Shown: in pieces, positions 1 through 61,260 of the stretch | How positions within the stretch are numbered: the stretch's first letter is position 1 | Layout of the letters: each line of letters starts with the position of its first letter | The notes under the pieces: model-generated | The model's database searches: none | What the model was told of the DNA's origin: nothing | What the model saw: the letters and a program-made list of their open reading frames with translations, nothing else | Source: Octopus bimaculoides | Lineage: Eukaryota | Direction: 5' to 3' | DNA: 61,260 nucleotides | Assembly (NCBI RefSeq): GCF_001194135.2 | Contig: NC_068988.1 | Location: 59,033,545-59,094,804 of the forward strand | Program-made: the position numbers and the translations under genes

Positions 1-1465
1 AGCACCCGGAAGAAAACAATCTGTTTCCAAAAGAGCAGGAGGGATGCTGCAAGGGCTCATACGTCTTTAAAGATCAATTAATGATCAATAAAGCCATAAC
101 TGAAGACAGCCGCAGAAAGAAGAAAGGCCTCAGTATGGCCTGGATCGACTACCGAAAGGCTTTCGACAGTGTTCCCCACACGTGGATTCTAGAAACACTA
201 GCCATAAACAAGGTGGCACCAATAATTATAAAATACATAAGGCACTCTATCAATAAATGGCAGACAGTGCTAAAGCTCCAAACAAAAGAGGGACTTGTGA
301 AAACGAAAGCCATCCCCGTTAGAAGAGGAATATTCCAGGGAGACACGCTCTCTCCACTCTTGTTCTGCTTGGCATTCACACATTTATTTCACATGCTAAT
401 TAGAACTGGATGCGCTATAAAAGTTACGGCAAATCAAACAGCCACCTCTTATATATCGATGACCTAAAACTATACGATACAAATTATCAATAGCTGGAAA
501 CATTAATAAAGACAGTACATTGATTTACCAAAGAAATATATATCAAATTTGGATTAGAAAATTGCCTCAAAGAAACCCTTGAAAAGTGGAAATCTAGTTA
601 AGTGTAGCAACATCATACTAGATAAAGCCAATGAAATAAGAAAATTATACCAAAGCCAGGCATACATATATCTAGATATCAATGAACTAGATAGGATACA
701 GCACACACAAATGAAAGAGAAAATAAAGAAAAAATACTATAGACGAGTTAGGTCAATACTGAAAATAAAGTTCAATGTTAAAAACAAGATAATAGGTATT
801 AACACTTTAGCCGTCCCAGTTATATGTTACAGCTACAATATCCTTAACTGGACGCTAAATGAACTAACGAAAATAGACAGGTAAATACGAAAAATAATGA
901 CAGGATCTAGTATGTAGCACCCAAAATCTGACATAGAAAGAGTATATATAGAACGTACAGAAGGTGGTAAAGGTCTTATATAGCTGGAAAACTATTATAA
1001 AATAGCCACCATAGGAATGCAAAATACCTACTTCAGAAGCAAGGAAATATAATACAAATTGCCACAAAACACGAGCAAAACAAAAAGCTTTTTCCAGTAT
1101 TTAAGGAAGCTGACAAATACAAACAATGAATCATACTACCTAACAAATATGAAGAAGAAGAAGAAGAAGAAACAACAAAAGCTATGAAACCAATGAAATC
1201 CAAACAACAACTAGAACAGCAACGGACCATGATAAAATGATGGTAAGAAAACCCCCTTCATGGCAAATACTGGGCTAAACTAAATGCAAAAAAATAGACA
1301 GAGAAAAATCCCAGAAATGGTTGAGAAGCTCAAGACTCAAAGTAGAGACTGAAGGATTTTTAATTTCAGCATAAGACCAAAGCCTCCCCACCAGAAATTA
1401 CCACAAACATATAATGAAAGTAAACATAACAAGTATCTGCAGAATATATGGCGATGTTGAGTGAA
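1..1465 (+). mobile_element. Decayed R4/Dong-type (RLE-clade) non-LTR retrotransposon ORF: RT domain to start of zinc knuckle; runs off the window at 5' and is truncated at 3'
   Basis: Translates QEGCCKGSYVFKDQLMIN, MAWIDYRKAFDSVPH, RGIFQGDTLSPLLF, YIDDLKLY (~450-475), INTLAVPVICYSYNILNWT and LKVETEGFLISA; multiple frameshifts and stops. Confidence 0.9.
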
Positions 1466-2036
1466 CAACAAACAAGATGAGGACAAATATCCGTCAAATG
1501 TAAATAATGTAAATAATGCACATAATTCCTCATCTCTTAAATATAGATCTGTATCAAATAGTTGATTTATGCATTACATATACTACTATGCAATACCATT
1601 CCAAAACATGCATGAAAAACCTCATACTGTAAATACCCGACAAAATTAACAAAACCTACATGTGCCATAGAAAAGCCAATCCCCGACAAAACACAACCTG
1701 CGCTGCATAAACAACACACAATACAAAAATTCATAAAAAAAGACTAAAATCAAATTCCATAACAAAGCACAAATCCAATTTAATATCCCCGCACCATAAT
1801 TAAAAAAAATGGATCACACACCATCCCACCAGTACACAGTTGCAACAAATGATATAATAAAATGTTACTTGAAACTTACGGATGTCGAAATATAATAGTG
1901 GTGATGACGATGGTGACAAACTTTACCTTAATTTAGTATATAAGGGACAGGAGTTAGCGTAGAATCTGGTTGTAACCGGGAAAATGAAGCTGGACCTATA
2001 AGAGAAATCCTCTCGCTCAGCAATGGTTCAGTAAAG

Positions 2037-5000
2037 ATGCAGACTGACCATAGCTGTTATCCTAATGCAGCATCAGGGAGGAGGATATGGACCAGCGAAC
2101 AAAACAGGATAGTGATGCAGTGCTATTTAGAAAGTGAACCTCAAAAGAGGGGTTATAGAAAACGGATGTCAACACTTTTGGTAGAGAAGGGTATGTTTAA
2201 AGTGACGAGCAGAAATTAGTTGATCAGGCTAATGTTATTTGGAGAAAAAAATTGATGACAGAATTGGAAGTAGAAGAGGTCACAAGAGAACTGGAAAAGA
2301 AAGACCAGGCAGTGGGAAAGACAAACAACAACGTAAGAGATACAGATCAAACCAAAGAAGAACCTAAAGGAAACAATAATAATAGCGTTACCAATAAGGA
2401 AGGAACAACTGGCACACGCGAACTAAGTGATTTAAGTGAGGAAGATCAAAGATCTTAGTTATAATTGCAGGAAGTAATGAGTAGAGAAGTACGAAAAAGA
2501 TTGCCAGCATTAATCGGCACAAGCAAAAGGTGGCTCCTAGATATGACTAGGAAAGTAGATTCTGCTATCAGTAGGATTGATACTAAAAGTATAGGAAACA
2601 ATAAATTAATGATCTCTGCAAGAGAGGTAGTAATCACCAGACGATTAGACATCTTTAAAAAAAGAACAAATGAGAAAAAGGATACCACAAATGAGAGTCA
2701 GGACTTTAAGACAATACCTGAGTAGAATAGAAACCTGGAACCTGAACAAGTTAGGAAACACAAGGTACAAATCTTTTCCCGAGAAAAGATACATAGCCAA
2801 AGAGAAAGGATTTGGGACAGTAATAGAAGAGATGATACAACGTATCATAATAGAAGCAGGCACGCTCCCGAGATATCAGAAAAGAATAGATCAGTATCAA
2901 CGGAATAGATTATTTCAGATAGACCAGAGGGGAATTTATAATCAAATGTATTGTGGAGGAAGATGAAGAACCTAATGTAGAAGAAGCTAGAAATTTCTGG
3001 AGTAATATTTAGGATAAGCCAGTCAACCATAATGGAGATGCGGTACGGTTAAAAAAGTGAGGGAAGAAATAGTGAGGGAAGGCATAGTGAGAGAGAAGCA
3101 GTCAGATCTAAAATTAACTAGTGCATTAATGAGTAAAGTGTTAGGAAAAATGCCGAATTCGAATGGCCAAGACCAGATTTAGTACAACGTTACTGGTTAG
3201 AGAAATTTAGTAGTTTACATGGGGGGGGGGAGGGAACAACTTCAAGGTTGCGTTAATGGAGGAATAATGCCAGATTGGAGGACTAGAGGTAGGACAATAC
3301 TCATCATGAAAAATAAAAGCTAACAACAATAGACAGATTACTTGCTTACATTGGTGTGGAAGCTGTGAGCAGGAATGCTTTCAGGAATCATTTACGAGCA
3401 CCTTGACAACCCATTCTTACTGCCAGAAGAACAGAAAGGTTGCAGGAAGAAGGCAGGAGGAACAGACAAAGCAGTTCTAAATGAATTAAACGCTAGAAAG
3501 AAAAATCTAACAATAACATGGAAAGGTTATAGGAAACCTATGACATGATAATACACTCATGGATTCAGTATAGTAGACAACATAAGAGAATTATCTAGTT
3601 ATAGTATGAAGAAATGGAAAGTAGATATCTACTCTGGTGACATGCAGGTAGAAGTTAATATCAAAAGAGGAATTTTCCTGGAGGACACGTTGTCACCTTT
3701 AATATTTGTGTTATATTTGATCCCCTTCATTTAGTATTAAGGAAGGCAAAGGGAGAGTATCAGTTCAGAAATAGTAAGGGAAAATTTAACCATTTGCTCT
3801 ACATGGATGATCTGATGCTTTTTAGTAAGAATGGGTAAAAGATAGATTCCTTAATGCATACTGTAAGACACTTCAGAAAAGATATAGGTATGGAATTTGA
3901 TACGGATAAGTGTGCAATATTAGTGATGAGAAGGGGACAGGTAGTCAACAGCCAAGGCATCCAATTACCAGATGGTCATACATTAATATTATTGAAAGGA
4001 AGACAGAGGTATAAGTATCTAAGTGTATTAGAATCTGACAGAGTACTAACTATAGAGATGTAAACGAAAATTGAGTAGTACATTTGAACAGTGAGGAAGC
4101 TAATAAAGTCATAGCTAAATGGTCCTAATCTAGAGAAGGCTGTAAATACTTGGGCAGTATCATCACTTAGGTAATCAGCAGCTTTTTTAGATTGGACAAA
4201 AACTGAATTAGCAAAGCTAGACAGAAGAATTAGGGCGAAATTTATTTTGAATGGAAGACTCCACAAAAGGGCAGGAGTAGCAAGATTATACCTACCTGGA
4301 AAGGAAGGCAGAAGAGCGTTAATATCAGTAGAAGACTGCGTGGAGTTAGCTAGACTAGATAAAGACTCCTAAGTAGGTAATAGTGAAGTAAATTTATAAA
4401 AAGCTGCTAGACGCACAGCAAGACATAAGGAAACTAAAAATTCAAATGAAGTTAAAAACCAGAAAAACTACCTGACTGGCAGGAGAAGGCAATGCATGGT
4501 TGATTAAAAAAATATAGTTGCAGAAGATAGTTGTCGTGAGACATGGTTCTGGTTGCAGAAAGGAAAGCTGCAAAGGGAGACATAAAGTTTGTTGGTGGCT
4601 GCGAAAGATCAGACATTTAGGAGTATTTGCATAAAAGTCAAGATAGACAATCTAGTAATCCACTGGAAGCTATGTAGAAACCTCAGATTTGAACATACTG
4701 ATAAATGGTATGAGCATGAACCTAGTAAAGTACCAGAGAATAAGAAATACAAGCTGTTGTGGGACTTTAAAATTCAGACTTACTGAGTAATAGAAGTTAG
4801 AACGACTTATTTGGTTGTAGTAGATAAAGAAAATAGAAAATGCCAGTTAAGTGACTTTACACTCCTACATGATGAAAAATGTATATGAGAAGTATAGAAA
4901 CAAATAGCAGTGTACCAGAACCTAGCTATTTAATTATAGAGACAATGGAAAGTGCGGGAAAACGTATCTCAGTAGTTATAGGTACATTGGGAACTACCCA

Positions 5001-5187
5001 TAAAGAACTGAACAAATGGATAAAGGAAATAGGCATAAAGCCCAATTTAGTACAGCTCTAGAAAACAGTGTCATTAGGGACACCTAGGCTACTTAGGAGG
5101 GTTCTTGGCATCTAAGGTTAGTTGCTGTTGCCTGATGTTAGGATTTCTTATATCCAGTCGGTGTAGCCTATTGAGTGTGTATGAAAC
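2037..5187 (+). mobile_element. Near full-length decayed R4/Dong-type non-LTR retrotransposon (RT plus restriction-like endonuclease)
   Basis: N-terminus WTSEQNRIVMQCYLESEPQKRGYRKRM; LLPEEQKGCRKK (~3420); HLLYMDDLMLF (~3790-3825); RLE region KLLWDFKIQT..LVVVDKENRKC (4750-4850); ends LGTPRLLRRVLGI* (stop 5113-5115), then a short 3' UTR and a (TAA)n tail. Confidence 0.9.

Positions 5188-5272
<85 letters not shown>
5188..5272 (+). repeat. (TAA)n microsatellite / retrotransposon tail
   Basis: About 28 perfect TAA units directly after the element 3' UTR. Confidence 0.95.
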
Positions 5273-5499
5273 CCTGGAAATAGAGATAACTCGAATGTGG
5301 AATCTAAAAACAGAAACAATTCCTATCATAGTAGGTGCCTTAGGTATAATAAAAAAAATATTCAGACAAATACATAACAAAAATAGCAGGACTTACAAAT
5401 ATATATAACATACAGAAAATTGCACTACTGGGTACTGCATACATTCTACGCAAAACACTTTCAATACAGTAAACATAAGAGCACCACAGCAAACCACAG
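5273..5499 (+). mobile_element. 5'-truncated 3' end of another R4/Dong-type element, starting at the (TAA)n tract
   Basis: LEIEITRMWNLKTETIPIIVGALGIIKK...QKIALLGTAYILRKTLSIQ* is the typical RLE C-terminus; runs into the N-gap. Confidence 0.85.
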
Positions 5500-6688
5500 N
5501 NNNNNNNNNNNNNNNNNNNNNNNNNNNNNNNNNNNNNNNNNNNNNNNNNNNNNNNNNNNNNNNNNNNNNNNNNNNNNNNNNNNNNNNNNNNNNNNNNNNN
5601 NNNNNNNNNNNNNNNNNNNNNNNNNNNNNNNNNNNNNNNNNNNNNNNNNNNNNNNNNNNNNNNNNNNNNNNNNNNNNNNNNNNNNNNNNNNNNNNNNNNN
5701 NNNNNNNNNNNNNNNNNNNNNNNNNNNNNNNNNNNNNNNNNNNNNNNNNNNNNNNNNNNNNNNNNNNNNNNNNNNNNNNNNNNNNNNNNNNNNNNNNNNN
5801 NNNNNNNNNNNNNNNNNNNNNNNNNNNNNNNNNNNNNNNNNNNNNNNNNNNNNNNNNNNNNNNNNNNNNNNNNNNNNNNNNNNNNNNNNNNNNNNNNNNN
5901 NNNNNNNNNNNNNNNNNNNNNNNNNNNNNNNNNNNNNNNNNNNNNNNNNNNNNNNNNNNNNNNNNNNNNNNNNNNNNNNNNNNNNNNNNNNNNNNNNNNN
6001 NNNNNNNNNNNNNNNNNNNNNNNNNNNNNNNNNNNNNNNNNNNNNNNNNNNNNNNNNNNNNNNNNNNNNNNNNNNNNNNNNNNNNNNNNNNNNNNNNNNN
6101 NNNNNNNNNNNNNNNNNNNNNNNNNNNNNNNNNNNNNNNNNNNNNNNNNNNNNNNNNNNNNNNNNNNNNNNNNNNNNNNNNNNNNNNNNNNNNNNNNNNN
6201 NNNNNNNNNNNNNNNNNNNNNNNNNNNNNNNNNNNNNNNNNNNNNNNNNNNNNNNNNNNNNNNNNNNNNNNNNNNNNNNNNNNNNNNNNNNNNNNNNNNN
6301 NNNNNNNNNNNNNNNNNNNNNNNNNNNNNNNNNNNNNNNNNNNNNNNNNNNNNNNNNNNNNNNNNNNNNNNNNNNNNNNNNNNNNNNNNNNNNNNNNNNN
6401 NNNNNNNNNNNNNNNNNNNNNNNNNNNNNNNNNNNNNNNNNNNNNNNNNTGATAAATTTGAAAGTGTCTCTAAAAAAATTCACGGTAATTCTTGGCCATG
6501 CGACACCAAAAATCAACGATAAGAAAGGCACTTACGAATTCATCGGCTAGCGAGTTCAGGCACCCCACCTCAAAGAAATCTATTCCATGTGCGTCACAAA
6601 TAGTCCCGTATGAAAAAAAGTCCCGTGACAAAATTATAACTTTGTTGTTGGTCTGACCTTATAATGCCGACAAGTGTTTGTAATTCAT

Positions 6689-6734
<46 letters not shown>

Positions 6735-7387
6735 ACACAAATGCACTCTCACTCACGCACACACACCACACATATTTATTAACATGTACATATACACGAA
6801 TATATATAGAGATAGGATATATCAGTAAAATATATGTCAATACAATGTTATCAAACCTATCCAAAATTTGAGAATTGCAAATTGAATATCTTGACATAGA
6901 GTTTATAAATGCTAACAAAAAGAACGACCAAATGTATATGTATGTGGGTAATTTTAATCGACTCAAGTTACAATGTAACTTCAAGTTCGAAATATTTGTC
7001 CTGCCATCTTTTAAACATGGTTTGATAAGTGCTATGAACCAGATCTCAGCCCACCAGTCACGTCGTCACTTCTGTTTCAGTAATTAGATTGCAACAATGC
7101 AAGGCTTCTTAAACCACTAACAATTTATAGTATATCTGGTATTTATTCTACCATAATTTGCTTAACAACTATGTATTTATATATGTACTTACGAACAAAT
7201 ACATACAGATATGCTCTCTCTCTCATTCACTATCTCTCTCTCTCTCTCTCTCTCGCCCTCACATACACACATTGCTTTGACAAGTATCTAAGTTAAAACG
7301 CTTGAATGCTCACCTGTTGATAAGTGCAAAATGCAAGTATAGGCACAGTTGTAATGATACATTTCGCTCGCTGTCGTTTGACCTATA

Positions 7388-7545
7388 TTTCTTTCTACTG
7401 TTGCTACAAGACATGAATGGGTGGAAAAGGGAGAAAGTCGATTACATAGACGCCCACACCTCAGTGTTTCACCATTACTTAATTTGTCGACACCGAAAGG
7501 ATGAAAGGTATAGTCGAACCCGAAAAGATGCTAGGTAAGGTCAAC
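7388..7545. mobile_element. SINE-like repeat fragment
   Basis: Contains gtcgattacatagac...cagtgtttcaccattacttaatttgtcgacaccgaaaggatgaaaggtatagtcgaacc, which I recall as a common octopus short interspersed repeat; not verified. Confidence 0.5.
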
Positions 7546-9154
7546 CCCGTATTTAGACATTTATTAACGACACCGTTATAACAGATCCATTGAATTATTG
7601 GCAACAATTTCCTGAAAGTGATGTACGTATATATACAACGTCCTTTCACAAATATACATACGCATTCCCGCACATATTTCCCTCACGCGCTACCCACCCC
7701 GTCTCTAAATATGAATGTGTATATATAAATACACACACCAGCACTCTCTCACACACAGACATGCTCACGTACGCATACTAGATACATATGTATATAAATA
7801 AACACATAAATCCGCATAAATACACACACATATGTAGATAATAATGCAATAATGCCTCTCTTACCTTGTTCTAAATCTTAGATGACTTAAATCGTTATTT
7901 GCAGGATCGATTATTCCATATTCGCTTTTTGTCATATTGGTGGTAATTCTTCTGTTATATTACACATGTATAACGAACCATACAATTATAATCATGAAGT
8001 AGGTGCCCTTAGTGATGACGTAATGGGCGTGTCACGTGTCATTTGACAGTCGCTAAATCGTTTACACATTTCATATTCATTTGAAGGTGAGATGGCTTCT
8101 GGCCTTCCTCAGCTGTTCTTGTTTTCTCTGTCTCAGCGTTCCTATATTCACTATATTTGATAAAGCTTGTTTATTTAAACTTATCTGATTTTATCATCGT
8201 TTTTTTTTTTACTTGTATCATTATCATTCATCTGAGAATTATTTTACCAGTTACCTGAACTCTAAAGAGTTTGTAAAACTGGTTTTGGTTGAAGTACTTG
8301 ATATCGATGACATACTTTAAATAATAACAACAGATTATTAGTATAATAGGTTTGCCACATTTGTCTAGCCTCATACACATTTCTATGGCTGTACAGTATT
8401 TATAAACAACTGTCATAACATTTTATCGCAGAGAATCACGTCTTTTAAATATTTTAAGACCAGTCATATATAGATGACTGACGATTTTCAGTAACACTTG
8501 CAACAATCGGTGCTTCCGTTCAACAGATTAGTTAATGGTATCAGGTATTCTGTAGAGGTCAGAACAATACTGTTGGAGTACTCTTCGTCGCGGAGAAGTG
8601 AATGTTTGATGAGGGGGCCTGTCAAGCCTACCAGATTTGGAGGAGCATTGTAGAAAATAAAGGAGAGTATATTTTAGATTGAAAAAATAACTTTATCTTA
8701 ATTTTGAAAAATTCATTAAGTATAAAGAGAGGCATTATTTATGGGATGGCCCAACAGGCTTTTCTTTGACCAGAACTCATCATCTTTTGCAAATTCCAGT
8801 TGAAGATAAAAATGAGGATAGAGAGGCGAGATCTGCTCTCCCCCATTTTTTTTTTTTTGATGGTTGAATATAGTGGGGATAGCCCATGTGAACTGGCCAA
8901 TTCGTAAAAGGTATTTATACGTGAAAAGAGATGAGGAAGTGAGAAATTTTAACTTGAATGTCCTTGGAGACTAGGGTGACCAAGAGGTGTGAGTTTCTTT
9001 GTTAACCCTGGGCAGAAATCCCCACTTTGGAGGAATTTCAGTATTCAAATTTTGGGGATAATTGTTTTTATTGTATACAGGAGTTTTTGTGCTAAGTCCT
9101 AATTTTATATTGTCCCTTTTCATTTTATGCCCGGCGCTTGTTTCCAAAAAAGGA

Positions 9155-9188
<34 letters not shown>

Positions 9189-12100
9189 CTTTTAACCCTG
9201 GTTTTGTTTGAACTCCTGAAGTATTGGAGCCTACAGTACTGCAGCCTACAGTACCATGCTATCTGTTCTTTTCGACTAGGTAATACTTCCTTGATTATTC
9301 TGGACGTCTCAAGGAAGCAAAACCTTTGTAACAGCTTTGTGGGTCACTCTATTCTGATTTCCTTTATATTTCTAGTGATGCCTTCTGATACCGTCCCCAA
9401 CGACCCCAACAATAATTGGCACTATCTTCATTCCTTTCATTTTTTTTATAGCCGGGCTATTTCGTACTATATAAGATGGTATGTGTCTCTATTTTCACCT
9501 TCCTTCTTGATTATTCGTGGGTCAAAAGGACACGCAACATCAATTATATAACACATTGCTGCTCCTTGTCCACCACAACCAGGTGAGGGTTGTTATGCTC
9601 TTGCACCTGATCTGTTTGGACTTGGAAATCCCACAGGATTTTACAGGTCTACCACTCCACTCTCAGCGGTTTGTGCTCTCTAGACCCCCACTTTTTGCAT
9701 AGTTTCCATTGTAGCATTCTCACTACATCATGTCACCACTTATAGTTGCTTGGAGTAAATCTAGGGTATTCTTTAACGATACGGGCAGTGGCTTCGTCCG
9801 CCCTATAACAGACGTACAAAAGTGGAGAGTCTTGCACATTCCTAATGTTGACTCTCTAATTTGTGACCAAAGCTTGGTTTTGTGCTGCCAGTATGGAACT
9901 ATCAGCCTCTTTTTTCAGCGCTCTTTTCTTCAGCGAGTTCAATCTATGATTTCCAGCAACTTCAGTTGTGGTTACATGAAATTAATTGTGTAATTCCTTA
10001 TCGTGTAATGCTTCTTCATATCCTTTTGTACTTCTTGTTTTGAGTTTTTACTTTTTCTCTACTTTGAATAAGCTCTGATGGCATGATACTAATAAGTTTT
10101 CCATAGTTTGGGCTAGGTAATTTTTAAAGATATAGCGTTTGGTGTGCTCGCAGTCTTCCACACTTATAATTTCCCTTCCTCCATTTGCTCTCTTCGTGTA
10201 TATATGTTCAGTATCTGCAGGTGTGTGATTGACTCCATGATTTACTCAATGCTTTCTTGTCTTCTGATCCAACTGCTTTAGCTCATTCTGTATCCACTTC
10301 ATCCCCATCCCGAAATGTTGCGAGTGCGGGCGTGTTTACTTGGTTTGATCAATAAGTATTGGGGCTGTTGTGATGTTAACGAAGCTACAGTATACAGAGT
10401 GAAGTCGCTTGGTACAGATTGACCGTGAACTTTGCTGTGCATGCGTATCAAGTTTAAACGTTCTGGCTCACTTCCACTCTTTCTAGCAGTGCTTGGAAGG
10501 ATTGTGTGTAGCGTGTGATCGTCGTATTGAACATGAGAGAGAAAGGTGAGCAGAGAATCTGCATCAAATGTTGCCAAAAGCTTGGCGATACCTGCTCAGA
10601 GGCCTGCGCAATGTTTTCAGAATGTTTTCATCGTTCTGAACACTATCAAGGAGACCATGTACAACTGAAACCCGAGTGTGCTTTTAGTCAGCTGAAAGCA
10701 GTTTTGGCACAAACTTGCAGACATGCGTCTCATACCCAAATCGTTGGTGATAATTGACTGAAATGAACCGTAACTAATCTGGACATCCTCTTATAGCTCA
10801 TGGATTGTAATTCAGCGATTTTCTGTCACACCTGCACGCACGTTTGCCATGTTTTTCTCACTTCTGCTGCTTGCAAGTCTCAACAGTTTTTCGGCCATTT
10901 TGGAAACGTGTGAAACACTCGTACACTTGTGTACGGCTCATACACTTTCTGCAACTTTGCGTAGGCCTCTGGTCTGGTATCGCCATGACAACTTTAGCTT
11001 TGTTACTATGGCAACAGTCCGGATACTTATTGATCTGACCGCGTATTGCCAAAATAATATCTCTGACATTCAGCTTTGAATCCAATATTTGTCTCATTCA
11101 CTGCTGTTATTCTTTCTTTGTCTGCTCTGTTATCGAATCGTGACTAATTCCACTGCCTCAAGTATCCCCAGGTATTTATATCCGCAAACAAGTTCGATTA
11201 CTTTCACGTCTCTACTTGGCATATATATACTCTCTGTTCGGGTAAGTTTTCCTCATGTCACTACCATTTGAGAACATTTTGAGTTCATATTCGAAAATAT
11301 CCACAGAAACTGGTCGAGACTGAACTGTTCTATCTCACTGATTGTGAACAACTTCCTGATGGTTAAGTTTACTTTTACCACTTCCCAAATCATATCCCAA
11401 TTTTGTCTTCTGTAGTGTTTCCTTCAAGACGATTATATCCAGCGCAATTATCAGTGAGGATACATTGTTCCCCTGAGAGATTCATCTCCTAATCTTCACA
11501 TCTAATACCAAATTCCCTGCTGTCAATTCAGTTCTCCAGAATTTCTTACTGTTCCATTTTCATGTGTTGTGCTACTCCATACATTTCCATAGTTTTGTTA
11601 TCAAAGAATGTTGTATCATAACATTTGCCTTTATAAAAACCAATCCAAGCTATGCTCAGATTTGTGTATCTTCGCCTGCCGTTTCTGATAATTATTCAAT
11701 CAATTAACAGCTGATCTTTCGTTCCGTGATTCCTCTTTCGGCACCCTTTCTCTTCAATAGTTAGTGAACAGCATTTTTCTAAATATCTATAGGGTGCACC
11801 GCTCAAAGTACCTGATAACCGTTTCCAAATTAGCGGAAGACACGATGGATATAATGTTGCCATCTCAGGATCGTTGGCACACAACAATATATTTTTCTTT
11901 GTCATCAAGCTGAGTACTAATCCTGCGAGCATTCATCCAGCAGTTGCACCAGCCTTTCATCGAGCCCTCTCAGCATCTTCGTGGACACCATCTGATTCCT
12001 TCAAATTTGAGAATTTCTGTAACTAATTTTTTCATTATTTCTATACTATTTCAGATAACCATGGCCCTGTGTATTACTTAAACTGTCTTGGATTCCAGGA

Positions 12101-12850
12101 AGCAACTCCGCTTTATCATTAAGCCTTACTGGTTGATCTTAAATCCCTCTCCTGAATGACATGCATTCGTCTGCATCAAGCATATCGGGTGTAATTGCCC
12201 GTCTAGTCTCCCAACCAGTATTTATATCGAGACACTATCTCTGGTAATATTGTCAACCAACACAATCTTGCTAGAGATTTTTGGTGGTGTGACTTTTTCT
12301 TGCATTGCGCAATACACGGTTGCTATTTTGGTCACGCTTTTCTGGCCTTCTCTTAACTGTTTTTATCATAGCATTGGCTGTCACGCCACTGATAGTGCTC
12401 TTCTTTACCCTGTTTTGTTTTTGTTACGAGGGTAGAACGCAGAACGTCACCAGACTCACTCCCGTAAAGGCTTCGAACTCTGATCTGTTCTACAGGCTGC
12501 TCAACTAGTCAGGTTGATTTTCTCCAGCTGGTCAGTCTTTATATCGGGAAATACCTTCAGCGCGATCAAAGTGCAATTCTCCATCCTTGACATTTTGTCA
12601 TCCAGGAATGTTTCACTCTCCTAAAAAAACCACAAATGCAGGTCTATGGCACCTTTCGTATTCTTATTTTCATTGAGGAGGGAAGTGTTCAGCTGTTAAA
12701 CGTTTGATGGTTGGAAGATTTTTCATTTTGGATATTTTTTAGCGAGACGATGTAATCTTGTATATGATATTTTTTAAACTCTAGCCAAAATTCTTTCTAT
12801 TTTTGCAGGTGAAGCAAACAATTGTCATTTAAAAGGATCAATCACAAGAT
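9155..12850 (-). mobile_element. Decayed R4/Dong-type non-LTR retrotransposon, interrupted by a mariner insertion at 10337-11045
   Basis: Minus strand: EEKGCRKRNHGTKDQLLID (~11700-11755), GYKYLGILE, RQILDSKLNVRDIILAI|NTPALA across the insertion, WIQNELKQLDQKTRK, RLE NPHLVVVDKEQQC, KIVPIIVGVVG; (AAT)n tail at ~9155-9187. Confidence 0.9.
10337..11045. mobile_element. Non-autonomous mariner derivative made of two inverted 5' ends, with TA target duplication
   Basis: 54-bp terminal IRs (41/54 identical), TA at 10337-38 and 11044-45; + arm encodes EQRICIKCCQKLGDTCSEA; - arm encodes MSRTQVYECFTRFQNG...DLGMRRMS.KFVPKLL...NDENILKT. Confidence 0.85.
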
Positions 12851-13001
12851 ACATAGTGGTTTGAATAAAATAAATAAAAAAAAAGAAAAGTTCGGAAACA
12901 TTTTACATAAAAACATGTACCAGTCGTGTGAAAACAAGAATTTTTAGCAAAACTTACGCAGCTTGTTCTTAAATACGTTTGACGTACTCTGTGTGAAAAT
13001 A

Positions 13002-13087
<86 letters not shown>

Positions 13088-13108
13088 ATATTAATAATAA
13101 TAATAATA
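13002..13108 (+). repeat. (TAC)n then (TAA)n microsatellite
   Basis: About 28 TAC units (13002-13086) followed by a short TAA run. Confidence 0.95.
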
Positions 13109-13159
13109 CAAGGTTTGTCTTGGTATAAAAGATGATCTACAACAAATATTCTGCTTACT

Positions 13160-13587
13160 AACACAGATTCTCTTGTCAGTTATTTCGCCTTAACCAACAA
13201 AGCATCTTTCATAATAACTTGCCATATATACATCTTTGTTCACGAGCAGGAGTATTGGACATCATAGCTATAGTCTCAGAGGAATCCTTAGGGGTTTGAA
13301 TAATTCATCTCTGGAAGCATGGCTGTGTTCTTTTCATCATTAGAGAAGCCTCATCAAGGGACCTTTTGAGTGGGATGGGCTACTCGACCTGCAGACAATT
13401 CTAACTGGGGCCCACCTGCTAGGTGATGTGCTGTTCATCTTGATATGATATTAGCATGTTGTGCACATATAGTTATGGTGCATGTGCTAGATGTACACTT
13501 ATCAGATTTCTAATCAGAATAGTTATAGGGGGCTTCGTACATTTGTGCCCCAGTGTCAATTTGATGGCATGCACTGCTCTCTTACAC

Positions 13588-13646
<59 letters not shown>

Positions 13647-13660
13647 TGATAATAATAATA
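13160..13660 (+). mobile_element. Retroposed repeat 3' end (SINE or LINE UTR) with (AAT)n tail
   Basis: About 430 bp of GC-richer non-coding sequence ending gcactgctctcttacac followed by ~22 AAT units. Confidence 0.45.
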
Positions 13661-15535
13661 AAACAATCAAAAGAGCGCAACTGTTATTGGTAATAGAGAT
13701 TGACTCTTAAAACGAAGATGAAATGAATGAATAATGTTTAGACATTTCGTGTGTCTTTGACGAGTTTAAAATATAAAATGAAACGAAATTCAAAGATAGG
13801 AAACGGTAAAATATTCCAAATTAAACCGGAATGACTGCGTTTCTTTCCAGATTAAACGATGTCATCAGTCTTCAGTCTTTCACAAAAGGTAGTTGAAGGA
13901 AGGAAAGAAAAAACAAAGAGAAAGAAAAGAATTAGGAAAAAATATATTGAGTCAAAAAGTTTAGTGTAAGTATGGTGGAATTCACCTGCCATTTTATTAA
14001 TACTTGAAGGCTGAGATGAATTAATAAACTAGCAGGTGAATCTGACCATATTTTCACTGAACATTTGACTGAATATATTTTGCCTATTTTTTTTGAAGGT
14101 TACAAAAATCTGGAAATCCGAGAACATCATTACAATCACCACTTCCCTCATTCCGAAAGAGAAAATGAGACATGAATTAAAAACAATACTGAATTGAAAC
14201 GAAAAAAAAAATCAATAAAAGAAATCCTAAAATTTCGGCTTTACGAATTTTTTTGTTAATCATATTTTCAAGACTCAGATAGACCAAATCTGCAATTTCT
14301 TTCTGATTATAATTTCAAAATAATTTTGAGTTGAGAAGATTCTTTAAGATGGCTCTAGTTGTTGTTTCTAGCACAGCACACCAACACCTTTTACCTTTAT
14401 CATTTCTTTGTCCATCTAAAATATATTGAAGTTTTTCAAACATTTACCCCCATAAACACATTTTGTGCAGTGATGATGCAATGGTCACTTGCAGCAATTT
14501 AAAGCAACAACAACAAACAGATATATTATATATATCTTTAAGCCCTACTCCCCATCAAGCGTGTCTGTGTGTGTATCTGTGCGTGTGTACGTGTGTGTTT
14601 ATATGCATGTGTGAGAGAGTATGTGCATGTCTGTGCGTGTGTGTGTGTCTGTGTGTGTGCAGAAAAGTATACTATTGAGAAAAATAAATCTTTTACGTAC
14701 CATTTTAAAATCCTATGCATAAACACACAGTAAGAAATACTCACACACTAAATGTGAGCGATATACTTTTAGAGAGATGGAAAGCACGTAAAAAAAAAGA
14801 AATGTTTTAAATCTTTAACCCCACCTCGCATCAAGCGAACCCTTGTGTGAGTATGAGAAAAATCATATTTTTAAGAAAGAATTATGCTATTAAAACAAAT
14901 CCTCGTTTACATACCCATTTTAAAGTGAATCTATCGTCCTAATGAAATTCCTTACACACATGCATACACACAAACACTCACCGTAAAATATATGTTCTTA
15001 TGGAGAGAGAATGTGTATCAAGAGAAAATGAAAGAGATAAATAAATAGAGAGGTGGACAGAGAAACATGTTATGTTTCCACCTTAGATTCTGAAATTTTC
15101 GACTTTAGCATGTTGATATAACATTTTAATAGTGAATCTGAGTTTGTGAATCATTTATTCCAGAAAGATAGTTATACAGTGTTACACACTTTTAAAGTTT
15201 GATCATTTTTATCCAATCAGGAAACAGAAGTTGAGTGTAAGAACTATCATAAAATGATAGCAAAAAATTAGAAGAGGAGGTGTTAAACAAAATGGAAGGT
15301 ATGCGTGAGAATTATTACATATACGAAGAGAGTAAGAAGCAAAGAATATGGTAAATAACACAGCGCTACACACAGCTACAGACGCACTCACGCACACACG
15401 CACACACACACACACACACACGCACGGACGCACGCACGCACGCACATACGGGCGTGCACACACACACACGCATATACGCACGCACACATACGCACGCACT
15501 CACGAACACGCACGCACAATCTTTCTCTCTGTCTG

Positions 15536-15572
<37 letters not shown>

Positions 15573-15706
15573 TTTACCTATCATGAATCACCATAATCAT
15601 AAACTTCACGAAGAAAATACTTACACGTTTATCTATGATTTGATAAATTATCACGGAGATGTACTTGCATAGCAAGTGATCTGATCTGAGATCGTGTGCT
15701 GGAACG

Positions 15707-16041
15707 AAAACAATTGCAGCGTAGAACGTGTTTATAAGCCATTTAAAATAACACACAAAAATCGTTAGATTCACTTCAACATTTAAATTTAATTTGTCAA
15801 AATATTTTCGTCGATTTGAGACCGCGACCTGTTCAATGACAAAATTCTGTCCTGCATCTCTGTATGCAGCACAGAATTTTGCATCTCTGTATGCAGCAAA
15901 AAATTCTGTCAGTGAGCAGGTTGCGGTCTCAAAGCGACGAACATATTTTGACAAATTAAATTTAAATGTTGAAGTGAATCTAACGGTTTTTGTGTGTTAT
16001 TTGAAATGGCTTATAAACACCTTCCACGTTGCAATTGTTTT
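15707..16041. repeat. Foldback/palindromic element, ~140-bp inverted arms
   Basis: 15707-15846 is the near-perfect reverse complement of 15902-16041; the spacer has two copies of tgcatctctgtatgcagca. Confidence 0.9.
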
Positions 16042-16729
16042 TGATAAATTATGTTCAGTATAAAGTATGCGGTTCCTCTTTATGATGCCCAACACATCTG
16101 TTTAGCTGTTTCTCTTATATCATTAGATAAATATTCATGCATTTTTTAGCTTATATAAACAGTATTGATGAGAAAATCAATGTATTGTAAGAAGAGATAT
16201 GATAGAAGAAAAGTTTTTTATAGTGACATATGCAATTTAAACGAAATTGCCATAAATATAAACAAAAATGTATGCACACTATTTTTTGTTCAGTATCTGC
16301 ACAAACAACGCGATGATTTATTAATAGGAGATAACTCTCAATTTTGTGAATATATATTTGTGAGTTATTTCCCTTGAAAGATAAATCTAAACGGCAATTT
16401 CGGTTTTGTTTCTTATTTCTTCCTGTGTATTTTTTTTTTATTGGAAAAGTACTTCTCATTGCTTGAATCTTAGATTTATTATTATTTATTATTTCTAAAA
16501 CAAGAAAGAATTGTTGATGCAATTCTATACAGAAATTATCGATCTAACAAAAGGAATAAAGAAGAAAAACAAGAGGCTTTCTTTCTAATCTATATACACG
16601 CACACAACACATGCACGTACTCACAAACATGCATCTGCATAGAAGTGTGTGTAAAAACTACACTCTACCGTGGTAAACTGACAGGTAAAGCTACCACTCA
16701 AAATGGTTATGATACATCTATTATGGACC

Positions 16730-17580
16730 TGGTTCAAGAAGGCTTTTATAAGTATTCTCGGGTAAACCAAGAGAAAGGATTTCAGGGTGGTCAGGAAAGA
16801 GTATTATAGCCGTGTCAGTATGATCATGTATACTCAGCAGAAATCCCTGCATACATTTACAGCTACAAAATACTCGGAGGTTCCAGTTGTCCAGTATAGC
16901 CTTAACGTTACCAATTGGAAACTGAACGAACACCAGCGTATGGATATAAAGACCAGGAAAATGCTGATACTGAACAGGATGGACCACCCCAAATCCACAT
17001 TTCAGGATCCTACAAACTTCTATAGGAATCCAAATGTTGGTCGAGAGTAACACCGACTGGATGATACAGTTGGAAGGACAACACAAACAGGATAAAAAAT
17101 TGCACTCAGTATCGACAGAGGCATATAAATACAGACGAGAACTTTACTTTACTTTTCTCGTTATAATGATGATAATGAGGTCATACCATCTTCACACGAA
17201 ACTAAGGCGGCAAAATTCTGTAAAACAAACCAAGGCGGGAAACAAACCAGATATGAGAAGACGCCATCAGTTTATTGCAAAACGCTGGTTTGAGAGTCGA
17301 AACAAAGATTTATCCTAACGGCACAAGATCAGAGACTCTTTACTTGGAAATATCGAGCTTAATGTCTCACGCAATGAGGTATGCACAAAGCGTAGACCCT
17401 ACAATGACAAACGTAAGGTGATCGACTACATTGTTGCCAGTTGTTCTGTCCTTCCTGCTACAGAATATAAAACCAGGCATGATCGAGTTGATCGTTGCGT
17501 TCACTGGAGCATATGTCATCATTGTGATATATACCACACCTTAGCGCCAGTCACTGAAGGGGAGAATGTCACTGTCTTTA
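16730..17580 (+). mobile_element. Decayed R4/Dong-type fragment (post-RT region to zinc knuckle)
   Basis: RKEYYSRVSMIM...VPVVQYSLNVTNWKLNEHQRMDIKTRKMLILNRMDHPK; later IDYIVASCSVLPATEYKTRHDRVDRCVHWSIC. Confidence 0.8.
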
Positions 17581-17989
17581 TTTAGTTACGGTACCTCTTT
17601 CTTTATTCTTCTTCACACTTCCATGCTTCTAACTCTAATAAATTTTGTGAACTCCGTAAACAAACGCTATAAACATAAGCCTGAGAAGAGTCTTTCTTTG
17701 CCTATACGTAAGGATACACTACAAATTTTCAAGGTAACATGACCAATGACTACAGTTGGAGCGCATTTTTTACTGAGAACCATAGTCTTAGAAGAAGAAG
17801 CATGCTAGAGGTAAAGTTTTCTAGCGACATGTGTAACTTAAACGACATTGATCATCATATAAAAAGTGATGCGCACTTTAGCGCTGAAGACAAGATGATA
17901 AACGAAGAATAAGTTTTGCTGCTTAATTCTTTCTGTTAATTCCGCTTTTCATTTAAAAAAAAAAATCACTCGCTCACACGCACATACAC

Positions 17990-19660
17990 AGATCCTCACA
18001 CGCACACATGAACACACACACACATATACTGAGAGGGAGACAAGCTGGCACACAGGTAGTGGGACATACACACGCACCCATACACATGTTTATACACACA
18101 TAAATACATTCTCACTCCATCTATGTACACGTGCCAACACATTCACATCCACTCCCACCCGTTATTACACCCTTAATACTATTTCAGATTACCTCTCAGA
18201 CACCCTTCAAACTACCCTGATTCACTACTGACATTCCCATCTATGCGCAAGTGCAAAAACACATATACACACACACAACTACTCGTACACATACCAGTCA
18301 CTATAGCTGCAGATATCTCACTACAGCATCAACACGTACACAGGCCACTCACACAACACAAATACATCTAAACAGATAATACATCACAGACACACAGTGA
18401 ATATCACCACACACATACACACAAACACACACAAACACATACGCACAAACACACACAAACACATACACACAAACACACACACGCACTTACACACACATAC
18501 ACACAGATAAACATTCTTCAAACTCTCCTGTCGCAGAAAGCACTTTCTCTTTGTCCATCTACTTCCGGTCGTTTAAAAAATGTAACTACACGAGGCGGTT
18601 GGCGATTTTTTCCCTTCATCTTGCCCATATGTATATATTGATATTGATATTAATTAATATTCAATGTTTACCCTATTGTTTAATTTTATGTATATATATA
18701 TATATATATATGTGTGTGAGAAAGTTGGTATGTGAAAGCACGTGGTTGGATGTATAAAAGATAATAAGAGTGAAAAAACTACAGAAGGCTTGTGTTACAT
18801 GGTTAAAGTATATATTTAAATTATGTCAGAAAAATGTAAGAAAAATGTTATAAAAATGTTATAAAATCTTTTTGGTATACAATGTTTATATACCAAAAAG
18901 ATTTTATAACATTTTTATAACATCTTTCTTACATTTTTCTGACAATAATTTAAATATATACTTTAACCATGTAACAGAAGCCTTCTGTAGTTTTTTCACT
19001 CTTATTANNNNNNNNNNNNNNNNNNNNNNNNNNNNNNNNNNNNNNNNNNNNNNNNNNNNNNNNNNNNNNNNNNNNNNATATATATATATATATATAAACC
19101 CACGTCCTCCAGACGCATCTCCACAAGAACACACGTGCACACCCACATATACACATTCCCGTACATATGTCAACACATACACAAACACATGCCAACACAT
19201 ACACGCGTACATACACACACGTACATATGCCAACACATACACACACACACACAAACACACTCACCGATTCACACAGCCACACCAACTCATACTCACACCC
19301 ACTTCAGACTGCCTCTGCCTCTTACTCACTTTCGACCCTTCCATCTATGCACATATGCAAACGCACACACATACATTCACACACCCGTCACTATAGCTGC
19401 TAACCTCTTAGAGGAACAGTAACAGATACGCACACAGATCCTATCACACACACACACGAACATAAACACACACACAGTTAATACCACAAACGCAGACACG
19501 CTACTACGCATAAGCGTACTCACGCATTTACTGCCACGCACACATACAAGCTACCATACATACACAAGCTACCACATTCACACTGACGCTTTTCACACTC
19601 TCCTGTCCCAGAAGGAACTTTCTCTTCATTCTTTCTACTTCCGGTCACTTTTGAATTGTA
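17990..19660 (+). repeat. Two diverged CA-rich direct repeat units (~17990-18575 and ~19090-19660)
   Basis: Colinear shared blocks gtcactatagctgc (18297/19387), ctctcctgtc.cagaa.g.actttctct (18523/19598) and tctacttccggtc (18558/19634). Confidence 0.65.
18762..19007. repeat. Near-perfect AT-rich hairpin (~118-bp arms, 9-nt loop)
   Basis: 18762-18879 vs 18889-19007: 2 substitutions and 1 indel; the right end runs into an N-gap. Confidence 0.92.
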
Positions 19661-19930
19661 GCCGCAAGTGATAGTTAACCTTTTTTTTTCGTCTCCTACG
19701 TCTTGAAATTTCCTGTTTTGTGCTGATTCCGAAAGAAGAGCTATTCACGACATGTAAAACTACTAAACTTGTCCTTCTCTTAGCGTATTATTAATACACA
19801 TCCTGTACAAAGTCCACTCGTTTGTCTGCATTTTTCTTTATCTTTCACACATATGTATATGTATTTAGGTGCGTGGTTGTGTGTGTGTGTGTGTGTATAG
19901 TTCTGTGTGAGTGATTGAGTGTGTATGTCA

Positions 19931-19963
<33 letters not shown>

Positions 19964-20974
19964 CGTGCGTGTGTATACACACCTCACAGTTCACATTCTT
20001 GTTCGAATGTCATGTCATGGGATCAAGTATGGGCCAAAGTTACTGCAAAGCGAGGTATTTTAGCCACGAAGTCATACATAACTCTTTATCTTCCATGCAT
20101 TTTTGAGCCCTAGTCCCGGTTAATTCACATTTGGATCCATTAAGTACTTCCGATGATTATATTCTCAATGATTCATTGACAAACTACAAGGATCGAAAAC
20201 GCTTTCTTGAATTTATCAAATATTTAAAATGGAACTAAGATTTTGGAATTTGTTGATTTAGAATTGCTTTTAGAGTTACTGAAATATATATAAATAGATA
20301 CTTTTATCATTGTCGTTGTGGTTGCTGCACAACTTTCATTGATGATGCAGTTGTTACGATGGGTTTCCATACTGTTTGTGTTGCCGCTGCTGTTGTTGAT
20401 AGTCAGAAGTCCTTTGATCAAAAGGCTATTCAGCTATAAACTTCCGGAGAAAGCGTTGTATTGCACAATATTATTCAAAGAGTGCTCTTTCCTATTAAAG
20501 ACAGAATGGTGTGAGTTTATGGAAATTAGGCTGAAAATGGACGGCTATGTAACATGTTGCTTGTTACTTGAAGTTACAGAAGGCCTATGGCGGCAATAAC
20601 GTGGCATTTGTTTTTATGCGGAAATAAGTATATAAAATGCAACAGGGCGCAGATTTGTTTCCTTTCAATACAAATATAACAAATATTTGTTTCGTGCATG
20701 TAAAGCAAGCAACCCATTAGAGAAAATTACCAAAACATCAGTATACCGACGCTTGCACAAACGTTAGTTAAGATACGATACAAACAGTAACAGATATAAT
20801 TGTCAAGGCCAATAATTGCATTAATGCTAAATGAAACCACCACACACAGACAGAGAGAGAGACACATGCACTCACACACAAACATACACACACTCACACA
20901 TGCATACACACACACGTATGTATATGTTTATGTTTGCATATATGTATGTGTGTAGGTGTAAATATATATATATA

Positions 20975-21013
<39 letters not shown>

Positions 21014-21083
21014 GTGTATATATATATGTATACATGCATATATATTTATATATATATATATAGAGAGAGAGATACACACACAT

Positions 21084-21118
<35 letters not shown>

Positions 21119-21228
21119 CACAAACACACACATATATTCAACTCTACGATGAAAGTAAACACACAAAGTTTGTTCTTTGTTTTTTAGAAGCGTTGAGATG
21201 TATTGTAAGATACAGAAATAAATTTATT

Positions 21229-21461
21229 TCTCAAACGCGTGATAATACTATAAAATAGCGTGATCAGGATAAATTATCCATATATTGCAGAAAAATACGT
21301 TACCGGCCAGCCATGAGACTCGAACTCACATCTCTGTGATTACGCGTCAAGTGTTTTACCATTAAACTAAACTGCCCGGCCGGCCGGTAACGTATTTTTC
21401 TGCAACATATTGATAATTTAACCTGATCACTCTATTTTATAGCATTATCACGCGTTTGAGA
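21229..21461. mobile_element. MITE-like element with 80-bp inverted arms enclosing a tRNA-like sequence
   Basis: 21229-21308 vs 21382-21461 are 75/80 identical as inverted repeats; the right end abuts a gap, so a target duplication is not visible. Confidence 0.85.
21305..21376 (-). tRNA. tRNA-Thr(CGT)-like sequence (probably a pseudogene or Pol III unit) inside the inverted-repeat element
   Basis: Minus strand GGCAGTT TA GTTT AATGGTA AAAC A CTTGA CGCGTAA TCACAG AGAT GTGAG TTCGAGT CTCAT GGCTGGCC: intact D-arm and T-arm, A/B boxes, anticodon position CGT; imperfect acceptor and anticodon stems, and G at U33; TTTTT 9 nt downstream. Confidence 0.7.
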
Positions 21462-21550
21462 NNNNNNNNNNNNNNNNNNNNNNNNNNNNNNNNNNNNNNN
21501 NNNNNNNNNNNNNNNNNNNNNNNNNNNNNNNNNNNNNNNNNNNNNNNNNN

Positions 21551-21605
<55 letters not shown>

Positions 21606-21699
21606 ATGTATACATATATATATGTGTGTGTTTGTGTTTGTGTATGTATATGTATATATACACACACACATATATGTATATTTATATATATAAACATTT

Positions 21700-21925
21700 G
21701 TGTGTGGCTGTGTTCGTCCCGCTGCCGTCGCTTAACAACCGACATTGATCTGTTTACTTCCACCGAAACTTAACGGTTATGCAAAAGTGACGATAGAATA
21801 AGTTCTAAGCTTACAACAAATAAGTCCTGGTCTCGATTCCTTCGACTAAAGCGGGTTCTCCAGCATCATGGCCGCAGTGACATGTCTGAAACACGTAACA
21901 GAAAAAACAAATAAAAGAATAATCA
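21700..21925 (+). mobile_element. tRNA-derived SINE, 3' part
   Basis: gatagaataagttctaagcttacaacaaataagtcctggtctcgat...ttctccagcatcatggccgcagt...ctgaaacac is homologous to the fuller copy at 53222-53630. Confidence 0.75.
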
Positions 21926-21966
21926 CATATATGTATGTGTGTGCGTGTGTGTGTGTGTGTATACAA

Positions 21967-22002
<36 letters not shown>

Positions 22003-22009
22003 TACAAAC

Positions 22010-22142
22010 GTATAAGAAGGGATGACCACTAAGTGGACATCCATTATGCTAGAAATAGATCACCTACGATCTGACCACAGGGAAAAGATTATTCTCAAGA
22101 AAGATTCAGCAAACACCACTTAGTGGCCATCCCTTCTTATAC
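22010..22142. mobile_element. Mini-MITE (133 bp) with ~26-bp TIRs
   Basis: tataagaagggatgaccactaagtgg (22011-22036) vs ccacttagtggccatcccttcttata (22116-22141): 25/26 as inverted repeats; TA-rich ends. Confidence 0.8.
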
Positions 22143-22704
22143 ATATGATATATAATTTATCTGAATTTTCAGATTTTTCTACATGCTAGACCACTGGTTT
22201 TAAATTGATATTAATCAAATATTCAATTTATCACCGTCATTATTTAAATTTTGTATATAAGATCNNNNNNNNNNNNNNNNNNNNNNNNNNNNNNNNNNNN
22301 NNNNNNNNNNNNNNNNNNNNNNNNNNNNNNNNNNNNNNNNNNNNNNNNNNNNNNNNNNNNNNNNNNNNNNNNNNNNNNNNNNNNNNNNNNNNNNNNNNNN
22401 NNNNNNNNNNNNNNNNNNNNNNNNNNNNNNNNNNNNNNNNNNNNNNNNNNNNNNNNNNNNNNNNNNNNNNNNNNNNNNNNNNNNNNNNNNNNNNNNNNNN
22501 NNNNNNNNNNNNNNNNNNNNNNNNNNNNNNNNNNNNNNNNNNNNNNNNNNNNNNNNNNNNNNNNNNNNNNNNNNNNNNNNNNNNNNNNNNNNNNNNNNNN
22601 NNNNNNNNNNNNNNNNNNNNNNNNNNNNNNNNNNNNNNNNNNNNNNNNNNNNNNNNNNNNNNNNNNNNNNNNNNNNNNNNNNNNNNNNNNNNNNNNNNNN
22701 NNNN

Positions 22705-22747
<43 letters not shown>

Positions 22748-23434
22748 GTATACATATGCATATTCATAGATATGAAAGCATAAAACCGCATATATACACA
22801 TACGTGTACATGTAATCCCAGTAAACAAAGAAAGGAAAATTACAATCTAAAAATAATTTTTTTTACAAAGGAAGTTAAGAATGTTGTGTAAAGCATTATT
22901 TGAAGTTGTATCAAGGTATGTAAATCTTTCTGGAAATACCTCGAAGGGAAAAAAATTCAAATAAGTTCAAAGGAACAAATAAAAGCGGAAGAAAAGAAAA
23001 ATCAAAGATATAAGAACGTATAAAACAGGCGTAATTGGCGTTCAGTCAATATGTGGGAAGAACGATCAAACAAACGGAGACTGGGCTTAAAGGCATTTTA
23101 AACCGGGCAGAAGTGATCTCACCATTGTTGATTCGAGCAAATAGGAAAGGATAGGGGACAAGCACGATATTTAGGGGTACAAAGATTTAGAAAGACAAGG
23201 AAAAAAAAAAACATTGCACGAGAAACAACAAATCAAACAGAAGAAATGTTGCAAGAAGCAGCATACATACATGTACACGTATGTTCATGATGTGTGAAAG
23301 TGAGCCTGAGTGTGCATATGTGCCTGTATGAGTGCGTATCTGTGTGCATTACATACATGCACAATAAACATACACACGCATACTCAGAAATGCACATTTA
23401 TATAGACATTGATAGGAACATACTCCCACTGGCA

Positions 23435-23465
<31 letters not shown>

Positions 23466-23504
23466 GTGTGTGTGTATGTGTGTGTTCTTGTGTATGTACG
23501 TGTG

Positions 23505-23544
<40 letters not shown>

Positions 23545-23620
23545 TGTGTATATATGTATGTGTATATATGCATGTGTGTATACTTATATGTATATATATG
23601 TATATATATGTATATATATG

Positions 23621-23664
<44 letters not shown>

Positions 23665-23904
23665 GACACACACACACACACACACAAACGTGCACATAAA
23701 TAGCGGTATGTGCCTACGAGTGTGAATGTATGTGCACATGTGTGTGTGTGTTAAAGCGAGTTAAAGAGACAGAGAGTGCGAATGAGAGAAGACAAAATTA
23801 AAAAAAAAAGGGATGCCATAAGACATTCCAGAAATACATCATAGTGATGGGCCAAATTTGCTAGCAAATGCTTACTATTTTTCTAGCGATCGATCTCTCA
23901 TGCT

Positions 23905-24146
<242 letters not shown>

Positions 24147-24966
24147 GGAATGGGAAAAAAATGTCTTCTAATCAGCTTAATTTGCTTAATTTGGCAATAT
24201 AAATTGTACATTTTTGTTTGAAGAAATATGAACAAAAGTGTAAAACTCACATTTCTAAACAATCATGAAATAATAATTTAAACTGATTAGAACTACGTGT
24301 GAATTCATTCTTTTTATTTTTTCAAATATACATAACTATATCAAGGGCCTCGCACATTTTCTAATATCCATACATATAAATTCGACAGGGGCGATTCTTT
24401 CCTATCTTGGGATTCACGGTCAAACGGCTGGGTGGAATTGCGAGAAAAATTATACAGATGTGTAGAATTATCCGGTGGTGATGCTGGGCTTTCTATTTTT
24501 TCATAGCTCCCATGGTTACTGAGCTAATCTACTATAATAATACTCTTGTGTTTATGAATGAGAAAGAAAGGGAGGTAGATGAATAAGGAAGGAAGGGGTG
24601 ATATCATACTTGGTAGTGGGATGATGAAAATTGTACGCTGAAAAAAATAAATCAGACAGCGTTTCAACTCTGTGTGAATATATGTGTGTGTATGTAAAAG
24701 CGGGGCATGTGAATGTCTGTGAGTGCGCGCGCTTGCGTGTGTGCGTGTGCGCGCGAAATGGAAGTTCGATGCTTCATCTTTGTTCGCTTAGTATTTGGGT
24801 TAATCTTTTGATTTGATTGAAAAAACTCATTCTAAAATTGTTTTTTAACGCAAACGTGGCCAAACAAGTGGAATAGCCACATCATCCAAACCGACCGGGC
24901 GAAACCGGACTTAGCTGATATATATATATATATAGATATATGTATGTATGTATGTATGTATTTATA

Positions 24967-25800
24967 TATCAGGTCATCCCATAAGTTCTGTCCGAATTTT
25001 GAATGAAGAAAACAAGTGATCAAATGTTATATTTAATTGAAATTTAATCATCAATGTACTTTCCTGCATTATTTATGACTTCCTTTCGTCTATTTACAAG
25101 CATTTAAATCCCATCAATGTAAAACTCTTTTAGTTTCAAAGTGAAGAACTCTGAAGTGTCAGTTTCGACCTCCTCCTGGCTTGCGAAAGTTATGTCCCCC
25201 AAATGATTCTGTAAACTACGAAACAAATGGTAGTCTAAAGGAGTAAGGTCGGGAGAATAAGGTGGATGAGGAATCTTTTCAGAACCAAGCTCTTCGATCT
25301 TTTGTGATGTGATCTTTGCAGTATGTGGTCGCACACTGTCCTGATGAAACATCACTCCTTTTACTAAAGCGGGTCTTTTTTTCTTCAAAGCTTGGTTCAA
25401 ACACTCTAATTGCTGGCAGTAGGCTTGAACATTGATTGTTGCATTAGGTGATAACAATTCAAAGTGAATTTCTCCTTTGCAATCCCACCATATACAGAGA
25501 AGAACGTTTTTTCCATGAAGTTCCCTTCTCGGTTGTGGTTAAGCTTTTTCCCTTTTACCAAGCTATTGTTTACGACGTTTAACATTTCGATATAAGATCC
25601 ATGTTTCGTCAGCAGTCACAAGTCTATCCAAAAAGGGTGGAATGAGTTCTCAAGATTGGAAAGAAGAGCAGATGTCAACTGGGAGTTGCAGTTGCTTTCG
25701 GACAATTCATGAGGCACCCATTTTCCAAGTTTAGGAACCTTTCGAAGTTGTTGAAAATGACGATAAAATGTTGTATGGTTTCAACTAAGCTTTATTGCCA
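24967..25800 (-). mobile_element. Decayed mariner (DD34D) transposon, 3' two-thirds
   Basis: Minus strand KWVPHEL (~25705-25725), LVTADETWILY, FHQDSVRPH, PHPPYSPDLTPLDYHLF; probable TA plus terminal repeat at 24967; the 5' end is lost in microsatellite/gap. Confidence 0.92.
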
Positions 25801-25916
25801 ATTCTTCAACTGATAATGCAAGTTATTAACCCAAAATGTATGTATGTATGTATGTATGCATGTATGTATGCATGTATGTATGCATGTATGTGTATGTATG
25901 TATGTATGTACGTATG

Positions 25917-25969
<53 letters not shown>

Positions 25970-26445
25970 ATATATATGTATGTACATACACACACATATA
26001 CATATACATACATNNNNNNNNNNNNNNNNNNNNNNNNNNNNNNNNNNNNNNNNNNNNNNNNNNNNNNNNNNNNNNNNNNNNNNNNNNNNNNNNNNNNNNN
26101 NNNNNNNNNNNNNNNNNNNNNNNNNNNNNNNNNNNNNNNNNNNNNNNNNNNNNNNNNNNNNNNNNNNNNNNNNNNNNNNNNNNNNNNNNNNNNNNNNNNN
26201 NNNNNNNNNNNNNNNNNNNNNNNNNNNNNNNNNNNNNNNNNNNNNNNNNNNNNNNNNNNNNNNNNNNNNNNNNNNNNNNNNNNNNNNNNNNNNNNNNNNN
26301 NNNNNNNNNNNNNNNNNNNNNNNNNNNNNNNNNNNNNNNNNNNNNNNNNNNNNNNNNNNNNNNNNNNNNNNNNNNNNNNNNNNNNNNNNNNNNNNNNNNN
26401 NNNNNNNNNNNNNNNNNNNNNNNNNNNNNNNNNNNNNNNNNNNNN

Positions 26446-26538
<93 letters not shown>

Positions 26539-27388
26539 GTTTGCATGTATGTATATATAATCACTTACGTAGCTTTATATGTATATATGTGTGTGTGTGT
26601 GTGTGTGTTTGTATTTATGTATCGGTATAAGATAGCATTGCTTTTCCAACATTTCACCGATCTTTGTTACTAAGTATATTTGCTTTTCGCTCTTTACACT
26701 GACTGCGTCCTTTACACACCACCTTTCCTCAGCTCACTTTTATCGCATTCCTCCTTCTTCTATGTCTCCATCGACTCCTAATTCCTAATTCAGTCCTTGT
26801 CTTACCTTTGCGTTTTATTTACACCACTTATTCCTGCAAACACATGTCTATCTCTGTCCTGCGCTGTCTCACTCTCTCTTCTTTTGTTTCTGTCTATTCC
26901 TCTCTCGTTGCTTGTTATGCAAATCTAAACACCAAGCACCAATCAAGCGATGAAGTTCAGCTTTTTTTTCTTTGTAGAAGTTCAACCCATTAGGATAGAT
27001 AACAAAACAACAAAACAGTATCCAGATGTCCGCAGCAACGGTTCTCGAGAGAATCGAAACAACTCTGGTAAGAATTAAATTCAATGTATCCTGCTTAACT
27101 TCGTTTCCTATTCAAAGAACAGATCACTTACAATACAAGGAAGAGTTTCATCGAAACGAATTTCCCAGAAAACACTACAAGTTTCTACGGCAGACACTTG
27201 AAGCGAATAATAAGCAGGAGGGATTAGAATATTGACACAAAAATACAAGAAAATTTGAAAACAAACGAACTGAAGGAAAATAAGTCTAATCCTAAAACAT
27301 AAAAATAAACAGTTAATATCAATTGACACGGACAACGGAACTATTTGTAATTTACGAAAGGAAGAAGTAGCAGCAAAAATATACAAAT

Positions 27389-27455
27389 ATGTCTGTACTC
27401 TTGTGTATGTATATTGGATTGATAATTCCAATATTTGGTAAGCAATTTTACGAAG
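27389..27455 (+). CDS. Probable first coding exon (signal peptide) of the CUB-domain gene
   Basis: MSVLLCMYIGLIIPIFGKQFYE+G; in-frame TAG at 27368 upstream, A at -3, consensus AAG|GTAAGT phase-1 donor; joins 29306 in frame (G+GA). Confidence 0.65.
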
Positions 27456-27583
27456 GTAAGTCGAGAAATATATTTTTTATTAAATGATTTGTCTTATTTA
27501 TATTCGATTTGGATCTATGTAGAAATTTACAGATGTATTCGCACGCAACCGTAATTATACAATCAAAACCTAGCACACACACA

Positions 27584-27661
<78 letters not shown>

Positions 27662-27866
27662 TACACACACATTCAAAATAAATGATTTGACCTTCAAATT
27701 TTGCATTTCGAACTTTATTGAAGAAAACGTAGGTTTGGTGCACATGACGAAAAAAGTTCATCTTAAACACCCAGTCAACCAGATATGTAATGCCGCCAAT
27801 ATATGTAGTCTTAATTGAAATTTCCTTCATTTGCATTCTCACTGACACAGACTCATGTATATAATA

Positions 27867-27904
<38 letters not shown>

Positions 27905-28055
27905 CAATGTTAATTCTCTAAATGAAGTATTAACAGTAACTGCACGATAAAGTGTAGTATATTGCCACTTAAGTGTGGCTGACCCCTAGGGGTGGATGTT
28001 ACTGTTGCTTTTAGCCCCAGGAGGACATCTCCTCCAGCTGGCTTATATATATATA

Positions 28056-28263
28056 TTCCTTTACTCTTACTTTGACTTGTTTCAGTCATTTAATTGCATA
28101 CATACAAATCGACCTCGAGACTTATTCCTTGTAAGCCTAGTACTTATTCGATCGGGTCTTTTGCAGAACCGCTAAGTAGCCACATCAACGTCGGCTGTCA
28201 AGCGATGGTGGGATAAGAGACACAGACACACAACTACATATACTGACACACAACTACATATAC

Positions 28264-28312
<49 letters not shown>

Positions 28313-28438
28313 CATATATATATACACTACGGGCTTCTTTCAATTTTCATCTACCATATCCACCCACAAGTCTTTGGTAGGCCCAACCTGGCAACAGTAG
28401 AAACACTTTCCTAAGTTACCACGGTTTTAGACCAAACT
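28056..28438 (-). mobile_element. tRNA-derived SINE with internal (CA)n
   Basis: cttgtttcagtcattt...gtaagcctagtacttattc...gctgtcaagcgatggtggg...acgggcttctttc...ccatatccacccacaag, colinear with 53222-53630. Confidence 0.8.
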
Positions 28439-28498
28439 NNNNNNNNNNNNNNNNNNNNNNNNNNNNNNNNNNNNNNNNNNNNNNNNNNNNNNNNNNNN

Positions 28499-28530
<32 letters not shown>

Positions 28531-29305
28531 TCCCTTTGTGTATATGTATATCTTTCTCTGATGCATATATGTGTGCGATTCAAAATGACAGAAAACCCAT
28601 TACCATTACTTATAGAAAGGAGGCATATTACGTACACTCTCCAGATATCTTTGTTTTCAGAAACAAAGTAATAGAGAGGTAGCCCATGGGAATTATGTTA
28701 ACCAATACGTTACTATAGAGAACACGAATGTTACATATATTCACTTTCGAATAGGTAGCCATGAATAAACTGCTTTGTGGGCGCCGGTCTGTCAGGTTTT
28801 ACCCTGTAGCAGGACCTTTGAAAATACGTTATTTTTTCTAAATAAGTTATTTTCTAAAAGGCTTGTAGTAGCTTTTCAAGAATGCATGGCTACACTTTTC
28901 TTACGTAAATAACAACGATCTAGGTACGCGACGGCTGAACCATTGCCATGGCAAGCTCAGACGCTGCTATGCATCACATCAGAGTTTCTTATAAGTCTGC
29001 TAATACCCAGCTATAGTTTGACACATTTGTTTCTGACTCTGAATGGATAGATTCAAAATTTAACTGGAAGACATATGAGAAAAGTACGAGGAGTGTCAGA
29101 AGTATTACCGTATGACATCTAATTTAATTATCTCTTTTCCTATTCTTTATTGAAAAATATGGGTAAATGAACGTTTGTGCGTCAATATGTTCGCGCGCCC
29201 GTGCGTGTGTATGTGTGTTTGTGTGTGTGTATGTATGTATGTCTACGCGTGTGCACGCCCTTTTTTATGTTTGTTATCAGTGAGTATCATTTTATGTCTT
29301 TGTAG

Positions 29306-30526
29306 GACATCGCTCAAATACGTTTAAATCGTCTGCCTCGTTTCCTAGTCACCTGAAATTTAAGGATGGATATCACCAGGATAGTTTATTTGCTACCGAT
29401 ATCAAACCAAGAACTGACTCCACGAGAACAACACCAACGACCAGAGTAAGAAGAGAAACGATGACTATATCAAAAACGATAACATCTACAGCGAAAATAG
29501 CACTATCCTTAAAATTAAGGAATAGAACACTAACAATGTCAAAACATGCGAAAAAAAGCAATACAGGATATCCAGTATCCAACATACGATCTTCATCATT
29601 ATCTTCGTCGTCGTCATCATCATCATCATTGTTATCATGGCAGTCCCAATTGTCAACGTTATCGTCATCTTTATTAACAGCATCATTACTGTTCACTCCA
29701 CCTTCTACCACTTCTTCCATTCCGCCCATCTACTCCAACTACTCCAACTACTCATCAACAAGCCTCTTCCCAACATCTTCACCGTCAAGATCACAATTAT
29801 TATTTCATTTGTCAACGGAAAAAAACAAATTGAAACTGAGTCAAACGTTCAACAGATCTTTTTCAAATGATTTAGAAGTCGTATACCCAATCGTAAGAGA
29901 TAAAAAATCAACAATATCTAAAGCAGCAATCGCTGCCGAAGCCAGCCTGGTATATGAATTAAGGCAATCTAATGGTAATGAGAGCTTTATCTACTCTAAT
30001 AGCTCAAATATGCAAAGTGGAATTAATATATCTTTGATAACAACAACACTTCCAAATAATTCGACGGTTTCTAACAATTCAAGTGAACTTAAGACAACCA
30101 CCAACAAAACAGCTGAAGAACCGATACAAAGAGAAACAACAGGACTTATAAATAATATCAATAATGATGTTGCTCTTGCTCATTCTCAAACTTCATGCCG
30201 AATGAAATTGACAACAAACGAAGGAGTGATTGTAAATCGGGGTTACCCTTATGCATATGCAAGCTTCGAAAGTTGTGAATGGGAAGTACAAATTTCTCGT
30301 GAATTTCGCATAAAAGTGATTTTTGAAGATTTAGATTTAGAATTTAATAAAGACGTTCTCGAAATTTCGTTCGTTGATGAGAGCAAACGGTTCTTTCGCC
30401 GTTATACAGGTAGAAAATTACCACCTCCTATCATTCTTGATACTGATCATCTGACATTTGTTTTCCGTTCCGACAGTAAAGGATATGGGAGAGGATTTTA
30501 TATACGTTTCGAACAGACTCACCAAG
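29306..30526 (+). CDS. Large exon: RVRR site, Ser/Thr-rich stalk, CUB domain 1
   Basis: 1221-nt open phase 1-1 exon (tttgtag| ... caag|gtaagt); CUB from 30196: CRMKLTTNEGVIVNRGYPYAYASFESCEWEVQ...FEDLDLE..DVLEI..YTG..FVFRSDSKGYGRGFYIRF. Confidence 0.93.
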
Positions 30527-31602
30527 GTAAGTCGTCATGAATGTGTTTATTCTTGCAATTCTTCGTGAGAAATTAGGTGTTAGTTAAATAGGTAGACACT
30601 TCTTTCCTTTCCCAAGAAAGCAATCATCAGCATTATCATAATCAGCTCATTCGAATGCGCATCTACGCATTTGTTTATATAAAGGTATTTATATAAAGGT
30701 ATTTATATAAAAGTATACAATTGAAATATAAATGGATTATTAATATATGCAATACAAATATGAATACAGAAACATTGTCCACAATCATTTCGCTCCACTT
30801 TACATATGAAGTAGTTAATTTATTTATGTCATTCCCACCCCCATCATCAAGTTCTTGTTTGCTTCTGAAAGTATTAATGTAGAACACTTAGCCAGTGTTC
30901 CTTATATAGGTGGTACGTCAATGAGATTTAGATGATATTTCTATCGTTGAAAAGGCTATTGAATTTCTCACATGCCAAATTCCTAATTAAAGATAACAAA
31001 ACTTAGGGGTATATGAAATTAAACGTTGCCTGGCTAAAATTTCGGAACTTTTCATAATATTACGCATAAAATATACTCAATCGCTAAACATTATATCTGA
31101 ATAAACTAGGGTTAGTTCTGCCACGTTTACCAATTTTCTAACGTTGAAAGATATGCTTTTCAAACGTACGATAAAAATGTATTTTAAGTCATCAAAAAGA
31201 AAATACAAATCGGAAACGCAAACGATTATTTCATTAATTTGGAAGATCATTGGTGTGAAAACATCAGTTTCAGTTTAGCGAAACATTCCATTCATGCTAT
31301 GGAACCTGTATCAGGACCTAATTTTCTGTTTTGTTATTCACTTCTAACAAAAGCTACATAAACCGACTAATACTTCACTGTCGTCTCCCTCCGATATTTG
31401 CGCTCACACACACACACACACACACACATACACCTAAACCTTCACGGATACACAAGTACATGCTCNNNNNNNNNNNNNNNNNNNNNNNNNNNNNNNNNNN
31501 NNNNNNNNNNNNNNNNNNNNNNNNNNNNNNNNNNNNNNNNNNNNNNNNNNNNNNNNNNNNNNNNNNNNNNNNNNNNNNNNNNNNNNNNNNNNNNNNNNNN
31601 NN

Positions 31603-31673
<71 letters not shown>

Positions 31674-33500
31674 TACGCTCTTGATGTTTCTGTCTGCATT
31701 AACAGCACAAGCATCTTCATTGCGTCTGTTTTATGTAAACGACCCGTTTCTTACCCCTTTCTCTTTCCCTATCGTTGCATATCGTCACTCCCAAAATCCA
31801 AAAGCTTCAATACCCTTTTCACAATACCCTGATCTAGGCATACTTGACTGTTTTGCATTCCCACCTAATTCCTTCTCTAGGTAATCGTTGATGTTGCATG
31901 ATTTCATTCTCCTTCTTTTTAAATTACGTCCATTTTTTTTTTTTTGATGAACATACTTTCTCCACTTTCGGGCGGAAACGTAACAATTGTGACCTTTTAG
32001 TCCATAGCTTCTCTACACCTCCTAACACGAAACCAACATCTTTCTACTGAGCTCCGTCTCACATACACCATGCAATCAGAAAGGTAATGGCATCATTGGA
32101 CCATAAGAATTTTGCTTTCTGATGATTTGACCCGCGGAACTAGAGATATTGTTAACTTGATTGTCTGTTTAGTGGCCTCACATATTGGAAAAACGCCGGA
32201 TGGTATCGGATGGTAGCAACAACGATTTCTATTAAATGTTCTTAAAAACCGACACAAGCCGTCTAGATTCTATGGTGTTATTTCCAACAATCGTACGATC
32301 ATATCATACAGAATTACCATTCCAACCTTCCTCTTTGCACTCCTCCATAATACATCATATACAACTCATTGACCACACACTGTCATATGCATCTCTACCA
32401 TAACAGTCTGAACATATCACAATACAGTATTGCACTGACTACTCAAATTCGGAAGCATAGTATGCATACTATTTCGCCTTAAACCAGAACAAACCCACTC
32501 CAGCTAACCTCCACTGCAGACATTTCTAAACATAACACATCACAGACACATCACGTGAGGTACCTCTCCCGTCGTTTAACACTAAGCTATTTTATGCATT
32601 CATGCTATGAAATAAATTTATTCCATTATACATGGTTATAAACATTACTACAAAAAAAAATGTGTAACTTTTTGTTCTGCTCGTGTGTGTGAACGTCTGT
32701 GTATCTGTCACATTGTACATATACGTATATAGGATATATATTCCAATTTTAGCTGGATATTGCACTATATAATAGAACAAGAGAAGAACATATAAACAAC
32801 TAAAGAAAATAACCACTATTTTCATATGCTATATGCTATACTATTTTACCACGAAAACTCATTAAATGGTCGTTTAAAGAAAATATCCGAGTAACTCTGA
32901 ATTCATCGAGGAGGCGCCAAACGGGAGAATTATGCTACACATCCCGATACCTGCATACTCAAATATCAAAATAATTCCAAGACCACCACATACACTACCA
33001 TCTTATAACCATTATTACTTCCTCTCTTTCCATCACTTTCTACTCCTCCCCACCAAATACAAACAGAAATGCCCACATACCCCAATCAACATTCTATTAG
33101 TCAAAATTGATAAACCACTCTCAGTTAAACATCAATTTGTGGCATATTTCTCGAAGAAATGAATGCAGGAACATCATATACCCGATGTCCATGGATGCTA
33201 CGGACTGAGTTATAATCTTCACAGGTATACGGACTGTCATCTGAAGAAAAGCGTGACTTGTGGAAACGCGTGTAGCGATGCATTAAAATATTTACAAATT
33301 CCCTCGAAAGATTATTTCTATATTTAACATACATTATATCGACACAGCTTGGTGTGACCCCAAAAATCTAATATTTCCAGTCGGCACCTTTAGGCTGTAG
33401 CCGGCATAATAGAATTGGAGTTTTTATATTCATATTCCAAATGTATCCAATAAACTTAAAAGGATATGTACATACATACATTCATACATACATACATGCC

Positions 33501-33912
<412 letters not shown>

Positions 33913-33935
33913 AATTCCTCTATTTAGATATAGAG

Positions 33936-33975
<40 letters not shown>

Positions 33976-34189
33976 TTACAGGTGTGTGTGTGACCCTGTG
34001 TGTGACTATGTGATCATATATGTGAATGCCCAAGTATATGTATGGATATATTTCGTACGCTTGCAAAAAGAAATTTCTGTATTTCAATGAGATTTTTAAA
34101 TTTTATTTTCCGTGTTAATCGGTATATTACTCACACATGCACACACCCACACACCCACACAGTACAAACATATGCTGGAACACCGCATG

Positions 34190-34327
34190 ACTTATTCTTT
34201 ATAAGCCTAGTACGTATTTTATCGGTGTCTTTTGCCTAACTGCTAAGATACGGGGACGTAACCACAAGCGATGGCGGGGTAGGGGGACAAATACGAGCAC
34301 ACAACTACACAAACACACGCATATATG

Positions 34328-34379
<52 letters not shown>

Positions 34380-34396
34380 CATATATATACACACAC

Positions 34397-34478
<82 letters not shown>

Positions 34479-34600
34479 GACGTACTTCTTACAATTTCCA
34501 TTTACCAAATCCACTCACAAGTTTCTTGTAGATGACACTAGTCCAAGGTGCCACGTAGTGGGACTGAACCCGGAACCATGTGGTTAGGAATCAACCTTCA
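34190..34600 (-). mobile_element. tRNA-derived SINE with internal microsatellite
   Basis: taagcctagtac...caagcgatggcgggg...ccaaatccactcacaag...ccaaggtgccacgtagtgggactgaacccggaaccatgtgg; the head carries a B-box on the minus strand. Confidence 0.8.
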
Positions 34601-35383
34601 GGGATTTCGAAATGCCAGAGATCTACGCCTCGAAAAGTATGGGTCAGATTCTGAGGGCTGCAAATGCAGTTGAATCATGCAACTCGATTCCCTTTCGTGT
34701 AGGCTTGTTCATGCACACAGATGCTGCTCCGCCACCAGCAGCTAACACAAAATTCTACAGGCTCAGATCCACATTCTTTTACGACTGATGTATGCTTATA
34801 ATATAAATCTTGTAATATACGTAATGAACCAAATATTCACAGAGTGTAATTGAACTTTTAACTGTCAAAGTGTAAAATCTGCATTATGAAATCCTTTTCG
34901 CATTTTATTATGTAGTGTAATCCATTAATTGCTCAATAGCTATACTATCAAAAATTGCGTAGTATGAATTGCAGTCAACCCATTCATCTTCTGTATTATA
35001 TTATACACAGCGTTAAGTGCACATAGTGTTTTGTTACATTCACTGTGTTCTAAATATCAAAATGTATCTATTTGATATTGCTTTTCTCGTTGCATTCTCT
35101 GGATATTGTATTGTGAGTATTAATATTATTCCTTTTGAATACTTTATTAGTCAAATATCCGTCAGAATGCTACAGCCACAATTGCAAGGTCTTTTTAGGA
35201 GTCACATTTAATTTTTTTCTTACAATTTAAGTTTCTGTGTTTGTTCATCAGTACAATTCAATGAATGGTGATCTACATGTTTCTAAGGAAGAAATGTGTA
35301 GAATATACCAAAAATGCTATCTTTGAAAACTACAAGAAGCAAATAATGATCTAAAGCAAATTATAACTAATGTCTATTTGCAG

Positions 35384-35493
35384 AAGCTTCAGTTCATTTA
35401 CTACCAAATCCATTCTGTCATGAATTATTGACATCATCAGAAGGTAGTGTGTCAACACCTGGCTATCCTCTTTGGCATTATTCAAATAGTGAG
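35384..35493 (+). CDS. Exon: N-terminal part of CUB domain 2
   Basis: ttgcag|AA..EASVHLLPNPFCHELLTSSEGSVSTPGYPLWHYSNSE|gtgagt, phase 1 to 0, in frame with both neighbours. Confidence 0.9.
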
Positions 35494-36638
35494 GTGAGTT
35501 CATTCAATTCATAAACAGATATTTTAAAAATTAGTCACGAAAAAATTTTAAATTTGCAATTTTTATACATTCAAATATTCTCAATGGATTTTCAGAAAAT
35601 CTTTTTAGAATTACTTGATAGAAGTGTCAGTAAAGACAATAAAAGTGCTGCAGAAAACTGGATTGAGGAATCTGGTCAAACAAAATTTGTCATTGTTTAC
35701 TCAGTGAACTGAGTGCAAAGTTTTCGATAATGTAAACTTAAACTACAGAATTCTCGTTTAAGTAAATAGCCACTCTACACAAAATTTACAACAGAAGAAA
35801 TATATATTAATATCATCTCATACATATACATATATATACGTAACATGGTATAATTATAAACAGGGCCAATTTAAATAATTTCTGCGCTAAATGAACAGAA
35901 ATTAATGAATAACCGTAATCGATTTTCGAAGCTTATTGGGTTTTCATCAGAGGCGTCCACATCACTTTTACAATATCCGAAGAAACAAGCAGCCAAACTG
36001 TTTATATACTCAACAACTGCAGCCGTTGCTCTATGAAGGGGTCCCTAATTTGTATACCGTAAGTGTTTCACACTCTACACTATATATAAGGGTAAAAATT
36101 ATTAAAATAATAATTTATAGCAGTCGTTAGCGTCCATAATAAAATTCGGAAGACATAAATATTTATATAATATAAGGGAATTTTTTTACATGATAAAAAG
36201 GACAGTGAAATCATAAACACGAAAAAACATTCTTATGGCACATTGCTTGTAAGTAAGCAGGTTGAATGAATAATACTCTCTGTTAACCCTATACCCCAGA
36301 GTTTTACTATTAATGATAAAAAATGAATTAATTAGTCGATTGATTAATTAACCTTTGTCAGTAACATCGCTGTAAAATGTATAATTATGAAACTTTACTA
36401 TGTTCCGCAAACACAAAGTAAATACATGCGCATTTAGTTTCTTCTTTATACATCAAAAATTCAAATCGAATATCCTTAAGCCACAATCCGAATAAATTCA
36501 AAAGTGTATTATATGGCCGAAGAATTGCAATATTTATCTATATAAAATGAAGGGTAAACATTATTAGAATTGTGGTCTTCAGTGATAACAGACTGAACTG
36601 GTGGTCTTCTCACCGTTATAAATTTTGAAACACTTTTG

Positions 36639-36690
<52 letters not shown>

Positions 36691-36869
36691 ACACACACAC
36701 ACACATACGCACACACATATGTGTGTGTGTGTGTGTTTATATATATATATATGTGTGGGTGTATTTATATATAATATATATATATATAATAAGTATAAAT
36801 ATGATATATATATATATATATATGTAATATACATATATATAATATATACAAACATGTGAGGGAGAGTGC

Positions 36870-37775
36870 AGATAAAGAAGCCTGGGTTATCCAAAACATT
36901 AAGTCAAACCCAAAGGCCTTCATTCATTATGCAAAAGAAACAGACTCAGTACGCTGCAAGATAGGCTCCTTCTTCCAAAAGGATGGCTCCCTGCATCAGT
37001 GAGGGACGGAATGACCAGTTCAAAAATATCTTTACCACCCCGTTGGAACACAGACAAATGAACGAACCAGCGTGTTTGTTTTCCACCTCACCTATAACCA
37101 GCGAGGCAGTTACGATGGAATACAATGCCTTTATTGAAGAAGATATACTACTAGCCATAGATGAGGTGGACGCAAACTCAACTGCTGGTAATGATGGTTT
37201 CCCAACAATCCTCTTCAAATCATGTAAGAGTGTCCTGGCAAAACGCCTCCATATTCTCTTCCAGATATTTCTTGCAAATGGCAGGCTGCCACCCTTGCTA
37301 ACTACGCAGATGACACAAAAGGCGCAGAAGATACAGAACCCCAGCGTTGTTGCACATCTGCAACAGGAACCGGACTCAGTTTACAGATGGGCTGAGGATA
37401 ATAATATGCAGTTTCGTGCTGAAAAATTCCAAGCCCTGCGCTACCAGCGTCCAAAACTGAATTTGAAACTTACAGGGTTACAATCCCAGAGCCTAAATTA
37501 GTGATAGACTTGAGTATTCACATGAGTGATGATACCCCTTTCCAAGTGTACAAAGTGGATGTAGGCGTTTTCAAATCAAGGCTGGACCTCTTCCTGTCGA
37601 GAGTCCCAGATGAACCTACCTCACTGCAAGATGTGCAAATGAGGGTAGCTACATCAAGCTCCATTTTTCACCAAGTGCGACATATTAGAGGAGGCTCTCA
37701 GTAATGACAGTGTGGCAAAAGGGCGGTGCTCTAGTATGGCTACAGCTCTGAGCTGAAACTACAAAGAAAAATAAA
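36870..37775 (+). mobile_element. Internally deleted CR1-group LINE ORF2 remnant with 3' tail
   Basis: IKSNPKAFIHYAK, STAGNDGFPTILFKSCK, ATLANYADDTK, WAEDNNMQF..KFQALRY, FKSRLDLFLSRVPDEP; 3' tail ggcggtgctctagtatggctacag..gctgaaacta. Confidence 0.85.
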
Positions 37776-37829
37776 AGAAATATATATATGCATATATACT
37801 AATTATTTAATGGTACAATACATGTATTG

Positions 37830-38330
37830 AAGCGCCACTATTAGTTTCTTATGTTGAGATAACTCAAACAGATTCTTCAGGCGCAAACCACATATAACGA
37901 ACAAACAAAAACTGAATAATAGAAGCAACGCGAAAAAACTGAGAAGGCAGCATATAGAAAAACACAGACAGTCAACAACCGAAGACAAAAAAACGGAAAA
38001 TGAAAACCGTAAAATTAAAATGTCAAAAATAAAAAGTAAAAGAACTATCCGTAGGCCTTAAATGATAAGGCTGAAAAATTATCAAGTCAGTCAGGAATAG
38101 GCCGAATTTTCCAATTCTTCAAAATATATGCATGTAACCACTGAAAATATAAGCATGCAACCACTGAAAATTTCTGACACGGAGTTGAATGGAGAGTTAG
38201 GGATCTTAGATCCAAACAGGATGTTCGCTCTTTCAGCCAAACAACATCTACATTTATTTGATCCATTCACATAAGGTATGGATGTCTCAAATACTTTCCA
38301 TTTAATCACATGTGGCGTTTCGTTATATAC
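37830..38330 (-). mobile_element. Penelope-like element, 3' fragment (end of GIY-YIG region plus 3' UTR/pLTR)
   Basis: IKWKVFETSIPYVNGSNKCRCCLAERANILF...NSVSEIFSGC resembles the conserved PLE C-terminus (KW.IL...Y......C.LCL.EK..I....LN...E....C). Confidence 0.75.
37832..37884 (-). ncRNA. Type I hammerhead-ribozyme-like fold (probably inactive)
   Basis: Minus strand GCGC-CTGAAGA-[stem II tgttTgag/ttat/ctcaaca]-GAAACT-AAT-AGT-G-GCGC; core intact but the cleavage-site base is G. Confidence 0.6.
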
Positions 38331-38399
38331 GAGGTGTGAGAGAGAGAGAGGGCGAGGAAGATAGTTTTCAAATTGAACATGTGGAAAAATCTCAAAATC

Positions 38400-39198
38400 T
38401 ACGAGATATTATGAATAAGTATCCGGACTATTGCCATAGTAACTAAGCTAATGTAGGCAAAGTAAAGGCACTTGGAAAAGATTGACCTTGATCTCTAGGC
38501 TGCAAATGCCCTAAATTTTAAATCTCTAGGTTACTTCTGCTGTTTACAGCACACCTTGCAAGAAAGGTGTGTAGCGTATGATCATCGCATTGACCATGAC
38601 AAAGAAAGTTGTCATGGCAATACCTGTTCAGAGGCCTACGCACGGTTGCAGAAAGTGTATGGAGAGGGGTGCATGAGCCGCACACAAGTGAACGACTGGT
38701 TCAGACGTTTCCAATTTGGCCGAAAAATGTCGATATTGACCAACGTCCAGGGAAACCCACAACCAGCAGATCTGAAAAAAAAGCCCCATCGCAGGTGTGC
38801 GTGCGGCTGTGAGGGGAAATCGTCTAATCACCGTCAGTAAGTTATCAGACAATCGGCAGATTAGTTACGTTTCAGTTCAGTCCGTTATCACTGAAGATTT
38901 TGGTATGAGATGCTTGTCTAAACTTTGTGTAGGGTTCTGAGCAGATATCTCCAAGCTTTTAGCAAAACTTGATACTGATTCTCTCTTCAACTTACCCTGC
39001 CATTGTCAATGTGACGATCACCCGTTATACACCTTCCTTCCAAGCACTGTGTGAATAGCGGAAGTGAGCTAGAATCTGAAAATTTAGTGCGCACGTACTG
39101 CAGAGCTCAGGGTCAATCTGTGCCAAGCGACTTTAATCTGCGTGTTTTAGCTTCGTTACAATGACAGCATTTCTTATATTTATTGATCAAACCACGTA
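38400..39198. mobile_element. Second copy of the 5'/5' mariner derivative (opposite orientation to 10337-11045)
   Basis: TA at 38400-01 and 39197-98; long + arm with EAYARLQKVYGEGCMSRTQVNDWFRRF...ITEDFGMR; short - arm with ERISIKFC*KLGDICSEPY. Confidence 0.85.
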
Positions 39199-40701
39199 TA
39201 AGGTATTTATTTTCCCAAGCTTACAAGTATTACATTCAAATCGATAGCTGGTAATTCCTTTGCTGTTTGTGAACAATATTTAAATTGCGATTAAGTAAAT
39301 ATTGGAAGAACTTTATAAACGTATACGATGCTTTTAAAATCCTTCCATAACTATTTCGCTCTATTTCTCTATATGGCAATCAGCGTCTCTTGAATTGAAA
39401 AATGCTTCTGCAATCTCACCCAGTTTCGTTGTTGTTGCTCAGCTCTACTAGCTTTTTAAAGGATATTTAGGATTAGATGTCTTCCGGCCTTGAACTGCAA
39501 GACATTTGATCAAATTAATTGAGTCAAATTTATCTAAAACTGCTATTGTGTTTAATGTATACATCGCTATTCAGTACTATAAAATTTGATGTTTAAAGAG
39601 ATATACTCGCTAACTATAGATGATGAACAATTACACGGGCTCTTCGTCGCTTTGATTCAATATAGAAAAGAAACTATCTGATATGATATCCTGTTTGAGC
39701 GTCCGGGCGAATAGTTTAGTAATTCGAAGCTACCCTTATTTAATAATTGTCTCACTTTAGGTAATTTTAGCAGTTTTTGATGTTTTATATCCTTTTTGTG
39801 CCAGCCTTGATCGAGATGCATACTCTAAGGCGCTCCCTATCTATTTTCTCTCTTGGAACAAAGTTAATATCAAATTGTGAATATGTGCAAGGAAAAGTAT
39901 GTTGGCTTAGTAATCTGCATATTAATTACGTGTACGATAATATGTTGCAAACACCTGTCTATGCAGTCGGAGTGCAATAATATTTCTGGGTGTGTTTAAA
40001 TCTAAAATCAAGCATTGGGTACACTTCTATCAGCATGATTAGATAGAAATGTTTTGACAATATAGACAATTAACATTGATGAGGATCTTATATTTAAACC
40101 CTCTTATGAATACAACAGAGAAAAGTATCTTCAAGCGGAGTTCTGCATAATAAATACAAATCTACTAGTTTATCGCATATGTAATGCAATGAACTGGAAA
40201 TCAGTGTTCTATCAACAAACATTCATGCGTATGAGAATGCATTACTGTTCGCGTAGTGTTTTGGCTTAGATTTGGTTTTACACTTTTCATAAGACGAGAG
40301 AGAACGCAGAGTTCCTTCAATGCCGGTGTATTTCACTATATTTTGGAGTTAACTTCAATGTTCTAATAAACCTATAATTAATACGGCGTAATAATTCCGG
40401 ACTATTTTATCATAGTAATTATATGACATCTTTATTTCATCTGCAACAAAGCAATACCATTCCTAACATATATATAGTTTCTACATTGAACAAATATTGT
40501 TTACATGAACATTTCTATTCTTGAATAGAAGTTACTCTACTTTGATAAGCTAATGGATTTCGTGTATTTGAATATATTATAAGATTTACTTTTTAATACA
40601 CTTATCAGCACACAATAATTGACAGCTATATGTGTAAAAGAAACTGAGAACGTGAGACAATTTTATGATTTACATCAATGAATATTTGATTTATTTTCCA
40701 G

Positions 40702-40969
40702 TTTTGCTCTTGGGTAATTGCTGCTCCTGCTAACTCGGTGATCCTTCTAGAAATCACAGGGTTCCAGACAGAGATATACGACCAGTTGAGTATTGGTATT
40801 GGCCTCGATGCAGCTAATAATTCTTCGACAGAACTTCTGAAGCTCTACGGTTTACTTGATACTCCACAAAACACTACAATTCCAGCTAACGCTATCTGGA
40901 TTGATTTCCGAAGTGACGAAACTATAACGGCACCAGGATTTCGTATTAACTATAAAATCATTGAGAGAA
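40702..40969 (+). CDS. Exon: remainder of CUB domain 2
   Basis: ttttccag|FCSWVIAAPANSVILLEITGFQTEIYDQLSIG...IWIDFRSDETITAPGFRINYKIIER+A|gtatga, phase 0 to 1. Confidence 0.92.
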
Positions 40970-42295
40970 GTATGAAAAAATAATCAGGTTCTTTTGCGAA
41001 GGTTTATAGAGACCACATTTTACTTTAGAAAATATACACAATGATTCATTGGCAATTCTTTAGAGAATTCTGGTGTTTATAGATTAATCTATAGCGTATA
41101 AATATATCAAGCATATTGTATGTTGAATTACTACGTATGCAGCGAAACATATCCATTGTGCAGAAAAAAAAGAACAAATTTATGATGAGTTGATAGGTAA
41201 ATCGTTGAAGAGAAAATCTGCCAGAGCGACAGAGTGAAAGAGAGGGCGAATGTGATATACTGTCACGTTACACAATATGAAAAAATAAACGAAGAAATTA
41301 TTTTGTACGAAATCAGTCATGTATTAATTAATTTACTCTGTTGTAGGAATACATGTATTAGCAGAGAATTACAGACAACATCAGCAAGAAGCGCCAATAT
41401 AATTACATTAGAATACACGTTTTTGCTTTCCTTTTATTGAAGTAAGCATGATTTGAACGTAATATCAGCTACAGAGAGCAAATAAGAATTTCTAATCTTC
41501 AATAGTTCGATACATCTATAAAAAAAAGTATTGTTCGTTTTGTACGGATTTATTTCACTTCGAAATCTATCATTCTTTTCTGGACATTGATCGATATTGA
41601 TTTAAATATAATTTAATATCTTATTGAGGATTTTATATTATTTGAGTTGCTTTTAGTCAAAGATAATATATAAAAAAAAAACTATTTATTAAATTGTACA
41701 AAATTGATTTAATACATGATTCTGTAATATGCTTCCTGTAAGCTAAATTATATTTTGAATACGCACAATAAATATCTATNNNNNNNNNNNNNNNNNNNNN
41801 NNNNNNNNNNNNNNNNNNNNNNNNNNNNNNNNNNNNNNNNNNNNNNNNNNNNNNNNNNNNNNNNNNNNNNNNNNNNNNNNNNNNNNNNNNNNNNNNNNNN
41901 NNNNNNNNNNNNNNNNNNNNNNNNNNNNNNNNNNNNNNNNNNNNNNNNNNNNNNNNNNNNNNNNNNNNNNNNNNNNNNNNNNNNNNNNNNNNNNNNNNNN
42001 NNNNNNNNNNNNNNNNNNNNNNNNNNNNNNNNNNNNNNNNNNNNNNNNNNNNNNNNNNNNNNNNNNNNNNNNNNNNNNNNNNNNNNNNNNNNNNNNNNNN
42101 NNNNNNNNNNNNNNNNNNNNNNNNNNNNNNNNNNNNNNNNNNNNNNNNNNNNNNNNNNNNNNNNNNNNNNNNNNNNNNNNNNNNNNNNNNNNNNNNNNNN
42201 NNNNNNNNNNNNNNNNNNNNNNNNNNNNNNNNNNNNNNNNNNNNNNNNNNNNNNNNNNNNNNNNNNNNNNNNNNNNNNNNNNNNNNNNNNNNNNN

Positions 42296-42332
<37 letters not shown>

Positions 42333-42864
42333 TATGTATATATATATATATACATATATATACATAATATATATGGTTTGTTTTTGTGTGGTTGTTCGAG
42401 TTAAATTTTAGCTCTCATTTCTAGTAATTGCATATGTTAGTTTGCACTCACTTTTATGAAATTTTCCTTTTTGGTTTTAACTCCTACGGCCACCTATTTT
42501 ATAATATATTTAATGTATTACTAATATATTAACATATTATTGTCAAAAGTTGGTTTCAAAATGTTGTGAAAATTCTGTAGTTCAATTGCTGTGTCGTGAA
42601 GTAGGAACATGTGTTCCCAGATTTTACACTTCTTCACAACACTCTTACTTGAATACGTATATTTATGGACAGCCAGAATGCGTGTATAATTGTAAAGGAA
42701 AATTATGTTTCGTAAAAAGTTGTTCAACATTTACATATCAATATTTTACTTAGCTTGTAACACAAAGACGGCGAAGAATAAATAATGCTTTCATTATATT
42801 CAATAACGCTTATAATTATTTCTCCTCACACTCACACAGACACGCACACACAAAAACGCACATA

Positions 42865-42908
<44 letters not shown>

Positions 42909-43416
42909 TATTTGCATATGTGTATGTGTTTTGTGTGCGTGTGCGTGTGCGTGTGCGTGTGCGTGTGAGTGCAAAATTCATTCATTTCTAACTTAGAAAT
43001 ATGTGTACACGTTTGTTCCCTGAGTATATCGGGAATGAAGTCAACGCTAGTATTCGATGTGTACTGATTTTGTTTATTGACACCGAAGGAGTAAAAAAAA
43101 TCCAAATTCCTCATCAGAACGTGAATATTTATGACTAGATATTTCGCATTATTATGTTCGCTGCTACTCTAACTACTCTACGAGAACATCCAACACATTT
43201 GTTTAGATGATTTACGAAAGAATTCAGCTTGGTGTTGTTGTTTCCGGATAGACGTAAAGTTAAACACGTTTTAAATGGAGTTTTATTTGTTGCACTTCAA
43301 AGAAATAATAAAAGAACTCAACCACATATTTATGACACATGTTAAAAGAATCCTAATGAGTAATGCTGCTTTCTTATGCATTGATTCTTAAACTTGCTCT
43401 TTTTTCTCTTTTCCAG

Positions 43417-43605
43417 AAATATGTACGTTCGAAATAGAAGCTGGGACTTCTGTCGGTTTTATTCAATCTGCAAATTATCCGCAACCTTATCCATTGAATA
43501 GCGAGTGTCAATGGATTATTTATACTCTAAATGGATCTAATATAGTTTTAAATCTCCATGATTTTGATTTACAAGATGGTCATGACTTCTTATTAATAGG
43601 CCCAG
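43417..43605 (+). CDS. Exon: N-terminal half of CUB domain 3
   Basis: ttttccag|ICTFEIEAGTSVGFIQSANYPQPYPLNSECQWII..IVLNLHDFDLQDGHDFLLIGP+G|gtgaga, 189 nt, phase 1-1. Confidence 0.93.
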
Positions 43606-45984
43606 GTGAGAGTGTTACTTCTAATAACATAAATTCTGAGGAGAAATACTTCCTAGTTGATTTGATGTTTTAATCTATTTATCGGGGATTCATTTGTTCC
43701 TTAATACAAGAGAATCATCACTTCAGAGAAAGCGTATCACAGACACTGTAATTCGTAGTAAAAAGATATTTTTAGACTCAAATTTAATTTTGTTTACTCA
43801 CTGTTGTCTGCCGTCAAATTTGCTTTCGCAAATTTTCGAATATCTTAACTAAGAAAAGTAATTGTTACTTCATTTACGAATAGGTTAAGCATCCATATAT
43901 TGTTCGCAATAATGAAAGGATACAATATCATTCTAATATCATGTGTGGAATATTTAGGAGATCAATGATTTATAATGAAATGCTGGAACAATCGCGAAAA
44001 TTTATGTAAGATGCAAGTAGCTAAAATTATTAGTAGTTGCATAACTAAACAAAAAACATTCATTTAACAGAAATTTGCTCACAAATACAATGAATTCTCT
44101 GAAATGCCATGAATATGTTTATAACATACCTATAAAATATGGTGTTATGAGCATAACTACAGGAGTTATAAAGCAAGTTCCATATACCTTAAAAATCCAT
44201 AGTCTTCGTCAGATGTTTTTTTCGGTTATCTTACTTTGTATATAGAAGAAAATTAATTTACTTAAAAACTTAGAGATGATACAGGTCCTTAATACCCAAT
44301 GCCAATATGTATATTATATAGATAATATGGATAATTAAGAATTACACAAACACAAACACACACACACGGACACACACACGTATATATATATACATATATC
44401 ACACATGCACACATACGTATAGATGTATACTCATATATGCGCTAGTGTTTCCGTTTGTGCGTATACACACATTCACACGTATACATACACACACATATAT
44501 ACGTTCATAAAATATATGAAGATGTATAAATAAGGCATAGAAAAATGACGTTGGATTAGGGGGCTTTACACTAGATTATCCAATACATCACTCGTGACTG
44601 AATATCAAATTTGCAAATAAATATAATGTGAATACTTAACCACAAAGCCATTGTCATAACGTGGAATATCGCTTAAACTATATATTTAAACAATATTTAA
44701 ATTGGCCATGTAGATTTAACTACGTTCCTATGTGACGTTAAACAGAAGATACCAAGTTGAAGACAGGTAGTACTATTCGGAACATATTAGATAAGTGGTA
44801 TGAACAAGCATTTCTCTCCACATTCATGAGATTTGTTGAAGAAATGACTTGAACATTTACGTTCTCCTTATTTAGCGCAGTAAATTACACACCTATACCT
44901 ATCATTTGAATAGAACAATGCATATTTTATTAGGCTGCGGGTAATTTGAGATATAATTTTTAATTCACAGATTTTTTGAATGAGTGATGCAACGTTAGCT
45001 ATGATATTTTTATCAAAAATAGATGCATGATTATATAATATCAGCTTAAATTTGCAGGAATTGAAAACTATATAGGTAAATATCATTATATCAGTTATCA
45101 TATCGCATCTATGGATAATATTTTTAGTGAAGCATAAATTATCTATAGGATATAACAATTACATAATTTAGGAGATTTATTGGCATAATTACTTCTAGTG
45201 CTAATAAAGGATCACGAAAAGGATAATTATTGTTAGATCTGAAAGAATTACTCGTAATATCCCGGGTTACGTAAGAAACAGTAGGTTTGTTATAAATAGT
45301 AATAACACTACAGTCGCAATAACGAAGTGGTATCTTGATTCATAGCTCCATAGCATTTATTGATATTAGAATCGATGCGCACTTTGTCGGGCATACTTTC
45401 GTGATTATCAGGGTTAAAGTTTCTGTTTTCAAAGACGCCACAGACTCTATTGTTGGTCTCTGAGCGGTTACGTACTATCACAAACATTATATACATAGTT
45501 GGTTGGAGTAGTCGGCTGACAGATAGTAACGTACTGCTAATGTTGTACGTTAGACTACCATAGTTAACATGAATAACGAGGCATATTACTCAATAGCTAC
45601 TACTAGTGCCAACTCTGTCAATGCTAGGATTATAATTATAATCATCATTATTGTTGCCACCTCCATCAAAACGTGGGGTGTAGAGAATTTTGAAGTCAAA
45701 GGGATATACAAATATACATAAATACAGATGTATAAGTATGCATCCTTTTGTATATACATATGTACAAACACAATAATTTTTACGGCGTCGACCTGTCACA
45801 TCATCTCCTTGTCCGGGTTCTTAATTCGTTCAGCAAAAAACTTTCAACATCGCTCCACATGTAATAATACAATGAACTGAGATCTGGGGAATTAAAAGGC
45901 CAAATGTTGAAAATGTTCAGCCATCCATTCCTGTGTTAGCAGATCTATGTGTGATAGTGCTGAGTCTTACTGAAACACATATGG

Positions 45985-46785
45985 CTTTCCATTGCATACA
46001 CTGTCTATTCAGAGTTTAACAATAATTTCTAGAACCTCAATGTAGGCGGCAGCGTTAACTCTAAGGGCTTGTGGAAAGAAGTCAGGAAGCATCACATGTC
46101 CTTCATTGCTGACAACCCCTAAAACCATGACAGGAGATTTTTTTATGCCTAACACTTGGAACTTCAGAAGGGTCTGCACATAACCATCTGTCATCTATTC
46201 TGTTAACTTATTGATCTTAGTCGAAGTTTTTCTCGTTTGAGAAAAAAACAAATCCAATCTTCTCCTGTTGGATTTTTCAGTTTGTTTAAGAGTCTTTAAG
46301 ATCTTTTGCTTTTTTTGACAAATTGGCATTTCCTCATCATGTACGACTTATCTCTGATGTCTTCATGGACAACATTTCTGACTGTTTATTCGAACACATG
46401 GAAATCCTTTGCAATTGACCTCATGTACTATCTGGGATTGTAATCAATGATCTGCCAAGCTTGCTGGATAGATTCAGGTGTTTTTATGATTTCAGAGTGC
46501 TTAGAATGCTTTTTATGTTTTGATACTAATGATACATTTCCATCTTCAATCTCTAGATCCTTAAAAACTTTGTAGACGAAAGATCTGGCAACTTCTAAAA
46601 ATCGAGATATTTATAACTCGCTATGCTCGGCCGCTGTAACCACAATAACAGGTTGCCTCTTCATTTTTTGAGCAAGCTGATGGTCTGCCATTATTATCTT
46701 CTGAAACAAAGATTCTAAAGCGTTAGCAAATAATGCAACAGTGACCCAGAAAAGTTATTTCCTCAAATACCTTACGCACCTTGTA
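45985..46785 (-). mobile_element. Decayed Tc1/mariner (maT/DD37D-like) transposon, 5' part
   Basis: Minus-strand 5' end TACAAGGTGCG at 46785; MKRQPVIVV..ISRFLEVARSFVYKV..MRSIAKDFHV..TVRNVVHEDI; SPVMVLGVVSNEGHVMLPDFFPQALRVNAAAYIEVLE. Confidence 0.85.
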
Positions 46786-46831
46786 TATATATATATATAC
46801 ATATAATTCAAAGATACAGGANNNNNNNNNN

Positions 46832-46866
<35 letters not shown>

Positions 46867-47192
46867 GTATATATGTATATATGTGTGTGTGTATATATAT
46901 GTATATATATATATATACATATAATTCAAAGATACAGGATGTAGTTTCCTCGTAAGGGATTTTTTAATAAAAATCCCTATATCAACTGGCGTTCTCAAAT
47001 ATATTGAAAGAAAGTTTCGCAATATATATAGATAAACTGTCTTATAATGTGTAAAGTTGATAAAAGAAAATGCAGAAGAAATATAGTGGATAATTGGTTA
47101 ATCTTATTTGTATCACGATCAAAAGAAGTAATACATTTAAGATTCATGATATAGAGGAAGCGTATCAACAAAAGAAATAAACGTAAATATAT

Positions 47193-47360
47193 CCTACATA
47201 TGTTTCAATCGGGCTACTGGGTTTCGATCATCAGCATTCAAGCAATGTTAGATGTAATATAACCCCACATTATGTCCGGATCTCATGACGGAGTGAAGTT
47301 TACTTTCTGGTGGTGAACAACGAAATCGAAACCTAATTGCCGGATTGAAACATATCTAGG
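47193..47360. repeat. Small inverted-repeat element (~36-bp imperfect arms)
   Basis: cctacatatgtttcaatcgggctactgggtttcgat vs the reverse complement of atcgaaacctaattgccggattgaaacatatctagg: ~31/36. Confidence 0.7.
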
Positions 47361-47533
47361 ATTCTTTTATGTTTCTTTCTTTTGTTGATTCGGTTCCTTT
47401 ATATCTGAATCTTATACGTGTTGCTATTTTTCATCGTGCCACAAATATAATTAAGCAAATATCCACTATATTCCTTCTCCATTTCTTTTACATGTATATA
47501 TAATTATACATATATATATGTATTTGTACGTAC

Positions 47534-47613
<80 letters not shown>

Positions 47614-47752
47614 TTATTTATGCGTGCATTTATAGACACACGCACTCACACATATATATTACATATATATATTTTGCATGCCTTTTTGTATGAATAGAAA
47701 TATGCATAAACATCTGTAATCACGTATGATATATATTTTTTGTATACCATAG

Positions 47753-47938
47753 GCAGAAATGCATTTGTCGAAAACTTTGACAAATTCACTGGCAAAGGAG
47801 GATTAGTTAAAGTATCTATGAATGCGACATCGCTGTGGCTTCACTTTACGTCGGATCATATATCTGGTGAACGAGGATATCGAGGATTTAATTTGTCATA
47901 TATTGTGGAGGATGAAGAAACAGCAAGTAACGTTGAAC
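47753..47938 (+). CDS. Exon: C-terminal half of CUB domain 3
   Basis: ccatag|GRNAFVENFDKFTGKGGLVKVSMNATSLWLHFTSDHISGERGYRGFNLSYIVE..NVE+C|gtaaga, 186 nt, phase 1-1 (alternative donor at 47927, same phase). Confidence 0.9.
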
Positions 47939-48439
47939 GTAAGACATTTCATTCTGAATATACTTTGTGATTTTTTGATCAGCAACAATTTTTTTTATGA
48001 TAACATGTATGATGTGCAACAGTATACACCATAACGGGACAAAATACTACATTACAATAAAGTATTATATGTTCATATACACACACACACACACACACAC
48101 ATACACATACACAAACACCCACATGCGCATATGTATTTAACAACAAGAACAAGAATGAAGAAAATCCCATCTTTAATTAAACCAGCTCAACATACATTAC
48201 CGACGGTAATTTCTATATGCCAGCATTTATGAAAGTTATATAGCTGATCCAAATGTGTTAAATACAATAAATCTCTCTAATTGATGAAGGCGTAGAGAAA
48301 GAACGTTAAGAATTGATATCATTTATATAAGAATTTATATATATATATATATGCCATAAGGTCGTCAAATCTAACGGAAGCTTCAACAGAAATTTTGTGA
48401 TATACAATGATCGGAACCTAACTGCAGCTCTTGGTGGTT

Positions 48440-50640
48440 GAAATCAAAATCATTCCAGTTTTAACTTCCATAAGGTAAAATGGAAACAAACTGAGAAAGA
48501 GTTCCTCAAACAAAACTGACCTAAAAATCTCTCCGCACTGGACACTGACATGAAACTTTAACATTTCTTGTCTGTAATGCACGCCATATGCTACAAATAT
48601 GTACCCGAGAGACAGTTCACCTCACACAAGAACAACATACCCAAAGAGAAGAAAGTTCTTATGAGATAGTGTACAAAAATTTCAAATCACCTAAACAAAC
48701 GAATCAAAAGCATCAAAAAATCCTGCCTGAAAATACAACTGCTGGAGAGTGAAAGAAAATGCAACTCTAGCATGTCAAAGAAAGAGCAGACACAGAAGCC
48801 TAGACAATATAGCCCAGAAACTATCGCAGTGCACTGTAGGATATGGCCTCTCTTCGAAAACTATTGTTTCACTCACAGGAAACCCATTGAGGATCAGTGA
48901 AATAGTAAATGAGCGATTCAGAAGTGCTTTAACGCCAACCGTAGGATACTTGCAAGTCACTTGCTGACGTTTTCGCCACTGCAGATAAACAAAAAACAGA
49001 GGCAGTGATGATTGAATACTATATAATAAGGACTATAGATGAGATGAAACCAAACTCGGCTACAAGCCCTGATGGATTCTAAAATCATGTAAGCGAGTCC
49101 TACCAAGACAGCTGCCGTCTCTCATCCAGGGCTTCCTTGCAACTATCAAACATCCAAACAGGCTGAAGGAAGGGGAAATATGCCCCATACATAAAGGATG
49201 CGGCAGAGCAGAGGCCAAAAACTACAGACCTATCTCTCTGACCTATCATGGAAGAAATCATGACCTAGCATGGAACAAATACTCAGAAAAAAGCTAATCA
49301 CTTTCCCTTGAGGAAAATGACTTGCTTACTGGCACCCAACACAGTTTCCGAAGAGGAAGTAGCTGCCTGACTCAGCTCATACAGCACTACCACTGGGTAT
49401 TGAAACAGCTACTCAACCACTCAAATGTGGATGTGATATATATCAACTATGCAAAGGATTCCGATAAAGTTGATCATGGAATATGTCACAATCTACGTGA
49501 TTTTGGCATAGTCGTGAAATTGGTAGCATAACTGCATGTCTTTTTGAAAGATAGAAGTCGAGCGGCAGGAGCCAATGGAGCTACCTCCCGCGACAGGCAA
49601 ATAGTGAGAGGTGTTCCGCAAGGTAATGTTTTCGGAGAACTCCTGTTCATAATGGCGCTCACAGATATGCCCTCAGTCACACAGAAAGCCACGATCACGA
49701 GTTATGCAGATGAGAGCAAAGTCTCACTGCTGATACAGAACCCCGAAGACACTGCACCTGCAACTTGAGTTATATGAAATATGCAAGTGGGCTAAGAAGA
49801 ATATCATGCAGTTTAATACTGAAAGGTTTAAAGCGTTATGCTATCACCATACAAAACTAAATGCAATATCAATTAAATACACTGGACCTGGAGGGATTGC
49901 AATCCCAGATATATAGTCAGTGCGCGTTCTTTCACGCTCATGCTGCTAAGTTGACAATGAAATACAGGCGGCTACACGGATGGATTCTTAAAGCATTTAA
50001 AGCTAGAGATTAGGAAATCATGAAGGTCCTCTGGAGGACATTTGTCCAAAGCCGCTTTCATGTTGATCCGAGCTATCATCACCACCAACTTGCAGACCTT
50101 AAGGCAATCCAACAACGCAACACAAAGATAGCTACTATGCAGCATATAAGCTACAGGGAAATACTTAAGAGATTAATACTCTATTCTCAGGAGCGTAGGC
50201 GAGAAACATATGCCGTAATATACATATGGATAATCTTGCATTTACTTGACCCAAATTTAGGCATTGAGAGTTAGAATAACGCTAGAACAGGATGCCACTG
50301 CATGGTGCTAAAGACTCCAAATTTGCCATACAATTATAGGCCAGGATGTTGCAATAGCTTGGACCCTAAAGGCTCACAGCTCTTCAATATCCTCTCCAAT
50401 GACCTGAGCGAACTACATGCTGGGGATGTAGATGCGTCCAGACCAAAATTAGATCTCTCAATGTCAAGAATCCCAGTTGAGCCAACATCACAACAGGAAG
50501 TGCCAATGAAGTCAGCAGCGGAAAACTCCCTCATGCACCAAATGTCAAGTTCTAAAAAGAATTAGTGAAGTAAAATTTTTGTAGCAATACAAAACGGCGG
50601 CGCCCTAGAATAGCCCCAGTTCGGGAGCTGAAACTAGTTC
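48440..50640 (+). mobile_element. Decayed CR1-group LINE ORF2 (RT) with 3' tail
   Basis: FNFHKVKWK, KNYRPISL, TQHSFRRGSSCLTQLIQHY, VDVIYINYAKDSDKVDHG, GVPQGNVFGELLF, SYADESK, LYSQERRRETYAVIYIW; tail ggcggcgccctagaatagcc..gctgaaactag. Confidence 0.9.
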
Positions 50641-50665
50641 AATTCAATTTATATATATATATATA

Positions 50666-50860
50666 TATGTAAATATAATATGTGACAATTATTCGGTGGC
50701 CAGGATTTAACTCCGAGTTTTGGATGTTGGGGCGGAAACCCACGCCGGCGCATCACTTGAGTTATCGGGCCATCAAATGACATTTTCATAGCATTGTTTT
50801 CATGGCCCGATTTATGGTTTTGACCTTAAAACGTAATTTTCATAAGCTGGCCACTGATAA
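50666..50860 (-). mobile_element. Partial, inverted copy of the 33601-33912 MITE
   Basis: gtaaatataatatgtgacaattattcggtggccagg..ctccgagtt..ggcggaaacccacgccggc matches the reverse complement of 33820-33910; no second TIR seen. Confidence 0.8.
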
Positions 50861-51941
50861 AATTGTTTAATAAGATCTTATCCTTGTATTACAAGAGTAT
50901 GTATTATATATGTTGCTCGGAATTTTCATGTTCCCAACGAATGGGAACGTGAAATTATAAGTAGCAGTTTCCTGAATATTCTTCAGCTTCAATAGAAGCA
51001 TATATATGAAAACAAGCAGAAGTGACAAGCACGTACACTCACTCACACACACGTAAGCACGTGTACACGTTTTTATAAACAAAATATTATTAACACTAAT
51101 ACGCTGACGGTATAAGCTATTGGTCTGTAGCAAGCCGTTTCTCGAGTCATACCAAAGATGGAAAAAATGTGAATAACGAAAATGCCATCGGATACATCAT
51201 TCTTTCTGTAAAGGACAAAACTGTTTTTTTTTCATATATTAGTCGAAACTATTGTAGCATTTCTGAATAAATAGTCTCTTGTATACTCTACTGATACAAA
51301 AGAATTCGTGAAATAAATCCAGTGACATATACCTACGTAGTGTTGTTGACATCAGGTAGCCGAATGCTGTGCACGGACCTTAAACAACATAGTATAAGTT
51401 GTATAACCTGTTATGAAATAATTACGATATGTATATATATATATATATATATATNNNNNNNNNNNNNNNNNNNNNNNNNNNNNNNNNNNNNNNNNNNNNN
51501 NNNNNNNNNNNNNNNNNNNNNNNNNNNNNNNNNNNNNNNNNNNNNNNNNNNNNNNNNNNNNNNNNNNNNNNNNNNNNNNNNNNNNNNNNNNNNNNNNNNN
51601 NNNNNNNNNNNNNNNNNNNNNNNNNNNNNNNNNNNNNNNNNNNNNNNNNNNNNNNNNNNNNNNNNNNNNNNNNNNNNNNNNNNNNNNNNNNNNNNNNNNN
51701 NNNNNNNNNNNNNNNNNNNNNNNNNNNNNNNNNNNNNNNNNNNNNNNNNNNNNNNNNNNNNNNNNNNNNNNNNNNNNNNNNNNNNNNNNNNNNNNNNNNN
51801 NNNNNNNNNNNNNNNNNNNNNNNNNNNNNNNNNNNNNNNNNNNNNNNNNNNNNNNNNNNNNNNNNNNNNNNNNNNNNNNNNNNNNNNNNNNNNNNNNNNN
51901 NNNNNNNNNNNNNNNNNNNNNNNNNNNNNNNNNNNNNNNNN

Positions 51942-51978
<37 letters not shown>

Positions 51979-51991
51979 TTAATATTTACAG

Positions 51992-52143
51992 CTGGAAACT
52001 ACCACAGAGAAGATATTGGTTTTATGGTGACATTGAATCAGACTAACATTCCCGAAGACCATCAACTGATTGCAATTAAAATAAACTCGTCAACTGACAA
52101 TGCACATTTGGTAATTCGTCTAATGAACTTAACATCACTGAAG
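51992..52143 (+). CDS. Probable exon downstream of CUB3 (extracellular, possibly SEA-like first half)
   Basis: tttacag|PGNYHREDIGFMVTLNQTNIPEDHQLIAIKINSSTDNAHLVIRLMNLTSLK|gtaaac; the phase-1 start fits the previous exon; phase-0 end. Confidence 0.7.
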
Positions 52144-53221
52144 GTAAACGTAAATTTTATCATACGGACTTTTATTAATCTATTCCAATTAACATCGTGT
52201 CAAGATTTCATATAACCCACTTTACTGTGTATTGTTTGAAATCCCTGCAATCTGTTGTGACTACACTTCCGCAAATATTTACTTCAAAGAACATGAAAAA
52301 ATCACAATTCTATTAACGTAACTAGAACTTCCTTTGAAATCTGTGCTAATATTTATGCTATGCCTATATCTATAGGCACATCAAATTCGGCGGTCGTGTA
52401 TGTATATCAGTCACTGGTTTTCCGTCTGTCAGCTACACGCACAATCACGCACGTGTTTTCGACATACAGACCACACCACCATACATGCATATTTACATAT
52501 CTTTGCGTGTGTGTAAAAGTATAGGTACATGTATATGCACAAGCACTGACGCATTTGTATATACACATGATATATATATATAGCTCATTCCCACTATTCG
52601 TTTCTGGGTGCTAGCATATTGTGCGTGCTCGTGTGTTTCTGTGTGCCTGCATATTTATTATATGACATACAATAATGCACACTCATAGTTGACCGCGTTA
52701 TTCTATAGATAACTACATCGATGCAAAATAAGTTTCTTGTATTCTTTCAGCGGAAAGCCTTTCCCCGTTGCGAACGGGAGTTGAATTTGAATCTGGTTGC
52801 ATGTTAAAATTTAATTTACCAATTTAAATAGGGTCAATTTTGGAAAGGAAAATGTTTTTAGTTTCCGAAATGCAGTTGCCCAATACAGTAAGTACGTAAT
52901 TACCGATTAACTTAATCAGGCAGAAACCAATACCAGATTGCAAACACAACTAATGATTGCAGATATTTACACGGTCAGTCATTTGTAGGACTAGAGTGTT
53001 GAATATTCAAACTACGGTGCTTTCATATAATACCATCTGATACAGTGTGTATTTTTGTTTATATTCCCCTCCTATACCATGGACAGATTTTGGATTTTAT
53101 ATGTATAATGCAATCTTGTCTTGTTCACTGTTGATTGTCCTTACACTATGGAATACTTTCAGCAATCGGGGACAGTTTCAAATTATGCAGTTATTGTGTG
53201 TAAAGTGTTTTTCAAGTATTC

Positions 53222-53630
53222 TTTTATTCTGTCACTTGTTTTAATCATTTGACTGTGGCCATGCTGGAGCACGGCCTTTAGTCGAGTAAATCGACCCCAG
53301 TATTTATTCTTTGTAAGCCTAGTACTTATTCTATCAGTTTTCTTTTGCCGAACCACTTGATTACGGGAATGTAAACACCGGAATCGGCTGTCAATCGATG
53401 TTGGGGAGACAAACACAGACACACACACAGACACACACACAGACACACAAATAATCACACGCACACACACACATATATGACGAGCTTCTTTCCTTTTCCG
53501 CCTACCAAATCCACTCACAAGGCTTTGATCGGCCCGAGAGTATAGTAGAAGACACTTATCTAAGGTGTCACGCAGTGGAACTGAACCCGGAAACATGTGG
53601 TTGTTAAGCAAGCTACTCACCACACAGTCG
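53222..53630 (-). mobile_element. Near full-length tRNA-derived SINE
   Basis: Minus-strand head gactgtgtggtgagtagcttgc..ccgggttcagttccactg (A/B-box-like), central (CA)n, tail ggccgtgctccagcatggccacagtcaaatga..aacaagt. Confidence 0.88.
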
Positions 53631-53809
53631 CTCATGTTTAATATTTATTGCAATGGCTCACATACAAATAAATACTCACACACAAACATATACACACACA
53701 AACACGCACACACTCACACACACACTCAGACACACACAACAAACATACACACAAACATATATCAGGTGAGAGAATAAGAGAGAGAAAGTGAGTGTGTATG
53801 AGAGAGAGA

Positions 53810-53880
<71 letters not shown>

Positions 53881-54340
53881 TGGGAAAGGGCGGGCATCCA
53901 GATAGCCAGACAGATATGTATAAGATAATGAAGTGAACGGCATATTTTGATATCGCTACAATTATTTCTCCACATCTTCACATCCCTAGATATAATTAAC
54001 ACTTTGCATAATCCCTATCAGCCATCAAGGTGCTAAATATGTTTCTTCGGTTTATTATTTTGAATAGTTTCTTCGTTTGGTCGTACAGCTATTTCACTTT
54101 GTACAGGAACGAGTAACCAAAATGATGTGGTATTTTCAGCAATTTGCTGAATAATCTAAGCCCACATATATTGTGACAGACAAAATACAAGTTTAATCGA
54201 ATACAAAATACAGAAACAAAGAAACACACACAAAAGTCTTCAAACATGCATTTTATATGTATAAAGTTTTATTGTTGGTGACCAGTCTGGCTTCATATGT
54301 ACCTATGTAACGGCATGTATGTTTATAAGATACCACTTCC

Positions 54341-54440
54341 TTAAGGGAACTTGAGAATATTTGAATATCATGAAGGACAATATGTGTGCAGTTAAGGGAA
54401 CTTGAAATATTTGAATATAAATAAGGATAATATGTGTGCA
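54341..54440 (+). repeat. Local ~50-bp tandem duplication
   Basis: ttaagggaacttga..tatttgaatat..aagga.aatatgtgtgca occurs at 54341 and 54392. Confidence 0.85.
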
Positions 54441-55319
54441 CTGGTATGTAAGAAGCACGTATGAGACATTTTGCCTATGCTGACATGGATATAAGGAAAA
54501 AAGCTAATTCTATTATTCAGTGTTACGTGCTTTGTTGTTTGTATAAACACATAGAAACATCTAGTAATAGTAGACACCCTATACACAAAATGAGGCAAAT
54601 ATCCAAAGAAGCTGAAAATTTCTAATAAAATTATAAGTAGTCGAAAGTGTATATTCAACTGTAAATAAATACTGTGTTTTTTCGAAATAATGTTTAAACA
54701 TAGGGGGATACTAAATTTCTAAATGTTTCGCTTTTTTTAATGAACGGATTTGCTTCAGTTGGCATTTATTCAAATGCTCCGAGTTTTTAGAAAAAGTTTT
54801 TTCGAAAATATCATAATTTGTTAATCATGTGGAAAATACATGTATCTTTCGTTTCGCCTTTATCTGTTAAAAGGTAAAAAATGTATTCCGTCAGCTGCCA
54901 ATGAATCTTAATCATCTCTACCAGAAATTTTGTGCTACGGTTACTAAGTTACAGTGCAACACAATGTAAGTGGAAATGTATTTAAAATATTTACCTTTTT
55001 GGAATTTTAACTGTACCATATTATTTTATAACGGTAACGATAATATAAAATATAATTTTATAACGGGAGTATTGGAAATAGTAACAACAACAACAACAAT
55101 AACCAAAACGACTATGTAAATATGCAAACCAACACAAACATTACTTCCAACAACAATACACTGAGAAACACCACAACGTCACCACCACCAATAACAACAA
55201 TAGACACAACCAAAGCGATAATAACCAAAGAAATGATAGGATAGAAAGTAGTACCACAGGTGTAAATAACACTAATCCTTTTCACACTCTATTCTTTAAT
55301 TCATGTGATAAATCATACG

Positions 55320-56870
55320 ATGTGAGTCGTAATTACCTGGCAACCCTACCCTTCGACAAAATACTTTGCATCAATCAACATACGAGTGACCAAATACAAG
55401 CACGCTTTACCAAAGCCAGTATTAAACTTAGCTTTCAGAACAGTACACAAGAATATGGTGTGGCAGAGAGGCACTACAACTGGACAAGATGTCTGCAAGT
55501 GGCCTGCATATGCTCATATAGCGCACAAAAAAAAAAAAAAGAAATGGAAATTGTTTGCTTCCCAACGGACAAACCTGGCAGAATATCGATAGGCAGCCTG
55601 TCGAACTACATCCAAGCAATGCAACCCCACGTCACAAATATGTTGGAAACAACAGTACTGTAGTATGAGGTGAGAGAGAATATCCACAATGCTAATATGA
55701 CGATGTGTTTAAACATCCTAGGGGCATAATAGCTCACAGCCAACAACTTCCACGCCACTAATAACGATATCTCAGTGCTGTATGGGCTCCTCAAGCACCA
55801 TAAGGCGACCACTGACATTGTAACAGAACCCACAACACTGGTCTGCAGAGCCAAGGTTGCCAACAACTACCAGATTTACTACTTCCTCTCTATGATCATA
55901 CGTACTCTGATCAAAATGTTCCCGGATGTGTGTGACAGAACAAAGGACCTTCTGATCAGAATAATGACTGTTACCATGCCTACAACCTTACGGGATGCAT
56001 AGTAGGTAATATGGCTATAGTATCCTTATACCAATCCATTGATGTTGATTTCGCTGTGGAGAAATGCATGGAGGTGATCAGCGAGAGCGATGCAGAGTTT
56101 CGTGGAGTTCACATAGAAGAATGAGGCCTCTTGCTGAAAGTGATACGTGACAATGGTTACTTAAATGACATGACCATAGTTGCTTTTGTTCCACTAGATC
56201 GGTAATAGGTAGACACGCTTCTATGGTAAAGAAAACCCGTAGAGAAATGGAACGGGTGAACCAGAGCTAGACGGACCCCCGAAAACGATGACGAAAACCA
56301 AGACCGCAGTCAAGGGTGACATATTTACGTTTAACAAAAAGATATACGTCCAAAAGGAATGTGCAGCCATCGGTGTCAGTATCTCTGGCGATGTGGCTAA
56401 CTTATTTATGGTATGGTGGGATAGGAAACTCAAAGAAAAATTAGCAGGGATCTTCATAACCCTAACCTTATACTCCCGCTATGTGGATGATATCAACATA
56501 GTAGCCAAAGCACTGCTACAAGACAATGTTGATGATCTAGAAGCTAACACTATGGAGGGCATTCAGCAAGTAGCTACCTCCATACACCAGAGTATCAAAG
56601 CAACGGTAGACTACCCGAACCAGCAACCCATCTATAGCCTACCAGATTTAGACAGGGAACTCTAGCTAAAAACCAAGAACAATAAGGTCCAGATCCTTCA
56701 CTCCAATTATTTCAGACCCATGGTCTCTAAATACCTTGTCCACAAGAACACAGCAATTGCGGACAACACCAAGTTCAATATTCTTATAGCGGACTTGGTG
56801 AGAATGATGAGAAATGTATCTCGCATGTGCTACCGTTTGGAATTGGAAAGACGCATACGACACTTCACCC
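55320..56870 (+). mobile_element. Decayed Penelope-like element reverse transcriptase
   Basis: PTDKPGRISI; DIFTFNKKIYVQKECAAIGVSISGDVANLFM..W; LYSRYVDDINIV; VDYP...LPDLD; ILIADLVRMMRN (PLE RT and thumb pattern); broken by stops; no GIY-YIG domain seen. Confidence 0.82.
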
Positions 56871-56944
56871 ACATATATATGTGTATATATACATATATAC
56901 ACATAATATATATATACATAGATATATATGTATTTATGCATGTA

Positions 56945-57155
56945 TTTATGTGTGTATTTGTCCACCCCACTCTTCACCACTTGGCAACCGTAACTCTCGT
57001 AAACTATCGGTTCAGCAACAGAGACCGATAGAATAAATAGTAGGCTTAAAAATAAGTCCTGGGATCGTTTTGTTTGAGTTAAACCCCTCGAGGTGGTGCT
57101 CCAGCATAACCGCAGTGAAAATGACCGAAACAAGTAAAAGAATAGAAGAATAAAT
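56945..57155 (+). mobile_element. tRNA-derived SINE, 3' part
   Basis: gaccgatagaataaatagtaggcttaaaaataagtcctggg..ggtggtgctccagcataaccgcagt..gaccgaaacaagtaaaagaat. Confidence 0.8.
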
Positions 57156-57446
57156 CTAGAAAAAGAACTCAAATAAATGTTTAACGCATTTAGTCACGCA
57201 ATAATTATTCATATTTTTCAGTAGTGAGACATTTTATTATTTTTTGATTGTACGAATGAAAGCAGCTTTGATAATAGTTAATACTTTGAATATATTAGTT
57301 CTATGATCTATTTCTGTAATATTGAAATAATTTGTATGTTACATATGCGCTTCATCTAGTTGTACATAGTGATGCGATTTTATGTATATTGCGAATAATT
57401 GTAAGTCCTAGAGGTATAAACACACACAGACACACAGAGACACACA

Positions 57447-57496
<50 letters not shown>

Positions 57497-59739
57497 CATA
57501 AATATGTCCTGTATCATTTAATGATATTTTTCTCTATGCTAAAGTAAAAGTTTTCAAGCAATTGCGCATAATATACTAATAATAGGAAAACAACCGATTG
57601 TTACAACTGTTAGCCTTCAGAGCAACGTTATAGGTAGCACCTACACTTTTCAGAATGAAAGAAATGTGAGTAGGATATACGAAAAGTGGAAAAAGAAAGC
57701 GAGGGAAAAGAGAAGATAGAGAGTGAGAAATAAAAGAATATAATATGCGTATGATATGAGTATGGTTTAATGATTTTAAAGAAGAAAATTTAACTTCGTA
57801 TAATAGGTTTAATGCACCTCAATACTGGTATGATATGAAGTGTTTGCAAAAATTGGGGTTCAATTCATTGTTTTCTTCCACCCCCAACCACTAATCACTG
57901 TTTTAATTCACAGTTACGTAATTCTTTCAATCAATATCTTCTATTTAATTTCCATTTCTTTGTCACTCATAATATTTTGCCTAATTTGCATATGAAGATT
58001 TTACATATACAGGACAAGATGTGGTTTAAGTGAAGTGCCAGGAATATGCTCCATAAAACACCACTGCTGTAATGAATAAAAACTAGTGCCATATTGTGCA
58101 GCTAGCATTTGGTCTGTGTGATTTCCAGACAGAAGATTAAAAAAAGTGTTCAGAAGTCCTTCCTGGGACATAAGATCCGAAGGCTGTTTTACAGAATTCT
58201 GTCGCACCGCGTATGTATTCTCTGCCATTAACCACATCACCCAACATGCGCATCCACTAGCCTTAAGACCCCGGAATATTAATTATTTTCTAAATTCCTC
58301 CATTCTGTCTTTTTCATTCATCTTGCAACTGTCATATTGGAGATTTGAATATTGACATTTAGGACAATTCCTTTTTCTTTTTGCTAACATTTCTCTATCA
58401 GAACTTGCGCAGATTACGCACTGATTTCTCACTATTTACATGGTCATGATGTGTAAATTATTTACGATGACCCTAATAATTTTTTTCTTTTCCGTTACGG
58501 CACATTTCCTTCATTATGTATTATATAATGGCTTCAAATATCGATACACAAAGGGATTGTTTTGAGTAACAGAACACTAACCTCGATTTAAAATTGCTGA
58601 GAATCGATAACCGCTTGATATTTTCATTATTATGTAATTTTTACATCAGGAGTATGTATTTTTTCTGATAAGCTATAGTTATTTGAGAGCTGCCACTTAT
58701 TACAATGCACAATATATTGTTCATATATATCATACATGGTGCTCGCCGCTAAATGGATAATTTTCTCAGGTATCGGTTTATATATCTTAGAAATAGTTAA
58801 AATATCTAGAGGTTAATTGTTGGAGTGATTAAGTTCTTGTTGCTCTTGAGTGATTATGTCCCTGTTGCCAGTACATTTTATTTAAATGCATGTTTGTATT
58901 AGCATTATGAAGAAATTTCCGGTAAGGCGTGTATTAAATACATTTTAAAAACCGATATTATATTTAAGCTGGCTTTGATGATTTACCATTTCGAAAAATG
59001 CATAGCTGTATTATTAATATTTTGTATTGATATATAGATAGTGTGATGCAACATTTATACAGGTACACAGACATATAGTGAAAAATATAGTGGAGTGAGT
59101 ATAGCTTGTTTTGAGTCAATGTATATCATAGAGGGTAAACATATAGTGCATTCAGGTTCTTCTTTTAGCACAATATTAGGTGGCATCCGTTTTATGGTAG
59201 GAAATTATAGAATATCGTAGAGCGGTGAAGTGCGCAATATAAACAGACAATCATTCTGGCTATATCTGGTTCAGTTAATGGAAAGTGGGTTCACTCGCAC
59301 AATACAACCGCCAAATATTGGTAGAGACTAGTTACTTGCATTATGTATTGAACTGCAATACAGTAGTTACTTACTTCATCAAAATCTTTCATCAACGATT
59401 CGTCTTTTTACTAATAATGTTTCAGAGAATAAATTTGAATTTTTTTTAGTTAGTCTATATCTATTATGGAAAATCGATTAAACTAACATAGGAACGGTCG
59501 AGGGATACGTAAGACTTGTAATATTGATATTTCTCGAGGCCATTACTGTGTGCTGTATCTTCTAATAATATATTTCTATGCTGAATTCAAACTATTCTGC
59601 AAAATATTTCTAAAAGAATTAAGTGGGTGTGATATTGTGCTTCGGATTGAATACTCACTAAAACTTTATATGGCAGAGAAAAGATAAAGGTTTTCAGGAA
59701 ATTATAAGTGGCTCCCACATCTCGAAAGCAACTGAATAA

Positions 59740-60533
59740 TGCGACGTGTTATCAAAAGGTTCCTGGACTAGTTATGTACCACACTGTTGTGTGCACAGTG
59801 AGAGCTAGCAATGACATCAATGAGGCAATGTATCGAGTGACATCGCTGTGTTTACTTTCCAAGTAGTGAAATTTGTGTTTTTGTGAACATATGTATGCTC
59901 TAGTCTGAAATTTTGAGTTAAACTTGGGAAGTTCGGCAAGCTTGAATTGATGAGGCAATGAGACGTACGCAATGTTTCGAGTGGCACAGCCGCTTCAAAA
60001 GTGAAGAAGGTACCTGGAAGACGATGAGCGATCTAGAAGACCTGCCACGAGCGTTACCTCCGGAAATGTGGTAATGTGCATTGCGAAGCACAGCGCCAGA
60101 TTGTCAGCCAAAAGTTCTACAACGACGTTTTGAAGTGTCTGAAGGAAGACATTTGGCGAAAGTGACTGGATCTGTGTAGAGCGAAGAATTGGATTCTTCA
60201 ACGAGTTCTCCTCACTCGTGAGTTTCCCGCCAAAGCAACATGGAATCGCTACCGCATCCACTCTGTTATCCAGATTTAGCAGACGTGGACTTCCATCTCT
60301 TCACCAAAATGAATAGGCTGCTGAAAGGTCGTCGTTTTAACACCGTGGTCGAGATGCCTACCGAATCACAGATGTTCCTCAGGACTCTTACCGAAAACGA
60401 ATTTAAGGCCGGATTCCAGATGTGGTAAATACGCTGAGACCAGCGTATTTCGAAGGAGATGATGCTAAAGCTTAGGTAAATATGTCATTCTTTATGAAAC
60501 ATAACTAGTAGGGGAAAGTGTTGATACCATCTA
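59740..60533 (+). mobile_element. Internally deleted mariner transposon with degenerate TIRs
   Basis: MRRTQCFEWHSRFKS..DDERSRRP (HTH region), LPHPLCYPDLADVDFHLF (YSPDL motif); TIR core tatcaa....ttcc...actagttatgt at both ends. Confidence 0.85.
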
Positions 60534-60670
60534 TCACTCATTTTCCCAATACATATTAAAAACTTATATTTGAATAAACGTGACAATAAACTTAATTGAA
60601 CACAAAAAATATGAAACCATAAAACGCATTTGTTTCTCTTAACATACAATCTTTCTATTTCCTTTTTCAG

Positions 60671-60830
60671 ATATGATAACATAGATATACTTTCCTTCAC
60701 GGATATCGCAGATCACGCGGAAATATCTTTTGTTGTGAGGCCGAGGATATCAAATATTTCTGCAACAATAAACAGAGAATTTCAAATTTTCTTGAACAGA
60801 GAACCACAACTGAAATCCATAATCCTTAAA
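60671..60830 (+). CDS. Probable further exon of the same gene (SEA-like second half?)
   Basis: ttcctttttcag|A YDNIDILSFTDIADHAEISFVVRPRISNISATINREFQIFLNREPQLKSIILK|gtatgt; strong splice sites, phase 2 to 0; the linking exon is not identified. Confidence 0.65.
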
Positions 60831-61260
60831 GTATGTTGATTTTCTCCTTAGGATTAGTATTCTCGTATTATTTTAATATCATATTGTTCAAATATTTTAC
60901 ACTATTCCATAATTCTATTGAGTACCATGGAATAACCGTGGGTGTGTCCAGAGTAACGCACACACACACACACGTACGCATGCACACATATATTCACATA
61001 TATACATACACACATATATACATGTATGTATATATTTTTATATAAGCATATATCAGGTTGAATAAAAAGTAAGCAATGTTTGGATCCATGAAGAAGTTTT
61101 TCTAATCGGTTTTTGCAGTTGTACCATAATACAGACGTCAACCTGCCCAAATGCATAGATAAATTAATATTGATATTATTTTCACCGTTGTTACAATAAT
61201 CTCAAATGGAACTCTGAAAGCGCGATATTTGAGCATTGCTGATATTCAACTTCAAAAAAA

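What the first reader, a model, noticed from the sequence alone, without database searches (positions are those of the whole stretch)
21229..21461. Inverted-repeat element whose only cargo is a complete tRNA-like Pol III unit
Seen: 80-bp arms (75/80) enclose a 73-bp spacer that reads on the minus strand as a cloverleaf. It has an A-box (TAGTTTAATGG), a B-box (GTTCGAGTC), intact D and T arms and a CGT (Thr) anticodon position. Its 3' end overlaps the left arm, and that arm supplies TTTTT 9 nt downstream, a correctly placed Pol III terminator. The sequence is not the head of the local SINE family and has no SINE body or tail. Inference: a DNA-transposon (MITE)-like vehicle that disperses tRNA-like/TFIIIC-binding units, or a tRNA gene captured at the centre of a foldback. 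It could seed Pol III transcripts, tRNA fragments or insulator sites. I do not recall a described family like this, but could not search.
Basis: partly seen in the sequence, partly recalled or inferred. Interest (0 to 1): 0.8.

Follow-up and report, generated by a model that had tools for sequence, protein, structure and literature searches.

The report
Decayed tRNA-like gene inside a palindrome
A worn-out tRNA-like gene copy sits at the centre of a real 233-base hairpin-forming repeat, but one end of the repeat runs into an assembly gap and no second copy could be found, so the idea that it is a new jumping element carrying a tRNA unit is untested.

Summary
Arms 21229-21312 and 21378-21461 are 78/84 complementary. 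They flank a 65-nt centre, and Rfam calls 21305-21376 (minus strand) a tRNA at 34.3 bits (gathering score 29). The conserved A-box and B-box bases are intact, and TTTTT lies 9 nt downstream in the left arm.

Three things weaken the interpretation.
1. The unit is a decayed tRNA. ARAGORN misses it at default settings. It has G33 instead of U33, a bulged anticodon stem and a G.G mismatch in the acceptor stem, and it folds no better than shuffled sequence.
2. The right arm ends on the last base before an N-gap (21462-21550). That gap is followed by a 5'-truncated copy of the local SINE. The element's true ends and any target-site duplication are therefore unseen, and the arms may be longer.
3. Arms and core are single-copy in the 61-kb window. 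No accessible collection holds this host genome, so copy number is untested.

Best reading: a tRNA-gene-derived unit with its native terminator, whose 3' acceptor strand and trailer were duplicated in inverted orientation onto its 5' side. It is probably inert. A dispersed MITE-like family remains possible (about 0.3). An assembly artefact is unlikely because the arms differ at six positions.

The parts
21229..21312 (.). Left arm of the inverted repeat. On the minus strand it is the 3' acceptor strand plus the 3' trailer of the tRNA-like unit.
   Evidence: 78/84 complementary to 21378-21461. The inner 8 nt overlap the tRNA-like 3' end.
21378..21461 (.). Right arm of the inverted repeat, forming the 5' flank of the tRNA-like unit on the minus strand. 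Its outer end is the last base before the N-gap.
   Evidence: The six differences from the left arm lie at arm positions 19, 31, 41, 51, 56 and 81, counted from the outer end.
21305..21376 (-). tRNA-like core, a degenerate cloverleaf with CGT (Thr) in the anticodon position.
   Evidence: Rfam RF00005 at 34.3 bits against a gathering score of 29. ARAGORN calls it only at relaxed threshold. RNA fold z = -0.55.
21359..21369 (-). A-box-like TAGTTTAATGG (tRNA positions 8-18), with U8, A14 and the GG of the D loop present.
   Evidence: Read and the cmscan alignment.
21317..21325 (-). B-box-like GTTCGAGTC (T loop), with G53, T54, T55, C56, A58 and C61 present.
   Evidence: Read and the cmscan alignment.
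21340..21346 (-). Anticodon loop CGCGTAA. It has G at position 33 where tRNAs have U, and the stem next to it carries a 1-nt bulge.
   Evidence: cmscan alignment and ARAGORN drawing.
21291..21295 (-). TTTTT run 9 nt downstream of the tRNA-like 3' end, a Pol III terminator-like site inside the left arm.
   Evidence: Read.
21214..21231 (.). Perfect 18-nt palindrome AGAAATAAATTTATTTCT straddling the outer edge of the left arm.
   Evidence: Besides one (CA)n/(TG)n junction, it is the only zero-loop perfect palindrome of 18 nt or more in the window that is not a simple repeat.
21462..21550 (.). Assembly gap of 89 N directly abutting the right arm. It hides the true right end.
21554..21913 (+). Neighbouring copy of the local SINE: internal (TA)n(TG)n tract plus the conserved 3' part. 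Its roughly 170-nt head is missing and would lie in or left of the gap. This is context, not part of the element.

Best explanation
The locus is a tRNA-gene-derived Pol III-type unit, Thr-CGU by position, that had already decayed as a tRNA. It lies at the centre of a genuine imperfect palindrome.

The palindrome is best explained by an inverted duplication. The 3' acceptor strand of the unit and its native 3' trailer, including the T5 terminator, were copied in reverse-complement orientation onto the 5' side of the unit. This would have happened by fold-back or template-switch replication or repair. The arms have since diverged by 7%.

What is shown: the palindrome, the tRNA homology, the intact A-box and B-box bases, the T5, the defects of the tRNA, and the truncation by the gap.

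What is inferred:
- The direction of the duplication.
- That the unit could still recruit TFIIIC and Pol III and give a transcript of about 90 nt. Its leader and trailer would pair and extend the acceptor stem.
- That it has no function as a tRNA and is most likely a neutral, decaying repeat.

Whether this one locus is all there is, or one copy of a family, is open.
For: - The palindrome is real.
- The arms are not identical (6 of 84 positions differ), so this is an aged genomic structure.
- The tRNA homology is beyond chance. The score is 34.3 bits. E = 0.002 counts all 4227 families, so for the tRNA model alone it is about 5e-7 for the window.
- The 3' acceptor strand GGCTGGC pairs with the 5' strand GGCAGTT at 6 of 7 positions counting G.U pairs. 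I estimate about 1% for this by chance. The inner end of the left arm is therefore part of the original tRNA and not an unrelated palindrome centre.
- A T-run within about 10 nt downstream is the normal layout of a eukaryotic tRNA gene (established knowledge). This argues that the left arm is the native trailer and the right arm is the copy.
- The copy ends in GGCCGGCC directly upstream of tRNA position 1. It pairs better with the 3' strand than the tRNA's own 5' strand does.
- The tRNA-like part is more decayed than the arms: three real defects plus extra G.U pairs in 72 nt, against 7% between the arms. It had probably already degenerated when the palindrome formed.
- Fold-back and template-switch formation of inverted duplications at short inverted repeats is an established mechanism (PMC3907307, PMC10766183, PMC4689423).
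- Only one copy of arms and core occurs in the window.
Against: - One copy in 61 kb says almost nothing about a gigabase-sized genome.
- The window holds at least five other palindromic or inverted-repeat elements. One of them has a second partial copy. Hairpin-shaped mobile elements are therefore common here, and a random palindrome of this size is quite likely to be a transposon copy.
- The junction does not look like simple priming on the acceptor stem. The copied strand sits next to the tRNA's own 5' strand rather than replacing it.
- The published fold-back cases are large events, not events of 80-200 bp.
- The right end is unseen.
Confidence: 0.45

Rival explanations
1. It is one copy of a dispersed, non-autonomous DNA-transposon-like family (MITE or foldback type). 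The family consensus would contain the tRNA-like Pol III unit between long inverted arms, and so would spread TFIIIC/Pol III sites.
For: - Size, lack of coding capacity and long, well-matched arms fit.
- The window holds several other hairpin-shaped repeats, and one has a second copy.
- Octopus genomes are reported to hold many TIR and MITE families, with a TIR expansion at Jukes-Cantor distance of about 0.09 (PMC13282606). That is of the same order as the 7% between the arms.
- The invariant A-box and B-box bases are all intact, while the defects lie in the anticodon arm and acceptor stem. That is the pattern seen in tRNA-derived promoter modules. With only three defects it is not significant; I estimate p about 0.15.
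Against: - There is no second copy of arms or core in the window.
- Ends and target duplication are unobservable.
- The arms do not match any other repeat in the window, including the region of the mariner transposase remnant at 25104-25457 (Pfam). The terminal repeats of that mariner copy were not located.
- No described precedent turned up in the literature searches.
- The other local foldbacks examined (15707-16041, 18762-19007) pair almost to their centre. This one has a 65-nt non-palindromic centre.
Confidence: 0.3
2. A tRNA-derived fragment, such as a retro-copy or SINE head, was inserted into the exact centre of an older perfect palindrome. The apparent 3' acceptor pairing and the T5 terminator would then be coincidences supplied by the palindrome.
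For: - Removing 21313-21377 leaves a palindrome that pairs right to its centre...TTACCGGCCAGCC|GGCCGGCCGGTAA....
- Cephalopod genomes carry very many tRNA-derived loci, about 17,000 in the giant squid (PMC6962438). Insertions of such pieces are therefore frequent.
Against: This reading needs three coincidences: insertion at the exact centre, an acceptor-like pairing of 6 of 7 positions with the arm (my estimate about 1%), and a T5 at the right distance (my estimate about 7%). There is no CCA, poly(A) or SINE body or tail, and no target duplication around the 65 nt.
Confidence: 0.1
3. Assembly artefact: the contig end next to the gap was folded back on itself by chimeric reads or by gap filling, creating a false right arm.
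For: - The right arm ends exactly at the gap.
- A second palindrome, 18762-19007, also ends exactly at a gap. Two such coincidences would not occur by chance; my estimate is about 1e-6. Gaps and palindromes are therefore causally linked in this assembly.
Against: - A fold-back of one template would give identical arms. Here 6 of 84 positions differ, and the other palindrome is 95.5% identical, not 100%.
- The link is explained just as well if palindromes are hard to assemble or are simply cut by the gap.
- Most gaps in the window are followed by (TA)n tracts. This one is followed by the microsatellite of a SINE. These are ordinary causes of gaps.
Confidence: 0.05

Closest known systems
tRNA pseudogenes and tRNA-derived repeats of cephalopod genomes
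   Same: Weak but significant tRNA covariance-model score, intact A-box and B-box bases, and loss of tRNA-specific features. Such loci are very common in cephalopods: about 17,000 tRNA-derived loci are reported in Architeuthis dux (PMC6962438).
   Different: It has its own T5 terminator and no SINE body or tail. It is unrelated to the SINE family of this window. It sits at the centre of an 84-nt-armed palindrome that overlaps its acceptor stem.
MITEs (miniature inverted-repeat transposable elements)
   Same: Small, non-coding and bounded by inverted repeats. Other inverted-repeat elements are present in the same window.
   Different: Defined termini, a target-site duplication and multiple copies are not shown. 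The arms are long and reach the centre, rather than being short terminal repeats. I found no description of a MITE whose cargo is a tRNA-like Pol III unit.
Fold-back or template-switch inverted duplications at short inverted repeats
   Same: Two arms in inverted orientation around a short unique spacer. The pivot lies at a pre-existing short inverted repeat, here the tRNA acceptor stem. The mechanism is described in PMC3907307, PMC4689423 and PMC10766183.
   Different: The described cases are kilobase- to megabase-scale copy-number variants, whereas this one has arms of about 84 nt or somewhat more. The junction here places the copy beside the 5' acceptor strand, not on it.
Cassandra TRIM retrotransposons carrying a 5S Pol III unit in their terminal repeats (recalled from memory: Kalendar et al. 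2008, not checked here)
   Same: The concept of a non-autonomous mobile element that carries an independently transcribable Pol III unit.
   Different: Cassandra is a plant LTR-type retroelement, its unit is 5S and not tRNA, and the unit lies in direct terminal repeats. This is a lead from memory only.

Membership tests
tRNA (Rfam RF00005), as a tRNA-derived sequence | Covariance-model score at or above the gathering score over the full model | tested here: met
   34.3 bits against 29, model positions 1-71 of 71, 21305-21376 minus strand.
Functional tRNA gene | Canonical cloverleaf with U33, a regular 5-bp anticodon stem and a fully paired acceptor stem; detected by standard finders at default settings | tested here: not met
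   G33, a 1-nt bulge (or only 3 bp) in the anticodon stem, and a G.G mismatch plus two G.U pairs in the acceptor stem. ARAGORN at default settings finds none. The minimum-free-energy fold is not a cloverleaf, z = -0.55.
Pol III type-2 transcription unit | A-box and B-box with conserved bases at normal spacing, and a T-run of 4 or more shortly downstream | tested here: met
   Sequence features read: T8, A14 and GG in the A-box; G53, T54, T55, C56, A58 and C61 in the B-box; T5 at positions +10 to +14.
Pol III type-2 transcription unit | Actual TFIIIC/Pol III occupancy or a transcript | not testable with these tools
   No expression or ChIP data are available.
MITE | Defined terminal inverted repeats at both ends | tested here: inconclusive
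   The inverted repeat is present, but the right arm is cut by the N-gap at 21462, so the true termini are unknown.
MITE | Target-site duplication flanking the element | not testable with these tools
   The right flank is N.
MITE | Many dispersed copies with arms and centre together | tested here: inconclusive
   One copy in the 61-kb window. There were no matches in the viral, metagenome or prokaryote collections, but these do not contain the host genome.
MITE | Small size and no coding capacity | tested here: met
   233 nt visible. The longest ORFs inside are 20-26 aa.
tRNA-derived SINE | tRNA-related head joined to a body and a LINE-related or simple-repeat tail, with no early terminator | tested here: not met
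   T5 lies 9 nt after the head. The downstream 174 nt (21131-21304) match no other copy and not the local SINE.
Foldback (FB-type) element | Long arms built of tandem subrepeats | tested here: not met
   TRF reports no tandem repeat inside 21229-21461. The neighbouring palindrome 18762-19007 does have 11-nt subrepeats.
Assembly fold-back artefact | Arms identical, because they are copied from one template | tested here: not met
   78/84, with six differences.

The most novel reading that the evidence does not exclude
The locus is one copy of a so far undescribed cephalopod family of hairpin-shaped DNA elements. Each copy would carry a self-contained tRNA-derived Pol III unit (A-box, B-box and terminator). 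The family would scatter TFIIIC/Pol III binding sites and small structured transcripts through the genome by a DNA-based route rather than a SINE-type route.
Probability: 0.2. Interest if true: 0.65.

Novelty: new member of a known kind. Interest (0 to 1): 0.3.

Why it matters
If it is a single locus, it is one more decayed tRNA-derived sequence in a genome type known to hold tens of thousands of them. Its only curiosity is that it shows how a tRNA gene can end up at the pivot of a small palindrome.

If it proves to be a dispersed family, it would be a DNA-mediated way of spreading Pol III/TFIIIC sites. That would be relevant to chromatin boundary elements and to small-RNA production in cephalopods, and it would be a class of cargo not described for MITEs.

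A practical point for the scan: in this assembly, palindromes that run into N-gaps have undefined ends and should not be measured at face value.

Tried and rejected
1. Looking for other copies inside the window. BLASTN with word size 7 of the left flank, both arms and the core found only the element itself.

2. Looking for copies elsewhere by exact pattern. The arm 22-mer GCAGAAAAATACGTTACCGGCC gave 0 hits in viral contigs and metagenome contigs. The D-arm 27-mer pattern gave 0 hits in metagenome, prokaryote-genome and viral contigs. These collections are not expected to hold the host, so the result only argues weakly against a bacterial or phage origin of the core.

3. Protein route to reach eukaryotic assemblies.
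- The 43-aa stop-free translation across the right arm and core had no word-sharing candidate.
- In the exhaustive HMMER search it gave only spurious matches to repetitive ankyrin-like and low-complexity proteins.
- This route was nearly hopeless, because the called ORF in that frame is only 20 aa.

4. Independent assembly of the locus.
- The exact look-up of the 359-aa CUB ORF is not on record.
- The homology search found one relative at 59% identity (P0001).
- Its 21-kb locus L001 shares only the CUB exon and two short repeats with the window, and nothing with the element.
- I ran no further search on sampling that distant genome. My estimate of the chance of hitting a copy was below 5%.

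5. Mitochondrial origin was rejected. The core has canonical D and T loops and 46-47% G+C.

6. SINE-head origin was rejected.

7. The Rfam E-value scan of the whole window gave only microsatellite-driven miRNA-like noise besides the one tRNA hit.

8. Extension of the palindrome to the flanking microsatellites is suggestive but confounded.
- The exact 20-mer ATATATGTGTGTGTTTGTGT occurs only twice in the window, mirrored at 21118-21137(-) and 21618-21637(+).
- The gap length (89 N) is close to the 91 nt that separate the left arm from its microsatellite.
- However, the right-hand tract belongs to a SINE copy.

9. Literature searches for a MITE with tRNA-like cargo or a cephalopod precedent found none.

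Full report
**What is there**

The window is animal DNA, rich in repeats and microsatellites, with ten N-gaps. It contains:
- reverse-transcriptase fragments (81-467, 56288-56665);
- mariner-type transposase remnants (25104-25457, 38556-38840);
- a CUB-domain exon in the ORF 29461-30540.

At the reported place, the repeat finder gives arms 21229-21312 and 21378-21461, 84 nt, 93% complementary, with 65 nt between them. My alignment gives 78/84, with differences at arm positions 19, 31, 41, 51, 56 and 81 counted from the outside. BLAST E-values are about 1e-28 to 1e-32. As single-stranded DNA the 233 nt fold into one hairpin of -92 kcal/mol, z = -22. The inverted repeat is real and far beyond chance.

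**The centre**

Rfam's tRNA model matches 21305-21376 on the minus strand over its whole length at 34.3 bits, against a gathering score of 29. It is the only family in the window above its gathering score. The E-value of 0.002 counts all 4227 families, so for the tRNA model alone it is about 5e-7. The sequence therefore descends from a tRNA.

It is not a working tRNA:
- ARAGORN finds nothing at default settings. It calls tRNA-Thr(cgt) only at lowered thresholds.
- The anticodon loop is CGCGUAA, with G where tRNAs have U33.
- The anticodon stem needs a bulged C, or has only 3 bp.
- The acceptor stem has a G.G mismatch and two G.U pairs.
- The RNA folds no better than shuffles (z = -0.55), and its minimum-energy fold is not a cloverleaf.

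By contrast, the bases that make the internal Pol III promoter are all present. These are U8, A14 and GG in the A-box (21369-21359), and G53, T54, T55, C56, A58 and C61 in the B-box (21325-21317). TTTTT (21295-21291) follows 9 nt after the 3' end, inside the left arm.

1. The right arm ends at 21461, and 21462 is the first N of an 89-N gap. The outer limit of the repeat is set by the assembly. The arms may be longer, and neither termini nor a target-site duplication can be read.

2. The same thing happens 2.4 kb away. The 246-nt palindrome 18762-19007 (95.5%) also ends on the last base before a gap. Two exact coincidences among ten gaps and five palindromes cannot be chance, so palindromes and gaps are linked in this assembly. 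Because the arms differ at six positions here, and are 95.5% rather than 100% identical there, a simple fold-back artefact of one template is unlikely. More likely, palindromes are cut by or cause assembly breaks.

3. The (TA)n(TG)n tract right of the gap is the internal microsatellite of a copy of the local SINE (21554-21913, plus strand). Its roughly 170-nt head is missing and should lie in or left of the gap. The gap may therefore hide the SINE head, the rest of the right arm, or both.

4. A perfect 18-nt palindrome, AGAAATAAATTTATTTCT (21214-21231), straddles the outer edge of the left arm. Besides one microsatellite junction, it is the only zero-loop perfect palindrome of that length in the window that is not a simple repeat. 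I cannot explain it.

**How the palindrome relates to the tRNA-like unit**

On the minus strand the order is:
- 5' arm ...TTGCAGAAAAATACGTTACCGGCCGGCC;
- core GGGCAGTT...CTCAT;
- 3' arm GGCTGGCCGGTAACGTATTTTTCTGCAA....

The first eight bases of the 3' arm are the 3' acceptor strand of the tRNA-like unit. They pair with its 5' strand at 6 of 7 positions counting G.U pairs, which I estimate at about 1% by chance. The inner end of that arm therefore belongs to the original tRNA, and the arm continues as a normal tRNA-gene trailer with a T-run.

The other arm is the reverse complement of the acceptor strand plus trailer, placed directly upstream of tRNA position 1. This layout follows automatically if the 3' side of a tRNA-derived unit was duplicated in inverted orientation onto its 5' side. 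Fold-back or template-switch events at short inverted repeats are established mechanisms (PMC3907307, PMC4689423, PMC10766183), although those cases are much larger.

The alternative is that a 65-nt tRNA fragment landed in the exact centre of an older palindrome. That needs three coincidences: the centre position, the acceptor pairing and the T5.

The tRNA-like part is more decayed than the arms are from each other. It was probably already degenerate when the palindrome formed.

**Single locus or family?**

This is the crux, and I could not settle it.
- Arms, core and left flank occur once in the window. One copy in 61 kb is uninformative for a gigabase genome.
- Exact-pattern scans of the viral, metagenome and prokaryote collections found nothing.
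- Translated searches found nothing meaningful.
- The collections do not contain this host. The CUB exon of the window has a single relative, at 59% identity. The 21-kb locus around it shares nothing with the element. The external negatives therefore carry no weight on copy number.

For a family: the window holds at least five other hairpin-shaped or inverted-repeat elements, one with a second copy. Octopus genomes are reported to be rich in TIR and MITE families (PMC13282606).

Against a family: there is no described precedent for a MITE with tRNA-like cargo. The two neighbouring foldbacks I examined pair almost to their centre, unlike this one.

tRNA-derived loci as such are very common in cephalopods, about 17,000 in the giant squid (PMC6962438).

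**Verdict**

My estimates are:
- 0.45 for a tRNA-gene-derived unit made palindromic by inverted duplication of its 3' side, now most likely inert, although its promoter elements and terminator would still allow a short Pol III transcript;
- 0.3 for a dispersed MITE-like family;
- 0.1 for insertion into an older palindrome;
- 0.05 for an assembly artefact.

Interest is modest until a genome-wide copy search is done. That search and closure of the gap are the decisive steps.

Noticed in passing
window 18762-19007: A 246-nt near-perfect palindrome (95.5%) with 11-nt tandem subrepeats in its arms and a short central loop. Its right arm also ends on the last base before an N-gap (19008-19077), which is followed by (TA)9.
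   Followed up: partly
window 15707-16041, 23896-24155, 47021-47524: Three further long palindromes: 335 nt at 85%, 260 nt at 81% with (TC)n/(TA)n/(ATAG)n at its centre, and 504 nt at 72%. None resembles the finding. No obvious target duplication was seen at 15707-16041.
   Followed up: partly
window 33598-33655 / 33858-33915 and 50655-50777: An inverted-repeat element with 58-nt arms at 98% and a 202-nt spacer. It has a partial second copy about 17 kb away, so it is a genuine multi-copy MITE-like family in this window. A related piece (78%, 133 nt) also occurs in the distant relative's locus at L001:4165-4297.
   Followed up: partly
window 21554-21913(+), 28106-28438(-), 34130-34650(-), 53150-53680(-), 56995-57164(+): A SINE family built of a tRNA-related head, an internal (TA)n(TG)n microsatellite of very variable length, and a conserved 3' part. 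The internal microsatellites account for several of the assembly gaps.
   Followed up: partly
window gaps at 19008, 21462, 22265, 26014, 28439, 41780, 46822, 51455: Eight of the ten N-gaps are followed immediately on their right by a (TA)n tract, and five of these have unique sequence on their left. Gap placement is one-sided, which suggests that the assembler or gap closer fails in one direction at (TA)n.
   Followed up: no
window 21118-21137(-) and 21618-21637(+): The exact 20-mer ATATATGTGTGTGTTTGTGT occurs only twice in the window, in mirrored orientation on either side of the finding. It could mean that the palindrome once extended to the microsatellites, but the right-hand copy lies inside a SINE's internal repeat.
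   Followed up: partly
window 21214-21231: A perfect 18-nt palindrome, AGAAATAAATTTATTTCT, sits exactly at the outer edge of the left arm and overlaps it by 3 nt. About 0.5 such palindromes are expected by chance in the whole window. Its meaning is unknown.
   Followed up: partly
window 29461-30540 and L001:10001-10990: A long ORF ending in a CUB domain (Pfam E = 4e-18), probably an exon. Its only relative in the protein collection is at 59% identity, on a 132-kb contig of ENA assembly ERZ21867824. That assembly appears to be a eukaryotic genome held among the metagenome assemblies.
   Followed up: partly
window 10337-11034 and 38411-39198: A repeat of about 700 nt present twice (70-76% identity, partly inverted). 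The second copy overlaps a Mos1-type HTH_48 ORF (38556-38840), so these are mariner-like remnants.
   Followed up: no
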